Part shown: positions 1 to 64,000 of the stretch, one piece after another
Layout of the letters: every line of letters starts with the position of its first letter
How positions within the stretch are numbered: the first letter of the stretch is position 1
Source: Candidatus Multivoradales bacterium
Lineage (GTDB): Bacteria > Acidobacteriota > Thermoanaerobaculia > Multivoradales > J023
Reading direction: 5' to 3'
Length of the DNA: 64,000 nt
Assembly (NCBI GenBank): GCA_965248925.1
Contig: CBDFLE010000006.1
Coordinates: forward strand, 3,104,001 to 3,168,000
Made by a program: the position numbers and the translations under genes
Notes under the pieces: model-generated
Seen by the model: the letters and a program-made list of their open reading frames with translations, nothing else
Told to the model about the DNA's origin: nothing
Databases searched by the model: none

Positions 1-753
1 GAAGTTGGCGAGATCTTTGCCGGTCTTCGTCGCTCCTTGGCTGAAGAAAAGCTGGTGGCGGTGGCGACGATAGTTGCGGGTCCGGGTCTGGGTCGTCAGC
101 TTCTGCTGCGCCCTGCGGTAGAGCCCGTGGGTAGCCTCGGTGGTAGCAAGCTCGACCAACAAGCGGTTGCCCGCGCCACCCTGGCCGTCGGTTGCTTGGC
201 CGCGCAGCGTTTTTCGGTGGATCTCGAAGGTGAGTCTATCGATGTCTTTCTCGAAGTCCACGCGCCCCGTGCCCAACTGGTGATTATCGGCGCGGTGCAT
301 GTAGCTGTGGCGTTGGTCGACTACGCTCGGGTGCTGGGTTTGCGCACCGTGGTAATCGATCCCCGCACCGCCTTTGCCACCGCGGAGCGCTTTGCCGGCG
401 CCGATCGGCTGATCACAGAGTGGCCGCAAGAAGCCCTGGCCGAGGTGTCGCTCAACGAGTCGACCTCGGTGGCCTTGCTCAGTCACGACCTCAAACTCGA
501 CCTGCCAGCGCTGCAGATCGTGTTGCGCCGGCCGGTGCGCTACATCGGTGCTCTGGGCTCGAAGAAGACCCACGCCAAGCGGGTCGCGGCGCTGCGAGAG
601 GGTGGCTTCAGTGAAGCTGAGATCGGTCGTATTCACAACCCGATTGGGTTGAATCTAGGCGGCCGCCGGGCCGAGGAGATTGCCCTTTCAGTGCTCGCCG
701 AGGTGGTGGCGGTCAGCCACGGCCTCGACTATCGACCGCTCGCGGAGGGCTAG
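1..753 (+). CDS. xdhC: XdhC/CoxI family xanthine dehydrogenase accessory protein (probably 5'-truncated by window edge)
   Basis: C-terminal Rossmann domain motifs IIGAVHVA, SHDLKLD, YIGALGSKK, IHNPIGLNLGG..AEEIALS; adjacent to MocA-like gene. Confidence 0.9.
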   Translation, partial: EVGEIFAGLRRSLAEEKLVAVATIVAGPGLGRQLLLRPAVEPVGSLGGSKLDQQAVARATLAVGCLAAQRFSVDLEGESIDVFLEVHAPRAQLVIIGAVHVAVALVDYARVLGLRTVVIDPRTAFATAERFAGADRLITEWPQEALAEVSLNESTSVALLSHDLKLDLPALQIVLRRPVRYIGALGSKKTHAKRVAALREGGFSEAEIGRIHNPIGLNLGGRRAEEIALSVLAEVVAVSHGLDYRPLAEG

Positions 754-755
754 CC

Positions 756-1376
756 ATGACCCGAGCCACGTCGTGGGTCTCCGGGGTGCTGCTTGCGGCC
801 GGCCGTTCGCGCCGCTTCGGCGTTGAGCGCCCCAAGCAGTTGGCCGAGTTTGAAGGCGAAGCGCTGGTGCGCCGTGCCGCTCGCCGGGTCTTGGAATCAC
901 GCCTCGACGAGCTGGTGGTGGTCGTTGGCCACTGCGCCGCCGAAGTCGAGGCGGCGCTGGCTGGATTGTCGGTGAAGTTCGCACGCAATCGCGCTTATGC
1001 TGCTGGCCAAAGCACCTCGGTAAGAGTCGGCGTCAAAGCGCTCGATCAACGCGCCAGCGCTGCCCTCTTTCTGCCTTGCGACCAACTCCATCTCCAGGCG
1101 CGCCATCTCGACCAGCTGATCGAGCTGTGGCTGGCGGAGGCTCCGCTGCTAGTGGTCGCCACCTGTAAAGGCCGACGCGGGTTGCCAACCCTCTTCGCCC
1201 GGCAGCTGTTCGCCGATTTACTGGAGCTGGAGGGAGATGAAGGCGGGCGCCAGATCCTTGGCCGGCATGAGGCGGACCTCCGCTCGGTCGAGCTCGACGA
1301 TCCGTGGGCGCTGGTCGATATCGATACCGAGGCGGATCTCGAACGCTTGGCGCTCGGTGGCGGCTCTTCAAGTTGA
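756..1376 (+). CDS. mocA: Molybdenum cofactor cytidylyltransferase-like nucleotidyltransferase (MocA/MobA family)
   Basis: LLAAGRSRRFG..K, GQSTS..G, CDQ, GDEGGR, DIDT motifs; starts 2 bp after xdhC stop. Confidence 0.85.
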   Translation: MTRATSWVSGVLLAAGRSRRFGVERPKQLAEFEGEALVRRAARRVLESRLDELVVVVGHCAAEVEAALAGLSVKFARNRAYAAGQSTSVRVGVKALDQRASAALFLPCDQLHLQARHLDQLIELWLAEAPLLVVATCKGRRGLPTLFARQLFADLLELEGDEGGRQILGRHEADLRSVELDDPWALVDIDTEADLERLALGGGSSS

Positions 1377-1528
1377 GCTGTCGAAGTCTGTAACTGTCCA
1401 ATCCCCGAAGAGCAACGACGTTGCTGTCTGGAACGGGGAGATGTGCCAGTGCCCCGGTGGTCGCTGTCCGCAGATTGGGCGCGAAAGCTCGCCATGGACG
1501 ATTTTTCTGGACTCCCGCCACCAAGTGC

Positions 1529-1550
1529 TTCATGCTGAATTTAGGATGAA
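1529..1550. promoter_or_regulatory. Imperfect palindrome, putative operator of the Phd-ParE TA module
   Basis: TTCATGCTGAA|TTTAGGATGAA, 9/11 arm match, about 20 bp upstream of the antitoxin ATG. Confidence 0.45.
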
Positions 1551-1571
1551 TGAGTAACAGGGGAGCACACG

Positions 1572-1844
1572 ATGCACCGCACGCAAGACACCTATCCGCT
1601 GAGCCATTTTCGCCAGCACACCGGTGATCACCTCAAGCGGCTCGAAGAGGGCCGGGTTGAAACCATCACCCAGAACGGTGCCGCCGCTATGGTCGTCATG
1701 AGCCCGGCGACCTACGACGCAATGGCGATCGAGCTTGAGCGCGGCCACCTCTGGGATCAAGCAATTGCCCGGTTTGATGCCGGGGAGAGAGGCGTGGACG
1801 CTATAGCAGCGATCGACCAGGTAGCAGCGCGACTGAAACGCTAG
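1572..1844 (+). CDS. Phd/YefM family antitoxin
   Basis: LSHFRQH...ITQNG.AAMVVMS..YD pattern; 90 aa; directly upstream of ParE-like gene. Confidence 0.85.
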   Translation: MHRTQDTYPLSHFRQHTGDHLKRLEEGRVETITQNGAAAMVVMSPATYDAMAIELERGHLWDQAIARFDAGERGVDAIAAIDQVAARLKR

Positions 1845-1846
1845 TC

Positions 1847-2188
1847 ATGAGTGGAGCGGTGTATGAAGTTCGCCTCGATCCGGCCGCCCTTACCGCTCTC
1901 GATCAGGCCGCCGACTACATCGAAGCGCAATCCGGCACTGACCGCGCTATAGATTGGCTCGCTGCCATGCGCGGTGGCATCGAAAAGCTTGAAACCTCCC
2001 CGCGCGCCTTCCCGGTCGTGTGCCTGAGGCGGGGCCGGCCGATCCACTCCAAGCTCGTCATGTCCCACCGTGTCTACTACTTCATCGATGAGCCCACATC
2101 CCTGGTCTACGTGATCGACCTTGTGCATACCGCGCGAGAGACCAAGCTGGCTACCTACCGGGACCCGCAGGAAGGCAAGCAGCCGTGA
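1847..2188 (+). CDS. RelE/ParE family toxin
   Basis: YEVRL...A...L....YI, LETSP, HRVYYFIDE....VYVIDLVHTAR pattern. Confidence 0.85.
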   Translation: MSGAVYEVRLDPAALTALDQAADYIEAQSGTDRAIDWLAAMRGGIEKLETSPRAFPVVCLRRGRPIHSKLVMSHRVYYFIDEPTSLVYVIDLVHTARETKLATYRDPQEGKQP

Positions 2189-2553
2189 ACGAAGACACTG
2201 ATATGGAACGACCATTTCCTCGATCGTAGCCAAGGAGACGGTCGTTCCATCAGGCCTACCAAGCCCACTAGGGCAACGTCATACTCGACCAGCTGCCAGC
2301 TCTTGTCGGACTTACCTGTATGGTAGGTGGTGGGGCGCCATCGGCCGAGGTTGGGGTCGAGCTGCGGGTGACGGCACCGTTTGAGCGACGCAATGAGAGT
2401 TGTGAGTTGCTTTTCGCAGCTGCTTTGTTGCTTTGTCTGGAGCGCCGCGAAGGATTTCCTGAATTTCTTGTCGAGCCACGTCGGTTTGTAGGGCCGAACC
2501 TCCCTCTCAGCCGGCTCTGAGGGTTTGCTTGACGTAGTCGGACGGGTCATCAA
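2155..2553 (-). CDS. Hypothetical protein, putative toxin partner of the Panacea antitoxin (RelE-like N-terminus; start and C-terminus uncertain)
   Basis: Directly downstream of DUF4065 gene; basic KKFRKSFAAL...LIASL...HPQL pattern; C-terminus looks degenerate and overlaps convergent parE. Confidence 0.5.
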   Translation of the reverse strand: MMTRPTTSSKPSEPAEREVRPYKPTWLDKKFRKSFAALQTKQQSSCEKQLTTLIASLKRCRHPQLDPNLGRWRPTTYHTGKSDKSWQLVEYDVALVGLVGLMERPSPWLRSRKWSFHISVFVHGCLPSCGSR

Positions 2554-3106
2554 TAGGATCTCCCCAATGGGCTCGATTGCTCAAGTCGAGATCAGCAAGC
2601 TTGCGGGCGAAGCTCTGCCAGCCTGCCGCTAGTCGCGCGAAAGCGTTGCTGTCTTCCGCCGCCCGCTGGTTCGAACCCCAGATACTCATCTCCAAGTCGC
2701 TATTCAACGCCTTGGTGAGCTGTCCCAGGCTACCCGCATCCAAGTGCCCAAGCTCACGAGCCACCTCGTCGATGACCAGAAGTTCTTTCTCGTCTAAGCC
2801 GTTGCTATTCCCGGTGCCCAGTTTGATCAATTGGCCACCTTCCGAGAAGTCGTGTGCCTCGACCTTGAAATCAGGGGAAATATCCTCGTGTGAAATGGCT
2901 CGATAAATCTCGCGGGTGACGACTCCGTAGTCCCAGGTTTCGTGGATGCCTTCGGTAATTCGGTGTCCGAGAACCTGGTTGGCTACCACATCCACGAGAT
3001 AGGGCAACTTGACGGCCTTGGTCTTGGTAATAGGGCCAAGTTGCTCGCAGAGACGTGCCAGGACCGACTTCAGCTTGCGGGGCAGTGAATTCTGCGTGAT
3101 GACCAT
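2507..3106 (-). CDS. Panacea (DUF4065/SocA-like) antitoxin
   Basis: TKAVKLPYLVD....LGHRIT....TWDYGVV..EIY matches the KLxYxxD...G..IT...W.YGPV signature. Confidence 0.8.
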   Translation of the reverse strand: MVITQNSLPRKLKSVLARLCEQLGPITKTKAVKLPYLVDVVANQVLGHRITEGIHETWDYGVVTREIYRAISHEDISPDFKVEAHDFSEGGQLIKLGTGNSNGLDEKELLVIDEVARELGHLDAGSLGQLTKALNSDLEMSIWGSNQRAAEDSNAFARLAAGWQSFARKLADLDLSNRAHWGDPIDDPSDYVKQTLRAG

Positions 3107-3213
3107 GATTGCAACTCCTCTTCGGCAGCGGCGACAGCAGAAGTTACGCCGTTGTTACGCTTATTCTACCAAGATATGCCCGTGTCCAGCAAGTAACAAC
3201 CCTGCCTTTTGCC

Positions 3214-6200
3214 CTATTCCACCTTCACCGAAGCCGACACCAGTGGCAGTTTCCAATCGTTGATCACCGTGCCTTGGGTGTCGAGGTGGCTGGCGATGAA
3301 ATATAGCCGTTGGGTGTCGGGGGAGTTGCCGGCGGTTTCGAAGCGGCGTTTCAACCAATAAGGCTGGAACGCCTGATAGTACATCTTGACCTGGACGGTG
3401 AGCTGGGTCGGGTCGGTGCCCGTCGGCAGGGGGATGATGTAGCGCAGCTGGTCTTGGCCTTTGAAGCCCGGCACGCTGTCGTAGTCCGGGTCGCCGTCCA
3501 CCCCTACCGGGTCGGTGGCTTCCATGAACTGTTGCAGGATCTCGCTGCTGAAGTCGTGAGCCGCTTTCCAACCCTTGGGCAATAGGCGGTTGTCTTTCAG
3601 ATGGACGTCACGGTGGATGAAACTGAAGGTGACATCGTCTTCGCCGTCGAGCACTACTTCTTCGTAGATCTGCACTTGGTCTTGACGGGTGATCGGCGGT
3701 GCGGTCGGCGGCCCGCCGTCGGGATCGGGAATGCCGTGGTAGTGGGGCTGGGCTTTGTTGTCTTCGAAGAACTCGGTGGGCAGCGGTTGTTCGCCGAGAC
3801 CTTCGACGATCATGCCCACCGAGTTGGTGCGTCCCGAGGCCCAGATCACTTCACCGCCGCGGGCGCCGTCGAGCAGCAGCAACTCCAACCAGCTGCGGCG
3901 GAAGCCGACGCCGCTGGGAAAGCGGTGGCCGACCAGGTTTTTCACCGTCACGTCGGTGGTCAACTGACCGTCCTGGACGCCGACGATCTCTACTGAAAGC
4001 TCGACCGTGTCTTGTTCGGCCTGGCGTAGCATGTTCTCGATCGCCAGCCGGTTGCCGGTCGAGGCCGAGGTCATGTAGTCGGTCTCAGCGATGCCCAAGA
4101 TGGGGTCGAATTGGTCGAACATCTCCAACAAGAAGACGTTCAGGCCGACCATCTCGTGGCGACGGTAGTCGTCGCGAAAGGGAATGGACAGATCCTCGGG
4201 CGGCAGGCTGTGGTCGACGGTGGGATAAGTGCTGTCCTGAATCGAGGCGATCTGGCTCGAAAGGGGCTCGATATCGATGGTGCCGTCGAGGCTGTGGAAG
4301 CTGTTCGGCATGTGGCAGTCCTGACAGCTCTGGAAGGTCTCCTCATCACTGGCGAAAGCGCTGTTCTGCCATTCCAGGAAAGTCGCTTGTTCGATGCTGT
4401 GCGGAAACTGAGTGAGGAACTTGGCATAGTCGACGCCATATTGCTCTTGCAGCCGATCGGCTTGGAGCTTGGCCGAGGCATCGAGGGCCGGGAACTCGAA
4501 GTCAGTCGAGTCGACATTTGGCAAGTTGATGGTGTGGCAGGTGCCGCACATCTGTGAATCGCGGATGTAGGCGTTCAACCGTGGGGTGATGCCCAAGGCA
4601 TTCTCCATCGGCAGCTCTTGCACCTCGGCAAACGGGCCGTTGAGTTCGTCTGCCGGGCTGTAGGGGAATTGGCCGGTGGTCGAGGTCATCAGGAAGTTCT
4701 CGAGTTCGGTCCAATTCTTGCCCGGCGTGGGTTTGGGTGGATCGATGTGGTGGCAGATGGTGCAGCTGATGCCTTCGCGGGCCAGGTTGCCGTATTTGTG
4801 GAATTGATCGTTGAGCGGTGAGCGCTGGGCCTGGTTGAGTGGGGTGAAGGCTTGCACGTACTCGCGCTTGAAGTTGGGGTCGAGGTGGGGATCGTCCCGG
4901 GCATCGATCAGCAGCTGCCGTTGGCCCATGGCGCCGTGGCAGCTCAGGCAGGTGTTGACCACCGCGTTCTTGGCCTCGGCGAGGACCTTCTTGCTGCCGT
5001 CGAAACGCTGCGGATATTCCTCAAAGTCGCTATCGAGCATCGCCATCTCGCCAGCCAGCTGGGCAAAGAAGGCCGGGTCGCGACCGGCCAGGCCCATCGG
5101 TGACCAACGCCACTCGCCGAAAGGGGAGATGTTGTAGCCATCGCCATAGTTGGCACCGGTTTGCAGGAACATGTTGACGCCGTAAGGAGCGCCACCGAGG
5201 CCGCCGTGGCAGCCGATGCAATTGTCTGAGGTGATGAATTGCTCGGCGCCGTCGGGGCCGGCCGGCACATGGTCGGCCCACTGACCGGGGAAGCTCTCGA
5301 CTTGCGAAGCGTTCTGCGGCAACCGCCCTCCCTGGCCGAGTTGGAAGTAACGCAAGAACTCGCGATTGGGCGAGTCGAGGGAGTCGGTGACCAGATTCCT
5401 GCCGTCGGGGGCGGTGGTCGCGGCACTGGAGTTGCCGTGGAAGGCGTTGAGGAAGAGCAGCGCTTCACCCTCGCCACCGGCAGGTCGTTGCTCGCTGGGC
5501 AAGTTAGTGCCCGGTGAGCTGCCGCCGACGCGCCACGAGTTGTCGACCCGGAACTGAATGCCGCCGCCTTCTATGTTGTCGAGCGATGCGAAGGTTGACT
5601 CATCGGCGGCGGTGGCGTGGCAGCGCAAGCAGGAGGCCTGGCCGTGATCTGAATCGCGAAACTCGAAAGGAAAGTCGTCGTTGTCGAGGGTGGCGGCGAT
5701 TGCCGCTCGGTACTCATCGGCGGTCTTGCCCTCGCGGTCGACCCGACCTGGTCCGGACCAGAACCAACCGTCCTGGGTCTGGTCGTCGCGAATCATCACC
5801 GTCCAGCTGCCGATTTCCGCCTGGAGTATGGAGTCGTACTCGGCGCAGCCTGCTGCGCAGTCTGCCGGCCGGCGTTCTTCGTAGCGGGCCGCTGGCGGGT
5901 TGAACATTTCCTTGACGATCATCGAGCCCACCGGCAGCTCTCCTTGGCGATTGTTTTGCAGCCAGCGGTGGACTTCGGGCGAGTAGTAGATTCGCACCGC
6001 TGGGTGGGTACCGTAGTTGGCGCCCAAGATGAAGGGTCCGCTGTCGCGCACTTGGCGATCCCGAGCCCAGCCGAGGCGGGTGTAGGCACGCTCGTTGATC
6101 CAGGTGTAGAGCACTTGCTCGTAGTCCGCCAGCAGCATGGTGCAGGGCAGCGGCAGGTTGCCGCCGATTTTGATCGAGGTGTCGCAAGTAGGACTAGCAG

Positions 6201-6297
6201 CTGCCGCACTCACTGAAGCGGGCAGCGTCAAGAGGAAAGCAGAGGAGAGAACGAGGGTACCCAGGGCTCGGCGTAGCGACATTGACGACACCTCCAT
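3214..6297 (-). CDS. Secreted cytochrome P460-domain / multiheme cytochrome c fusion
   Basis: Signal peptide; VRIYYS..GSMIVKEMF..WTVMIRD..DGWFW..CLRCH (P460-like); five more CxxCH (CIGCH, CLSCH, CTICH, CGTCH, CQDCH); GHRFPSG motif. Confidence 0.85.
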   Translation of the reverse strand: MEVSSMSLRRALGTLVLSSAFLLTLPASVSAAAASPTCDTSIKIGGNLPLPCTMLLADYEQVLYTWINERAYTRLGWARDRQVRDSGPFILGANYGTHPAVRIYYSPEVHRWLQNNRQGELPVGSMIVKEMFNPPAARYEERRPADCAAGCAEYDSILQAEIGSWTVMIRDDQTQDGWFWSGPGRVDREGKTADEYRAAIAATLDNDDFPFEFRDSDHGQASCLRCHATAADESTFASLDNIEGGGIQFRVDNSWRVGGSSPGTNLPSEQRPAGGEGEALLFLNAFHGNSSAATTAPDGRNLVTDSLDSPNREFLRYFQLGQGGRLPQNASQVESFPGQWADHVPAGPDGAEQFITSDNCIGCHGGLGGAPYGVNMFLQTGANYGDGYNISPFGEWRWSPMGLAGRDPAFFAQLAGEMAMLDSDFEEYPQRFDGSKKVLAEAKNAVVNTCLSCHGAMGQRQLLIDARDDPHLDPNFKREYVQAFTPLNQAQRSPLNDQFHKYGNLAREGISCTICHHIDPPKPTPGKNWTELENFLMTSTTGQFPYSPADELNGPFAEVQELPMENALGITPRLNAYIRDSQMCGTCHTINLPNVDSTDFEFPALDASAKLQADRLQEQYGVDYAKFLTQFPHSIEQATFLEWQNSAFASDEETFQSCQDCHMPNSFHSLDGTIDIEPLSSQIASIQDSTYPTVDHSLPPEDLSIPFRDDYRRHEMVGLNVFLLEMFDQFDPILGIAETDYMTSASTGNRLAIENMLRQAEQDTVELSVEIVGVQDGQLTTDVTVKNLVGHRFPSGVGFRRSWLELLLLDGARGGEVIWASGRTNSVGMIVEGLGEQPLPTEFFEDNKAQPHYHGIPDPDGGPPTAPPITRQDQVQIYEEVVLDGEDDVTFSFIHRDVHLKDNRLLPKGWKAAHDFSSEILQQFMEATDPVGVDGDPDYDSVPGFKGQDQLRYIIPLPTGTDPTQLTVQVKMYYQAFQPYWLKRRFETAGNSPDTQRLYFIASHLDTQGTVINDWKLPLVSASVKVE

Positions 6298-6466
6298 CCG
6301 GGCTCTCTGCCCGGTTGGCTAAGAACGGTTGGCTGGTGGATCGCGACCAGTTTGCCCGGCCATTGGAGGGTCGTCAAGAACCGCTGGATCTAGAAAAGGT
6401 TCACTCGCCGGCCGCAGCGGCCGGTTTGGGTTGCGGTGGTCGCGGACCGGAGCTGGCTTGGCTAGC

Positions 6467-7237
6467 TCAGAGCCGGTGTTTGGGGCGGCCCACCAGGCTG
6501 GTGATCACCCCGTGCAAGGTGCGGACTTCTTGATCGTTGAGGTCGGCCCGTTGGAAAAGGTTGCGCAAGTTGCGGACGATGCTTGGGCGCAACTCCTGGG
6601 TCTTGAAGAAGCCGGTGGCGTCGAGAGCGGTTTCGAGATGGTCGAAAAAGCTCGCCACTTGGGCCTGGGTGGCGGCTGGATTTCCGGCTCTCTGAAGCAC
6701 TCGCGGTGGCGTTTGATCGCCGGACAGGCGCCACTCGTAGGCCAGCAACAGCACCGCCTGGGCCAGGTTGAGTGAGCTGTAGGAAGGATTCAGCGGCACT
6801 GTGACCAGGGTGTTGGCCAGGGTCAGCTCGTCGTTGATCAAGCCGATGCGCTCGCGGCCGAACAACACCCCGACGCGGCTGCCGGCGTGGACCTGTTGGC
6901 GCATCTCGGTGGCTGCTTGGCGGGCGGTGACGACATGTTTGGCCAGGTCCCGTGGCCGCGCGGTGGTGGCATAGACCTGCTGCAAATCGGCCACCGCGCT
7001 GCGGCAATCAGGGTAGACCCGAGCCGCGTCCAAGACCCGGTCAGCGCCCGAAGCCGCTGGTCGCGCCGCCGGATTGGGCCAGGGATCGCGCGGTGCGACC
7101 AAACGTAGATCCTCCAGGCCGCAGTTGAGCATCGCCCGCGCCGCCGCACCGATATTCTCGCCCAGCTGGGGTCCGACCAAGATGATCGCCGGCCCGGTGT
7201 CGGCGCTGGTTTGTTGGGAACTGTTGGTACCTGCCAT
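6467..7237 (-). CDS. trmJ: TrmJ/LasT family SPOUT RNA methyltransferase
   Basis: PQLGENIGAAARAMLNCG, FGRERIGL.NDEL, YSSLNLAQAV motifs. Confidence 0.93.
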   Translation of the reverse strand: MAGTNSSQQTSADTGPAIILVGPQLGENIGAAARAMLNCGLEDLRLVAPRDPWPNPAARPAASGADRVLDAARVYPDCRSAVADLQQVYATTARPRDLAKHVVTARQAATEMRQQVHAGSRVGVLFGRERIGLINDELTLANTLVTVPLNPSYSSLNLAQAVLLLAYEWRLSGDQTPPRVLQRAGNPAATQAQVASFFDHLETALDATGFFKTQELRPSIVRNLRNLFQRADLNDQEVRTLHGVITSLVGRPKHRL

Positions 7238-7264
7238 CGGGAAGAGCCTTTCAGAGCGCGCAGG

Positions 7265-7678
7265 CTACCAGGGTGCGACGGTTTCCCAATCTTCGATGCG
7301 CAAGCCGGGAACGCGACTGAACTCGCGGGTGTTGTGGGTTACCAGCACCAAGTCGTGGGCGCGCGCGGTGGCGGCGATCAGTAGGTCGTTGGGGCCAATG
7401 AGTCTGCCTGCAAGCTCCAGGTCGGCGCGAAGGATGCCGTAGTGCTCGGCGCAGAGATCGTCGAAGGGCAGGGTGATGAGTGGCGCGAAGAAGAACTTCA
7501 AGAGGTCCAAGTTCTGCGATACCTTGGCTCCTTTTCTGGCGCCAAAGAGGAGTTCCGCCTTGACCACCGAACATAGACGGAGGTGGCTGGGTTGAGTCTG
7601 CTGGGCACGCTCGATGAGCGCTGCCGAGGAGTGGTTCAGAATGCGGATGCAGGCGTTGGTATCGAGCAGATAGGTCAC
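7265..7678 (-). CDS. vapC: VapC PIN-domain toxin
   Basis: YLLDTN, AEL, IGPNDLLIAATA, LVTHNTREFSRVPGL. Confidence 0.95.
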   Translation of the reverse strand: MTYLLDTNACIRILNHSSAALIERAQQTQPSHLRLCSVVKAELLFGARKGAKVSQNLDLLKFFFAPLITLPFDDLCAEHYGILRADLELAGRLIGPNDLLIAATARAHDLVLVTHNTREFSRVPGLRIEDWETVAPW

Positions 7679-7899
7679 AGCTTCTCGCGTTGCTCGAAGG
7701 CCCCCTGGGGCGACCGTTCGAGTGGCTGGCCTTGCCAGCCGCCTACAATCCGCTCAAAGTAGTTCGCGGGCCAGCTGTCGCCGATCTGCCTCTGTACGAG
7801 ATCCGCGACATAGCGCGACAGGCTCAGTCCGGCGGCCTGCGCCCGGCGGCGAATCTTGGCTTCGATGGGCTGGGGAACGTAGAAGTGGATTTGCGCCAT
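7675..7899 (-). CDS. RHH-type antitoxin (VapB-like)
   Basis: ATG at 7899 after GAGGAGG; MAQIHFYVP...AQAAGLSLSRYV; 4-bp overlap with vapC. Confidence 0.85.
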   Translation of the reverse strand: MAQIHFYVPQPIEAKIRRRAQAAGLSLSRYVADLVQRQIGDSWPANYFERIVGGWQGQPLERSPQGAFEQREKL

Positions 7900-7914
7900 G
7901 TGATTACCTCCTCT

Positions 7915-7936
7915 GCACATACATAAAACTATGTGC
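7915..7936. promoter_or_regulatory. Inverted repeat, putative vapBC operator
   Basis: GCACATA-N8-TATGTGC just upstream of the antitoxin RBS. Confidence 0.5.
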
Positions 7937-8104
7937 TGTATTCTAGCGATCGACGCCGAGACTGTCAAAGGCGAGGCGGCTGACCGCTGGGCGACAGACG
8001 CAGTCTGAACCGATAGAATCCATGTACCCCGCTCTAATCTGGCCACAGGGCCTGCCAGCAGGCCCCGGATACCGTTTGGACTTCACTCTTCAAGGAGACC
8101 GCCC

Positions 8105-10324
8105 TTGTCTGTCGAAGCATCGTATTTCTCTGCCACGACGTTGCCTGGGTCGGCCTCCCTGCGATCTCTTGTCGCCAGAGTGCGGAGATGCTCTGGGATG
8201 GCCGCATGTATTTGGGTGCTGATGCTGTGGCAGGTGGTGGTAGCTCCCGGCCGAGCCCAGGTGCTGAATGAGTTTGTCGCCAACCACACCGGCACCGACA
8301 GCCATGAGTTCGTCGAGGTGGCCGGCATGCCGAGCACCGATCTGTCGGCTCTGACGGTGGTGCAGATCGAGGGTGACTCAGGCAATAATCCAGGCAATCT
8401 CGATTCAGCGGAGACGGTTGGCAGCACTGATGCGGCGGGTATTTGGGTCGGCACTTTCAGCAACAATGTGCTGCACAATGGCACCATGACCTTGCTCTTG
8501 GTAGAGGGCTACAGCGGCACCCTCGGCAGTGACCTGGATAGTAACGACGATGGCGTGCTCGACCTGGTGCCATGGACCTCGGTGATTGATTCGGTGGGGG
8601 TCGGCGATGGCGAAGCTGGCGACCACAACTACCTGGCCGACACCGTTCTGCTAGCTAATTTCGATGGTGTTTCTTTCGTTCCCGGCGGTGCCTCGCGGAT
8701 CCCCAACGGCACCGATACAAATTCGGTCGCCGACTGGGCCCGCAACGACTTCAGCGGCGAGGGGCTGCCCGGTTTCAGTGGCTTCCTCGATCCAGGCGAA
8801 GCCCTCAACACTCCCGGGCTGATCAACTCCACCGCCCTGGCGCCGGGCAGCGCGCCGCGGCTCAATGAGCTGGTCGCCGATCATGTCGGGGCCGACACGG
8901 CGGAATACGTGGAGATCTTCGGCAGCCCGCTGGCCGACTATTCGTCCTTCTGGGCAGTGCTGCTCGATGCGGGCGGCACGGTCAGCAGTGCTCGCCAGTT
9001 GGGCACCACCACCGGCACCGGGCTGTGGGTTTCGGCGTTGACCGCTGGCGAGCTGCCCGATACCGCCATTAGCGTTCTACTGGTGGAGGACTGGACCGGC
9101 ACGGTGGGCAGCGACCTCGACAGCGGTGACGACGGCACCCTCGACAGCCAGCCGTGGAGCATGCTGCACGACAGTCTGTCGATCGACCATGGCCTGGCCG
9201 CTGAGCAGGTCTATGGGGCGACCGTGCTGGGAGCTGGTTGGGACGGCTTGCCGGGGGCGCCGGGCGGTGTTTCGCGCTATCCCACCGGCGTCGACACTGG
9301 CAGCCCGTCGGATTGGTTGCGCAACGACTTTGATGGCACCGGGCTACCGGGATTTCTGCAAGATATTCGGCGACCGACGCGGGCGGTAGATGGCGGTGAG
9401 GCCGAGAACACTCCTGGCCTGACCAATCTGGCGGCGGTGTTGAGCTACTACAGCAGCGCCAATCCGACCGATGCCGCCACCCTGCGCGCCTCCTTGCATG
9501 CCTTGATCGACGACCACGTTCGCCATCCTTACACCGCTGGCGATACCGACACTTGGGACATTCTCGAGCGAGCCGACCAAGACCCCCTCGACAGCGGGCG
9601 GATCTTGACCCTCTACAAGAACGCTCCCTATCCCAAGGCCGGAGGTGGCAATAGCGACTACAACCGTGAACACACTTGGCCGAGGACTTTCGGCTTTCCC
9701 GACAACACCGCCGACAGCTCCCCCTACACCGACACTCACCAACTGCGGCTGGCCGATATCGACTACAACTCCGACCGCGGCTCGCGGATTTTCGGCCTGT
9801 GTGATTTTGGTTGCATGGAAAACCCCAGTGACGTTTACAACGGCGAGGGTGGTGGCGTGGGCATGTATCCCGGCAACTCCAACTGGTTCACCGCCGCCGA
9901 TGGTGCCGGCGGGTTGTGGCAGACCTGGGGGCACCGTCGCGGCGATGTGGCGCGGACCATGCTCTATCTCGATGTGCGCTACGCCGGCGGTAGCCACGGC
10001 GCCACCGGCTTTGCCGAGCCCGACTTGGTGCTGACCGACAATGTCGCCCTGATCGTCGGCAGTGGCACCAACACCACCGGTACCGCCCATATGGGACTGC
10101 TGGCCACCTTACTCGCTTGGCATGCGGCGGATCCGGTGGATGCCGGCGAACGCCAGCGCAATGAGTGGGTCTATCGTTTCCAGGGCAACCGCAATCCCTT
10201 CGTCGACCATCCGGAGTGGGTGAGTTGCATCTTCGCCGGTGGGGTGTGCGAGGTCGGAGCGATCTTCGACAACGGTTTCGAAGCGGGCGACGCCGATGCA
10301 TGGACGGCGTCGTTGGGCCTGTAG
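8105..10324 (+). CDS. Extracellular endonuclease I family protein with two lamin-tail-like repeats (start possibly 8198)
   Basis: NREHTWP, N..RG, RGDVAR..LY..RY, DPVD..E..RN..QGNRNPFVDHPE; duplicated LNE..A.H.G.D..E.VE...NDF.G.GLPGF...NTPG domain; signal peptide. Confidence 0.9.
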   Translation: MSVEASYFSATTLPGSASLRSLVARVRRCSGMAACIWVLMLWQVVVAPGRAQVLNEFVANHTGTDSHEFVEVAGMPSTDLSALTVVQIEGDSGNNPGNLDSAETVGSTDAAGIWVGTFSNNVLHNGTMTLLLVEGYSGTLGSDLDSNDDGVLDLVPWTSVIDSVGVGDGEAGDHNYLADTVLLANFDGVSFVPGGASRIPNGTDTNSVADWARNDFSGEGLPGFSGFLDPGEALNTPGLINSTALAPGSAPRLNELVADHVGADTAEYVEIFGSPLADYSSFWAVLLDAGGTVSSARQLGTTTGTGLWVSALTAGELPDTAISVLLVEDWTGTVGSDLDSGDDGTLDSQPWSMLHDSLSIDHGLAAEQVYGATVLGAGWDGLPGAPGGVSRYPTGVDTGSPSDWLRNDFDGTGLPGFLQDIRRPTRAVDGGEAENTPGLTNLAAVLSYYSSANPTDAATLRASLHALIDDHVRHPYTAGDTDTWDILERADQDPLDSGRILTLYKNAPYPKAGGGNSDYNREHTWPRTFGFPDNTADSSPYTDTHQLRLADIDYNSDRGSRIFGLCDFGCMENPSDVYNGEGGGVGMYPGNSNWFTAADGAGGLWQTWGHRRGDVARTMLYLDVRYAGGSHGATGFAEPDLVLTDNVALIVGSGTNTTGTAHMGLLATLLAWHAADPVDAGERQRNEWVYRFQGNRNPFVDHPEWVSCIFAGGVCEVGAIFDNGFEAGDADAWTASLGL

Positions 10325-10364
10325 CTGCTAGGGATGAATGCCCAAATCATGGAGGAGGGAACCG

Positions 10365-11552
10365 ATGAGCGAAAGAGAAAGCCAGTTTAGACCGCCGAAC
10401 CGGGTGCTGATGGGGCCGGGACCGAGTGAAGTTCCAGCATCGATCCGAGCCGCCTTGGCGTGGCCGACGATAGGTCATCTCGACCCCGAGTACCTGCGCT
10501 TGATGGACGAGATAGGCGACATGTTGCGCCGTCTCTTTCGCACCGACAACCGTCTTACCCTGGCCTTGCCCGGCACTGGTACTTGCGGCATGGAGGCTGC
10601 CGTAGCCAACTTGATCGAGCCTGGCGATCGCCTGTTGGTGGTAGTGGCGGGCTATTTTGGTGGTCGCCTGGCGGAGATCGGTGAACGCTGCGGCGGCCAG
10701 GTCGAACGTCTCGAAGTGGAGTGGGGCAGCACTGCCCGACCCGAGCAGGTGCAAGCCGCTCTAGCTGCCCATCCTGATACCAAAGTGGTGGCGATCGTCC
10801 ATGCTGAGACTTCCACCGGCGCCCACCAACCGCTGCAAGAGATCTCGACCCTGGTGCACGATGCTGGCGCTCTGCTGTTGGTCGATGCGGTCACGTCCCT
10901 GGGCGGGGTCGAGTTGCGAGTTGACGATTGGCGCATCGATGCTTGCTACAGCGGCACCCAGAAGTGCCTCTCCTGCCCGCCCGGTCTGTCGCCGATTACC
11001 TTTTCGCCGGCGGCGATGGAAGCTATCCAGAACCGCTCCAAGCCGGTGCAAAGCTGGTATTTGGACATGGGGTTGCTGGCTACCTACTGGGGCGAGCAGC
11101 GGGCCTATCACCACACCGGGCCGATCAACATGAGCTACGCCTTGCACGAGGCTTTGCGGGAGCTGCAGGAAGAAGGCCTCGAACAGCGCATCGCGCGCCA
11201 CTCCCTGCACCACGAGGCGCTGCGAGCCGGGCTCGAGGCCCTCGGTTTGCGCTATATCGCCGAACGTTCCCTGCCGATGCTCAATGCTGTCGCCGTCCCC
11301 GAAGGGGTGGACGACGCCGCCGTGCGCGGCCGTCTTTTGGGCGAGTATGGCATCGAGATCGGCGCCGGTTTGGGGCCGTTTGCCGGCCGCGCTTGGCGCA
11401 TCGGTCTGATGGGTGCTTCGTCGAGTCGGCGCCACGTGTTGCTGGTGTTGGCGGCCCTCGAAGCGATCCTCGCCGACCAGCCGGTCGACATTATCGGCGG
11501 AGCTGCCTTGGCGGCGGCGGGCGGAGTCTACGCCCAGAAAAGTCAGCGATGA
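10365..11552 (+). CDS. Alanine-glyoxylate/serine-pyruvate aminotransferase (class V PLP)
   Basis: LMGPGPS, HAETSTG, DAVTSLGG, SGTQKCLSCPPG; GGAGG RBS before ATG 10365. Confidence 0.93.
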   Translation: MSERESQFRPPNRVLMGPGPSEVPASIRAALAWPTIGHLDPEYLRLMDEIGDMLRRLFRTDNRLTLALPGTGTCGMEAAVANLIEPGDRLLVVVAGYFGGRLAEIGERCGGQVERLEVEWGSTARPEQVQAALAAHPDTKVVAIVHAETSTGAHQPLQEISTLVHDAGALLLVDAVTSLGGVELRVDDWRIDACYSGTQKCLSCPPGLSPITFSPAAMEAIQNRSKPVQSWYLDMGLLATYWGEQRAYHHTGPINMSYALHEALRELQEEGLEQRIARHSLHHEALRAGLEALGLRYIAERSLPMLNAVAVPEGVDDAAVRGRLLGEYGIEIGAGLGPFAGRAWRIGLMGASSSRRHVLLVLAALEAILADQPVDIIGGAALAAAGGVYAQKSQR

Positions 11553-11914
11553 ACTTCGAGCTGCGACTCAAGAGAGTTTATGACCGGGCAGCGGCGGAAG
11601 ACGGTTTCCGGATCCTGGTCGAGCGCTTGTGGCCGCGGGGGGTCAGCAAGGAAAAAGCGCGGCTCGACCTGTGGCTGCGCGACATCGCTCCGTCGCCCGA
11701 GCTGCGCCAGTGGTTTGCCCACGACAGCTCCAAGTGGGACCAGTTCCAGGTCCGCTATCGGGCTGAGTTGAGTTGCCGGCCAGCCTTGGTCGAGACCCTT
11801 GTCGAGCAGCTGAGTTCCGGCCCCGTCACCCTGGTCTACGCCGCTCACGGCGAGCAGACCAGTGCTCGGTTGCTGAAAGAGTACGTCGAAGCGTTGTTGA
11901 CTGTAGACGGCTAG
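11549..11914 (+). CDS. DUF488/YeaO family protein
   Basis: KRVYD...DGFRILVERLWPRGVSKE..APS.ELRQWFAHD; ATGA overlap with aminotransferase. Confidence 0.92.
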   Translation: MNFELRLKRVYDRAAAEDGFRILVERLWPRGVSKEKARLDLWLRDIAPSPELRQWFAHDSSKWDQFQVRYRAELSCRPALVETLVEQLSSGPVTLVYAAHGEQTSARLLKEYVEALLTVDG

Positions 11915-12087
11915 CTTTTTCGAAACGGGAAGCAACAAGCCAAACCTCAGTTTACTCTCAGAGGTCGATCGTCAAGATCTACTCCAGATGCTAACCAGCC
12001 GCCGCCGACAGGAATGGCGGCTTCAAGTGAGTTATTGGCTGGAGATGTTTTCGCAGGCTTTTCGTTACTGAACTGTCGTCGGGGTCT

Positions 12088-12486
12088 TTATCTTCGTAGA
12101 ACTTCAAGTGCGACGCCGAGACATCCTAGTACTAGCAGCGAGATCAATATCGCCCCAGGAACAATTGTGATCTTGGCTTCTAGTACCATTATTGACAATA
12201 GCGTGGAAAGGCTGGCGCCACCCACCGCGCCGCCAATGATCCCCATGGCTTTGTGAGTCTTCTTGTTGCGCGACTTTAGTTGTTCCGCCCCGTGTTCGAT
12301 GTGGGCCGGGGAGACGATGTCGAGGTCTTCCCGAACAGCAAGCAGGATGCTCTGTTGGGTTAGTTCGGTGCGGTACAGAATAGCTTTTTCGTCGAGCAGA
12401 TCTTGAGCGGCCTCGGTAAACGGCAGTTTCTTGCTTGGATCCAGAATCCGCAAGAGTTGTTTTGTGTTACGAGGGTTGTTGGGCAC
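12088..12486 (-). CDS. Histone-fold-like protein with two C-terminal transmembrane helices
   Basis: FTEAAQDLL...Y...L....ILLA....IVS..HIE.G...L follows the alpha2-L2-alpha3 histone-fold pattern; two hydrophobic segments follow a basic linker. Confidence 0.6.
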   Translation of the reverse strand: MPNNPRNTKQLLRILDPSKKLPFTEAAQDLLDEKAILYRTELTQQSILLAVREDLDIVSPAHIEHGAEQLKSRNKKTHKAMGIIGGAVGGASLSTLLSIMVLEAKITIVPGAILISLLVLGCLGVALEVLRR

Positions 12487-12549
12487 GGGTCACCTTGGCC
12501 TTCTCTGAGTTGTTGAAATCTATAGCTTTAAGGTCATTGAGTCTCTAGG

Positions 12550-12780
12550 TCACTTGGTTCGTTGAGCTTCTGTGCGCCAGACGTCGTTGAGGTTTTGAGC
12601 AATATCGTCGTTCCCTCTGCGGAGCTTCCGGAGCCTCTCGGAGACTAATCTTTCGGCCGCATCGGCTGCATTCTTCCCATAGCCACCATGGCCCACCAGA
12701 GCTTCGAGAAACAGCTTGTTCATCAGCGTTGTGGAGATCGTAATCTGGACTGATGGGACTGTGTTCGCGGAACGCGGCAT
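12550..12780 (-). CDS. Small ribbon-helix-helix-like DNA-binding protein
   Basis: 76 aa; alternating beta strand VQITIST then LEALVGHGGYGKNAADAAERLV, resembling the LV..G.Y....E pattern of ParD/CopG-like RHH proteins. Confidence 0.5.
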   Translation of the reverse strand: MPRSANTVPSVQITISTTLMNKLFLEALVGHGGYGKNAADAAERLVSERLRKLRRGNDDIAQNLNDVWRTEAQRTK

Positions 12781-12844
12781 AGCTTGACTCTGTTGCGGTC
12801 AATCGTGACCTTTTCAGGTGAATTGCCGAAGCGGCTTACTTTCT

Positions 12845-12880
12845 AATCTATTCTATTGTAATAAGAATGTCAATAGAATA
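12845..12880 (-). promoter_or_regulatory. Sigma70-type promoter overlapped by a 10-bp inverted repeat
   Basis: Minus strand TTGACA(12873-12868)-N17-TAGATT(12850-12845); TATTCTATTG(12849-12858)-N12-CAATAGAATA(12871-12880). Confidence 0.7.
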
Positions 12881-13248
12881 CGTACGTGGAGATGTCGTAT
12901 GCGAAGAGGATTCAAGCACTACATATAGTGGCTGTTCATAAGTTACGCTTTATTTGCGTGTGCACTTGAGGCGCCTAAATATCTTGGTGGCCAAGCACTC
13001 TGAATTCTCTCGCCAGCTGTTGGCAGTCGAGAGTAAGACGAAGCGACTCACGCTCAACGACTGCAAGGTTCATTGGGCTGTGGCCGCCGATTCATAGCAG
13101 CGGGCTCAGTGGCGCCTGTCCGAGGAAAGTCGGATAGTCCAACAGGGGCTTAGATGGGGAGTTGGCGGCCCGAGACATTGAGGGTGGGGGGCGTTGCTAG
13201 CTTCAGCGGCCACGCCAGCTTGCGATGAATTTCGCTTGCCTCAGGGGC

Positions 13249-13830
13249 TCACCCTCTTTGCCTGGGCCAGTTCTTGGCCATCCAAGATGGGTTCAGCCGC
13301 CAGCCGGTGGAGGGTTGCACGGCATCGCGGCGGGAGATTGCTGGCGGCAGCAGGTCGGCGGTGAACGGTGAGTGGTGGATCCAAGGTGGCCGCCAGCTCA
13401 GCCAACGTAGGTGGGTGATTCTGCTCAAGTCGGGGCTGTAGAGCAGGTCGAACGTCGCGCGGCCGAGGCGGTCGACTATGTTGGTGGCTTTGAGAGCCGC
13501 CTTTGCCGGGTGGTCGCTAAAGCGCGGCTTGGCCAACACCCACCATGGATCGTAGTGCCACAGTCGGCCAAGTTCGCCGGCCTGATCGCCGAGCGATCGC
13601 GGCTCGAGGCCGGCCGCGATCTGCAATCCCCACCAGTGCCGGGTTACCGCTCCCGGCCTGGCGGCAAGATCCAAGATCGCCGGCGAATGCGGCAGGATCA
13701 GCATGAAACGCTGCACCCGTCCGCTGGCGTCGAAGAAGGGAAAGACGCTGGTCTGCGAGTAGCTCCGCGAACCGATTCGCAGGGTTGTTCCGTGCAGGGA
13801 GCGGGCCGAGCAATGACGACGCTGAGTCAA
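13249..13830 (-). CDS. Hypothetical Trp/Pro-rich protein, third gene of gntR-SPFH operon
   Basis: 4-bp overlap with SPFH stop; 193 aa; no recognised motif. Confidence 0.6.
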   Translation of the reverse strand: MTQRRHCSARSLHGTTLRIGSRSYSQTSVFPFFDASGRVQRFMLILPHSPAILDLAARPGAVTRHWWGLQIAAGLEPRSLGDQAGELGRLWHYDPWWVLAKPRFSDHPAKAALKATNIVDRLGRATFDLLYSPDLSRITHLRWLSWRPPWIHHSPFTADLLPPAISRRDAVQPSTGWRLNPSWMAKNWPRQRG

Positions 13831-14690
13831 GGGTCGTCTCGGGGGGCTTCGAAGGCGGTCGCCGCGAGCCCGACAATGCCAGGATTCATCGACTCGACCA
13901 TCCCCGAGGGCACCACCATCAGCGCCCCGCGCTCTTTGATCGACTCGTAGGTCATGTTCATCGCCCGGATACGGAGAGCAGTTGGGTTTTGCCGATAAAC
14001 CTGCGACGCTTTGTCCATCTGTTCAGCCACCAGCAGCTCGGATTCGGCCAAGATGACCCGCGCTTCTTTCTCGCGATCGGCTTGAGCCTTGCGACTCATG
14101 GCGTCTTCGAGGCTGGCCGGAATGCGCACGTCGCGGATCTCCACCGACTGCACGGTGACTCCCCATTCCGAAGTCTTGGCGTCGATCAGCCGCTGTAGCT
14201 CTTCGTCGAGCCTTTGTCGGTCGGAGATCATCTCAACCAACTCGGCTTGGCCGATGATATCGCGCAAGGTGGTTTGGGCCGCCCAGCTGACGGTGGTGGC
14301 GTAGTGCTCGACTTCGAGCACCGCCCGTTGGGCGTCGGTCACCACCCAGAACAGCACCGCGTCCACATCCACTGGCACGGTGTCTTGAGTCAGGGTCTTC
14401 TCGGCCGAGAAGGAGTCGGCACGGATGCGCATGTCAACCCGTGAACTCAGCGTATCGAACAGCGGTAGCAGCCAGGAGATGCCGGGTTTCAAGACCCGCC
14501 GGAATCGGCCCAGGCGCAGCACCACGCCGCGCTGCCACTCATTGACTTGGCGGGGAGAGAGGGCCAGCAGCCCGCCGAGCAGCAGAATCTCTATCGGTGG
14601 CCGGTGCCAAAGCGCCACGAACCCCCCGGCCAGCGCCAGAGTGACGGCGATGATCAGCCCGCAGACTACATTCGAGCTACCTTTCAGCAT
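13827..14690 (-). CDS. SPFH/slipin (stomatin-like) membrane protein
   Basis: RGVVLRLGRF, LTQDTVPVDVDAVLFW, AQTTLRDIIG, WGVTVQSVEIRDV. Confidence 0.93.
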   Translation of the reverse strand: MLKGSSNVVCGLIIAVTLALAGGFVALWHRPPIEILLLGGLLALSPRQVNEWQRGVVLRLGRFRRVLKPGISWLLPLFDTLSSRVDMRIRADSFSAEKTLTQDTVPVDVDAVLFWVVTDAQRAVLEVEHYATTVSWAAQTTLRDIIGQAELVEMISDRQRLDEELQRLIDAKTSEWGVTVQSVEIRDVRIPASLEDAMSRKAQADREKEARVILAESELLVAEQMDKASQVYRQNPTALRIRAMNMTYESIKERGALMVVPSGMVESMNPGIVGLAATAFEAPRDDP

Positions 14691-15084
14691 CAGCGATCTC
14701 CTTCCACAGGGTTTCGATCAAACGGCCGACTTCCCCGACTCGCAGGCCGGCGTCGCGGCTCAGTTCGACCAGGCGGCGAGCGCTGGCCGAAATTTCCTCG
14801 AGCCGCGCGGGCTCGACCACTTGCTCAGCACTGGCCGCGGTGACGAAGGTGCCGACGCCTCGTTCCAAGCGCAGCAGACCCTCGCGCTGCAGGTCGCGGT
14901 AGACCCGGGCCACCGTGTTGGCGTTGATCCCTAGCTCCACCGCCAAGCTGCGCACCGTTGGCAGAGCGGCCCCGGCAGCCAGCTGGCCACGGTGGATCCA
15001 CAGCCGTATCTGTTCTTCGAGCTGGATGTAGATCGGGATACCGCTACCGCGATCCACCGCAATAGGAATCTCAAGCGTCTGCAT
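14677..15084 (-). CDS. GntR family (YtrA subfamily) transcriptional regulator
   Basis: PIYIQL, LPTVRSLAVELGINANTVARVYRDL, GVGTFV; short C-terminal domain. Confidence 0.93.
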   Translation of the reverse strand: MQTLEIPIAVDRGSGIPIYIQLEEQIRLWIHRGQLAAGAALPTVRSLAVELGINANTVARVYRDLQREGLLRLERGVGTFVTAASAEQVVEPARLEEISASARRLVELSRDAGLRVGEVGRLIETLWKEIADAER

Positions 15085-15106
15085 GAGTCTCAGAGTATAG
15101 TGACCT

Positions 15107-15130
15107 AATGAACTAGTTAACTAGTTCATT
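15107..15130. promoter_or_regulatory. Perfect 24-bp palindrome, putative YtrA operator
   Basis: AATGAACTAGTTAACTAGTTCATT, 22 bp upstream of the gntR start. Confidence 0.75.
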
Positions 15131-15220
15131 TTTTGAAAAATGAACGCTCTTCACACCTCTTGATCCATATATTGCGAAGTTGCTATCGTTGGTCTACACC
15201 TAGTCGAGAGGGAGAGAGTC

Positions 15221-15874
15221 GTGGATCGCGAGGAAACTACCTCGGGGATCTCGCCAGTCGTTGTCCGGCCAGAGCCACCGCCCCTCGGTGAGCTGCGCGG
15301 AGAAGTCACCGGCATGCTGCGCGCTTGGCGAGCTGGTGATACCGCTGTCATGGATCGGTTGATGCCGGTGGTCTATGCCGAACTGCGCCGCTTGGCCGGT
15401 TTCTACATGCGGGCGGAGCGTGGTGGGCACACGCTACAGCCGACGGCGTTGATTCACGAGGCCTATCTGCGCTTGGTCGAGCAGCGCGGGCTGGACTGGC
15501 AGAGTCGTGCCCATTTTGTTGCCGTGGCAGCGACCATGATGCGTCGGGTGTTGCTCAATCATGCTCGCGCCCAACAGGCGGAGAAACGGGGTTCGGGAGA
15601 GCCGCTGCTACCCCTTGACGCGGTCGTCGAAACCCTCGGCTGGCAGCCGGCGGAGTTGATAACCCTCGACGATGCGATGGCTGATCTGACGCGCACTGCG
15701 CCACGGCTGGGCCAGATCGTCGAGTTGCGCTTGTTCGGTGGTTTCAGTGTTGTCGAATCAGCTCGTTACCTTGAAGTTTCCACTGCCACGGTCAAGCGTG
15801 ATTGGCGCTTGGCCAAGGCTTGGCTGCGGCGCCAGCTGAGTCGCGAGTCGGCAATAGAGGAGGCCACAGGGTGA
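15221..15874 (+). CDS. ECF sigma factor (TIGR02999-like, kinase-associated)
   Basis: VYAELRRLA, HTLQPTALIHEAYLRL, MRRVL...AR...AEKRG, TVKRDWRLAKAWL. Confidence 0.93.
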   Translation: MDREETTSGISPVVVRPEPPPLGELRGEVTGMLRAWRAGDTAVMDRLMPVVYAELRRLAGFYMRAERGGHTLQPTALIHEAYLRLVEQRGLDWQSRAHFVAVAATMMRRVLLNHARAQQAEKRGSGEPLLPLDAVVETLGWQPAELITLDDAMADLTRTAPRLGQIVELRLFGGFSVVESARYLEVSTATVKRDWRLAKAWLRRQLSRESAIEEATG

Positions 15875-18705
15875 GTCGGATCGAAAGTTGGGGGCAGCTG
15901 CGCGAACTTTTCGAAGCCGCCCTGGAGCTGCCAGCGAGCGAGCGCCAGGGCTTTCTCGACGGCTCGGGCTGTGGCCCGCAGTTACGCCACGAGGTGCTCG
16001 AGCTAATCGCTGCCGATAGCGCGCCTGCCGATCGCTTGGATCAGCCGCTGATCGGGCCGCTGGGCCAGCTTGGCCTGCGGCTTGCCAACTCGGCTTCGCC
16101 AGCCGGGGTGGCCGAGACCCTCTTCGCAGGCGGGGTCAGACAACTCGGCGTGGATCTGGGGGTGAAGGGGAATATCGGTCCCTACCGCTTGTTGTGCGAG
16201 CTTGGTAGCGGTGGCATGAGCACGGTCTATCTGGCGCAGCGCAACGACGATCACTATCAGCAGCGGGTGGCCATCAAGGTCATTCGTCAGGGACTCGACA
16301 GTGAGCCGATGCGGCGGCGTTTTCGCCAGGAACGGCAGATTCTGGCGAGCTTGGAACACCCTCACATCGCCCGCCTGCTCGATGGTGGCAGCACCGGCGA
16401 CGGCTGGCCCTACGTCGTTATGGAATATGTCGAGGGCCTGCCCATCGATCAACACTGCCAGCGCCAGGGGCTGGGCTTGCGTCAACGATTGCACCTCTTT
16501 CGGCAGGTGTCGCTGGCGGTGCAAGCGGCCCATCGGAACTTGGTGGTGCATCGCGATATCAAGCCGAGCAACGTTCTGGTGACCCGCGAGGGGGAGCCCA
16601 AGCTACTCGACTTCGGCATCGCCAAGCTGCTCAACCCGGAGCTCAGTGCTGCCGAGCTGGTTTCTACCCGCGCTTCGGCGCCGTTGATGACCGCCGGCTA
16701 TGCCAGTCCGGAGCAAGTACGGGGCGAGCCGACTACCACCGCTAGTGATGTCTATTCGCTTGGCGTGCTGCTTTATGAGTTGCTGACCGGTCGGCGCCCC
16801 TACCAGCTGGACACGCTGTCGGCGCTGGAGATTGAACGGGTTGTTTGCCAGGTTGATCCGTTGCCGCCGAGCCGTCTCGAACCCGCGAAGGAAGGCGAGG
16901 GGGAAGCCTCGACACCGCTACCGGCCACCCGTCTCAGCGGCGATCTCGATGCCATCGTCTTGCAGGCCATGGCCAAAGAGCCGGCCCGGCGCTATGGCTC
17001 GGCCGAGCAGCTGGCTGAGGATCTCGGCCGTTTTCTTGAGCATCGACCCGTCCGTGCCCGGCGACCGACCTCTGCCTATCGTGTGGGCAAGCTGATCCGG
17101 CGCAATCGGCTGGCTAGCGCGCTGGTCCTACTGATGGTGTTGGCGGTAGTTGGTTTGGCGGTACAGAGCGTCTTTCTACGGCGTGCCCTGGCCGAAGTGA
17201 GGGCAGAGCAAGAACGGGCAGAAATCGAGCGCGCTCGTGGCCAAGAAGTCACTCGGTTGATGGTCGACCTATTTGAGGTGGCGGCGCCCGGCGAAGTGGC
17301 CGGCAACACGGTGACTGCTCGCGAGATTCTCGATCGCGGAGCGCAGCGAGTTGAGGTCGAACTGCTGGGGCAGCCGCTGGTCAAGGCCATGTTGCTCGAC
17401 ACCATGGGCCAGGCGTACCGGCAGCTGGGGCTCTTCCAGCAGTCCGAAGGGTTGCTGCGGCGCGCCTTGCAGACTCGCTTGGCGGAACTTGGCGGCGATC
17501 ATCCAGAGGTTGCCGAAAGCCTCGCCCATCTGTCTCTTCTGCGCCATTTGCGAAGCGAGTTCTCAGACGCTGAGCGTCTTGCCAGAAAGGCCATGGCGAT
17601 CCGTCAACGGGTTTTCGGCGACGACCATCCGCAGGTCGCTTCGAGTCTCAACGATCTAGCGGAGATCGTCAGTGTCCGCGGGCCGGCCGAGGAAGCCGAA
17701 GAGCTCTTCAACCAAGGGCTGCGAATTCGCCGCCAGCAACTTGGCCCGGACCATCTCGATGTTGCCGAGAGCGAAGCGGAACTTGGTTTCTTCTTGCTCG
17801 AACGGGGAGCGATCGACGAAGCCGAGCCGCTGCTGCTGGATGCGTTGAGAATCTGGCGGCAGCAACTCGGCCTCGAGCACCCTCTCACCTCACTCGGTCA
17901 GCATCACCTGGCTGACTTGTTAGCCAAGCGAGGTGACTTTGCCGCCGCCATTGAGCTGCAGCAAGAAACCTTGTCATCAGAGCTTCGCGTATTGGGCGAT
18001 TGGCATCCGCAAGTGGCGGCTAGTACTAGAACCCTGGGGCGAATTTACCTCGACGCTGGAGACCTGAGCGCGGCGGAACGGCAATTACGGCGGGCCCAAA
18101 CGATTCTCGAACGGGGTGAGCCACGGAGCGTGACCCTGGCTGGCTTGTTGTCCGAGCTGGCTAAGACTCTGCTGGAACAAGGGAACTTGCAGGCAGCGCG
18201 GGATCTGTATGTGCGCTCTTTCGAGATCCTTCGCGCCGTGCTCGGTGAGGATCACCGGTGGACCCTGGGGAGCCTCTCCAATGTCGCCCGAGTTGAGCGT
18301 AAGTTGGGCAACTTGGTGGCCTCAGAACTCCGTCTGCGCGAGCTTCTGGCGGTGCTCGAGCAAGATCGTCACGAACCGGTAGATTTCGAGTTGGCTCGTT
18401 TCGAACTCGGGCGAGTGCTGCTGGAACGAGGCCATGCGGCAGCGGCTGAGCCCTGGCTGCGCCGCGGCCATGCGGGGCTGTTGGCGGCGGCGGAGGCCGA
18501 TCTGGCGGCGATGGCGGCGGCTGAACTGGGCCTCTGCCTTCTGGCCCTGGAGCGGCGCCCGGAAGCGCTGCCGCTGCTGCTGGATAGTCGACAGTTGCTA
18601 GTGGCGACCGGCAACCAGATTTTTGTCGCTACTCTGGCCAAGCTCGATCGCGGTCTAGAGCAGCTCGGTTGCCGCGGAGCGACACCGGCGCGGGACTGTC
18701 GATAG
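15871..18705 (+). CDS. Membrane Ser/Thr protein kinase with C-terminal TPR repeats
   Basis: GSGGMSTVY, VAIK, HRDIKPSN, DFG, YASPEQ; TM helix; LG.DHP.VA repeats; GTG 15871 overlaps ECF stop. Confidence 0.93.
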   Translation: MSRIESWGQLRELFEAALELPASERQGFLDGSGCGPQLRHEVLELIAADSAPADRLDQPLIGPLGQLGLRLANSASPAGVAETLFAGGVRQLGVDLGVKGNIGPYRLLCELGSGGMSTVYLAQRNDDHYQQRVAIKVIRQGLDSEPMRRRFRQERQILASLEHPHIARLLDGGSTGDGWPYVVMEYVEGLPIDQHCQRQGLGLRQRLHLFRQVSLAVQAAHRNLVVHRDIKPSNVLVTREGEPKLLDFGIAKLLNPELSAAELVSTRASAPLMTAGYASPEQVRGEPTTTASDVYSLGVLLYELLTGRRPYQLDTLSALEIERVVCQVDPLPPSRLEPAKEGEGEASTPLPATRLSGDLDAIVLQAMAKEPARRYGSAEQLAEDLGRFLEHRPVRARRPTSAYRVGKLIRRNRLASALVLLMVLAVVGLAVQSVFLRRALAEVRAEQERAEIERARGQEVTRLMVDLFEVAAPGEVAGNTVTAREILDRGAQRVEVELLGQPLVKAMLLDTMGQAYRQLGLFQQSEGLLRRALQTRLAELGGDHPEVAESLAHLSLLRHLRSEFSDAERLARKAMAIRQRVFGDDHPQVASSLNDLAEIVSVRGPAEEAEELFNQGLRIRRQQLGPDHLDVAESEAELGFFLLERGAIDEAEPLLLDALRIWRQQLGLEHPLTSLGQHHLADLLAKRGDFAAAIELQQETLSSELRVLGDWHPQVAASTRTLGRIYLDAGDLSAAERQLRRAQTILERGEPRSVTLAGLLSELAKTLLEQGNLQAARDLYVRSFEILRAVLGEDHRWTLGSLSNVARVERKLGNLVASELRLRELLAVLEQDRHEPVDFELARFELGRVLLERGHAAAAEPWLRRGHAGLLAAAEADLAAMAAAELGLCLLALERRPEALPLLLDSRQLLVATGNQIFVATLAKLDRGLEQLGCRGATPARDCR

Positions 18706-18777
18706 GTGCGAGGTATCCCCGGCTGGGGGGCGGCGTGGCCACCGCCAAGAAATTCGGCCACGCCGCCAAGCTAGCGA

Positions 18778-19626
18778 TCAGTCGTTGATGCAGACCCCTT
18801 CGACGCGCTCGAAGTCCATCGAATGGCTGACGCTGACATTGGTCAGCAAGAAGCCGCTCGGCTGGGTCGGCACGCCGGGTTGATACTGGTCGACGATCTG
18901 AATGGCGCCCGGAATCGGTCGCAACCCCGGCGGTACGCCACCGTTGGGGCCGAGAAAGGTGCCGGGTTGGGTGGGGGGATTGGGTACCGTGCCGTTGACG
19001 ATCTCGGCCGCGGGACAGCCGAAGATCGACAGGTCGACGGTCTCTTGCTGGCCGGTGAGAGTGCTGTAGGTCAAGCCGCTACTGATGTCGTAGGACAAGG
19101 GCGGCAGGATCGGGTTGCCGTTGTCGAGCTTGGCCAGGCCGGCGCAGACCTGGGTGGTCTTGGTGGTCCACACCACCAGTTCTTGATCGCTGACGAGGCG
19201 CACCATGCCGCTGTAGAAAGGCTTGCCGGCGGGTAGGACACCGTTGATCGCCTGGGCGATGTGGTTGCAGTCGATCACCGTGGCGCTGTTGCTGCCCAGC
19301 ATCAGATTGGCGGGCACCAAAGGGGTTGGCCCGGCAGCGTTGGCCCAGCGGTTGTTGTCGGTGCGCAGCACTTCTGCTTGGATTTGTGCCGGCTGCTGCA
19401 TGCCGTAGTTGGTGAAGTCGACCTTGGTGGCGTAGTTGGCCACCTTGACCAGCGGCTCGTAGCCTCCCGGACCGATGTCCGAGATCTGGAAGCCACACTC
19501 GAAGTTGACGATGTAGACGAAGAACACCGGCATTGGCGGCTGGGTCTGGCCCAGGGTCGGGATGGCCAGACCGAGCAGCAGGATGCAATTGATCAGTAGA
19601 GCGAGGCCTTTGTTGGGCTGGGACAT
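18778..19626 (-). CDS. Secreted hypothetical protein
   Basis: AAGGAGG RBS, signal peptide, YIVNFECG...YATKVDFTN...IDC pattern; no function recognised. Confidence 0.75.
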   Translation of the reverse strand: MSQPNKGLALLINCILLLGLAIPTLGQTQPPMPVFFVYIVNFECGFQISDIGPGGYEPLVKVANYATKVDFTNYGMQQPAQIQAEVLRTDNNRWANAAGPTPLVPANLMLGSNSATVIDCNHIAQAINGVLPAGKPFYSGMVRLVSDQELVVWTTKTTQVCAGLAKLDNGNPILPPLSYDISSGLTYSTLTGQQETVDLSIFGCPAAEIVNGTVPNPPTQPGTFLGPNGGVPPGLRPIPGAIQIVDQYQPGVPTQPSGFLLTNVSVSHSMDFERVEGVCIND

Positions 19627-19788
19627 TGCTTCAATCCTCCTTCTGGAAAACAAGGAACTCGCTGCCTACACGGCAAGGCGAGCCGAGGGCGAGCCACAGC
19701 TCGCCTCGTCTGGTAGCGCACCAAGAGGAGGATGGAGGGATCAGTCGTCGCCGAAAAACTCTGCGATCAAAACTGACGCAGTCTAGAG

Positions 19789-20712
19789 CTAGATATCGAG
19801 ACCCAGGGCAATGGCCAGCTGGCGTAGCTTGGCCTGGACCTGGCGCATATTCTCGGGGCCCATCCGCAGCAGATGCTTCTGCGCTTGGTTGAGCCGCTGG
19901 TAGCGCGCTTCACGGTAGTGGTAGGAGCGAATGCGCTCTTCGAGCAATGGCGCCGCGGTGGGCACTGGCGTGGCCAGCAGTTGCCGGATGGCCGCTGCCA
20001 GGGTTTGGCGCAAATCACCGTCGGGATAGCCGAGATCGCTATAGGCCTCGGCGAGCAAGGGTTCCAGATCTTCGAACGCTCGCAACGTACCGGCGGTGTC
20101 GAGGGAGGCGACGGCGTTGGCCAGCAGGTCGAAGCGACGATAGCTGCGCGGATCGATCGCCGGCCCGGCGCTGGATTCCTCGGCCACGAAACCACGCCCC
20201 GGGTCGAGGAAGCGCAGGTGAGGTTTGGGACTTTCGCCACGGGCGAGATTGTCGACCACCGCCACGAAGCGCCGCGCCAGGCGATCGTTAGCCAGCCATT
20301 CGACCAACTTGGGTTGGGCCGACAGGGTGGCGACTAACTGGCGGATCACTGGATCGCTGGCATCGAGCGGCGGCAGTTTCAAGCGTGGCCGCGGCGGCGG
20401 TTCGCTACTGGGTGGTGGTGTTTCGGTCACCGCCGCCGGCGCTGTTTCAACGGTCGTTACCGGTGTCGCCGTATGGCGCTGGTAAAGCCACACCGCCACC
20501 GCGCCGAGTACCAGCAAGAGCAAGAGGATGAGCCAGGGAGACAAGCCGCCGCGGCGATCTTCGGGCGGCGGTAGGAAGGGCTCGGGCTGGGAGAAGCCGT
20601 CGGCTGCGTCCAGCTCGTCGGCCCGCATCAGGTCGGGACCGTCGTCGAGAGCTGCGCCGATATCGGGTAGGTCGCTGTGGGGCTGCGAGTGCTTGTCCAT
20701 GTCAGACCGCAT
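19789..20712 (-). CDS. DUF3014 domain-containing membrane-anchored protein
   Basis: TM helix, Pro-rich linker, LPPLDASD, RRFVAVVDN, AY.DLGYP, AQKHLLRMGPEN. Confidence 0.88.
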   Translation of the reverse strand: MRSDMDKHSQPHSDLPDIGAALDDGPDLMRADELDAADGFSQPEPFLPPPEDRRGGLSPWLILLLLLVLGAVAVWLYQRHTATPVTTVETAPAAVTETPPPSSEPPPRPRLKLPPLDASDPVIRQLVATLSAQPKLVEWLANDRLARRFVAVVDNLARGESPKPHLRFLDPGRGFVAEESSAGPAIDPRSYRRFDLLANAVASLDTAGTLRAFEDLEPLLAEAYSDLGYPDGDLRQTLAAAIRQLLATPVPTAAPLLEERIRSYHYREARYQRLNQAQKHLLRMGPENMRQVQAKLRQLAIALGLDI

Positions 20713-22648
20713 GGGAGCCTTGCTCGGCGAGCTCGTTGAGCTGCTCTTCGAGGGTCTCCCACTCCTTCATCAGCTCCTCGATGCGGCCGGCGAGATTTTT
20801 CTGCTCGGCCTCGAGGCGGCGGGTTTCTGGGGCGGGCGTCTTGTCAAAGAAGCCCGGATTGCAGAACAGCTCGTTGATTTCGCCGACGCGGCTCTCGGCC
20901 CGCTCGATCTCAGCGGTCGCCTGGTCGCGTTGCCGGGCCAGCTTGCGCTGTTCTTTCTGCAGCTGCTGGTCGTCGACCGGAGTGCGGCCTGCGCGGGCCC
21001 CTGCTTTGGCGCGGCGCTTGTCGCGCTTGGCTTTCAAGACCACTTTTTCGGCATCGAGGTGGTCGTCGCCACAGCGTTCGACGTATTCGTCGTAGGTGCC
21101 GTGGAAGTCTTGCAGGCCGTCGGCCGAAATCTCGATGATGCGTTCGGCGAGTTGGGAGACGAACCAGCGGTCGTGGGAGACCAGCAGCAGAGTGCCTTCG
21201 AACTCGCGCAGCGCCTTGACCAATGCTTCAATGGCTTCGAGATCGAGATGGTTGGTCGGTTCGTCGAGCACCAGCACGTTGGGCTGCTGCACGCCAAGGC
21301 GAGCGAAGATCAACCGCGCCGACTCACCCCCTGAAACACTGCCCACCTTCTTTTCCACTTCGTCGCCCGAGAACAGCACCAAGCCGAGCCGGCCGCGGAC
21401 GAAGCCGATCGGTTGCTCGGCGCAGCATTCCCACAGCCAGCTCTCGACGGTGGCTTTCTGGCCCTCGAAGATCTCCTTGTGGTCTTGGGCGAAGTAGCCG
21501 GGGTGTGCTTCGTAGCCCCATTCCGCGGTGCCGGAGTCGGCCTCGACCTCGCCCACGGCGATCTTTAGCAAGGTCGACTTGCCGATGCCGTTGGGGCCGA
21601 TGATGGCGAGCCGGTCTCCCCGATCGACCCGCAGCGAGACGTTTGTCAGCACCTGATTGTCGCCATAGGACTTGGAGACCCGGTCGATCTCGAGTGCCAC
21701 CTTGCCGCTCGGTCGGCATTGCTGAAAGCGAAAGGTGGGATAGCGGCGCGAACTCTGCGGCAGTACGTCGATTTTGATGCGTTCCATCTGCTTCATCTTG
21801 CTTTGGGCCTGGCGCGCCTTGGTGGCTTTGGCCTTGAAGCGGTCGATGAAGGCTTTGTGCTCGGCGATGCGCCGTTCCCGCTTCTTGATCTCGGCTTCCT
21901 TGCGTTCGCGCTCGGTGCTCTTGGCGCGCAAGAACGCCTGATAGTTGCCGGGATAGAGGTGGATGGTCTGGTAATCGACGTCGAGGATGTGGGTGCAGAC
22001 GTTGTCGAGGAAGCGGTGGTCGTGAGAGATCACCACCGCGGTGCCGGTGTAGTCGACCAAGAACTTCTCCAACCAGCGAATCGACAGAATGTCGAGGTGG
22101 TTGGTGGGTTCGTCGAGCATTAGGCAGTCCGGCACCGCCGCCAGCACCTTGGCCAGCAGCACCCGTAGCTTGAAACCACCGGACAGGGTCGACAGCGGCT
22201 CGCGATGCTGCTCGGAGGGAATCCCCAGACCCTCAAGAATGCCGCCGGCGCGGGCTTCCATGGTGTAGCCGTCGCGCTGCAGGATGAGATCTTCGAGTTC
22301 GGCGTAGCGTTCGCCGTCGAAACTCTCATCGGCGTTGGCCAGCAGCTCTTCTTTTTCCGTCATCGCCGCCCACAACTCGGCGTCGCCCATCATCACCACG
22401 TCGAGAATAGGATGCTCCTCGTAGGCGAAGTGATCCTGCTCCAGCACCCCGAGCCGGAGGCGCTTAGGAATCGATAAGGAGCCATCGCTGGCCCGCTCTT
22501 CGCCGGTGAGAATGCGTAGAAAAGTCGATTTTCCGGAGCCGTTGGCGCCCACCAGACCATAGCGGTTGCCTGGATTGAGCTGGAACGAGACATCCTCGAA
22601 GAGGGTTTGCTGGCCGAATGCTTTGCTGAGGTTTGAAACCGAAATCAT
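20702..22648 (-). CDS. ABC-F family ATP-binding protein (YbiT-like)
   Basis: Two ABC cassettes (GANGSGKST, GPNGIGKST), DEPTNHLD x2, SHD x2, no TM. Confidence 0.95.
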   Translation of the reverse strand: MISVSNLSKAFGQQTLFEDVSFQLNPGNRYGLVGANGSGKSTFLRILTGEERASDGSLSIPKRLRLGVLEQDHFAYEEHPILDVVMMGDAELWAAMTEKEELLANADESFDGERYAELEDLILQRDGYTMEARAGGILEGLGIPSEQHREPLSTLSGGFKLRVLLAKVLAAVPDCLMLDEPTNHLDILSIRWLEKFLVDYTGTAVVISHDHRFLDNVCTHILDVDYQTIHLYPGNYQAFLRAKSTERERKEAEIKKRERRIAEHKAFIDRFKAKATKARQAQSKMKQMERIKIDVLPQSSRRYPTFRFQQCRPSGKVALEIDRVSKSYGDNQVLTNVSLRVDRGDRLAIIGPNGIGKSTLLKIAVGEVEADSGTAEWGYEAHPGYFAQDHKEIFEGQKATVESWLWECCAEQPIGFVRGRLGLVLFSGDEVEKKVGSVSGGESARLIFARLGVQQPNVLVLDEPTNHLDLEAIEALVKALREFEGTLLLVSHDRWFVSQLAERIIEISADGLQDFHGTYDEYVERCGDDHLDAEKVVLKAKRDKRRAKAGARAGRTPVDDQQLQKEQRKLARQRDQATAEIERAESRVGEINELFCNPGFFDKTPAPETRRLEAEQKNLAGRIEELMKEWETLEEQLNELAEQGSHAV

Positions 22649-22833
22649 GACCGCGACAGGATATCAACCATGCTTGCCACGCGCGTAGTCTTGGCACGAT
22701 TTGTCTACAGTCGCTGCTGACCCGGACGCCGGGCTAGAGTAGCCGGCACCGAATATGCACCAGCAACTCTGCTATTGCCCTTCCGTTAGCCACCCGCAGC
22801 AGTCCGTCGAGGCCGACCGCCGACCCATTTGCC

Positions 22834-25251
22834 ATGCCTAGCCCGCGAAAACCAGCCGCCAGACGCTCTCGCAAGTCGCCCCCTCGAATCAAACCGAGGT
22901 CGCGTCGACGCCGTCGTTGGCGGTGGTTGTTGCTGGCCGCTGGCTTGCTGTTGGTTGCCGGTGCCTGGCTGGTGTGGCCGTTTTGGCAGCTGGCCGGCCA
23001 GTTCGGTGCGGTGCCCTCGAAGCAACCTTCGCGGCTCTACGGTCGGCCGTTGGAGTTGGTCAGCGGTGAGATATTGGCCAAAGAGCGACTGATTGAAGCC
23101 TTGGAAGAGCGCCACTATCGCCGCGTCGGCGATTCGGCTCAGCTGGTTCCCGGGGCCTTCTGGGCGACTGGTGTGACGGTGGAGGCTTTTCGTCGCCGCT
23201 TTCCGACCATCGATGGGCAGGCCGGAGGCAACCGCTTGCGAGCGCGCTACGAGGGCTCGCGGATCGCCACCTTGGAGGTTGCTGGACAGCCGGTAGCGCG
23301 GTCCTTGTTGGACCCTCCCTTGGTGGCGTCGTACTACCACTCGGATTTGCGCGAGCGCCGGCCGGTGAATGTCGATGAAGTGCCGGAAGATTTGATCTTG
23401 TCGGTGCTGGCGATCGAAGACGCAACCTTCCTCGAACATTCCGGCGTTTCCTTGACCGGTATCGGCCGCGCCCTGTGGGTCAACCTGCGGGCTCAGGAGG
23501 TGCGCCAAGGCGGCAGCACCTTGACCCAGCAGCTGGTCAAGAACATCTTCCTCACCCACGACCGCAAGTTCATTCGCAAGCTGCAAGAGGCCTTGCTGGC
23601 GGTGCTCTTGGAAGTACGCTTCGAGAAGCGCGACATCTTGCAGGCTTATCTCAACGAGATCTACTGGGGACGTTCCGGGCACGTTAACTTGATGGGCGTT
23701 GGCGCCGCGTCCTGGGCCTATTTCGGCAAACAGCCGGTTGAGCTGAGCCTGGATGAAGCGGCTTTGCTGGCCGGTATGATCCAGGCACCGGCCAAGTACC
23801 ATCCCCTACGCCACCCGCAGGCGGCGCGAGCCCGGCGCGACGAGGTTCTGGGGCGCTTGGCGAAGCTGCGCTGGATCACCCGCGAGCGCCTGGATGCTGC
23901 CGTCGCCCGGCCGATCGCGGTGCTGAAGATCCCCCTTGCAACACGCCGCGCACCCTACTTTGCCGATGCCATGATCGCCGAGGCCAAGCGTCGTTTCGGG
24001 GTGACCGAACTCCGCGACGGCGGCTATGTGCTGCTCTCGACCCTCGATCTCGGCGATCAGCGTCGGGCCGAGGAGGCGGTGGGTTGGGGAGTGGCGGCGC
24101 TCGAAGAGGGTTGGGAAAAAGGTGCCCAGCGGGATGGGCCGCTGCAAGCAGCCCTGGTGTCGATCGATCCGGACAGCGGTGCGATCCGCGCCTATGTCGG
24201 TGGCCGCGACTATGCCGGCAGTCAGTTCGATCGGGTGTCGCAGGCCCGCCGCCAAGCGGGCAGCGCCTTCAAACCAATTGTCTATGCCGCCGCCTACGAA
24301 GCGCGAGTGGCCAGTCCAGCGAGCTATCTGCACGATTCGCCGCTGACCGTCGAGTTCGATGGCCGCAGTTGGAGCCCAAGAAACTCCAACAACAAGTACA
24401 ACGGCTGGATTTCAACCCGCACCGCGCTGGAACGCAGCCTCAACGTGCCCACCGCTCGCCTGGCTCTCGACCTTGGCCTGGAGCCGATCATCGACCTCGC
24501 CCATGGCCTGGGGATTAGTGCTCATCTCGATCCCTACCCGGCCTTGGCCTTGGGGGCGATGGAGGTCACTCCGCTGGAGATGGCTCAGGTCTATGCCACG
24601 CTGGCGGCGGGTGGCCTGCGGCCGCCAGTGCACGGTTTGCAAGCGATCCATGATCGCGATGGCCGCACCCTGGCCGGGGTCGAGCTGCCGCCGCCGCAGC
24701 GGGTGCTGAGCGCGGAAGTGACCTTCATCCTCACCCAGGTGCTGGCCGGAGTATTCGAGCGCGGCACCGCCATCAGTGCCCGGCGCCAGGGTCTCGAAGG
24801 GCCGCTGGCCGGCAAGACGGGAACCACCAACGACCGCCGCGACAGCTGGTTCGGCGGTTACTCACCGCGCCGCGCCACCCTGGTGTGGGTGGGCTATGAC
24901 GACAATTCCAAGACTCACCTTTCGGGGGCGCGGGCGGCGTTGCCGATCTGGGCGCGCTTCACCCAGGCAGTGCGACCCGCTGGTGGTTACCCTGCCTTCC
25001 AACAGCCGCCGGGGGTGGTGCGCGCCTGGATCGATTCCTCGACCGGCGGCCTGGCGACCGAACTCTGCACCCAGGTCGAACAGGAGTATTTTCTCGCCGA
25101 CTTTGCTCCCTCCGCCCTCTGCCCGCTACACAGCCGTTTTCGCCAACGCGGATTGGAGCAGCCGCCGGGGGTGCGAGTCGAGCGCCAGCATCCGTTCAAA
25201 CGTTGGCTGCGGATCGTGCGCAAGAAGGACCGAGGACGCGGTTCTCGCTAG
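22834..25251 (+). CDS. mrcB: Class A penicillin-binding protein (PBP1B-like)
   Basis: ED..F..H.G, GGSTLTQQLVKN, SAFK, SLN, KTG motifs; UB2H-like segment after TM. Confidence 0.9.
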   Translation: MPSPRKPAARRSRKSPPRIKPRSRRRRRWRWLLLAAGLLLVAGAWLVWPFWQLAGQFGAVPSKQPSRLYGRPLELVSGEILAKERLIEALEERHYRRVGDSAQLVPGAFWATGVTVEAFRRRFPTIDGQAGGNRLRARYEGSRIATLEVAGQPVARSLLDPPLVASYYHSDLRERRPVNVDEVPEDLILSVLAIEDATFLEHSGVSLTGIGRALWVNLRAQEVRQGGSTLTQQLVKNIFLTHDRKFIRKLQEALLAVLLEVRFEKRDILQAYLNEIYWGRSGHVNLMGVGAASWAYFGKQPVELSLDEAALLAGMIQAPAKYHPLRHPQAARARRDEVLGRLAKLRWITRERLDAAVARPIAVLKIPLATRRAPYFADAMIAEAKRRFGVTELRDGGYVLLSTLDLGDQRRAEEAVGWGVAALEEGWEKGAQRDGPLQAALVSIDPDSGAIRAYVGGRDYAGSQFDRVSQARRQAGSAFKPIVYAAAYEARVASPASYLHDSPLTVEFDGRSWSPRNSNNKYNGWISTRTALERSLNVPTARLALDLGLEPIIDLAHGLGISAHLDPYPALALGAMEVTPLEMAQVYATLAAGGLRPPVHGLQAIHDRDGRTLAGVELPPPQRVLSAEVTFILTQVLAGVFERGTAISARRQGLEGPLAGKTGTTNDRRDSWFGGYSPRRATLVWVGYDDNSKTHLSGARAALPIWARFTQAVRPAGGYPAFQQPPGVVRAWIDSSTGGLATELCTQVEQEYFLADFAPSALCPLHSRFRQRGLEQPPGVRVERQHPFKRWLRIVRKKDRGRGSR

Positions 25252-25315
25252 CCCCTGTCGTGGTACGGTGAAAGTACCCAGGTGGCTATTTCGGTCACTG
25301 CCAGGGAGCCCGCAG

Positions 25316-27010
25316 ATGACCACATCCACTGACAAAATGCGTGTCAAAGAGCGCCTTAGATTGTGCGTCACGCCGGCCCAGGGCGATGTGTTCGACCATC
25401 CGTTGGACGATGTTCCCTTGTTGCTAGGGCGGGCCTCGGGGGCGCGCTTGAATCTCGGTGATGATCGTCTGGCGGCTGAGCACAGCCGGATCTTCCGGCG
25501 TGATGGCGGGCTGTGGATCGAAGACTTGGGCTCGGCGCCGAGAACCCTGCTCAACGGCAATTCTCTACATGCCGCGCAGCCCTTACGCGAGGGCGATGTG
25601 GTGCAGCTCGGTGGCAGTCGGCTGACGGTCGAGAAGATGCTCTCACCGCTGCTTGGCGGGCCGGGCAGGGTCGGCCTCGACACGCCACTGTTTCGCAGCG
25701 CAACCCAGTTGCTCCGTGATCATAGCGACGGTGCCCACCCGGCCGACCCCACCGCCCTCGAGCGTCGCGCCGAGCGCTTGCAGGTGCTCAATGAGGTCCA
25801 CCGAGCCCTCGGTCAGCCGATGGAACATGGGCAGCTTCTGGAGCTGATTCTCGACAGTGTTTTCACCCATCTGGTGCCGGAGCAAGGGGCCATCTTTCTG
25901 CGCCAAGCCGATGGTGAGCATCAGGTGGCGGCGATGCGTTCGCCCGACAGTGACCAGGCGGAGGGGCAGGGCCTCTACTCGCGCAGCTTGCAGCGCGAAG
26001 TCAGTGAGAAAGGGATGGCCGCCTTAGTGCTCGATATCGAGCATGATGAGCGCTTTGCCCTATCGCAGAGTATTCAGTCGATCGGCATACGCTCATTGGT
26101 CGCGGCGCCGTTGCTCGGCCCCAAGGGCTCGTTGGGGATGATCGTGCTGAGTTCCAAGGCTGCCGAGCGCCAGTTCACCGAGGGTGACATGGAGCTGCTG
26201 GTGTCCTTGGCGGCGGTGGCGGCGCTGTCGATTCGCAATGTCGAGTTGGCCGAAGAGTTGGTCGAGAGGCGGCGCATCGACAAAGAGCTGACCCTGGCGC
26301 GGCGTATTCAGGTGGCGTTGCTCCCCAAGCTGCTGCCGCAGCCCGAGGGTTGGCAGTTGCACGCTGGCAACGTGCCTTCGCGGGCTGTGTCGGGGGACTA
26401 CTACTTGGCGGTCGAGCGCGACGCTGGCCGCCAATGCGTGTTGATGGTGGCGGATGTGTCGGGCAAGGGAATTGCCGCCGCTCTGCTGACCGCGTCGCTC
26501 GAAGCCCTGGCCGCCGGCCCAATCGAGGACGGCAAGTCGGCGGAAGAAATCTGCGTCCGTCTGGCCCGCCAGCTCTATGCTCGTACTCCGCCAGAACGCT
26601 ACGCCACCGCCTTTATAGCGGTGCTTGAGCCGAGCAGCGGAGTGTTGCGTTGGGCCAACGCTGGCCATGTGCCGCCCCTGCTGCTGCATCCCTCCGGCGA
26701 TTCCGAGCGCCTAATGCCCACCGGCCCGCCCCTGGGTTTGGTCGCGGGCGCCAAATACCGCTCAGGTGAGTCGCGGCTGGCGGCTGGAGACTTCTTGATG
26801 ATGTTCACCGATGGCATCACCGAGACCGCCGATGCTGAAGATCGTGACTACGGCAGCCGCCGCCTAGCCCGAGTCTGTTGGCGCTACCGCGACCGTTCCC
26901 TGAAAACTCTGGCGCACGAGGTCGAACGCGATCTGGCGCGCTTCGCCGCTGCCGCCGAAGACTCTGGTGGTGACGATCGCACCTTCGTCATGCTGCGCCG
27001 TAACTGCTGA
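25316..27010 (+). CDS. FHA-GAF-SpoIIE (PP2C-type) phosphatase
   Basis: LGR...H...DLGS...T.LNG (FHA); GAF; SGDYY, ADVSGKG, NAGH, TDG, DDRT. Confidence 0.9.
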   Translation: MTTSTDKMRVKERLRLCVTPAQGDVFDHPLDDVPLLLGRASGARLNLGDDRLAAEHSRIFRRDGGLWIEDLGSAPRTLLNGNSLHAAQPLREGDVVQLGGSRLTVEKMLSPLLGGPGRVGLDTPLFRSATQLLRDHSDGAHPADPTALERRAERLQVLNEVHRALGQPMEHGQLLELILDSVFTHLVPEQGAIFLRQADGEHQVAAMRSPDSDQAEGQGLYSRSLQREVSEKGMAALVLDIEHDERFALSQSIQSIGIRSLVAAPLLGPKGSLGMIVLSSKAAERQFTEGDMELLVSLAAVAALSIRNVELAEELVERRRIDKELTLARRIQVALLPKLLPQPEGWQLHAGNVPSRAVSGDYYLAVERDAGRQCVLMVADVSGKGIAAALLTASLEALAAGPIEDGKSAEEICVRLARQLYARTPPERYATAFIAVLEPSSGVLRWANAGHVPPLLLHPSGDSERLMPTGPPLGLVAGAKYRSGESRLAAGDFLMMFTDGITETADAEDRDYGSRRLARVCWRYRDRSLKTLAHEVERDLARFAAAAEDSGGDDRTFVMLRRNC

Positions 27011-27023
27011 GCCTGCGCCCTTC

Positions 27024-29825
27024 ATGTCACATCGGACCGCCATCGAGGTGCGTGGGGCGCGGACTCACAATCTCAAGAATATTGACTGTGAGATTCCCCA
27101 CCGGCGGCTGACGGTGGTCACCGGCCCGTCGGGAGCCGGCAAGTCGTCCTTGGCCTTTGACACGATCTATGCCGAGGCCCAGCGACGATATGTCGAATCG
27201 GTGTCGACCTACGCTCGCCAATTCCTCGATCAGATGGAGAGGCCGCCGGTGGATTCGGTCGTCGGGATCATGCCGGCGGTGGCCCTCGAAGCCAAGAACT
27301 CGGTGCGCAACGCGCGCTCAACGGTGGGCACCCTGACCGAGGTCCACGACGTGCTGCGCTTGCTCTTCACTCACCTCGGCCGGGTGGAATGCCCGCGCGG
27401 TCACGGCGCGGTGGCCAGCCACACGTCGCAGCAGGTCGCCGAGGAACTCGCCGCCGGTGTGGTGGGTGATCGCTTCATGTTGCTCGCCGCCATTGAGCGA
27501 CCGGTGCCGAAGGCCGATCTCAAATTGCGCGAATTGGTTCGCCAGGGTTTTTTTCGTCGTTTGGGTGACGCCGGCCAGATCGTGCGGATGAAGCCCAGCG
27601 AGCGGTGGAAGAAGGCTCTCGATCCGCTGTTGCTGGTGCTGGGGCGGTTCCGTGCCGACGGCCAGAGCGGAGCTCGCTTGGCGGCGGCGGTGGAGGAGAT
27701 CTACCGCCTGACCGGTGGCAAGCTGCGGGCGTTGGGCGAGGATGGCGAGCTGCGTTACTTCGGTCGCCGGCTGAGCTGTGGCAAGTGTGGCGAGAGCCTG
27801 GAGCGACCCACCCCGGCGCTGTTCTCCTTCAACTCCCCCCTCGGCGCCTGTGCCGAGTGCCAGGGCTTTGGTCGGGTGATGGGGATCGATCCCGAACGGG
27901 TGATTCCCGATCCCTCTCGCACCTTGGCGGAGCGGCCGATAGCGCCCTGGGATTCGCCGTCTTTCGAAGATCGCTACGAGCGTCTCTACACGGCTTGTAG
28001 CGAGCGCGGTGTGCCTTTGGATGTGCCCTACTCGCAACTCAGCGAGGCGACCCGGCGCTGGATCTGGAGCGGCAGCGGACCGTTTACCAATCTGGACAAG
28101 TTCTTCGCCTGGCTTGAGCGTCGGATTTACAAGATGCATGTGCGGGTCATGCTGTCGCGCTATCGTGCCTACGACACCTGTCCCAGCTGCGCCGGCCGGC
28201 GTTTGCAGCCGGCGGCGTTGGCGGTGCGGTGGATGGGTGCGACCTTGCCGTGGCTGACCGCCCTGAGTGTCAAGGATCTGGGTGGTTGGCTCGCCGAGCA
28301 GCGCTTCAGCCGGGCGCAGCCGGCGGCCGCCGGGCATCTGCTGGAGAGCCTCACCGAACGCCTCGAGACCCTGCGCCGGGTGGGTCTCGACTATCTCACC
28401 CTTGATCGCCAAGCTCGCACTCTCTCGGGTGGCGAGACCCAGCGAATCCAGTTAGCGGCGGCGTTGGGCTCGGGCCTGACCAGCACTCTCTACGTGCTCG
28501 ACGAGCCCACTATCGGCCTCCATCCCCGCGATTCGAGCCGCCTGCTAGAGCTGCTGCGCGATCTGTCGCGACGGGGCAATACGGTGCTGGTGGTAGAACA
28601 CGACCGCACCTTGATCACCGGTGCCGACCATGTCATCGATCTCGGCCCCAGAGCTGGTGAGCACGGTGGCCAGGTGGTTGCCGCCGGCACGGTGAAGGAG
28701 ATCCGCCAGGCCGACTCCTTGACTGGCGAGTGGTTGCGGCAGCGAGCGCCGGGACCGAAACGCAGTGCCAGCCAAATCGAGCGCGATGCGCGGTTGGCTG
28801 AGCTACCGCGGCTGGAGATTCGCGGTGCTTCGGCCAACAACCTGCGGAACATCGATGTCGAGCTGCCGCTGGGGGCCTTGGTGGTGGTCACCGGGGTCTC
28901 GGGATCGGGCAAGTCGACCCTGGTCGAGAACGTCTTGCACGGCACCTACCAGCGGTCTCGCGGGGTCGTCGATGTTGACCCCGGCGCCTGCCGCGAGTTG
29001 CTCGGACTCGATGAACTGGCCGATGTCACCCTGGTCGATCAGCGACCCTTGGGCCGCTCCAGCCGCTCCAACCCGGTGACCTACATCAAGGCCTACGACG
29101 TCATTCGCAAGCTCTACGCCGACACCGCGGTGGCGCGCCAGCGGGGCATCCAACCGGGGGATTTTTCCTTCAACCTCGATCGCGGGCGTTGCACCGAGTG
29201 TCAGGGCACTGGAGTCACCGAGGTCGACATGCAATTCATGGCGCCGGTGACGGTGGTTTGCGACAGCTGCCAGGGTCGCCGCTTCCAGGCCCACATTCTT
29301 ACGGTCACCTTCCAAGGCCGCAATATCCACGAGACCCTGGAGCTGACCGTCGAACGTGCGCTCGAGGAATTTGCCGGCGAGCGCCGCTTGTGCCGGCGCC
29401 TGGAATCGCTGCGTGCCGTTGGCCTGGGCTACCTACGCCTGGGTCAGCCGACCTCCACCCTGTCGGGAGGCGAAGCACAGCGACTCAAGTTGGCCAGTTT
29501 CTTAGACCGGCCGAAGAAAGGCAGCCGTAGATTGTTCTTATTTGACGAGCCCACTACCGGCCTGCACGTTTCCGACATCGAGCTGCTGACCTCGACCTTG
29601 CGCCAGCTGGTCGACCGGGGTGACGGGGTGGTGGTGGTCGAGCACTCCACCGACCTGATGGCCCGCGCCGACTGGATCGTCGACCTCGGCCCCGGCGGCG
29701 GCCCCGGCGGCGGCGAGCTGCTCTATTCCGGCCCGATCATCCCCTTCCTCGACCGCGTCGAGAGCCCCACCGCCGAAGAGCTAAGGCGGCATCTGCGCTG
29801 GCGGCGGAAGGATGCTGAGGGCTAG
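27024..29825 (+). CDS. uvrA: UvrA-family excinuclease ABC subunit A paralog
   Basis: [32 protein letters not shown] x2, [10 protein letters not shown], zinc-finger CxxC pairs. Confidence 0.9.
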
Positions 29826-29893
29826 TTGATCTTGGTGGTGCCAAGTCAGAGTTCGGGCCTGTTGCATCTCACCCCGCTCCCTGGGATTAGTCG

Positions 29894-30316
29894 CTAGCTG
29901 TCCGCCGGATAGAGAATCAGCGGTCCATGGCGATGCTGGCCCACAGCGCGGAAGTCGCGCTGATCAAGGGTAAGAATCTTGCAGGTGTGAAGTCGTTCGG
30001 CGACCGTGATTACCGCTGCATCGACGAAGCCCAAGTCCAGGTCTAGGTAGCGTCTTACGAGTTCGGTACAGCGGTCGATATCGGCAGGGGTCAGGTGATC
30101 GAGCGCAAAGGCGCCTGTGGCGAGGCTATCCAGAAAATCTAGGGCCGCCGCTGTTCCGAGGTACTTGGTCAAGAAATAGTCAACTTCGGACACTACCGGC
30201 AATGGAACTACTATCGGGCCTCGATGCGCCTCGATGACGGTCTTGACCCCTTGGTGATGGCGGTCGCTTGCGTCATAGAGAGCGTAGAGACCGCCGGTGT
30301 CAGCGACCAGGGTCAT
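29894..30316 (-). CDS. vapC: VapC PIN-domain toxin
   Basis: VADTG.LYA..D..D.HH, SE, LGFVDA, TLDQRDF. Confidence 0.92.
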   Translation of the reverse strand: MTLVADTGGLYALYDASDRHHQGVKTVIEAHRGPIVVPLPVVSEVDYFLTKYLGTAAALDFLDSLATGAFALDHLTPADIDRCTELVRRYLDLDLGFVDAAVITVAERLHTCKILTLDQRDFRAVGQHRHGPLILYPADS

Positions 30317-30543
30317 GCACCGGGGCGCTGCCGTTCGGCCAGCAGCTCTTCCGTGCGTTCAGAGATATCCGGGCGACCACTCCGGTAGGCTCCAATGCCC
30401 TTGGCGGAGGGTCGAGTGTGGCGTTGGAGATAGGTACTCAAAGCCTCTCGGACCAGCACTGATTGCTTGCGTCCTTGCGAGCGCGCTAGTTCTCTTAGGG
30501 ACAACAGCATGACCTCGTCGAGGTAGAGCGTCGTTTTAGTCAT
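30313..30543 (-). CDS. CopG/RHH antitoxin (VapB-like)
   Basis: MTKTTLYLD...LARSQGR.QS.LVREAL...SG..DISER.EELL; overlap with vapC. Confidence 0.88.
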   Translation of the reverse strand: MTKTTLYLDEVMLLSLRELARSQGRKQSVLVREALSTYLQRHTRPSAKGIGAYRSGRPDISERTEELLAERQRPGA

Positions 30544-30552
30544 TTCGTGACT

Positions 30553-30568
30553 TTGCCACATGTGGCAA
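30553..30568. promoter_or_regulatory. Perfect 16-bp palindrome, putative vapBC operator
   Basis: TTGCCACATGTGGCAA 9 bp upstream of antitoxin ATG. Confidence 0.65.
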
Positions 30569-30742
30569 CTCACATCAAATAGCCGGGTTACCCCCGCTCC
30601 CTGATACTCGTCACTTGTGATCAGTAGGATAGAGGAGCGGTGACCCGCGACGATACGGCTCACTGCGCGGAGATTGCTGGTCTTGCCGTACGAGCCCTTT
30701 CCTTCAGGAAAAGCGGTAAGAGTGGCATGGTAACCTCGTTGT

Positions 30743-31018
30743 ATGCGGTTCAACTAGGATGGGGAAAAGGCCGCACTAAACCTCGCCAAACACGGCGTGT
30801 CTTTCAACGAGGCGGCGTCGGTGTTTGGGGATTTGTTTAGCTGGACCTATTTCGATCCGGACCACTCAGCATCGGAACAGGGCTGGATCACCATAGGCTC
30901 ATCCGAGACGCAGCGGGTCCTGGTGGATTCACCCGCTGATCAAGGCGAATGGAAGGTTCGGATCTTCAGCGCGCGACGAGCGACGAGGAAGGAACGTCGA
31001 ATCTATGAAGAAGGCTAA
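30743..31018 (+). pseudogene. brnT: BrnT family toxin with in-frame TAG at codon 5
   Basis: ATG CGG TTC AAC TAG GAT.. = MRFN*DGEKAALNLAKHGVSFNEAASVFGD...RIFSARRATRKERRIYE; stop replaces the W of FxWD. Confidence 0.85.
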
Positions 31019-31229
31019 TGAGCTAGACGAGTTGAGGTCGGAGTACGACTTTGCGTGGATGAGTGGCGGGGTGAAGGGTAAGTACGCTGAGGAATATCGG
31101 CGTGGTACCAACCTTGCGCGTCTGGATCCTGATGTCGCTAGAGCGTTCACCATGGACGAATCCGTGAACGAGGCCCTTAGGGCTCAACTTAGGATCGGCG
31201 GGAGAATAGTTCCCGAAAGCCTGTCCTAG
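31005..31229 (+). CDS. brnA: BrnA-like antitoxin
   Basis: DELRSEYDF....GVKGKY...LDPDVA.AF....VNEALR. Confidence 0.82.
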   Translation: MKKANELDELRSEYDFAWMSGGVKGKYAEEYRRGTNLARLDPDVARAFTMDESVNEALRAQLRIGGRIVPESLS

Positions 31230-31288
31230 GCAACCGCCAAGGGAGTGAGCCACGCCCAGATTCGCGGACTGCTGATCGGGCCGAGTCA

Positions 31289-33238
31289 GTGTCCGCCATG
31301 AACCCTCCCATTCCAGAACGTCGCTGGCTGGCTGCCATCTTGCTGCTGGGGCTGCTGCTGCGCCTGGCCTATTTGCTGGAGGTGGCGCAGGCGCCGGACT
31401 TCGATCTGCCGCGGTTCGAGGCGCAGTACCACGACTATTGGGCGCGAGCTCTGGTCAGTGGCGATTGGTCGGTTCCGGAAGGGGTGACGGATCCGGAGAT
31501 TCGCCAGCGGCCCTACTTTCGACCGCCGGGCTATCCCTTCTTTTTGGCGGCGGTCTACCGGGTCTTTGGCGCTAGCTATTGGGCGCCGCGGTGGGTGCAG
31601 ATGGTCTTGGGGTTGGCCAGCTGTTGGCTGGTCTGGCTGCTGGCGCGGCGTCCTTTTGGTGCCGCAGCGGGGCTGGCGGCGGCGGCGATCTTGGCCAGCC
31701 ATTGGGTGTTGCTGTTCTTCGAAGCCGAGTTGATGGCACCGGTGCTGATCGTCTTTCTCCTACTGGCAATCCTGGCGCTGGCGTCGCGCTGGGTCACCCG
31801 GCTCACTCTGGGTGGGGCGACGGCTACCGGGGCGTTGGTGGGCTGTTTGGCTTTGGTGCGGCCCAATGCCTTGCTGTTGCCGGTGGTGTTGCTGGCTTGG
31901 ATGGTCTGGCTGGCGCGGCGCCGGCAGCAGTCATGGTGGCGCCCGGCGCTGGTGTTCTCTGTGGCCGTAGCCCTGCTCTTGCTGCCGGCGGCTTGGCGCA
32001 ATTGGCGGGTGGCGGGGGATCGGGTGCTGGTGACTTCCAACGCCGGCATCAACCTGTTTGTCGGTAACCACCCGGATAGCGATGGCTACACCCCCAATGT
32101 CGCGGAGTTGGTGCAGATCACCGGTTTGGAGAGCTGGGAGTCGTTCGATCATCCGCGGCTGGCGCGCGCGGTGGAGGCTGCCGCGGGCCATTCGCTGAGT
32201 GATTCCGAAGTCTCCACCTTCTTCGTCCGCCGGCTGGGTCAGCGGCTGCGGCAGGACGCTTCCCACCTACCGCGATTGTGGTTGCGCAAGCTGGCACTGT
32301 TTTGGGGACCGGCAGAGGTGTCGAACAACAAAGTGCTCGAGGTCGAGCGCCGTTACTCGCGGGTACTGCGCTCGACTCCGGGTTTCGCCCTCCTGTTGAG
32401 CCTGGCGGTCTTGGGGCTGGCGGTGAGCTGGCGACGGCGACCTGAAGCCGGCGCGGCGCAGGCTGAAACGCGGGCGGTAACGCTATTGCTGCTCAGCACC
32501 GTGGCGGTGCTTTGCGCCAGCTATTTGCCGTTCTTTGTCGCTGCGCGTTTTCGCTTGGTGGTGGTGCCGGTGTTGGCGGTTTTCGCTGGCTGCGGGCTGG
32601 CTTGGATGGGGCGGCAGCTGTTGTCTTGGCAGCCGCGCAAATTGCTTCCCGCCGGATTGGCATTGGCCGGCTTGTACTGGCTCGCCGCAACTCCCTGGGT
32701 GCCCTATTCGCCGGACGAAGGCCGTTGGCATTTCCGGCGAGCCTTGTTGTATAGCAGTCGGGGAGAGCTGGTGGATGCCCTGAGCGAGGCCGAGCAGGCG
32801 GTCGGGGCAGATCCGCGGGCGGCTGAAGCGCAGCTATTGCAGGCCGAGCTGCTGGTCGGAAGCGAGCGGCTCGATGAGGCGGGCCAGGCGTATTCACGGC
32901 TGTTAGAGCTGCGCCCTGAATCGGTCGATGCACGGGCCGGCCTGGCTACCGTGCTGGCCCGGCAAGGTGATTTGGCGGCGGCGATCGATCATTGGCGGGC
33001 GGTGCTGCAAGTGCAGCCAAATCGCTTGCCGGTACTCAACAATCTGGCCTTGACCCTGGCCACGACCGACGATCCCGCTTTGCGCGACCCGGCGCGGGCG
33101 GTGCTGTTGGCTGAACGCGCCAACCGCCTCAGTGGAGGAGGTCATCTGGCGCTGCGGCGCACCTTGGAACTGGCCTACCGCGCCGCAGGACGGGATGACG
33201 AGGCGGCGGCGGTGGCCATCTTGCCGCCTGGCGAGTAG
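31289..33238 (+). CDS. GT-C (family 39/ArnT-like) membrane glycosyltransferase with C-terminal TPRs
   Basis: PYFRPPGYPFFLA, multiple TM helices, VRPN, NAGINLFVGN, RFR; TPR tail. Confidence 0.85.
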   Translation: MSAMNPPIPERRWLAAILLLGLLLRLAYLLEVAQAPDFDLPRFEAQYHDYWARALVSGDWSVPEGVTDPEIRQRPYFRPPGYPFFLAAVYRVFGASYWAPRWVQMVLGLASCWLVWLLARRPFGAAAGLAAAAILASHWVLLFFEAELMAPVLIVFLLLAILALASRWVTRLTLGGATATGALVGCLALVRPNALLLPVVLLAWMVWLARRRQQSWWRPALVFSVAVALLLLPAAWRNWRVAGDRVLVTSNAGINLFVGNHPDSDGYTPNVAELVQITGLESWESFDHPRLARAVEAAAGHSLSDSEVSTFFVRRLGQRLRQDASHLPRLWLRKLALFWGPAEVSNNKVLEVERRYSRVLRSTPGFALLLSLAVLGLAVSWRRRPEAGAAQAETRAVTLLLLSTVAVLCASYLPFFVAARFRLVVVPVLAVFAGCGLAWMGRQLLSWQPRKLLPAGLALAGLYWLAATPWVPYSPDEGRWHFRRALLYSSRGELVDALSEAEQAVGADPRAAEAQLLQAELLVGSERLDEAGQAYSRLLELRPESVDARAGLATVLARQGDLAAAIDHWRAVLQVQPNRLPVLNNLALTLATTDDPALRDPARAVLLAERANRLSGGGHLALRRTLELAYRAAGRDDEAAAVAILPPGE

Positions 33239-33368
33239 CGGCGCCTGTGTTAAAGTTCGCAGCTCTTGAGGCGACGTTTCCTTTCTGATCAACAAGGCCA
33301 GCGACGGCACTTGCAACGAATCAACACGCTACGCATTTTCACGCGCCGTCACGGCGGCCGATTCGGGA

Positions 33369-35534
33369 GTGGGCACCGTGCCAACCAATACCGCGCCAAT
33401 CACAGCTGAGCAGGATCAGGAGCGCACTTTGCGCCCACCGCGGGCCAAAGTCGAGGTCAAAGCTACCGAGATTCACGGTGATCGCTTGAGTGACGACTAC
33501 TTCTGGCTGCGCCAACGAAACGATGCCGAGGTACTGGCATACCTGCAAGCGGAGAACGCCTACACCGAGCAGATGACGGGCCACACCGAGGAGCTACGCC
33601 AGAGGCTCTACGTGGAACTGGTGGGCCGGATCGAGGAAACCGACCTGTCGGTGCCCTGGTGCAAGGGCGATTACTTCTACTATTCGCGCACCGAGGAAGG
33701 CCGGCAGTATCCCATCCACTGCCGCAAGCGGGGTGGGCTGGAGGCCGACGAAGAGATCATCCTCGATGTCAATCAGTTGGCCGAAGGGCACGAGTTCTTT
33801 CGCGTCGGCAGCGTCGCGGTCAGTCCTGATCACCGCTTGTTGGCTTATGCGACAGACACCAAGGGTACCGAGCACTTCACCCTGGTGGTCAAGCGGTTGG
33901 CCGATGGCAAGCTGCTGTCTGATCGGGTGGAGAATGTCTATTACTCGCTCGAATGGGGCAACGACAACCGCACCCTCTTCTACACCACTCTCGATCACGC
34001 TCGCCGGCCTTATAAGGTGTTTCGTCATGTTCTCGGCACCGCGGCGACGGCGGATGTCGAGCTTTTCCACGAAGCCGATGCCGCTTTCACCGTCGGTTTG
34101 GGTAAGGCACGCAGCGACAAATATCTGCTGCTGGCCGCCGGCAGCTCGACCACCAGCGAATACCACATCCTTGATGCTGATCAGCCGATGGGCGACTTCG
34201 AGGTCTTCCAGCCGCGTCGCCACGAGGTTCGCTACAGCCTGGAACACCATGTCGGGGTGGCTGGCGAGAGCGAGGGCTTCTACGTCCGCACCAACGACGG
34301 GGCGAAGAACTTCCGCCTCCTATGGGCGCCGGTCGGGAGCCGTGATCGAGCGAGCTGGAGCGAAGTGATCGCCCACCGCGAGCACGTCAAGTTGGAGGCG
34401 GTGAGCGCTTTTCGCCAGTATCTGGTGCTCACCGAGCGCCATGCCGGGTTGCGCCGGCTGCGGGTTCGCCACCTGGCTAGTGGTGAGGATCATCAGATCG
34501 AGCTGCCCGAAAGCGTCTCGACGGTGTGGCCGAGCTTCAATCCGGAGTTCGATACCGATCAGCTGCGTTTCACCTACATGTCGATGGTGACGCCGCGTTC
34601 GGTCTACGACTACGACCTAGGCCAGCGCAGCCGGCGGTTGCTCAAGCGTCAGCAAGTGCCGAGCGGCTACGATTCTTCGCTTTACACCACTGAACGGATC
34701 TACGCTCGGGCCGAGGACGGTTTGGCGGTGCCGATCAGCTTGGTTTATCGCCGCGACCTGGTGCGCAATGGCTCCCATCCGGCTTTGCTCTACGGCTACG
34801 GCTCCTATGGTTCAGGTATCGATCCCTACTTTTCGTCCAATCGGCTCAGCCTGTTGGATCGCGGTTGGGTGTATGCCGTCGCCCATGTGCGCGGCGGTGG
34901 CGTGTTGGGAGAACGTTGGCACGATGACGGCAAAATGCTCAACAAGCGCAACACCTTCAGCGACTTCATCGCCGCCGCCGAGTTGCTGCTCGACCAGCGC
35001 TACACTTCGACTGACCGCTTGGCGATCCAGGGGGGTAGCGCCGGCGGCTTGTTGATGGGCGCGGTGGTCAACATGCGTCCTGACCTGTTCGCGGCGGTGA
35101 TCGCCGACGTCCCCTTCGTCGACGTGATCAACACCATGCTCGACTCCGACATCCCGCTCACCGTCGGTGAGTTCGAAGAGTGGGGCAACCCGGCCGAGAG
35201 TGTCGAGCACTATCGCTACATGAAGTCCTATTCGCCCTACGACAACGTTGTTCCCCAGGACTACCCGCCGATGCTGATCACCGCCGGGTTGAACGATTCA
35301 CGGGTGCAGTATTGGGAACCCGCCAAGTGGACCGCCAAGCTTCGGGCCACCAAGACCGACGTCAATCTCCTGCTGCTGAAAACCAACATGGGCGCCGGCC
35401 ACAGCGGCGCCTCGGGACGCTACGATTCCCTGCGCGAGATAGCCTTCGACTACGCCTTCCTGGTCGACACCATCGATCAGAGCATGGCTAGTAGCGATTG
35501 CGTTGACGCTGAAGCATCCACCGCCGAGTCCTGA
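33369..35534 (+). CDS. ptrB: Oligopeptidase B (S9A)
   Basis: DDYFWLR, YGYGSYG, HVRGGG, GGSAGG, NDSRV.YWEPAKW, AGH.GASGR. Confidence 0.95.
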   Translation: MGTVPTNTAPITAEQDQERTLRPPRAKVEVKATEIHGDRLSDDYFWLRQRNDAEVLAYLQAENAYTEQMTGHTEELRQRLYVELVGRIEETDLSVPWCKGDYFYYSRTEEGRQYPIHCRKRGGLEADEEIILDVNQLAEGHEFFRVGSVAVSPDHRLLAYATDTKGTEHFTLVVKRLADGKLLSDRVENVYYSLEWGNDNRTLFYTTLDHARRPYKVFRHVLGTAATADVELFHEADAAFTVGLGKARSDKYLLLAAGSSTTSEYHILDADQPMGDFEVFQPRRHEVRYSLEHHVGVAGESEGFYVRTNDGAKNFRLLWAPVGSRDRASWSEVIAHREHVKLEAVSAFRQYLVLTERHAGLRRLRVRHLASGEDHQIELPESVSTVWPSFNPEFDTDQLRFTYMSMVTPRSVYDYDLGQRSRRLLKRQQVPSGYDSSLYTTERIYARAEDGLAVPISLVYRRDLVRNGSHPALLYGYGSYGSGIDPYFSSNRLSLLDRGWVYAVAHVRGGGVLGERWHDDGKMLNKRNTFSDFIAAAELLLDQRYTSTDRLAIQGGSAGGLLMGAVVNMRPDLFAAVIADVPFVDVINTMLDSDIPLTVGEFEEWGNPAESVEHYRYMKSYSPYDNVVPQDYPPMLITAGLNDSRVQYWEPAKWTAKLRATKTDVNLLLLKTNMGAGHSGASGRYDSLREIAFDYAFLVDTIDQSMASSDCVDAEASTAES

Positions 35535-35570
35535 GAACGGGCGGGGATAGGGGTTCGGAGAGCTTGCCAC

Positions 35571-37562
35571 TCAGGGTCTCATCACCACCGCTTCGCGGTG
35601 TTCGTAGCGCTGCAAATTGATCGACAGCTTTCTGGCGGTGCTCTGATCGCCGGCTCGTACTGCGTTCATCGCCAGGGAGCGCTGCCACTTGATGGCGGCT
35701 TCGAATTGGCCGGCGGCGGCCAGGGCCATGGCGACGGTTTCGGCGTGGTCGAGGTTGTTTTGCAGGGCGAAGGCGCGCTGGGCTCGGGGCAGGGCGGCGG
35801 CGCCGTCGCGGACCGCCGGGTCTGAAGCGGTGGCTTGCAATCTGGCCAGAGTATGAAGCAGCTGCGAATCGTCGGGATGCTCTGCAGTGGCGGCCAGCAA
35901 GCGGTCGCGAGCGGTTTGTTGCTCGCCTTCAAGAATCCACAGGGAGGCCTCGGACAGCCAGGCGGTGGCGTTGCTCGGATCGAGTTCTACCGCCTTGGCG
36001 AAGAGCCGCAGGGCCTCACGGTTTTGCTCCGCGAGTTGTAGGGCGTTGGCCAGCTGGGTGTGGGCGAAGGACGATTCGGGGGCCAGTTCGGCGGCGCTGC
36101 GGTAGTGGCCCAAGGCTTCGTCGCGGCGGCCGATCTGCCAGGCCAGCTTGGCCAGGGCGTCGAGATTCTGGGAGCGTTCCAAGGCGCTCAAGCCGGCCGT
36201 TGGCGCCTGCAACAGAATGGTGTAGGCGCGACGGCGGCGGCCGGTTTCGGACAACACGGTCACCAGACCCTGGCGGGCGGTGCGGTTGCTCGGATCTTCG
36301 GCCAGCAGGGCTAGGAGTTCAAGGTTGGCACGGTCGCTGTTGCCGGTTCTAAAACGCGCCATCGCTGCCAAATAGCGGGCTCGCGGTTCTTCGGGATCTA
36401 GTTCCAGAGCTCGTTCGAGGGCTTCGAGCGCCTCTGGCCAGCGTTCTAGCGAGGCCAAGGTGTTGGCCAAGTTGAAGTGGGCTTGCAGCATTTCCGGGGC
36501 CTGCTCGGCGGCGCTGCTGAAAGCGGCCACGGCGAGTTCGGGCTGCTTGTTCTGCAGCTGGGCGTTGCCGAGGTCGAGGTGCAGCCAGGCGTTGTCGGGA
36601 TGTCGTTCCACCGCCTCGCGCAGTTCACTGACGGCTTCTCCGGCGCGGTTGGCGCGGAGCAGAGCCAAGGCCAGGTTGCGCCGGCTTTCGCTGTAGTCGG
36701 GATTGGCGCTGACCGCGGCATGGAAGGTTTCGATGGCTTCCTCCAGTCGACCCGCTATCAGCGCCCGGTTGCCACGTCGCATCAATGCACCGGAGCTTCT
36801 GGCAAGTTTTTCGAGCCGCTGGCGCAGCGGGTCGGGAAAGGCGACTTCGCCGCCCGAGGGCTGGGCGAGCAACGCTGCCGCGTCTTCGATGCGACCGAGC
36901 TGGCGATAGGCCAAGGCCAGAGGATGGCGCACCGCGATGGCATCGGGATCGCTGGCGAGAGCACTTTCGAAGTGAGTGACGGCGATTTCCGGATCGCCTT
37001 GCTCGGCCAGGACTCTGCCAAGACCGTAGGCTGCTGCCGCGGCGTGTTCCACTTGTTTGGCCAAGGATGCAAAGGAGGCTTCGGCATCCTCTAACTGACC
37101 GAGGCCGAGCTGCGAGTTGGCCAGGCGCAGGCGCGCCGCCGGGTTCTCAGGCCGCAGTTCGAGCGCGCGGTGCAGGTGCTCGCTGGCGGCGGCTAGATTC
37201 CCTCTAGACTGTTCCAACAAGCCTTGAAAGTAGGGCCAGCGAAAGCTCTCCGGGTCGAGCTGTTCGGCGTTGCCGTAGCAGCCAGCGGCGGCGTCGAGTA
37301 ACTCGTAGGTATGGTACAGCTCGCCCAAGCCGCCGAAGGCGTCGGCGAGGGCGCGGTCATCGCTTCTGCCGCGGGCTTTTTCGAGCTGCTGACGCTGCGC
37401 CTCCAGCTGTTGGCGGGCGACGGCTTCGACGGCGCCCAGGTCGGGATGGTTGACTTGGCCGAGGTTCGGGCGCTCGGGCGTGCCGCCGCAAGCCGCCAGC
37501 AAGCAGCAGCCAAGCACCAGAGCGATTGAGATTCGGGCTGAGATTCGATCCGCTCGAGTCAT
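35571..37562 (-). CDS. TPR-repeat lipoprotein
   Basis: LAAC lipobox; many TPR repeats; ATGA overlap with CRTAC1-like gene. Confidence 0.88.
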   Translation of the reverse strand: MTRADRISARISIALVLGCCLLAACGGTPERPNLGQVNHPDLGAVEAVARQQLEAQRQQLEKARGRSDDRALADAFGGLGELYHTYELLDAAAGCYGNAEQLDPESFRWPYFQGLLEQSRGNLAAASEHLHRALELRPENPAARLRLANSQLGLGQLEDAEASFASLAKQVEHAAAAAYGLGRVLAEQGDPEIAVTHFESALASDPDAIAVRHPLALAYRQLGRIEDAAALLAQPSGGEVAFPDPLRQRLEKLARSSGALMRRGNRALIAGRLEEAIETFHAAVSANPDYSESRRNLALALLRANRAGEAVSELREAVERHPDNAWLHLDLGNAQLQNKQPELAVAAFSSAAEQAPEMLQAHFNLANTLASLERWPEALEALERALELDPEEPRARYLAAMARFRTGNSDRANLELLALLAEDPSNRTARQGLVTVLSETGRRRRAYTILLQAPTAGLSALERSQNLDALAKLAWQIGRRDEALGHYRSAAELAPESSFAHTQLANALQLAEQNREALRLFAKAVELDPSNATAWLSEASLWILEGEQQTARDRLLAATAEHPDDSQLLHTLARLQATASDPAVRDGAAALPRAQRAFALQNNLDHAETVAMALAAAGQFEAAIKWQRSLAMNAVRAGDQSTARKLSINLQRYEHREAVVMRP

Positions 37563-39379
37563 TGTTCTACCTCGGAGCCTTGGCCTTGGCGCAACAGGTA
37601 GTAGGCGCCTGGGGACAGCCGGGCAAAGGTCTCGCGTTGGCCGCCGGTCCATTCCACCGTCACCGTCACCGGGGCGGTGGAGCCGCCGAGGCCAAAGAGC
37701 AGCCGCGGATCGCTCGACGAGGCGTAACTGCTCTGGCTGCCGGCCCGGCGCCAGAGCACCAAACCATCGGTCCGCTCGAGCCTGGCGCGAGCACCCAGCG
37801 CGTCGCGCTTAGCGCTGCGCAAGCGCACACCTAGCCAGCTCGCATCCTGGCCTACTCGGTTGCGCAGCAGCCGCACCGGGCCGCTGTTCTGGGTGACCAC
37901 CACGTCGGTGTCGCCGTCGTTGTCGAGATCGCCGAAGGCGGCGCCACGGCTGACCTCGGAAAGGGCAAAGACCGCTCCGGCCCGCTGGGTGACCTCGGCG
38001 AAGCTGCCGTCAGCTAGATTGTGGAACAGCTGGTTGGTTTGGTGCAGCGGCAGCGGGTCGCCGGCCAGGGCGAGTTCCTTGATCACTTTGACGGCGCCGT
38101 GAACCACCAGCAGGTCGAGCCAGCCGTCGTTGTCGTAGTCGAAGAAAGCGGTGCCAAAACCGGTGAAGGACCACGACGGTTGGCCCAGCCCGCTGCGGCT
38201 GGAGTGGTCGGCGAAAGCGCCCTTGCCGTCGTTGCGGTAGAGGGTGTGGGTTTCTCGGCTCAAGTGCGACAAGAAAAGGTCTTCATCGCCATCGTTGTCG
38301 ATGTCGGCGGCGGCGACTCCCATCGAAGCCTCGGCGTGGCCTTGGCCGTTGACCGCCGTGCCGGCGAGCAGGGCGCGGTCTTCGAAGCTGCCGTCGCCGC
38401 GGTTGTGCCACAGCTGATTGGGCAGGCCGTCGTTGGCGACATAGAGATCGAGCAGGCCGTCACCGTCGAAATCAGCGGCACTGGCCCCCAGCGCGCCACC
38501 GAAGGCTCGGCGCAGCCCGGCGCTGGAAGACACATCTTCGAAGCTGCCATCGCCGCGATTGTGCAGCAGACGGTCGGCCAGTGGTGGGTAGGCCAGCGGA
38601 CCGCAGTAGTTGCGCTGGCCTAGCTCGTCGATACAAGGTTTGTCGGTGGCGACGGCGTAGCCTAGGTAGTTGCCCAAGAAAAGGTCGAGCCAGCCGTCGC
38701 CGTCGTAGTCGAAGGCTAACGCCGGCACCGTCCAATGTCGGTCGCCCGTGCCGCTTCTCGCGGTGCGATCTTCAAAGGTACCGTCGCCACGGTTGTGCCA
38801 CAGCTGGTTCGGGCCGACGTTGGTGACGTAGAGATCCACCCACCCGTCGTTGTCGAAATCGGCGGCCACGGTGCCCATGCCATAGCCAGTAGAGCTGCTC
38901 AAGCCACTCTGCTGGGTGATGTTGACGAAGCGCAGCTCGCCGCCTTCGGCAGTGTCGTTGCGCCATAGCTGGTCGGACAGTGAATTTGGCTGCGCCGGCG
39001 GGAAGACGGCATCGGCCAGGGTCTTGCCCCTCTCTTCGCCGAGCAGATTGCCCTGCACCAGATAGAGGTCGAGATCACCGTCGTTGTCGTAGTCCAGCAA
39101 GGCGGCGCCGGCACCCATCATCTCGGCATAGTAGAAGTCGCCGCTCATGCCGTTGAAATGGATGAAGTCGAGGCCGGATTCACTGGCCATGTCGTCGAAG
39201 AGAGCCGCTGGATCAGTGTTCTCGGAGTTGGTGGCGTCGCTCGCCACCCGAGTGCCAGGGCTGGCAGTGCCCGGTGTGGCCGGGGAGTTCGAATCGCAAG
39301 CCACCGAACCCACGGTACAGATCACGATCGCTAGTGCCACAGCGGCGAGCGGGGATATTGGCAGTCGGCGTCGAAACAT
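37559..39379 (-). CDS. CRTAC1-family protein (FG-GAP repeats + ASPIC/UnbV)
   Basis: Repeated D.DNDG..DL motifs; SRGAAFGDLDNDGD; ALGAR...SY.S..D.RL.FGLG. Confidence 0.92.
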   Translation of the reverse strand: MFRRRLPISPLAAVALAIVICTVGSVACDSNSPATPGTASPGTRVASDATNSENTDPAALFDDMASESGLDFIHFNGMSGDFYYAEMMGAGAALLDYDNDGDLDLYLVQGNLLGEERGKTLADAVFPPAQPNSLSDQLWRNDTAEGGELRFVNITQQSGLSSSTGYGMGTVAADFDNDGWVDLYVTNVGPNQLWHNRGDGTFEDRTARSGTGDRHWTVPALAFDYDGDGWLDLFLGNYLGYAVATDKPCIDELGQRNYCGPLAYPPLADRLLHNRGDGSFEDVSSSAGLRRAFGGALGASAADFDGDGLLDLYVANDGLPNQLWHNRGDGSFEDRALLAGTAVNGQGHAEASMGVAAADIDNDGDEDLFLSHLSRETHTLYRNDGKGAFADHSSRSGLGQPSWSFTGFGTAFFDYDNDGWLDLLVVHGAVKVIKELALAGDPLPLHQTNQLFHNLADGSFAEVTQRAGAVFALSEVSRGAAFGDLDNDGDTDVVVTQNSGPVRLLRNRVGQDASWLGVRLRSAKRDALGARARLERTDGLVLWRRAGSQSSYASSSDPRLLFGLGGSTAPVTVTVEWTGGQRETFARLSPGAYYLLRQGQGSEVEQ

Positions 39380-39436
39380 GTTCTAAGAGTTCGCGGGAAG
39401 ATTCGCAGCGGGGCAGCGAGCAGCGCGAACTTTAAC

Positions 39437-41899
39437 ATGGGATCGCGCGCGGCCCCGAGGCCGGGCCCTCGGCCCGTGACAACTCTCTTACAAACTCTGT
39501 GGCCTCGCCGTCCGTCTAAATCTTCAGCAGCACAACTTCATGGGCGGTGGCGGATTGCCGGGCCCAGGAGTCGACTGCGCAAGTTCAACACAGTTAGTTT
39601 TCTCGGAGGCACGGGTTTGTCCTTGGCTAGCGGTGTCTTTTTTCAAAGTTGCAGGCAGCTTGTTTGGGTGGGCGGTTTTGCCGTTTCCGTGGGTGTGCTG
39701 CTAGCGGTCTGCGCGCCAGCGCTGGCTGCCAGCTTGCCGCCAGGGCCGCACTACTCGGTGCCCAGGTCGTCGGGGGAGATCACGATCGACGGACAGCTCG
39801 ATGATGCCGCCTGGGGCCAGGCCGTGGTGGTCGAACTCGACTACAAGACCCAGCCGGGCGAGAACATCAAGCCGCCGCAGCGAACTTCGGTGCTGTTGAC
39901 CTACGACAGCACACGGTTCTATGTTGCCTTCAAGGCGTTCGATAGCGATCCGGCACAGATTCGTGCCCATCTCAGCGATCGTGATCAAGCCTGGCGGGAC
40001 GATTGGGTTGGTATCGTGCTGGACAGTTTCAACGATGGACGTCTGGGCTTCGAGTTCTTTGTCAGTCCCTTAGGCGTGCAGATGGACCTGTTCTACGACG
40101 ACGTCAACGGAAACGAGGACGCCGCCTGGGATGCGATCTGGGATTCCGCTGGCAGAATCACCGCAGAGGGCTACGTGGTGGGGATCGGCATCCCCTTCTC
40201 ATCGATTAACTTTCCCCCGGCCAGCGGTGAGCAGACCTGGGGATTCCAGGCCATCCGCTCATATCCGCGTAGCGAGTCCCACCGCTTTCGCAGCGAGCCG
40301 CAGGATCGCGACCGCAGCTTCTACATCTGTCAGTTCTCCAAGATGACCGGTTTCGCGGATGCCAGTCCGGGGCGCAATCTGGAAATCGTACCGACCCTCA
40401 CCGCCGGCCGTTCCGACAGCCGCGACACGGCGAGTGGGTGGCCCCTTCGAAGAAGGCGACTACGATACCGATCCTGGACTGACGGTGAGCTGGGGAGTGA
40501 CTCCCAACCTCACTCTTAGCGGCACCCTCAATCCCGATTTCTCCCAGATCGAAGCCGACTCGGCTCGACTCGAGGTCAACAATCAATTCGCCCTCTTTTT
40601 TCCCGAGAAGCGCCCCTACTTTCTCGAAGGAGCGGACATCTTTAGTTCGCCGATCAATGTGGTGCACTCGCGGGTGGTGGCCGATCCGAGTTGGGGGCTG
40701 AAGCTCACCGGCAAGCAGGGCAAGCATGGGTTGGGGGTGATGGTGACTCGCGACTCCTTGACCAACTTCTTGATCCCGGCAGTCAGGGCTCGTCGTTGGG
40801 GTCGGTCGCTACCCCTTCAACCTACGCCGTCCTGCGCTACCGCCGCGATCTGGGCGAGAGTTCGTCGATCGGTGCCTTGGTTACCGCGCGTGAGGGCGCA
40901 GACGGCTACTACAACCGAGTGGCCGGTATCGATGGCTTGTGGCGGGCGACCGACTCGGATTCGTTCACCTTCCAGGCTTTGACCTCCCAGACCCGGTATT
41001 CAGTGGCGATTGCCGAGGAGTTTGACCAGTCGCGGCAGCAGCTTGACGACCTCGCCTATCGTCTCGGTTATCGCCACGGTAGCCGCAATTGGTTCGCCTA
41101 TCTGAGCCATGCGGATACTGGCGTCGACTTTCGCGCCGATCTGGGGTTCTTGCCGCAAGTGGGCCAGCGCAAGTCGGTCGCCGGGTTGGAGCGCATCTTC
41201 TGGCCCGCGGAAGGTCGGCAGACCTGGTGGAGTCGTGCCGAGCTCGGTGGTGACTGCGACGTCACCACCGAGGAGGACGGACCCGAATTGGAGCGCGAAC
41301 TGGAGTTTTGGTTCGAGGTCCAAGGTCCGCAGCAGTCTTCGCTCGGAGGGCGTTGGACCCGGCGCTCGCGTTTCTTCGGCGGCGTAGAGTTCGAGGAGAG
41401 TGTCCGTCAGTTCAATTTTCGCATCAGTCCAAGCGGTGATTTCTCTACCGGTATCTTCGTCCGCAGCGGCGACAACGTCGATTTTGCCGGCACCCGGCCG
41501 GGCGAGCAATTGCGCATCGATCCATGGCTGCGGCTCAATCTCGGACGCCATCTGAGCTTCCGCTTGAGCCATCGGCATGACCAACTCAACATCAATGCCG
41601 GTCGCCTATTCACCGCCGACCTTACCGAGGCGCGGCTGGTTTACCAGTTCAACCGCCGCAGCTTCCTGCGTTTGATCACCCAGAACTTCGACATCGAGCG
41701 CGATCCGCTGCTCTATGCCGAGGAGATCGATGGCGAGCAGCGCGATCTCTTCAATCAGCTGCTGTTCTCCTACAAACTCAATCCCCGCACTGTGCTCTTC
41801 GTTGGCTACTCCGACGCCAATCAGGCCAACGAGCGCCTCGATCTGACCCAGGCCAACCGCGCCGTGTTCATGAAAATCGGCTACGCCTGGGTGCTGTGA
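39437..41899 (+). pseudogene. CBM9-like/DUF5916 outer-membrane protein split by two frameshifts (true start probably near 39620-39670)
   Basis: IDG.LDD.AW and WDAIWDSAG (ORF1), TLNPDFSQIEAD..FFPEKRPYFLEG (ORF2), beta-barrel ending KIGYAWVL (ORF3); shifts near 40435 and 40776. Confidence 0.8.
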
Positions 41900-41998
41900 T
41901 GTATTGGGAAGGTCCTCGTTCCCTGGTCTCCCCCAAGCTCATTTGGATTCGCTGACCCGAACAAGCACCGCCCGCCATCACACGGTCAGAGTCGCGGA

Positions 41999-42247
41999 TT
42001 ATGCGTAGGCAATGGTTGGGATCTTGAGATAGCGATCAGGTTCTTCGTCCTGATGCTGAATGGCGAGGAAGCGCCGCTCGATCTTCTTCAAGACCTTGGC
42101 ATCGTAGAATACCGTGCCGCACGCCTGGCAAATTTCAGCGGGAGTGTTAGGAACCAGCAGGTACTTTCCCCGATGACTGTAAAGGTACTCGACCTTCCGA
42201 GTCTCGAAGTCTTTCGAATCACAAGAAGTGCAACGAGTGTTCGTCAT
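41999..42247 (-). CDS. YgiT/MqsA-type zinc finger protein (putative antitoxin)
   Basis: CTSC...VPNTPAEICQACG; coupled to DUF4258 gene. Confidence 0.85.
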   Translation of the reverse strand: MTNTRCTSCDSKDFETRKVEYLYSHRGKYLLVPNTPAEICQACGTVFYDAKVLKKIERRFLAIQHQDEEPDRYLKIPTIAYA

Positions 42248-42552
42248 TCTCTAGTACCTCGGGTCCATGGGTCGATGAACTTGGGTGGCGTCGGGATATA
42301 GACCGTGATAATCGCGACTTTCTGTCCAAACCAACCGCAGACTACATGGATGGGTTGTTCGTCGCTCATGCCTACGATCAGGCAACTTTCCCCGCGTCCA
42401 GTGTTGGGATAGGACTCCAGAACCTGACCTGCCAGCAGAGCATCCTCGACCTGCTTGAGAGTGAGGTCGTCCGTCTTCCGCTCCAGATCACCATGGGAAG
42501 TATACACATACTCCTCTGCGCGAATCCGCGCCTTGATCTCTTCGAGATTCAT
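42244..42552 (-). CDS. DUF4258 domain protein (putative RelE-like toxin)
   Basis: YTSHG, G.VLESYP..GRGESCLI.G, PIHVVCG, IITVY.P. Confidence 0.88.
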   Translation of the reverse strand: MNLEEIKARIRAEEYVYTSHGDLERKTDDLTLKQVEDALLAGQVLESYPNTGRGESCLIVGMSDEQPIHVVCGWFGQKVAIITVYIPTPPKFIDPWTRGTRE

Positions 42553-42708
42553 AGAGAGTCCTCTGTGGACAGGGCCACCTCTTGGGCGAATTTTAGCATG
42601 GGAGCGAAATCACCGAACCGCGCTCCCCTTGGTGACCAGAGTCGCGACGCTGATGTGGGTAGCATTTCAACGGCTCGGGTCAGTGACCAGCTGTCATGAA
42701 GTGCCAGC

Positions 42709-43569
42709 TCACCTGCGGCGGATCACCGCGGTGCGGGGAATGCCGCCGTAGTCGCGGACAGTCCGGCGGAGTTCGAGCCGTGGGCGCTCGGCGATGGCGT
42801 TGGCGAGCCATTCGTGTTGGTCGTAGCCGATTTCGAGCAGCAGGTGAACACCGGAGCGCAGCTCGCGGGCGCTGTCGAGCAGGTGGGTGATCAGCGCCCG
42901 ACCGGCGTCGTCGGCGTAGAGGGCCAGGTGGGGTTCGAAGTGGTGAACTTCGTGCGACAAGCTAGGGCCCTCGGCCGGATTAACGTAGGGCGGGTTGCTG
43001 ACCAACAGGTCAACTCGTTGCAGGTCGAGACCCTCGGCCAGGTCGCCTTGCAGGCAGGTCAGGCGCTGGTCGCGGAGGTGGCGGCGGGCGTTGGCGGCGG
43101 CGACGGCTAGGGCATCCAAGGAGAAGTCAGTGGCCAGTACTCGGGCCGCGGGTAGCTCGGCGGCCAAGGTGACGGCGATGCAGCCGGAGCCGGTGCCGAT
43201 GTCGACTATGGTTGGCCGTTCGCCGAGTTCGAAAGCGAGGGCGGCTTCGATCAGATGCTCGGTCTCGGGGCGGGGGATCAACACTCGGCGGTCGACGGCG
43301 AAGGAGCGGCCCCAGAACTCACGCTCGCCGGTCAGATAGGCCACCGGCTCGCCGGTCAGACGGCGGTCGATCAGCGCTAGGAACCGCTCCTGGGTAGCCC
43401 CCGGCAGCGGCTCTTTCGAACGGGCCAGCAGCTGGGCCTCGCTGTAGCCTGTGAGGTGGCCGAGCAAGAGGCTGGCTTCGCGGGCCGAGGGGGCAAACGC
43501 CGCCGCCGTCAAGCGGCGGCGAGCCGCGGCCAGCACTTCGCCGATCAGCGCTGTCGCGGGGCCGGCCAA
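42709..43569 (-). CDS. prmC: Release factor glutamine methyltransferase PrmC/HemK
   Basis: GEPVAY..G.REFWG, VLIPRPETE, DIGTGSGCIA, SNPPY. Confidence 0.95.
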   Translation of the reverse strand: MAGPATALIGEVLAAARRRLTAAAFAPSAREASLLLGHLTGYSEAQLLARSKEPLPGATQERFLALIDRRLTGEPVAYLTGEREFWGRSFAVDRRVLIPRPETEHLIEAALAFELGERPTIVDIGTGSGCIAVTLAAELPAARVLATDFSLDALAVAAANARRHLRDQRLTCLQGDLAEGLDLQRVDLLVSNPPYVNPAEGPSLSHEVHHFEPHLALYADDAGRALITHLLDSARELRSGVHLLLEIGYDQHEWLANAIAERPRLELRRTVRDYGGIPRTAVIRRR

Positions 43570-43571
43570 GT

Positions 43572-43745
43572 TCAGTGGACCTCCACCAGCGACTCGCGGC
43601 CGGCCACGGGCTGGCCCTCGCCGTCGCTGATCGCGTCGCCGAAGGTGATTTCAGCCGCTCGGGCGCCAGCCGCTGACAGGGCGCTGAAGGTGCGCGCCAC
43701 GATCATCACAAGTGCGAGCAAGCGGTGGCAGTAGGAAAATCGCAT
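43572..43745 (-). pseudogene. 57-aa ORF, probable truncated secreted protein (carboxypeptidase-regulatory-like start)
   Basis: GGAGGA RBS; MRFSYCHRLLALVMIV..SAAGARA then EITFGDAISDGEGQPVAG...VEVH*; ends 2 bp before prmC. Confidence 0.4.
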
Positions 43746-43916
43746 GTCGGATCCTCCGCAGGGAGGGCAAGACGGAGGACTCTACCCTCTCATACCGAGC
43801 AGAAATCAAGCCAGGTTCAATGGCTCACGCTGATGGCCGAAGATCGGCGGTATGATGCGCCCCCGTCGGCCACTACACCGATTGCCCACTGGGCTGGCGG
43901 TGCCCGGAGGTCATCG

Positions 43917-44888
43917 ATGGCTAGCGATCAGAACCACCCTCAGAGTGGCGCCCAAAACGGTGTTGCGCGCTCGTTGAGCTGGCGCCAGGTGGCGGCGCTG
44001 GGGGCGGTGTATGTGATTTGGGGCTCGACCTATTTGGCAATCCGTTTTGCCATCGAAACTCTGCCCGGTTTCAGCATGAGCGGCCTGCGTTTCTTACTCG
44101 CCGGTGGAGTGCTCTACCTGTGGGCAAGGCTGCGTGGTGCCGCGCCGCCGCGCTGGGTGGAGTGGCGCTCGGGACTGGTGATCGGCGCTTTTCTGCTGCT
44201 CGGCGGCAATGGTGGGGTGGTTTGGGCCGAGCACCGGTTGCAGTCTGGGATGGCCGCCTTGATCGTCGCCAGCGAGCCGCTTTGGGTGGTGTTACTGCTC
44301 TGCGTTTGGCCCCGCTCTGAGCGACCGCGGCCGGCCGTCCTATTCGCCATGTTGCTGGGTTTTGTGGGTGTGGTGCTGCTGCTCTCGCCCGCTGTCGATG
44401 GGTCGGTAGGGACGGCGATGGCGCTCCACCTGCCGTCGGCGTTGATGGTGATGCTGGCGGCGGTTTCCTGGGCCATCGGCTCGCTCTATGCACGGCGCGC
44501 GGCGCAGCCGAAATCACCAGTTTTGGCGACCGCCATGCAAATGTTGAGTGGCGGGTTTCTGCTGAGCTTGGCGGGGGTGGTCGCCGGAGAATGGCAGAGC
44601 TTTGAGCCGCAGCAGACTTCGTTGCTGTCGGTGATGTCGTTTCTCTACTTGGTGGTTTTCGGCGCCTTGCTGGCGTTTAGTTGCTACAGCTGGTTGGTGC
44701 GGACCACCGAGCCCACCCTGGTGGCGACCTATGCCTATGTCAATCCGATGGTGGCGGTTTTTCTCGGCTGGCTGTTGGCGGGCGAAGCGGTAGGCTGGCG
44801 GACCTTGCCAGCTGCAGGACTGATCATCGGCTCGGTGGTGTTGGTCGGTTGGTTGAGCCGGTCCAAGCGACGATCCGCGAGCCCCTAA
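43917..44888 (+). CDS. EamA/DMT family transporter (YedA-like)
   Basis: VYVIWGSTYLAIR, GNGGVVWAE, TYAYVNP.VAVFLG; about 10 TM. Confidence 0.93.
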   Translation: MASDQNHPQSGAQNGVARSLSWRQVAALGAVYVIWGSTYLAIRFAIETLPGFSMSGLRFLLAGGVLYLWARLRGAAPPRWVEWRSGLVIGAFLLLGGNGGVVWAEHRLQSGMAALIVASEPLWVVLLLCVWPRSERPRPAVLFAMLLGFVGVVLLLSPAVDGSVGTAMALHLPSALMVMLAAVSWAIGSLYARRAAQPKSPVLATAMQMLSGGFLLSLAGVVAGEWQSFEPQQTSLLSVMSFLYLVVFGALLAFSCYSWLVRTTEPTLVATYAYVNPMVAVFLGWLLAGEAVGWRTLPAAGLIIGSVVLVGWLSRSKRRSASP

Positions 44889-44912
44889 GACAAGCTATGG
44901 AGAGGAGGATGA

Positions 44913-45524
44913 ATGGCCGAAGACCTCAAGTCCCCCGCCACGCCCCAGGTTGTTCGTTGTGACTGGGCTGGCGATGATCCGCTCTACATCGAGTATCACG
45001 ATCGCGAATGGGGGGTGCCGCAGCACGACGATCGAAAGCTCTTCGAAATGCTCCTGCTGGAAGGGGCCCAGGCCGGTTTGGCTTGGATCACAATCCTGAG
45101 AAAGCGCGAGGGCTATCGGCGGGCACTCGAGGGTTTCGACGCCGAGCGCATCGCCCGCTATGGCGACGCCGAAACTGCTCGTTTGCTGGCTGATGAGGGC
45201 ATTGTTCGCAATCGGTTGAAGGTTAAGAGCGCAATCCGCAATGCCCGCGCTTTCTTGGCGGTGCAGGAGGAGTTTGGCAGTTTCGACAGCTATCTCTGGC
45301 GCTTTGTCGACGGTCAGCCGATCCAGAACAGTTGGCGGCGAATGGCCGAGGTGCCGGCCTCCACCGAGCACAGCGATGCTCTGTCGAAAGATCTGAAGAC
45401 CCGTGATTTCAACTTTGTCGGCTCGACTATCTGCTACGCCTTGATGCAGTCGGTGGGAATGGTCAACGATCATATTTCCGACTGCTTTCGCTACCGCGAG
45501 TGCACTGTCTTGTCGTCAGTGTGA
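44913..45524 (+). CDS. tag: DNA-3-methyladenine glycosylase I
   Basis: RCDWA..YHDREWG, LEGAQAGL.W, IVRNRLK, FVGSTICYA, NDH..C. Confidence 0.96.
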   Translation: MAEDLKSPATPQVVRCDWAGDDPLYIEYHDREWGVPQHDDRKLFEMLLLEGAQAGLAWITILRKREGYRRALEGFDAERIARYGDAETARLLADEGIVRNRLKVKSAIRNARAFLAVQEEFGSFDSYLWRFVDGQPIQNSWRRMAEVPASTEHSDALSKDLKTRDFNFVGSTICYALMQSVGMVNDHISDCFRYRECTVLSSV

Positions 45525-45574
45525 CTCCAAGGCTGAATACCGGTCGAATTCTGTAGGAGCGAAGCAAAGGGGCG

Positions 45575-47356
45575 ATGGTGATACAGACTTGTCTACCCGG
45601 AGTGGCACGCGGTGTGGTGCTGCGCGTCCTACTTTGCTGGTTGCTGGCCTGTGGCTTGGCCGCCGCCGAGTTGGCCGCGGAGACGGTGGCGGTGAAAGTC
45701 GAGGTAACCGGTGTCGAGGGTGAACGCCGGGCCAATGTGCTGGCCCTGTCGAGTTTGGCGCGGCAAGCTGGCCAAGGTGAACTCGAAATCCGCCAAGTCG
45801 AACGCCTTTTCGCGCGCGCTGAGCGGGAGATTGCTGGCGCCTTGGAGCCCTTCGGTCTCTATCGCCCAGAAGTTGATAGTGAGCTGGATCGCGACGCGGC
45901 ACCTTGGCGCGCGATCTACAACATCGATCCTGGTCCGCAGATTGTGGTCGGCGAGTTGCAGTTCGAAATCCTCGGCGCGGCGCGGCAGGACGATCTCTTC
46001 ACCGCTCTCGAAGTGTTTTTCCCCTTGGCCGGGGGCACTGCTTTCAGCCATCCAGAGTGGCAGGCTACCAAGGCGGCGCTGCTGGATCTGGGTGCCGAAC
46101 GGGGCTATTTCGATGCTCGCTTGACCGTGCATCAGGTACGCATCGATCTCGACCGCTACCGCGCCGATCTCGAACTGCGCTACGACAGCGGTCCGCGCTA
46201 TCGCTATGGCGAGGTGCGGATAGAGCAAGACTTCCTCCAACCAGAGTTGATCGAGGCTTATGTTTCGCTCACTCGCGGGGCGCCGGTAGACTTGCTGGAA
46301 CTGCTGCGTTTGCAAGCGCGACTCTCGGGCACCCCCTATTTCCAAGGGGTCGAGGTGCGACCGCTGATCGAGGAAAGGGCCGCGGGTGAAGTGCCGATTG
46401 AGCTTCGCTTGGTGCCACGCCGCCGACTGGGCTATGAAGCGGGCCTGGGCTACGGCACCGATACCGGTCCGCGGGTCACCTTCGCGCTCGACCTGCGGCG
46501 GCTGAATCGCCGCGGCCACCATGCCTTGGTGAGTGGCAAGATCGCGGCAGCCGAGCGCCGGGTCACCGCCAGCTATGTGCTGCCGCGGGTGCGATCTGTT
46601 TCTAGCAACTTGCGTCTGAGCGCTGGCTGGCGCGAATTGGTGCCGAGTTCCAGTGATACCCAGACCTCCTTTCTCACCCTCTCCCGCGACCGTCGCCGCG
46701 GTCGTTGGGGCGAGGTGGTGTCGCTGTCCTATCAGCGTCACCAGTTCACCATCGGCAACGACGACGATGTGACCCGCCTGTTGATTCCGGGGCTGGCTTA
46801 CTCGCGGGTCGAAGCTGATGATCGACGTATCGCGACTCGTGGCTACCGGCTATCCCTGGAACTCGACGGTGCGCTGGCCGGAGGGCCTTCTGACGCTGGC
46901 TTTCTCCGCCTTCGTCTGGGTGGCAAAGTAGTGCGCAAGTTGGCTGAGCGCTGGCGCGTGATCGGGAGGGGTGAAGTGGGTTATTTGGCCGCGGATGATT
47001 TCCGCCTGCTACCGCCGACTGTGCGCTTCTTCACCGGTGGCGACGGCAGCGTGCGTGGTTTTGGCTTCCAAGAAATCGGTGCCCGCGACGAGCTTTCAGA
47101 TCAGCTGCTCGGTGGCAAGGCTCTGACCGTGCTGTCGGCCGAACTCGAATGGCGCTTCTTCGAGACCTGGGGCGCGGCGGTGTTTCTCGATGCTGGCAAT
47201 GCCAGCGATAGTTTTGGCGACCGGCTAGAACGCGGTGCGGGTCTCGGGGCTCGTTGGTATCTGCCGATCGGCTTGTTGCGGATCGACGCTGCTTGGGCAC
47301 TGAGCCGCGACAGTCGGCCGCTGCGCTTGCACCTCGGTGTGGGGTTCGACCTGTGA
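45575..47356 (+). CDS. tamA: Translocation and assembly module TamA (Omp85 family)
   Basis: POTRA domains, GYGTDTGPR, RFFTGGDGSVRGF, C-terminal GFDL. Confidence 0.9.
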   Translation: MVIQTCLPGVARGVVLRVLLCWLLACGLAAAELAAETVAVKVEVTGVEGERRANVLALSSLARQAGQGELEIRQVERLFARAEREIAGALEPFGLYRPEVDSELDRDAAPWRAIYNIDPGPQIVVGELQFEILGAARQDDLFTALEVFFPLAGGTAFSHPEWQATKAALLDLGAERGYFDARLTVHQVRIDLDRYRADLELRYDSGPRYRYGEVRIEQDFLQPELIEAYVSLTRGAPVDLLELLRLQARLSGTPYFQGVEVRPLIEERAAGEVPIELRLVPRRRLGYEAGLGYGTDTGPRVTFALDLRRLNRRGHHALVSGKIAAAERRVTASYVLPRVRSVSSNLRLSAGWRELVPSSSDTQTSFLTLSRDRRRGRWGEVVSLSYQRHQFTIGNDDDVTRLLIPGLAYSRVEADDRRIATRGYRLSLELDGALAGGPSDAGFLRLRLGGKVVRKLAERWRVIGRGEVGYLAADDFRLLPPTVRFFTGGDGSVRGFGFQEIGARDELSDQLLGGKALTVLSAELEWRFFETWGAAVFLDAGNASDSFGDRLERGAGLGARWYLPIGLLRIDAAWALSRDSRPLRLHLGVGFDL

Positions 47357-50300
47357 GCCGGTGGCGAAGTGGAAAGTGGGTGCGGGTGCTGGCGGTCTTG
47401 TTGTTGCTCTTGGGTCTGGCACTTTTTTGGCTCAGTGCTACTGCGAGTGGCGCCGGTGTGTTGTTGGGATGGGTTGGGCGCCTGGCTCCCGGCGAGCTGC
47501 ATTTCGCTTCCCAGACCGGTGCCCTGGCTGATCTAAAAATCTCCGGCTTGCGCTACCACGATGCCGCTGGCCTCAGCGTGAGGTGCGCTGAGTTCGAGCT
47601 GTCCTGGCATCCCTGGGCCCTGCTGCGCGGCCGTTTGCAGATCGAGCGTCTGCTCGCCCGCCAGGTCGAGGTGCGTCTACCGCCGAGCACGGGTGAGCCG
47701 TCATCCCCGCCGCCGAGCTGGTCCCTACCGATGGCCGTAGAGGTGGACTCGGCCCTGATTCAGCAGCTTGAAGTGGTTCCGGCGGAGGGTGAGTCGAGTG
47801 TTGTAGATGAACTGGAGTTCGCTCTGGCGGGCCGTGACGAGCAGTTGCAGGTCGACACTTTGCGGTTGCTGGCGGCGGGAGTCGAGGCCGAGCTACAGGG
47901 GGAGCTGCACGCCCAACAGGTCGACTTCGAGGTGGCTTGGACCGTCTTTGTCGAGGGGGGTCCCAAGCTCAGTGGCGGCGGCCGAATCGAGGGTGACCCG
48001 GTCCGGCTGAAGATCACTCAGCAGCTCACCTCACAGCCGGGTTTGCGGCTCGCGGCGCAAATCGAAGATGCCTTCGACACGGCAGCCTTGGTCGGAGCGC
48101 TGCGCTTCGATCACTTCGACCCGTCTTTGACCGACCCTGCTTGGCCGGCGGCTGTAGTGACCGGCGAGTTACGTTTGGCCGGCAGCGTCTCCGCCCCGCG
48201 GCTGGAATTGGCACTCGACGGCAATCTGGCGCAGGCCGAGCCTTGGCGTCTTTCCGGCGGGGTGGCGTTGGCGGCGGACGGTTGGCGGTTGAGTCAGATC
48301 GAAATGCAGCAGCTCGGCGGCGCTGGCTGGCTCCGGGCCGACGGGTCGCTACGGCCGGCCGGCTCAACGATGGCGATCGACTTGGCCTTGGATTGGCGGC
48401 AGCTGTCGACCTCGCTGGCCGAGGGTCGCCAGCTGCTCAGTCCTCACGGCAGTGGCCGCCTCGCTGGAACCCTGGCGGACTACCGGCTCGAGGTGCTGGC
48501 CGATCTGCGCCTGGCGGAAGTCGAACTGGCGGATTGGCGGCTGGCGGCGACGGGTGATGCCGACCGTCTCTTGATTGAGGAGTTGGGAGGTGGCATCGGC
48601 GGCGGCGAGCTGCGAGTTCAAGGTGAAGTGGCTTGGCAGCCGCGGCTCAGCTGGCGCCTGGGGATGGTGGCCACGGCCCTCGATACCGAAGTGCTTGGGC
48701 CGCAATGGCCAGGGGCGGCCGATCTGCGGGCAGAAGTTGCGGGCTATGTCGATCCAACCGGCGGCCCGGCGCGGGGCACCCTCGATCTTGAGCACCTCGG
48801 TGGCAATTTGCGCGGTGAGAGCCTTGGTGGTGCTGGACGGCTGTTATTCGATGGTGCCGCCCTGGTCGCCGAAGAGCTGAGTTTGTCCTGGGGCGCGGCG
48901 CGGCTGGAACTTAGCGGTCAACTCAGCGCGGGCCTGGACCTTGAGTTCGAGCTAGAGGCGCCAGATCTAGCACCTCTTTGGCCCGACACGGCCGGCGCAT
49001 TGCAGGCCAGCGGCCGGCTTTCGGGCGCCTGGCCGCGCCCTCAGGTCGAGATCGAAGCACGCGCTTCCGGTCTGCGTTGGAGTGACTATTCGCTGGCCCG
49101 ATTCGACCTGTCCGCCAGCCTCCAACCAGGAGCCGAAGGGGTGACAGAGGGCCGTCTACTGCTCCACGATTTGCGGCTCCGCGAGCTACAGCTCGAGGAG
49201 GCCGACATGACCCTCAGCGGTAGCTATGCCGCCCACCAGCTCGCGGGCTTGCTGCGGCTGCCGCTGGGCGATCTGCGTTGGCGTGCCGTGGGTGGTTTTG
49301 AGACTCACTGGCAGGGGCGCTTCGAAGCGCTCGATGCTGAGTTTGGCGACTATGGTAGCTGGCGACTCGCGGCACCCGCCGAGTTGGTGCTGGCGGCCGA
49401 ACAGAGTTCGTTGGCGCCGGCTTGCTGGCACTCCTCAGCCGGCAAAGTCTGTCTGCGGGGTAGCTCGGTGGCGACGGGGTGGCAAGCTTCGTTGCAACTC
49501 GAGGCGCTGGATCTCAGATTGCTTTCGAACCACTTGCCGGCCGGGTTGAGAGTCAAGGGCCATTTTGACGGTGAGGCCGAAGCCAGTTCAGCCGCGGCGG
49601 GCGGTTGGTTGGGAAGCGCGCGGCTAGTGCCGTCACCAGGAGGCTTCGAGTATCGCCGCCTAGGCCAAGAGACGGTGCGTTTCGACTACGCCGGAGGCGA
49701 GCTGCGGCTCGGGCTAGAGGACGGCTGGCTGCGGGCGACCGCCGATCTTTCTTTTGCCGGCGACGACTACCTGCGGGGCCGCTTCGCCATGCCTTGGGAG
49801 CAGGCCGACGCCGAGATCGAGGGTGATCTCGAAGCCCGCTTGTCGACCCTTGAGCTGGTGCCCGTGTTGATTCCGCAGCTGGGCAATGCGGCGGGCCGCT
49901 TGCGGATCGAATCGCAGCTGGCTGGTACTTGGTCGGCGCCGCGGGTAGCTGGTTTGCTGACTCTGGAAGAGGGGCGCTTCGCTCTGCCCGACTTCGGAAT
50001 TGAGCCCCGCGATGTCCATTTACGCCTGCGCAGTGAGACCGGTGATAGGTGGTTAATCTCGGGTGCCGGTACAAGCGGCGGCGGACAGCTGAATGTCGCC
50101 GGCGAGGCGGCGGCCGATTTCTCCAGCTTCAGCCTGCGGCTGACCGGCACCGACTTTCTGCTCAGTGACACCGCCGAGTTGCGGGCCGAGGTCTCGCCCC
50201 GTCTTGACCTTCAGTTCAGCGCTAGGGAGCTGACCTTCTCTGGCCAGGTCGAGGTGCCCCGAGCCCATCTCGATCTCGGTCGACAGCAGAGCGTGGTCGA

Positions 50301-51060
50301 GGTTGCGGACGATGTGGTGGTGCTCGGAGGTGAGGACGAGATAGCCGGCCTACCGTTGGCCGGGCGCCTGCGAGTGATTTTCGGCGACGCGGTGACGGTC
50401 GTCGGCTATGGCGCCGATCTACGCGCCACCGGCACCCTGGAGATTGACGAAAGTCCAGTCACCGCCACCACGGCGGTCGGCGAATTGGCCATCGAAGAAG
50501 GGACCTACAAGATCTATGGTCAGACATTGAAATTGGCCGACAGCCGACTGACCTTCACCGGGGGTCCGATCAGCAGACCGGGGCTCGATTTGCGAGCTGT
50601 TCGCGAGGCCAAAGACGGCACCGTCGCCGTGCTCACCGCGCAAGGGTCGGCGGCGGCGCCAGAGGTCAAGATCACCACCGAGCCGCCGACCTCACCCAGC
50701 GATTCCCTGGCTTACCTGGTATTGGGGCGTCCGCTGACCTCGGCCCGTGGCGCCGACAATGACTTGGTCGAGCAGGCGGCTGCCTCGCTGGGTCTTGGTC
50801 TGGGTGGCTTGGCGGCGGGCAAGCTGGCACGGCGGCTGGGTTTCGACGACGCCGAGATCGAGAGCCGGGGCACGGTGGAAGATTCCACCTTCTTCGTCGG
50901 CAAGTACCTCTCCCCGCGGCTTTATCTGGCCTATGGAGTGGGGATATTTAGGCCGATCGGTGTTTTCAGGGCTCGCTACTTGGTGGATCGCCATTGGACC
51001 TTGCAAGCCGAGAGTGGCGAGGAGAACGGCGTCGATGTGCTCTATCGGGTCGATCGCTAG
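47353..51060 (+). CDS. tamB: Translocation and assembly module TamB
   Basis: N-terminal TM, long beta-rich body, LAYLVLGR, VGKYLSPRLY..YG; coupled to tamA. Confidence 0.9.
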   Translation: MSRWRSGKWVRVLAVLLLLLGLALFWLSATASGAGVLLGWVGRLAPGELHFASQTGALADLKISGLRYHDAAGLSVRCAEFELSWHPWALLRGRLQIERLLARQVEVRLPPSTGEPSSPPPSWSLPMAVEVDSALIQQLEVVPAEGESSVVDELEFALAGRDEQLQVDTLRLLAAGVEAELQGELHAQQVDFEVAWTVFVEGGPKLSGGGRIEGDPVRLKITQQLTSQPGLRLAAQIEDAFDTAALVGALRFDHFDPSLTDPAWPAAVVTGELRLAGSVSAPRLELALDGNLAQAEPWRLSGGVALAADGWRLSQIEMQQLGGAGWLRADGSLRPAGSTMAIDLALDWRQLSTSLAEGRQLLSPHGSGRLAGTLADYRLEVLADLRLAEVELADWRLAATGDADRLLIEELGGGIGGGELRVQGEVAWQPRLSWRLGMVATALDTEVLGPQWPGAADLRAEVAGYVDPTGGPARGTLDLEHLGGNLRGESLGGAGRLLFDGAALVAEELSLSWGAARLELSGQLSAGLDLEFELEAPDLAPLWPDTAGALQASGRLSGAWPRPQVEIEARASGLRWSDYSLARFDLSASLQPGAEGVTEGRLLLHDLRLRELQLEEADMTLSGSYAAHQLAGLLRLPLGDLRWRAVGGFETHWQGRFEALDAEFGDYGSWRLAAPAELVLAAEQSSLAPACWHSSAGKVCLRGSSVATGWQASLQLEALDLRLLSNHLPAGLRVKGHFDGEAEASSAAAGGWLGSARLVPSPGGFEYRRLGQETVRFDYAGGELRLGLEDGWLRATADLSFAGDDYLRGRFAMPWEQADAEIEGDLEARLSTLELVPVLIPQLGNAAGRLRIESQLAGTWSAPRVAGLLTLEEGRFALPDFGIEPRDVHLRLRSETGDRWLISGAGTSGGGQLNVAGEAAADFSSFSLRLTGTDFLLSDTAELRAEVSPRLDLQFSARELTFSGQVEVPRAHLDLGRQQSVVEVADDVVVLGGEDEIAGLPLAGRLRVIFGDAVTVVGYGADLRATGTLEIDESPVTATTAVGELAIEEGTYKIYGQTLKLADSRLTFTGGPISRPGLDLRAVREAKDGTVAVLTAQGSAAAPEVKITTEPPTSPSDSLAYLVLGRPLTSARGADNDLVEQAAASLGLGLGGLAAGKLARRLGFDDAEIESRGTVEDSTFFVGKYLSPRLYLAYGVGIFRPIGVFRARYLVDRHWTLQAESGEENGVDVLYRVDR

Positions 51061-51332
51061 CCGGCCGCGACCAGACCTCCGAGCCAGCCATGTGGTTTCC
51101 CGAGCCGCGGGAAAAGTAGTAGGTGCCGTTAGGCTGCACGTTCGAATCGCCGCTTCCCGAGGGACTCCCTGAGCATAAGTCGCAGCCGGTGTAGGGAGCC
51201 AAAGCAGCCCTCAAAGCCATTGACCAGCTCGATCCGAACCGGGCTCGCGAGAGCGACAATCTGCAAACAGAAGCTCGGCGAGTGCTGGTTCTAGGTCGAA
51301 CAGTCCGGCGGTGAGTGAGCCTGCCCTGGCGG

Positions 51333-52085
51333 CTATCGGCCTCGCGACCCCGAAGAGGGTGGCACCTTTCTCCGAAATCTCCGAGGGGCTACATGGGACC
51401 GCGCAAGGCGGTGTCGGATCCGGCGGACAGGAAATCGGGAGCCTTGCAGAGTTTGGATCACCATCAAACAGGCCGAGGCCAGGCGGCGTGGCTGATGGCC
51501 TCCGGCGGGAAGCAGTAGCCTCGGTAGCTGGGAGCGGGCTCGTTCATGGGGATACTCTGGCCTGCTCGGGCCGAAGTTAACAGTACCGGCCCCGAAGTGA
51601 GTGGCACCTGTTTCGACCCCGAAGAGGGGGGGGGGGGGCAATTTCTGGCGACTTTCCGGACTAAAATTGGCAACGCCAGCGGTTACAAAATACTCGACCC
51701 AGGTGACTTGAAAGATCTTTATATCAAGCACAACATCCCTTTCCAACGCACTGTTTACCAGGCCGATCAGCTCATTTTGAAGAAGACCCACCTGGTCTTC
51801 CATGAATATCTCAAACCCTAACTTTTCAGCCTCGCTTGTTATCAAACTCGCTAGCATCGTCATCTCTTCCTCAGAAATAGCTAGCAAATCTTTCTTTTTT
51901 CCGCTTAAGGACGCCAGAAATGTAACATCCATGAGGGAAGCCATGTTGATCCGCAACTTCGAATTCGAGACAAGGATAGAATGAGAACCTTCACTGCTCG
52001 CGTTCTTCATGTCAGGCCGAACTGAGGCAGAGCCATTGCACCCACACAGGATGCAAGCACTGAGAAATATTCGCAGTAGTTTCAT
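51333..52085 (-). CDS. Putative lipoprotein immunity protein of the RHS toxin; 3' end runs into repeats/IS scar
   Basis: TGATG overlap with toxin stop; MKLLRIFLSACILCGC lipobox; AT-rich until about 51650. Confidence 0.6.
   Translation of the reverse strand: MKLLRIFLSACILCGCNGSASVRPDMKNASSEGSHSILVSNSKLRINMASLMDVTFLASLSGKKKDLLAISEEEMTMLASLITSEAEKLGFEIFMEDQVGLLQNELIGLVNSALERDVVLDIKIFQVTWVEYFVTAGVANFSPESRQKLPPPPLFGVETGATHFGAGTVNFGPSRPEYPHERARSQLPRLLLPAGGHQPRRLASACLMVIQTLQGSRFPVRRIRHRLARSHVAPRRFRRKVPPSSGSRGR
51346..51645. repeat. Three degenerate 25-31 bp repeats (REP-like) flanking the IS6 remnant
   Basis: GACCCCGAAGAGGGTGGCACCTTTC (51346-51370), GGCCCCGAAGTGAGTGGCACCTGTTTC (51588-51614), GACCCCGAAGAG13CAATTTC (51615-51645). 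Confidence 0.6.
51464..51587 (-). mobile_element. IS6-family left-end remnant (IR + transposase N-terminus)
   Basis: GGTACTGTTAACTT at 51587-51574 resembles IS6 GGYWCTGT IR; ATG 51547 gives MNEPAPSYRGYCFPPEAISHAAW, like IS6 YRG.RFP.EII..AVW; truncated. Confidence 0.7.
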
Positions 52086-55000
52086 CAGTAGGGGGAGTCT
52101 CCAAATGATCCCGGGAGCAGCCTCTTCAAACAGTCCGAACCAACTCCATATGCGTCGCACTCCAAGATATTGGCAATCTGCGTTACCGACATTCCTTCGC
52201 GGAAGAGGCGCTGGATACGCGGTTCCCTTAGCTGCTTCTGATGCTTTCGTTCATGTTGACAAACACAGTAGTCAACACAGTCGTCACCAGAGGGGGCAAA
52301 TTTTGGACCCCCAACAGCGTTTCCAGCTTGGCGAATATTACCGTCCCTCTTCTGTTGCTCAATCCATGGTGGTCGAATTGACTCATTTCTGAACTTGCAA
52401 AATTGCTGACCAACTCGGCGAGATAACTGTAGTGCGCCAGATATCTGCGACGGATCACATGGGGTAGCGCAAGGCGGGGAAGCATCAGGTGGACAGGGAA
52501 TCAGGCCCCGGTTTGCCAGCGGATCACCAATAAATAGACCGAGGCCATCAGTGAGACTAAGCGGACGTCCATTGGCATACCAAAACCCATTGGCTTCGGA
52601 GTTACGACGGATGCCCAAGGGATCCAGCCGCGAGTACCTACCTCCAGTCGGCAGGTACCAGCGATGCACGTTGTGGAATGACGTGGTGCCAACGTCCCAA
52701 GCCGTATCCTGCCACTGCCCAGGGAACCGTAGAAATACTCCTTGATCTCCCGCGCCGGAGTAATCATTGCCGAAAGGCTCGAATCCCCCATCCTAAACAA
52801 CCATTGCGGCGGCATCTGAGGCTAAGACGGGAGTTCTGAGATGGTCAGTGGTGAGGTGGGTCGTACCCGTGTCGCTGATCTGCGCTACAGGCTGTCCGCT
52901 AAAGTAGAAGACGCCGCTTACAACGCCATCGGCGACCCGCTGTTGCAACATTCCCTCCGAGCTGTAGATGGCCGTCGTCTTGGTAGTTGAAAGGCAGGAA
53001 TCGGAACCCGGCTGTCCCCATGCAGATGTGTCGCCGGTCTCAAAGCCATCGCAGAAGAGCGCACCGCCAGAAGTGTCCGGTTTGAGGCCGGTAGCTCGGC
53101 GTAGGAAACTCCTCCCATCGTAGACCAGCTCTGAGTTGGCCTGAGCTGCCGGATGTTCGATCCTCGACAAGCGACCCGCAGCGTCGAAAGTGTAGGTCAC
53201 AGGATCGTCGTTATGGCTGACACCTACCTGGTTACCAGCCGTGTCAAAGTCATAGACACTGGCACCACCAGCCCCTAGCGCTACTTGGTCGAGTTTCGCT
53301 GTATTGCCAGTGCCAGCAGCGTTACTGAAGTACTGAGAGGTGTCGATCACACCATCACGGTTTTCGCTGAGGCGGTTCCCGATCTTGTCATAGGTCCACG
53401 CCAGCATACCCCAAGGGCCATCGCCCTGAGTTAGAGAGTATTGGTAGTCCTGGTAGGCATAGGTGCGGTTGCTCAACGGATCGAGCAGGTCGTTGATCGC
53501 TCTTATGTTGCCGACTCCGTCGGTGGTGTATTCCCAGTCGAGCAGCGTTCCGCCGGGACCGACGCCTGTAGTGCGATCAGGCTGGTAGCGGCTGTCATGT
53601 TGCCGGGTTTCGGTGACGCCGTTGCTGCGGGTCAGCTGCCGTAGCGGGCCAGTTGGTGAGTACAGAGCTCCCGTGACGACCGACTGGACTCCTTGGCCTG
53701 GCACGTCGGCATCGAGCGTCAGTTGACGGTCCGCGTGATCAAATGTGTAAATTGCCCTCACACCTCCAGGATACAGGATCTCGCGCTTGTTGCCATTGGC
53801 GTCGAAAGCGTAGGCCAGGACCCCGTCCTGGATCAGGCGGCCGAAGCGGTCGTACTGGCTGTCGATTGGCACATCGTCCCTATCGATTTGGGTAAGCCGG
53901 CCAAGACTGAAGGGCACTAGGGGATCGTCGTAGCGGTACGTCACGTCGAGGCTGTCGTCCGGGTAGCTCACAAGCGTAACCCGGGTTACTGAGGATCGGT
54001 GATCTTGCACGTCGTAGCCGAAAGTCGTCACGGCCAGCCCTCCAGCCGCACCACCGAAGGGCTGACTGACGGTAACTATTCGGTCGAGTTCGTCGTAGGA
54101 GTAGCTTGTGGTGGGGGTTGCTGTCTGGCCAGCGGACGGGTGGTTGGCGCCCCAGAGGCGTTCGATGTCGCCATCGCAATTGTAGGAATACTCGGTGATC
54201 GCCTGCTCGGGGCTGCCAGCACCTTCGATCATCTGGTCGAGATGGCAGCGGGTCGAGTAGACGTAGTCGGTAATCGACTCACTCGTCCAACTCGCGGCGT
54301 CCCAACTTTGCAGCTCTTCGCGGACCCGGTGACCGAAGCCATCGAGGGTGTAGAAGGTGCGCTCGACGTGGCTGCCCGGCAGGTCGTCTGGTTTGCGCTC
54401 GATGGACACCAATCGGCCTGTGGGATCGTAGCCATACTCCAGCACGTTGCCGCGCGGCAGTACGGTTTGGAAGAGGTCGCCAAAGACCGTGTAGCGCTGC
54501 TCGGTGATCAAATCCTCGGCCGGTACCGCACCTTTCTGGAGGCTGAACAGAACGCGATTGAGCGGGTCGTACTGCGTTTCGCTGGCTACGCCGTTGGGGT
54601 CGGTGACTGAAGTTCGGCGGTTGAATGGGTCATAGCCGAACAGGGTGCTGCCGATCAGCGGATCGGTGCGGCTGGCCAGCACCAGGCCGCCACGGGCAGC
54701 GTCCCAGGCGCTGGTGGTGACATCGGCGGTGCCATAGCCGGGTTGATCGCGATCTTCTGGCTGGCCCTCGGCGGTGTAGGTGGTCGTGGTGGTGTAGCTG
54801 AAGGCTTGGCCGTCTTCTACCCCTTCGTCGATGCGGTCGGTGGCGTTGCCTCGGCCACTGAGGGTGAAGGTGGTACGGCGGAAATCGAGAGGGCTGCCAG
54901 TGGTCGAGGGACGCTCGATCTCGGTGATCAGCGCCGGGTAGGTGAGGTCGCGCTGCCAAGTGGTCTCGCGCTCCTCCGCCGTGCCCAGAGCTTCGACACG

Positions 55001-56665
55001 GGAGATTGCTTGGCCGTTGGCGTCGTAGGTGGTCAGGGTCGTTGTGCCGCCGCCGTCGATCTGGCGGGTGGGGCGCAGGGGGTGAGCCGGATCCTCATAG
55101 AACAGCCGGCTGTTGGGGCCGGTGCCGCAGCTTGGGCAAGAGCCTTCGAGCTGCTCCAGGCGAGGCTTGCGGCTCTCGGAGTCGCGGCCCAAGGTGTAGG
55201 TGGAGATCTCGCCCATCGGGTCGGTGACCGTGGTGACCATCGGCAGCTGGGGATGGTCGAAGCTCATCGACCAGCGATCGACGGCGCCGGCATCGTTGAA
55301 GTTGGCCGCGCCTTTCCACATTTGCACTACATTGCCGAAGGGATCATAGGCCCAGGAGCCCGCGATCCGCTCGCTAGCGTCTGTACCCGCCAGGCTCATT
55401 CGGGTCATGTAGCCCGGCAAGGTTGGGTCATCGTAGAGGAAAACCCAGGCGGTGCCGTCGGGTCGGTCGATGCGGGTGAGGTCTTGACCGGTGAAGGTGT
55501 AACCCCAGGTGCGGCTGGTGATTCCGTCGCTGCCGACTTCTGTAATCGAGTCCAGCCTGCCGCCCGCCGAGTAGGTGAAGGTCTCCGAGCGGCCATCGGG
55601 GAAGCTGACGGCGGTCAGCCGGCCAGTGCCATCGCGGGTGGCGGTCTTGGCGTTGCCGTTGCGGTCGGTGGTCGAGGACCATAGGCCGGTGTCGTCGAAT
55701 TGCTTCAGGGTGCCGTCTAGATCGAGCAGGGTCCAGCCGGTCGGGGTCTTGGTCAGGGTGCGGTACTCATCGCTGGGAATCGTGCGGTCGTAATCCCCAT
55801 CCATGTCCAAGTCCGTAAAGCAACGGAAAGTAGCGTAGCGAGTGAGCAGCCAGACGTTGCTGTCGTCGGGGTCGCGAGCGATTCTCTCGGCGTAATCATG
55901 GCTCCAATAGCGCCCCAACTCGGCGGTGATGCCGGCTGAGCCGGGGTAGGTCGGATGGCCAACGCCTCCCGCGTGGTAGCGCAGTAGGGCGCCGGGGCCG
56001 CTCTGCGGCGGCGAGGCGCCGCCTCCACCACCACCCGCACTGCCGCCGACCCCGCCACCTGAACCAACGCAAGAGGAGCATTCTTCATCTTCTGGGCAGC
56101 CGCTGGGCGGGGGTGGGGGTGGGCAGAGGGGCGACAGGCTGAAGTCGACTACTTGGGTGGTTTCTTTCGGGCAATGGGGGCACAAGAAGCCGACGCAGGG
56201 GCAGGCGGTGGCGGTGATCGTGTAGCTGGCCATCAGGTCGCTGCACGAGCTGGTGATGCCCCAGCTCAAGGTACCGTGATCTTCCTCGATCACCGCGCCC
56301 GAGAGACCGCAGGTGCCCAGGGTACCGCCGCCGCTGGGGGTCACCGTGACGGTGGCGAAGCTGTAGAGGAAGCCCGAGGCGCTGGGATCGTTCTGGTGGT
56401 TGCCGGAAAAGTCGATCGGCACTTCGATGGTGATGGCGCAGGATTCGATCGCCGGGTCGCAGCCAGCCTCGGGGGTGAAGGTGGCGCCGGAGATGACCGG
56501 CGTGTAGCAGCGGGAGCCGGTGGAGCAGTTCGAGGGTTGGTCAGCGAAGAATCCTTGTTCGAGGTAAGTGAGGACGCCGCTGCAGGAAGTGCCGGCTTGT
56601 GCGGGGTGGGCGTTGAAAGCGATGAGGACTATAACGAGATTCACGATCGGTCTTCTGAACTGCAT
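52085..56665 (-). pseudogene. RHS/YD-repeat polymorphic toxin with Sec signal and C-terminal HExxH domain; one in-frame TAG at 52793-52795
   Basis: YD repeats; TDHL.TP...VV*DGGFEPFG..LRFPGQW..HNVHRWY...GRY...DPLG..YA...P....DGLG; HERKH..ECDAY; ORFs 52793..56665 and 52085..52669 share a frame. Confidence 0.88.
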
Positions 56666-56853
56666 CTGGATATTCTCCTTGCTGGTTTGGCTCTCATCGC
56701 AGATTTTTAACTAGCTTCCATTCTCAGTTTCTGTGCCTTTCTCTTTTCTTGGCGATCTTCGCCAGATTCGCTGCTGGATGACGGCGTTAGCTCTTTGGTT
56801 CACGGTTAGGGACCGATCCTGTGATTGGAATCGTTCCAGAGAATACACTAAAT

Positions 56854-56871
56854 ATAGAGATTAATCTCTAT
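56854..56871. promoter_or_regulatory. Perfect 18-bp palindrome upstream of the RHS gene
   Basis: ATAGAGATTAATCTCTAT in an AT-rich stretch about 190 bp before the RHS start. Confidence 0.5.
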
Positions 56872-57266
56872 CGAATGTGATTCTCTGATCTGTATCTCGG
56901 TTAGCTGAGTTCATCGCCTCCTCACGGTTTGGCGGTCGACGGTGTCTGACCAGGGCCAGCGAATGGTTTCGCACCGAGTGTCTGAGCAGCGGCTGGCTGA
57001 CCCCGGCTGTGCCGTAGGCTGAGGCCACGACCCCCCCCTGCCAAGAAGGCCGGGAGGATCGCCCAACACCCCGTTGCCGGCGTCGGTACGCTGGCGGCCA
57101 ACCCCCCATGGAGCGCTGGACGCTCCGGTGGGGGAAGGAGTACTCGATGAGTGCAATTGAAACAGAGACCACGTCATTCTTACGCTGCCAGTCCGAGAGA
57201 GGCTCGGTCGTTTTTCTTAGCAGCATGCAATAAATCGGCGCAATTATCTTGCCCAGCGGATAGCCC

Positions 57267-57626
57267 TCACATTCGCCGGGCTCCGCCAGGGGAAAGACCT
57301 AGCGTCTGGCTCCGACGGAGTTCGGCTTGGGCGGCTTCGATCGCCGCTAACGTTAGACCCTTGGCAGAGTGCTGGACGTAGCTCAGTCGCTGCAACGCGG
57401 CTGCGGCGATGCAATTGCCCTTGCGGGGTTCCAAGAGACGACCCACAGCATTTGCGGCCTTATGGGCTGCCATCAAATCACCGCGCTCCAGCAGCAGGGA
57501 TATCAGATCGAGAGTGACTAGCGACCAGTCGAAAAGGTTGAGCGGCCAAAGAAGCTCTTCCGATTGACGCAAGGAACTCTCGGCCGCGGCGCTATTTCCA
57601 AGCCTGCGCTGGGTGCTCGCTGGCAA
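57267..57626 (-). pseudogene. C-terminal fragment of a helical TPR-like protein
   Basis: FDWSLVTLDLISLLLERG..AA...A helical pattern; no credible start. Confidence 0.4.
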
Positions 57627-58472
57627 GGCGACGAAGACCCGGCGCCGCAGCTCTACCCACTGGGCAGATGGGGCAACCTAATCGCCGACCTACGCCAAGA
57701 CAGCGATGCCTTGTTGGGCTACATGGCCGCGTCGGATGCGGATTTGTGGGAGCAGTGGGATACCCACGCCGCCGACAGCCAATGTCTGCCCAATTGGCGC
57801 AGCAAGGCCGGAGCTGAGGTGTGGCTGGTGACCCGTGAGCACGACCTGCGGCGGCAAACTTCCTTCGGTGCCATCGCCCAGCTGATCAAAACCTGGCGGC
57901 TGATGCTGAATTCCCGCGACGGCTCAGCGCCAGCCGAACTGCTGGCCAGCGTGCAGAACTTGATCCAAGAGCTGCTGCTCTTTGCCCGTGCGCCAGAGCA
58001 TTCAAATTCAACGTCCGCCCCAGATCGTAGCCGAGGCGTTGAGAACCTTGGCGATGATGCCGTACCCCGCGGCACTTCGTCCCCCATCCACGGTTCGGGG
58101 GCTACATCCCTCGTCCCCGAACCGGATCCTTTTTCAACAGCTTCTCGACAGGACTCCAACGTGAAACCAGAACGCATCCAACTCGGCATGAAAGACCTTT
58201 CTCATTGGCGGCAGGAGGGCGACTCAGCAACGTTTGTTTGCTCGCTGCAATTCGACGATCAGCAGGCGGCGCAGAATTTCTTGAAGACAATGCTGAAGAT
58301 GGCGCGGAACTTGAGCGTCGAACTCGATGTCAACCTGCGCGGTCTTAGTCTCACCCTGATTCTGCCGGCAACCCGCGAGAAGCTCAGGGAAGGCCATCTG
58401 CTACTGGCGCGCGGGGTCGAAAGCCTGGCCGGCTTGTCCGACACGGGCGTGCAACGCGAGGAATCGCGATGA
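57564..58472 (+). CDS. Chimeric ORF: unknown fragment plus pterin-4a-carbinolamine dehydratase-like domain (about 58161-58472)
   Basis: KPERIQ...L.HW......F...QF.....A..F.......V.L....L.L....L...H..LA..VE resembles PCD/PhhB fold but lacks HHP motif. Confidence 0.45.
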   Translation: MTQGTLGRGAISKPALGARWQGDEDPAPQLYPLGRWGNLIADLRQDSDALLGYMAASDADLWEQWDTHAADSQCLPNWRSKAGAEVWLVTREHDLRRQTSFGAIAQLIKTWRLMLNSRDGSAPAELLASVQNLIQELLLFARAPEHSNSTSAPDRSRGVENLGDDAVPRGTSSPIHGSGATSLVPEPDPFSTASRQDSNVKPERIQLGMKDLSHWRQEGDSATFVCSLQFDDQQAAQNFLKTMLKMARNLSVELDVNLRGLSLTLILPATREKLREGHLLLARGVESLAGLSDTGVQREESR

Positions 58473-58717
58473 GCACTTCGGCTAGAGCTGGCGAGGCGAG
58501 GAGGGTGGCACCTTGCACCCACCTTCCCCAAATAGGGTCATTCGCTAGAGGGGGGCAAGGCCAAGAAAATCCCCGACTGTAATGATGTCTGTAATCTGTA
58601 TCTATTTGAATGAGTGACTAGGCGGAGTCGCAGAGGCGGGCATGCGCGCCTCTTGTGTTTGGGGGATCAGTTTTCGATTGGGTTGTAGCGGTTCTGGCGT
58701 CAGGGTGCGAGGTGGTG

Positions 58718-59362
58718 ATGTTGCCAGAGAACGAAATAGGTATCAGTAGTAGTCCGTTTCCTGTTCTTCGGGTGGCGGAAGAGTTGTTGGTGATCGGGGC
58801 GTCGGCTGGCGGTCCGCAAGCGGTGCGCGAACTGTTGTCGGCTCTGCCGGTGGACTATCCGACGGCGGTTATCGTCGTGCAGCATATTCCCAGCCAGTTT
58901 ACCAAGGTCTTGGCGCGACAGCTCGACGACCAGCTCGATTGGTCGGTGCGGGAAGGGCGCGATGGCGATTTGTTAGCCGAGGGGCAGGTCTTCTTGGCGG
59001 CTGGAGAACGGCATCTGCTGGTGGGCCAGGATCGGCGCATAGCCCTGATCGAGGGCCCCAAGATCCGAGGCCAGCGGCCGTCGATCGACATGGCGATGAA
59101 ATCAGCGGCGCAATGCTACGGCAGCCGTTGCCGCGGCGCCTTGCTGACCGGCATGGGCGAGGACGGCGCTCAGGGTTTAGCGACCATTCGCGCCCACGGC
59201 GGCGCCACTTTTGTCCAGAATGCCGAGTCCTGTGTCGCCGTGAGCATGCCCCAAGGAGCCCTCGACCTTGGCGTGGTCGACGAGGTCGCCAGTCCCTACG
59301 ATATTGCCGCCAGTTTGGTGGCGACGGCTGCTCGGCTGCGCCTGTCGCGCTCTGCCGGCTGA
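58718..59362 (+). CDS. cheB: Stand-alone CheB-type methylesterase domain
   Basis: IGASAGG, VQHIP, RPSID, LTGMGEDGA.G, SMP; no receiver domain. Confidence 0.9.
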   Translation: MLPENEIGISSSPFPVLRVAEELLVIGASAGGPQAVRELLSALPVDYPTAVIVVQHIPSQFTKVLARQLDDQLDWSVREGRDGDLLAEGQVFLAAGERHLLVGQDRRIALIEGPKIRGQRPSIDMAMKSAAQCYGSRCRGALLTGMGEDGAQGLATIRAHGGATFVQNAESCVAVSMPQGALDLGVVDEVASPYDIAASLVATAARLRLSRSAG

Positions 59363-59364
59363 TC

Positions 59365-60447
59365 TCAGGCTTCGACCCGCGCCTCCTCTTCCATGCGCTG
59401 GGCTTGGAAGTGGCTGGTCAGCGGATCGATGATCGCATCCATATCCCCTTCGAGCACCGCGGGTAGGCGGTGCAGGGTGAGGCCAATGCGGTGGTCGGTG
59501 ACGCGGTTCTGCGGGAAATTGTAGGTCCGGATCTTCTCCGAGCGATCGCCGGAGCCGACCATCTTGCGGCGTTCCGCTGACAACTCGGCATTGGCTTTTT
59601 CCTGCTCGGCTTGCAGCAGTCGAGACTTGAGCACCCGCATGGCTTTGGCTTTGTTCTTGATCTGGCTGCGCTCGTCCTGGCAGCTGACCACCAGGCCGGA
59701 GGGCAGGTGGGTGAGGCGTATTGCCGAATACGTGGTGTTGACTCCCTGGCCACCGGGTCCCGAGGAGCAGAAGCGATCGATGCGCAGATCTTTCTCTTCG
59801 ATGTGGATTTCGACTTCCTCGGCCTCTGGCAGCACCGCCACGGTGACCGCCGAGGTGTGGATCCGTCCCGAAGCCTCGGTCTGCGGCACCCGCTGCACCC
59901 GGTGAACGCCCCCTTCGTACTTCAGCCGGCTGTAAACCCGCTTGCCTTCGATGATCGCCTCGACATCTTTGATGCCGCCAGCCTCGGATTCAGAGATGGA
60001 TATGATCTCCACCTTCCAGCCTTGGCGCTCAGCGTAGCGGCTGTACATCCGCAGTAGTTCGGCGGCAAAGAGAGTGGCTTCGTCACCACCGGTGCCGGCG
60101 CGAACCTCGAGCACTACGTTGCGCTGATCGTTGGGATCTTTGGGCACCAATTCCACCCGGATGCGGCTGTCGATATCGGCCAACCGCCGGGTCAGGCCGA
60201 CGCGCTCTTCTTGCACCATCTCGAGCAGCTCGTCGTCCTTGGGCAGGCCGGCGAGCATTTCTTCGATGTCGGTGAGTTCATCGGCGAGCTTCTTCTGCTG
60301 CCGGTAAAGCTCCACCACGGTGGCGATTTCAGCCAGCGACTTGTTGGCCTCGCGGAAGCGATTCTGGTCGCTGATCACCTGCGGGTCGGAGAGACTCTGG
60401 GTGAGTTCTTCGTAGGCGCGTTCTATTTGGTCGAGTTTCTCAAGCAT
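59365..60447 (-). CDS. prfA: Peptide chain release factor 1
   Basis: [21 protein letters not shown] (PxT), [17 protein letters not shown]. Confidence 0.97.
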
Positions 60448-60606
60448 GGATGAACTCCAGCGGTGGCCGGGTGGACTCTGGGGTCGTTCGTCGCGATGCC
60501 GACGATCGGTGCGGATGGCAGGCTATATAAACGCTCGCTGAGTCACAAGGGCGGGCGGTCTCGCCAGCCGCTATGATCACCACTCACTGAAACAACGGAA
60601 GAATCG

Positions 60607-62064
60607 ATGCCGAGAATTCCACCCGCAGCCATGCCGACCCCGATCCGATGGGCGACGGCCCTCTCCTGCACCCTACTGGTGCTACCCGCTGCCTGTCGCA
60701 GCATCCCCGAGGAGTTCAGCATCCCCGAGGAGTTCAGCATCCCCGAGGAGTTGCCGACGACCGTTTCCGGCCTAGCAGTAGCCGGGTTGATCGAGCCCAC
60801 CCCGCAGCTGGGTCGCCAGCGGGCGATCGCAGCCGGCCCTTTGCCCGCCGATCCAGATCCACAGGGGCCTGCTTTGCTGTGGTCGGCAGAACTAGGTAGC
60901 GAAGCCTACGGTGGTCCCGCCATCGCTGGCGAGCTGGTGCTGGTGGGAACCAACAATGCCCATCCCCGCGACTCCGAAGTGACCGACGATCATGGGGTCC
61001 TGATGGCCTTTCGCCGCGCCGACGGTGAGTTTCTCTGGCAGCATCGCCACCCCAAACTGAAGAGTGGCCGGATCAATGATTGGCCGCTCCAGGGGGTCGG
61101 CTCGACCCCCGCCTGGGATGGGGAGCAGCTGTACTATGTTTCGAATCGTGCCGAGTTAGTGGCTCTCGACGCCGCTCAGGGAAGGCTGATCTGGAGCTTT
61201 GATTTGATCGCCGAACTTGGCGTGTTTCCCCACCACTTGGCCTCGTCCTCGCCTCTGCTGCTGGGCGAGAAGCTGCTGTTGATCACCGGCAATGGGGTCG
61301 ACCGGAGTGGCCGACCGCCGCATCCAGAGGCGCCTAGTTTCGCCGCCTTCGATCGCCGCTCGGGAGCCCTGTTGTGGAGTGACGCCTCGCCTGGCACGGG
61401 CATCTTGGATGGTCAGTGGGCGAGCCCGTCTTACGGTGTTGTCGAGGGTCGGTCGCAGGTGGTTTTTGCCGCTGGCGATGGGTGGATCTACTCCCTATCT
61501 CCAGGCGACGGGGAGCTGCTGTGGAAGTGCGACGCCAATGCCCACCTGAGCCCGGGTGAGCGACGCGAGAATCTGGTGGCGAGCGCGGTTTTCCACGGCG
61601 ACCGGGTCTATGCCGCCATCGGCCACGATCCCGAGTTAGGTGCGGGCCGCGGCCGTCTGTGGGCGATCGATGCAGGGGGCCAGGGTGACGTCACCGGCGA
61701 GCGGGTGCAGTGGTCCTACGCGGCCGAGGATTTCAGCGTCGTTCTCGGCACTCCGGCGGTTGGCGGTGGCCGGCTCTTTGTCGCCGACCTCAACGGTTTC
61801 GTCCACGCACTGGACCTTGGCAGCGGCGAAAGGCTGTGGAGTTACGACACCTTCGCTGCCATTTGGGCCTCGCCCTTGTTGGCCGACGGCAAGCTCTACG
61901 TCGGTGACGAAGATGGCGATTTGGCGGTGCTCGACGCGGCCAGCGGGGAACTTCTCGCCGAGCCCAATCTGGGAGATTCGATCTACGCTGACCCCACCGC
62001 CGCCGATGGTGTTCTCTACGTCGCCAGCCGCAGCCGGCTCTATGCCTTTTCTGGCGTGGACTAG
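60607..62064 (+). CDS. PQQ-binding-like (BamB-like) beta-propeller lipoprotein
   Basis: LPAAC lipobox; repeated A.D...G..LW motifs; SP repeats. Confidence 0.88.
   Translation: MPRIPPAAMPTPIRWATALSCTLLVLPAACRSIPEEFSIPEEFSIPEELPTTVSGLAVAGLIEPTPQLGRQRAIAAGPLPADPDPQGPALLWSAELGSEAYGGPAIAGELVLVGTNNAHPRDSEVTDDHGVLMAFRRADGEFLWQHRHPKLKSGRINDWPLQGVGSTPAWDGEQLYYVSNRAELVALDAAQGRLIWSFDLIAELGVFPHHLASSSPLLLGEKLLLITGNGVDRSGRPPHPEAPSFAAFDRRSGALLWSDASPGTGILDGQWASPSYGVVEGRSQVVFAAGDGWIYSLSPGDGELLWKCDANAHLSPGERRENLVASAVFHGDRVYAAIGHDPELGAGRGRLWAIDAGGQGDVTGERVQWSYAAEDFSVVLGTPAVGGGRLFVADLNGFVHALDLGSGERLWSYDTFAAIWASPLLADGKLYVGDEDGDLAVLDAASGELLAEPNLGDSIYADPTAADGVLYVASRSRLYAFSGVD
60699..60752 (+). repeat. 3 x 18-bp in-frame tandem repeat
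   Basis: (CAGCATCCCCGAGGAGTT)x3 encoding SIPEEF SIPEEF SIPEEL. Confidence 0.95.
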
Positions 62065-62091
62065 GTTTTTCCGGCTAGCGGATTCTCGGTG

Positions 62092-62523
62092 TCAGTCCTT
62101 GAGAATCGGCCGTACCCATTCCAGACCTAGAGACTTGCTGTTTCGCACCAGTCGCAGGTCAGCCGTCCAGAGGTCGGCCTGTAACAGCTCGGCCACCGCC
62201 AGATAGCTGGCGTCGTAGACGCTAAGAGCTGTTAGGCGACCTGCCCAGTCCAACACCGCGTGAGCCAATGCTTCGTTAGGCGGCTGGGAAGTGATCGGAA
62301 ACTCCAGCAGTGCGGTGAGGGCAGTGGTGGCAGAAGTTGAGGAGATCTGGCCAATGCCGGATGCCTTGCGGAGTGCCGAGGTGGCTTCATAGATCCATAG
62401 AGTCGGGGCAAAGATCTCGGTTCCAGCTTCGGTCAAGTCTCCCACCTGCTGTGTTGCAGATTCGGAATAGGGAGTTGGGAAGACCAACGCTACAACCACG
62501 TTGGCGGCCAGGACAGCCTTCAT
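62092..62523 (-). CDS. vapC: VapC PIN-domain toxin, first catalytic Asp replaced by Ala
   Basis: APTLWIYE, YDASYLAVAE, LWTADLRL; N-terminus VLAAN instead of VLDAN. Confidence 0.88.
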   Translation of the reverse strand: MKAVLAANVVVALVFPTPYSESATQQVGDLTEAGTEIFAPTLWIYEATSALRKASGIGQISSTSATTALTALLEFPITSQPPNEALAHAVLDWAGRLTALSVYDASYLAVAELLQADLWTADLRLVRNSKSLGLEWVRPILKD

Positions 62524-62561
62524 TCCGGCTTCATTCCGGCTTCATTCCGGCTTCATTCCGG
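62518..62561. repeat. 4 x 11-bp tandem repeat at the antitoxin-toxin junction
   Basis: (CTTCATTCCGG)x4. Confidence 0.95.
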
Positions 62562-62876
62562 TGTTTCACCGAGAATGACTGCCGAAAGCTGTTGCTCTCT
62601 TTCCCGGTGGCCCTCAGTGACAAGATCGATCGCTGTTGCGGTGTTCGTAGCTTGCAGACTCCGCCGAATCACTGCGAGCCTTTCGAGCGCCTGAACCTGG
62701 TGCAGGCGGCTGGCCTCAGTTGCCTCGATCCCTTGATCGATGAACTCCCTGACCAGAGATGAGAGCGACCGGTTCTTGTTCTTGGCCAAGCGGTCGAGCG
62801 CCTGATATTGCTGCTGATCGAGGAGCAGTTGGGTTCGATGGCGGGGCTGACGTTGCATGCTTCGAGAAGTCATCAC
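62553..62876 (-). CDS. RHH antitoxin (start possibly 62858)
   Basis: HRTQLLLD..QY..L..LA....RSLSSLVRE; upstream of vapC. Confidence 0.82.
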   Translation of the reverse strand: MMTSRSMQRQPRHRTQLLLDQQQYQALDRLAKNKNRSLSSLVREFIDQGIEATEASRLHQVQALERLAVIRRSLQATNTATAIDLVTEGHREREQQLSAVILGETPE

Positions 62877-62879
62877 TAG

Positions 62880-62903
62880 GCTTACATCGACATCGATGTA
62901 AGC
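62880..62903. promoter_or_regulatory. 11-bp inverted repeat, putative vapBC operator
   Basis: GCTTACATCGA-CA-TCGATGTAAGC. Confidence 0.7.
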
Positions 62904-62950
62904 TCAAGAGTAAGAGTGTAGAGGAGGCTTGGGGCTGGAATGACCCGGTG

Positions 62951-64000
62951 TTATTCCCCAGCCGTGGCGGCCTCTTCTGCTGGCGCCTCTTGCGGCGGTT
63001 CGCCGAGGCCGTAGAGGTTGGAGATGCCGCGCACGACGAGCATTCCGTCGGTGATCGCCGGGGTGGTCATGATTACCTCGGGCAGGCTGTTGCTGGCCAA
63101 GAGTTCGTATTCGGCGCCGGCTTTGACGACGTAAATATCGCCGTCTTCGCTGGCAAAGTAGATGCGCCCATCGGCGGCCACTGGTGAGCCGGAGAAGGCG
63201 GCGCTCCCCTTGCTCAGGCGCTGACGGTAGATCTGTTCACCGGTCTTGGCGTCGTAGCAGGTCAACACACCGTTGTTGGCGGTCATGTAGAGGTGGTCGC
63301 CATAGATCAACGGGGTTGGCATGTAGGTACCGCCGCGGGTAGTGCTCCAGGCGACGTGGGCGCTCGAGGTCTCGCCCTCGGCCAAGGTGAGGTCGCCTCG
63401 GCCACCTGGCTTGAGGGCATAGATGGGCCGCACAGGGGGGTAGCCGCCAGTGACGAAAACCATGCCGTGGCCGACCACCGGGGTGCCGACGGTGACTTCT
63501 GAGTTGGGCCCCAGCCGCCACAGCTCTTTGCCGCTCTCGGGGTCGTAGCCGCGGATCTGCTTGCTGCCGTTGGCCACCAATTCGAAACCGTCGCCGGCCG
63601 GTAGCAGGGTGGGCGTGCCCCAGGAGGGCAGGTTGTCGCGTTGGGTCTTCCACAGCTGTTTGCCGTCAGCCAAGGAGAAGGCGGCGATGAAGGAGTCGCT
63701 GCTCCTGTCGACTTGCAGGATCACCTTGCCGTCGTGGATCACCGGCGAGCTGGCGTGACCCCACTGGTAGGAAGGGTCGAAGAACCAGCCGGTGTCGAGC
63801 AGACCGAGGTCTTGCCGCCACAGCTGCTTGCCGTCCATAGCGAAAGCGTAGAGGCCCTCGGAGCCCAGGCTGGCGATGATCGTCTGCCCGTCGGTGACCG
63901 GTGAGGCGTTGGCCTGGGTGGCCTTGATGTGGTGACTGGCGCTCGGCTTGCCCGAGTGCACCGGATGGTCAAAGAGCACCTTGCCTGAGTTCTTGTCGAT
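62951..64000 (-). CDS. PQQ-binding-like beta-propeller protein (5'-truncated by window edge)
   Basis: ANASPVTDG, WGHASSPV, SWGTP, YMPTPL, FSGSPVAADG repeats. Confidence 0.9.
   Translation of the reverse strand: MDKNSGKVLFDHPVHSGKPSASHHIKATQANASPVTDGQTIIASLGSEGLYAFAMDGKQLWRQDLGLLDTGWFFDPSYQWGHASSPVIHDGKVILQVDRSSDSFIAAFSLADGKQLWKTQRDNLPSWGTPTLLPAGDGFELVANGSKQIRGYDPESGKELWRLGPNSEVTVGTPVVGHGMVFVTGGYPPVRPIYALKPGGRGDLTLAEGETSSAHVAWSTTRGGTYMPTPLIYGDHLYMTANNGVLTCYDAKTGEQIYRQRLSKGSAAFSGSPVAADGRIYFASEDGDIYVVKAGAEYELLASNSLPEVIMTTPAITDGMLVVRGISNLYGLGEPPQEAPAEEAATAGE

What the first reader, a model, noticed from the sequence alone, without database searches (positions are those of the whole stretch)
12088..12880. 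Candidate novel system: autoregulated RHH + membrane-anchored histone-fold two-gene islet
Seen: an AT-richer insert with a TTGACA-N17-TAGATT promoter overlapped by a 10-bp inverted repeat, then a 76-aa ORF, then a 132-aa ORF. In the latter, the 48 residues FTEAAQDLLDEKAILYRTELTQQSILLAVREDLDIVSPAHIEHGAEQL align without gaps, by eye, to alpha2-L2-alpha3 of archaeal HMf-type histones (sequence recalled from memory), sharing A5, L9, I25, L27, A28, I41 and E42. A basic linker and two TM helices follow. The RKT..D DNA-binding clamp is replaced by LDI..H, so the fold may serve oligomerisation or sensing rather than DNA wrapping. Knowledge: TM-bearing histone-fold proteins have been noted in bacteria without a known function, and sensor+2TM is a common layout for pore-forming defence effectors. 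Inference: a TA-like or abortive-infection module, or a DNA-membrane tether, repressed by the RHH protein.
Basis: partly seen in the sequence, partly recalled or inferred. Interest (0 to 1): 0.8.

Follow-up and report, generated by a model that had tools for sequence, protein, structure and literature searches.

The report
Membrane-anchored histone-fold protein, small regulator
A small, foreign-looking two-gene insert encodes a rare membrane-anchored protein whose soluble half looks like a histone fold, next to a small probable regulator, but the two genes are not partners anywhere else we could look and the function remains unknown.

Summary
A low-GC islet (about 11915-13248) carries, on the minus strand, a promoter-like site overlapped by a perfect 10-bp inverted repeat, a 76-aa ORF and a 132-aa ORF.

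The 132-aa protein is real. An exhaustive search found 72 family representatives, all with one layout: a soluble N-domain, a basic linker and a glycine-zipper hairpin of two membrane helices. Profile evidence puts the N-domain in the histone-fold / AAA+-lid superfamily. Helix lengths and an indel-free central helix of about 31 residues fit a histone fold. Its second half, however, is closest in sequence to Lon-type lids. It matches the "transmembrane histone" category noted by Schwab et al. 2024. The domain is acidic, so DNA wrapping is unlikely. No structure could be predicted because those tools were off.

"RHH" for the 76-aa protein got no profile support. It belongs to a separate conserved small-protein family found upstream of varied genes.

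The pairing is not conserved. I found no RHH-like gene at 0 of 31 other family loci, and no family member at 0 of 18 RHH-like loci. In one 34-row subclade the usual neighbour is a translationally coupled two-helix membrane protein, which is absent here. There is no defence or toxin-antitoxin signal.

Verdict: a new member of a known but uncharacterised kind. The "system" is unproven.

The parts
11915..13248 (.). Low-GC islet between the DUF488 gene (11549-11914, +) and the last gene of a conserved GntR-SPFH-unknown operon (13249-15084, -).
   Evidence: GC is 0.46-0.55 against 0.62-0.69 in the flanks. Flank annotation comes from Pfam. The GntR-SPFH-u193 operon is conserved in 4 relatives without the islet genes. 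The islet's non-coding parts are single-copy in the genome.
12845..12873 (-). Sigma-70-like promoter: TTGACA (12873-12868), 17-nt spacer, TAGATT (12850-12845).
   Evidence: matches 10 of 12 positions and is the only site in 11800-13300. Shuffles give a mean of 0.7, so the match alone is not significant.
12849..12880 (.). Perfect 10-bp inverted repeat (TATTCTATTG / CAATAGAATA, 12-nt spacer) spanning the -35 to -10 region. Candidate operator.
   Evidence: I10; 7 of 5000 shuffles of the 120-bp upstream region hold such a repeat. That a protein binds it is inferred.
12550..12780 (-). 76-aa ORF. Member of a conserved family of small (61-81 aa) soluble proteins with a strand-helix-helix pattern (RHH-like, unverified). 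Probable DNA-binding regulator.
   Evidence: Homologs: G039, E=1.3e-12; 18 loci in several phyla. Alignment. No Pfam or PDB support for RHH.
12487..12549 (-). 63-nt intergenic spacer with AAGGTGA four nt before the GTG start. No terminator-like site on this strand, so co-transcription is likely.
   Evidence: Sequence read. The terminator scan found none on the minus strand. The operon structure is inferred.
12088..12486 (-). 132-aa ORF. Divergent member of the family that combines a histone-fold-like domain with two membrane helices.
   Evidence: 72 representatives at E<=1e-3, best non-self 8.2e-11. Alignment. Tree: it sits in a 13-row clade with 97% local support.
12271..12468 (-). Residues 7-72: histone-fold-like domain. 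alpha1 about 7-15, L1 19-24 (LPFT), alpha2 about 24-55, L2 56-59 (DIVS), alpha3 60-72. Net charge -3.
   Evidence: The helix limits are inferred from conservation, the absence of indels and the scarcity of Gly/Pro. They are not from a model.
12244..12270 (-). Residues 73-81: basic linker (net charge +4). By the positive-inside rule it places the N-domain in the cytoplasm.
   Evidence: the family median linker charge is +3. The topology is inferred.
12097..12243 (-). Residues 82-130: hairpin of two membrane helices with a glycine-zipper motif. G85, G86, G90 and G121 are nearly invariant in the family.
   Evidence: Hydropathy. Column conservation.

Best explanation
A horizontally acquired, low-GC islet of about 1.3 kb carries a two-gene operon.

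The second gene encodes a rare bacterial membrane protein. It has a cytoplasmic, acidic domain with histone-fold topology: a short helix, a loop, a continuous helix of about 31 residues, a loop and a short helix. This domain is tethered by a basic linker to a C-terminal glycine-zipper hairpin of two membrane helices. The protein belongs to the sparsely distributed family that matches the "transmembrane histone" category of prokaryotic histone-fold proteins. The second helix-strand-helix of the domain is closest in sequence to the lid domain of Lon-type AAA+ proteases.

The protein is not a DNA-wrapping histone. Most likely (inferred, not shown) the histone-fold domain acts as an obligate handshake dimeriser. 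That would clamp two hairpins into a small glycine-zipper membrane assembly which acts at the membrane.

The first gene encodes a small soluble protein of a different, widely conserved family. Members of that family sit with their own promoter in front of varied cargo genes. Here it probably binds the inverted repeat over the promoter and represses the operon (inferred). The pairing of the two genes is local, not a conserved system.
For: Family and architecture:
- 72 representatives at E<=1e-3, 104-252 aa long, aligned over the full length.
- G90 is invariant; G85, G86 and G121 are present in 90% or more.

Fold:
- The family profile against the PDB lists 53 histone-fold chains among the 60 best. 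The best are H3 at E=0.0015, HPhA at 0.023 and HMfB at 0.084. The rest are 6 AAA+ chains (MCM6, RuvBL2) and 1 other.
- Pfam on the members: LonB_AAA-LID hits 32 of 72, CBFD_NFYB_HMF 16 of 72, Cdc6_lid 15 of 72 and Histone 4 of 72.
- In 10 members scanned one by one, lid hits cover about 26-33 residues while histone-model hits cover 38-47 residues.
- hhalign to a bacterial histone-like ORF gives P=6.4e-4 over 50 ungapped columns.
- hhalign to Lon-like lids gives P=6.5e-8 and 1.5e-9, but over only 31 columns.
- Alignment columns for residues 28-59 have no indel in 72 sequences and at most 10% Gly/Pro.
- The central helix is about 13-14 residues longer than the lid's and has no hinge. Absence of a hinge is the feature that separates histones from lids according to Alva et al. 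2007 (Results section read).
- JGI/IMG names member P0055 'histone H3/H4'.

Not DNA-binding:
- Net charge of the domain is -3 here, the family median is -1, and only 16 of 72 are positive.
- Schwab et al. 2024 note transmembrane histones that lack DNA-binding residues.

Acquisition:
- GC dip.
- Full-length family hits in only 2 of 401 genomes of the phylum.
- The islet genes are not found in 40 relatives.
- The neighbouring operon is conserved without the islet in 4 relatives.

Regulator family:
- 18 loci across phyla lie upstream of ExbB, FtsK, TIR, response-regulator and unknown genes.
- A conserved palindromic heptamer lies at -11 or -22 from the start codon in 12 of those 18 loci.
- An inverted repeat lies over the promoter here.
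Against: - No three-dimensional model could be made, so the continuous central helix, the dimer and the membrane assembly are all inferred.
- The window protein alone hits no Pfam family at E<=10 and no PDB chain. PF00808 finds nothing in this genome at E<=10.
- In the 10 members scanned singly, PF00808 scores (13.6-15.8 bits) were below its 21.4-bit cut-off. The strongest single statistical link is to AAA+ lids, not to histones.
- The RHH fold and DNA binding of the 76-aa protein have no profile support.
- The window lacks the heptamer that is typical of that family's upstream regions.
- The promoter match alone is within chance.
- In the one well-sampled subclade, and in Blastococcus, the family protein has an upstream two-helix membrane partner that is missing here. 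The window copy may therefore work differently or be a remnant.
Confidence: 0.55

Rival explanations
1. Toxin-antitoxin or abortive-infection module. The glycine-zipper hairpin is a membrane-depolarising effector whose oligomerisation is driven or gated by the histone-fold domain. The upstream small protein is its transcriptional repressor and/or antitoxin.
For: - A compact two-gene operon with a small upstream gene and an inverted repeat over the promoter.
- Foreign composition and patchy distribution.
- Relatives of the membrane protein lie beside integron-type integrases in L030 and L074, TIR genes in L076/L077 and a Type ISP restriction enzyme in L078.
- Some RHH-like family members precede a TIR gene or unknown cargo.
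- The 76-aa protein has a C-terminal tail longer than most of its relatives.
Against: - The pair never recurs: 0 of 31 and 0 of 18 loci.
- No PADLOC hit for either protein or for the two-helix partner at meaningful E-values.
- No phage, plasmid or viral-contig relatives.
- Many family loci lie among housekeeping genes, such as spoT, glnS and nfo neighbourhoods.
- Most RHH-like relatives precede exbB or ftsK.
- There is a 63-nt gap between the genes rather than the overlap typical of toxin-antitoxin pairs.
- Toxicity is untested.
Confidence: 0.15
2. The N-domain is a free-standing AAA+ lid-type four-helix bundle derived from a Lon-like protease, not a histone fold. It acts as a monomeric interaction module on a membrane anchor.
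For: - hhalign to Lon-like ORFs gives P=6.5e-8 and 1.5e-9 with 35% identity over 31 columns, far stronger than to any histone.
- LonB_AAA-LID is the commonest Pfam hit (32 of 72), and one member (P0018) scores 24.9 bits against a cut-off of 22.4.
- In the genome search, the profile's only other hits in the phylum are ORFs of 808-885 aa. Six of these were read and are Lon-like.
Against: - The match covers only the second helix-strand-helix.
- The family's central helix has no indel, hardly any Gly/Pro and an unbroken hydrophobic stripe over about 31 residues. It is 13-14 residues longer than the lid's helix.
- Histone models and histone chains align over 38-71 positions, including alpha1.
- Lids and histones are held to be homologous (Alva 2007), so lid similarity does not exclude a histone fold.
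Confidence: 0.2
3. DNA-membrane tether. The histone-fold dimer binds DNA and anchors the chromosome or a mobile element to the membrane.
For: The histone-fold ancestry. A minority of family members have a positively charged domain, 16 of 72.
Against: The window domain has net charge -3, and the loop positions that carry basic DNA-contact residues in histones are L-D-I here. Schwab et al. describe this category as lacking DNA-binding residues.
Confidence: 0.04

Closest known systems
"Transmembrane" category of prokaryotic histone-fold proteins (Schwab et al., Nat Commun 2024, PMC11390915; passages read, supplement not seen)
   Same: A histone-fold domain joined to transmembrane segment(s). Conventional DNA-binding residues are lacking. 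No known function.
   Different: I could not compare with their members, because Supplementary Fig. 7 and Table 2 are closed. The window protein sits in a rare 13-row clade apart from the bulk of the family. It has a small soluble gene upstream instead of a membrane partner.
Archaeal and bacterial histones (HMfB/HPhA type; bacterial HBb-like; Pfam CBFD_NFYB_HMF PF00808)
   Same: The same order and lengths of alpha1-L1-alpha2-L2-alpha3. Ungapped alignment over 50 residues.
   Different: Only marginal statistics (best PDB E=0.0015; the window protein alone gets no hit). The domain is acidic, lacks basic loop residues and carries a membrane anchor. It is almost certainly not a chromatin protein.
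Lid (C-) domain of Lon-type AAA+ proteases (Pfam LonB_AAA-LID PF20436)
   Same: The second helix-strand-helix is 35% identical to the lid's, with shared ES...A.R...D.VS..HVE.A positions.
   Different: No ATPase or protease domains. The central helix is about 13-14 residues longer without a hinge. The lid match covers only half of the domain.
CopG/Arc/MetJ ribbon-helix-helix repressors (Pfam RHH_1 PF01402), for the 76-aa protein
   Same: Size, a strand-helix-loop-helix pattern (seen by eye), position at the head of an operon, and an inverted repeat over its promoter.
   Different: No profile similarity: 0 of 19 members hit any RHH Pfam family at E<=1, and hhalign gives P=0.13. Its relatives lie upstream of exbB, ftsK and other genes rather than toxins.

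Membership tests
Histone fold | [quoted passage not shown] | tested here: met
   By sequence statistics only. Columns 28-59 have no indel in 72 sequences and at most 10% Gly/Pro. The central helix is 13-14 residues longer than in Lon lids. The criterion comes from Alva 2007. No 3D model was possible.
Histone fold | Significant match to curated histone models (PF00808 / PF00125 above cut-off) | tested here: not met
   The window protein has no Pfam hit at E<=10. PF00808 finds nothing in the genome at E<=10. Among family members, 16 of 72 hit PF00808 at E<=1, best 4.8e-4. In the 10 members scanned singly, PF00808 scores were 13.6-15.8 bits against a cut-off of 21.4.
Histone fold | Handshake dimer | not testable with these tools
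DNA-binding (nucleosomal-type) histones | Basic DNA-contact residues in L1/L2 and a positively charged surface | tested here: not met
   The L2 region reads E-D-L-D-I-V-S. Domain net charge is -3. The family median is -1 and 16 of 72 are positive.
Transmembrane histones (Schwab 2024 category) | Histone fold plus transmembrane domain, lacking DNA-binding residues | tested here: inconclusive
   The architecture fits.
AAA+ lid domain (LonB_AAA-LID) | Four-helix bundle of two helix-strand-helix motifs joined by a hinge, following an ATPase core | tested here: not met
   There is no ATPase region in 132 aa. No hinge was detected. The lid match is limited to 31 columns. One of 72 members (P0018) passes the Pfam cut-off on that half.
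Ribbon-helix-helix repressors | Match to RHH families, or to RHH domains of the same genome | tested here: not met
   Pfam: 0 of 19 members hit an RHH family at E<=1. The PDB profile search found no RHH chain. hhalign against 8 RHH_1 domains of G000 gave P=0.13 over 11 columns. A PF01402 scan of the genome lists 10 matches and this gene is not among them.
Ribbon-helix-helix repressors | Dimeric strand-helix-helix fold and operator binding | not testable with these tools
   The structure tools were off. The strand-helix-helix pattern is read by eye from the alignment.
Type II toxin-antitoxin / defence module | Conserved co-occurrence of the two genes | tested here: not met
   An RHH-like gene is present at 0 of 31 other loci of the membrane protein family: 7 GTDB, 22 metagenome, G038 and Blastococcus. 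A family member is present at 0 of 18 RHH-like loci. Contexts of the window's own clade are not retrievable, apart from G038.
Type II toxin-antitoxin / defence module | Match to known defence or toxin families; toxicity | tested here: not met
   PADLOC gives no hit for either protein and PHROGs gives none of note. Toxicity is not testable here.

The most novel reading that the evidence does not exclude
The family of histone-fold proteins with two membrane helices is a new kind of small membrane effector. The histone handshake would act as the oligomerisation switch for a glycine-zipper pore. The protein would normally be paired with a two-helix membrane partner and spread partly as integron cassettes. 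The window would hold a variant in which the partner is replaced by a dedicated autorepressor, making a new toxin-antitoxin or abortive-infection-like module. The family would also be a living intermediate between Lon-type AAA+ lids and the histone fold.
Probability: 0.12. Interest if true: 0.8.

Novelty: new member of a known kind. Interest (0 to 1): 0.45.

Why it matters
Histone-fold proteins with membrane anchors have been listed in bacteria, but nobody knows what they do.

This work adds several handles:
- The family is real but very rare and patchy: 2 of 401 genomes of this phylum, and about ten known sequences in the window's own clade.
- Its soluble domain has histone-like helix lengths, yet its best sequence match is to Lon-type AAA+ lids. 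This bears on the proposed origin of the histone fold from such lids.
- In the best-sampled subclade it forms a translationally coupled pair with a two-helix membrane protein.

If the domain proves to be a handshake dimer that organises a membrane assembly, it would be a use of the histone fold unrelated to DNA.

The window's own pairing with a small regulator offers a simple, testable expression unit. It should not be read as a conserved system.

Tried and rejected
Structure and binding:
- The protein-atlas search held neither P0001 nor P0021.

Single-sequence searches of the window proteins:
- Pfam, NCBIfam and PDB gave nothing useful.
- The word-based homolog search found only the 132-aa protein itself.

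Neighbourhoods of the window protein's own clade:
- A7 found nothing in genome contigs.
- A8 found nothing in metagenome contigs.
- A profile search with A4 added one new sequence only.
- All clade members come from contigs of 0.5-5 kb.
- This is the main gap. The statement that the pairing is local rests on the other clades plus G038.

Mobile-element association:
- No relatives in viral contigs or plasmids.
- No PADLOC or PHROG signal.
- No tRNA in window 1-30000.
- No Rfam match in 11700-13400.
- No second copy of the islet's non-coding parts in the genome.
- I looked by eye for an attC-like site downstream of the 132-aa gene and saw only a weak hairpin. I make no claim about it.

Expression:
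- The look-up of sequencing runs listed four runs of one sample and no RNA holder.

Other:
- The partner-protein profile does not hit the window, G038, Blastococcus or any of the 72 family members.
- The N-terminal membrane region fused in P0053 is only suggestive.
- A second literature search for membrane-anchored histone-fold proteins returned nothing relevant. A statement that no function is in print rests only, and supplements were closed.
Full report
**1. What is there**

The minus strand between 12088 and 12880 holds, in order:
- a TTGACA-17-TAGATT promoter-like site (12873..12845);
- a perfect 10-bp inverted repeat (12849-12858 / 12871-12880);
- a leader of about 58 nt;
- a 76-aa ORF (12780..12550, ATG start);
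- a 63-nt spacer with AAGGTGA four nt before a GTG;
- a 132-aa ORF (12486..12088).

The promoter match is the only one in 11800-13300, but shuffles give a mean of 0.7 such sites. The inverted repeat is rarer. 34 of 1000 shuffles of the islet hold one, as do 7 of 5000 shuffles of the 120 bp upstream of the gene. The whole window has 20 such repeats.

GC falls to 0.46-0.55 between about 11850 and 13200, against 0.62-0.69 outside.

The islet lies between two sets of genes:
- an aminotransferase-V gene and a DUF488 gene (plus strand, ending at 11914);
- a GntR / SPFH / 193-aa-unknown operon (minus strand, 13249-15084).

That operon is conserved in four genomes of the family without the islet genes and without a low-GC stretch downstream. 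Both islet genes are single-copy in the 8.0-Mb genome. So are the non-coding parts. The organism is an environmental member of the Acidobacteriota. This is inferred from the title of the record that matches a same-order relative (L036).

**2. The 132-aa protein is a member of a real, rare family**

Alone it hits nothing in Pfam, NCBIfam or the PDB. The word-indexed search found only the protein itself.

The exhaustive phmmer search found 72 representatives at E<=1e-3, counting itself. The best non-self hit is 8.2e-11. Lengths are 104-252 aa and nearly all align over the whole length.

The alignment shows one architecture:
- a variable N-terminus;
- a short helix;
- a P-F-S loop;
- a long conserved stretch ending in R...D.VS..HVE.A...L;
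- a basic linker;
- a first hydrophobic segment with G..GG...GA..S;
- a short loop;
- a second hydrophobic segment with an almost invariant Gly.

Hydropathy puts the segments of the window protein at about 82-102 and 106-130. The linker carries +4 (family median +3). By the positive-inside rule the N-domain is therefore cytoplasmic (the topology is inferred).

**3. Which fold?**

Evidence for a histone fold:
- Searched against PDB sequences, the family profile lists 53 histone-fold chains among its 60 best. These include H3, H2B, HPhA, HMfA/B, NF-YB, NC2-beta and CENP-W. The rest are 6 AAA+ chains (MCM6, RuvBL2) and one other. E-values start at 0.0015. The alignments to H2B run over profile positions 7-77, that is from alpha1 to alpha3.
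- Pfam on the 72 members hits CBFD_NFYB_HMF in 16, Histone in 4 and TFIID_20kDa in 3.
- In ten members scanned singly, histone-model hits cover 38-47 residues.
- hhalign of the family against a 72-aa histone-like ORF from the same phylum (found with PF00808) aligns residues 21-70 of the window protein to 20-69 without a gap, at P=6.4e-4. Against an H2B-like ORF, P=0.011.
- JGI/IMG names member P0055 "histone H3/H4".

Evidence for an AAA+ lid:
- Pfam hits LonB_AAA-LID in 32 of the 72 members, Cdc6_lid in 15 and TIP49_C in 6.
- In the ten members scanned singly, lid hits cover only about 26-33 residues, which is the second helix-strand-helix. One member, P0018, passes the LonB lid cut-off.
- The strongest link is to the lid of Lon-like ORFs of about 820 aa, which the profile itself picked up in the phylum. 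hhalign gives P=6.5e-8 and 1.5e-9 with 35% identity, but over 31 columns only.

Alva et al. 2007 (Results section read) hold that lids and histones are homologous. [quoted passage not shown]

In this family the columns for residues 28-59 carry no insertion or deletion in any of 72 sequences. They hold at most 10% Gly/Pro. They also show a regular hydrophobic stripe at F23, A27, L31, I/V35, Y38, L42, S46 and L49/A50. The distance from the P-F-S loop to the conserved E-S is 23 residues, against 37 in the Lon-like lid (counted by me). Global hhalign needs a 13-column deletion to fit the lid.

I therefore read the domain as having histone-fold topology, with a second half that has stayed close to Lon-type lids. 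This rests on sequence statistics, because no model could be built. I put it at about 0.7.

**4. Not a DNA-wrapping histone**

The loop that carries basic contact residues in histones reads L-D-I here. The family consensus is A-D-x. The window domain has net charge -3, the family median is -1, and only 16 of 72 domains are positive.

Schwab et al. 2024 list a "transmembrane" category among 17 categories of prokaryotic histones. [quoted passage not shown] The members are only in the supplement, which I could not see. The architecture fits. Identity with their set is unchecked.

**5. The 76-aa protein**

It has clear relatives:
- two metagenome proteins at 58% identity;
- one in a same-order genome at E=1.3e-12;
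- 18 loci in species-representative genomes titled Verrucomicrobiota, delta-proteobacterial / Binatia, Thermoanaerobaculia, Nitrospirota, Neomarinimicrobiota and others.

The alignment shows an alternating polar/hydrophobic strand, a helix, a G-K-N loop and a second helix. By eye this is an RHH-like pattern.

No profile test supports RHH membership:
- 0 of 19 members hit an RHH Pfam family at E<=1.
- The PDB profile search has no RHH chain, and its best hit is NusA at E=0.073.
- hhalign against eight RHH_1 domains of the same genome gives P=0.13.

The relatives sit upstream of varied genes:
- MotA/ExbB-type genes in six Verrucomicrobiota loci (Pfam run on one; the others read by eye);
- FtsK in four (Pfam run on one);
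- a TIR gene in one;
- a response regulator in two;
- unknowns in the rest.

In 12 of the 18 loci a palindromic heptamer (ATGSCAT) lies exactly 11 or 22 nt before the start codon. That is about 90 times its density in the rest of those loci. This speaks for a conserved cis-element and so for a nucleic-acid-binding protein. The window lacks that heptamer and has its own inverted repeat instead. I rate "small DNA-binding autoregulator" at about 0.6 and "RHH fold" at about 0.5-0.6. Both are inferred.

**6. Do the two genes belong together?**

- From the regulator side, the family profile of the membrane protein hits no ORF in any of the 18 loci at E<=1.
- From the membrane-protein side I obtained 7 loci from genome representatives, 22 from metagenomes, the G038 locus and the Blastococcus locus. 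The RHH-like profile hits none of these 31.

Instead, 6 of the 7 and 17 of the 22 loci carry, directly upstream and mostly overlapping the start, a conserved protein of 100-155 aa. It has two membrane helices and a C-terminal motif ending in L-N-P. The six loci without it fall into two groups:
- two contigs too short upstream (L083, L085);
- one lineage with a MerR-type response regulator upstream (L035, L091-L093).

In Blastococcus an unrelated two-helix membrane ORF overlaps the start by 4 nt. In G038 a 462-aa ORF with C-terminal hydrophobic segments (read by eye) overlaps it.

All loci with the conserved partner fall in one 34-row subclade of a FastTree built from 94 rows. The window protein sits in a separate 13-row clade with 97% local support. 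Within that clade only G038 has known context. The other members come from contigs of 0.5-5 kb that I could not fetch.

Its own clade, however, remains almost unsampled.

**7. Mobile or defence context?**

The family is patchy. Full-length hits occur in 2 of 401 genomes of the phylum and in none of 40 relatives.

Some subclade loci lie near genes of this kind:
- an integron-type tyrosine recombinase (L030, L074);
- TIR genes (L076/L077);
- a Type ISP restriction enzyme (L078).

Others lie among housekeeping genes: spoT and glnS in Thiotrichales-like loci, and an nfo neighbourhood conserved in Terriglobia-like loci (read by eye, Pfam not run on these).

There are no PADLOC, PHROG, plasmid or viral-contig hits. 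Nothing in the window's own neighbourhood looks like a defence island.

**8. How it most likely works**

Shown:
- the operon layout;
- family membership;
- the domain order;
- the lack of basic residues;
- the foreign composition;
- the non-conservation of the pair.

Inferred:
- The histone-fold domain dimerises by the handshake that a hinge-less double helix-strand-helix requires.
- This brings two glycine-zipper hairpins together on the cytoplasmic face and forms a four-helix or larger membrane assembly.
- The 76-aa protein binds the inverted repeat and represses the operon.

What the assembly does is open. It could be a scaffold, a stress protein or a conductance. I give the effector / toxin-antitoxin-like reading about 0.15, a pure lid-type monomer about 0.2 (a rival on the fold only) and a DNA tether about 0.04.

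**9. Verdict**

The protein is a new, divergent member of an already noted but uncharacterised kind. The "novel two-gene system" is not established.

Three points here may be new, judging only from the main texts I could search (supplements closed):
- the conserved partner with two membrane helices;
- the Lon-lid affinity of the domain's second half;
- the conserved heptamer upstream of the small-protein family.

Noticed in passing
L038-L048, L051 (upstream of the RHH-like genes); window 12868-12874 for comparison: A palindromic heptamer ATGSCAT lies exactly 11 or 22 nt before the start codon in 12 of 18 loci of the small-protein family, across several phyla. That is about 90 times denser than elsewhere in those loci. 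The window has only TTGACAT, which is its -35 hexamer plus T, at -93. This is a likely conserved operator or initiation-region element.
   Followed up: partly
L029-L034, L073-L090 (e.g. L029:1197-1499, L034:3526-3915): A conserved protein of 100-155 aa with two membrane helices and a C-terminal ...L..L...Y..AL..S.LNP motif lies directly upstream of the histone-fold membrane gene, mostly overlapping its start. It is present in 23 of 29 loci of one subclade. It has no Pfam family; the only weak hit is 8xMP at E=0.006.
   Followed up: partly
L021:625-2988 (-) and L022-L024, L026, L027: Lon-like ORFs of about 820 aa in the same phylum share a 31-residue stretch at 35% identity with the second helix-strand-helix of the family (hhalign P=6.5e-8 and 1.5e-9). 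PF00808 also cross-hits an 840-aa ORF in the same phylum.
   Followed up: yes
L055:368-703 (-), G107 contig of 1358 bp: A 111-aa ORF that matches PF00808 above its cut-off and looks like a eukaryotic-type H2B, on a very short contig of a MAG from this phylum. Possibly contamination.
   Followed up: no
window 30424-30534 (-): An RHH_1 (PF01402) match of 25.9 bits, above the cut-off, inside a 146-aa ORF elsewhere in the window. It is one of 10 such matches in the genome. It may belong to a toxin-antitoxin pair.
   Followed up: no
L030:2418-3521 (-), L074:202-1170 (-), L076:2415-3356, L078:2108-4876: Some subclade modules lie next to tyrosine recombinases with the SAM-like N-domain typical of integron integrases, next to TIR-domain genes, or next to a Type ISP restriction-modification gene. 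Others lie among housekeeping genes.
   Followed up: partly
P0053 (252 aa), P0014 (236 aa), P0058 (190 aa): Family members with extra parts. P0053 has an N-terminal hydrophobic region fused in front of the histone-fold domain, with no similarity to the partner profile. P0014 and P0058 carry C-terminal soluble extensions.
   Followed up: partly
window 13249-13830 (-): The 193-aa ORF with no Pfam family is a real gene. It has homologs at 34-42% identity, always downstream of GntR and SPFH genes, in 4 genomes of the family.
   Followed up: yes
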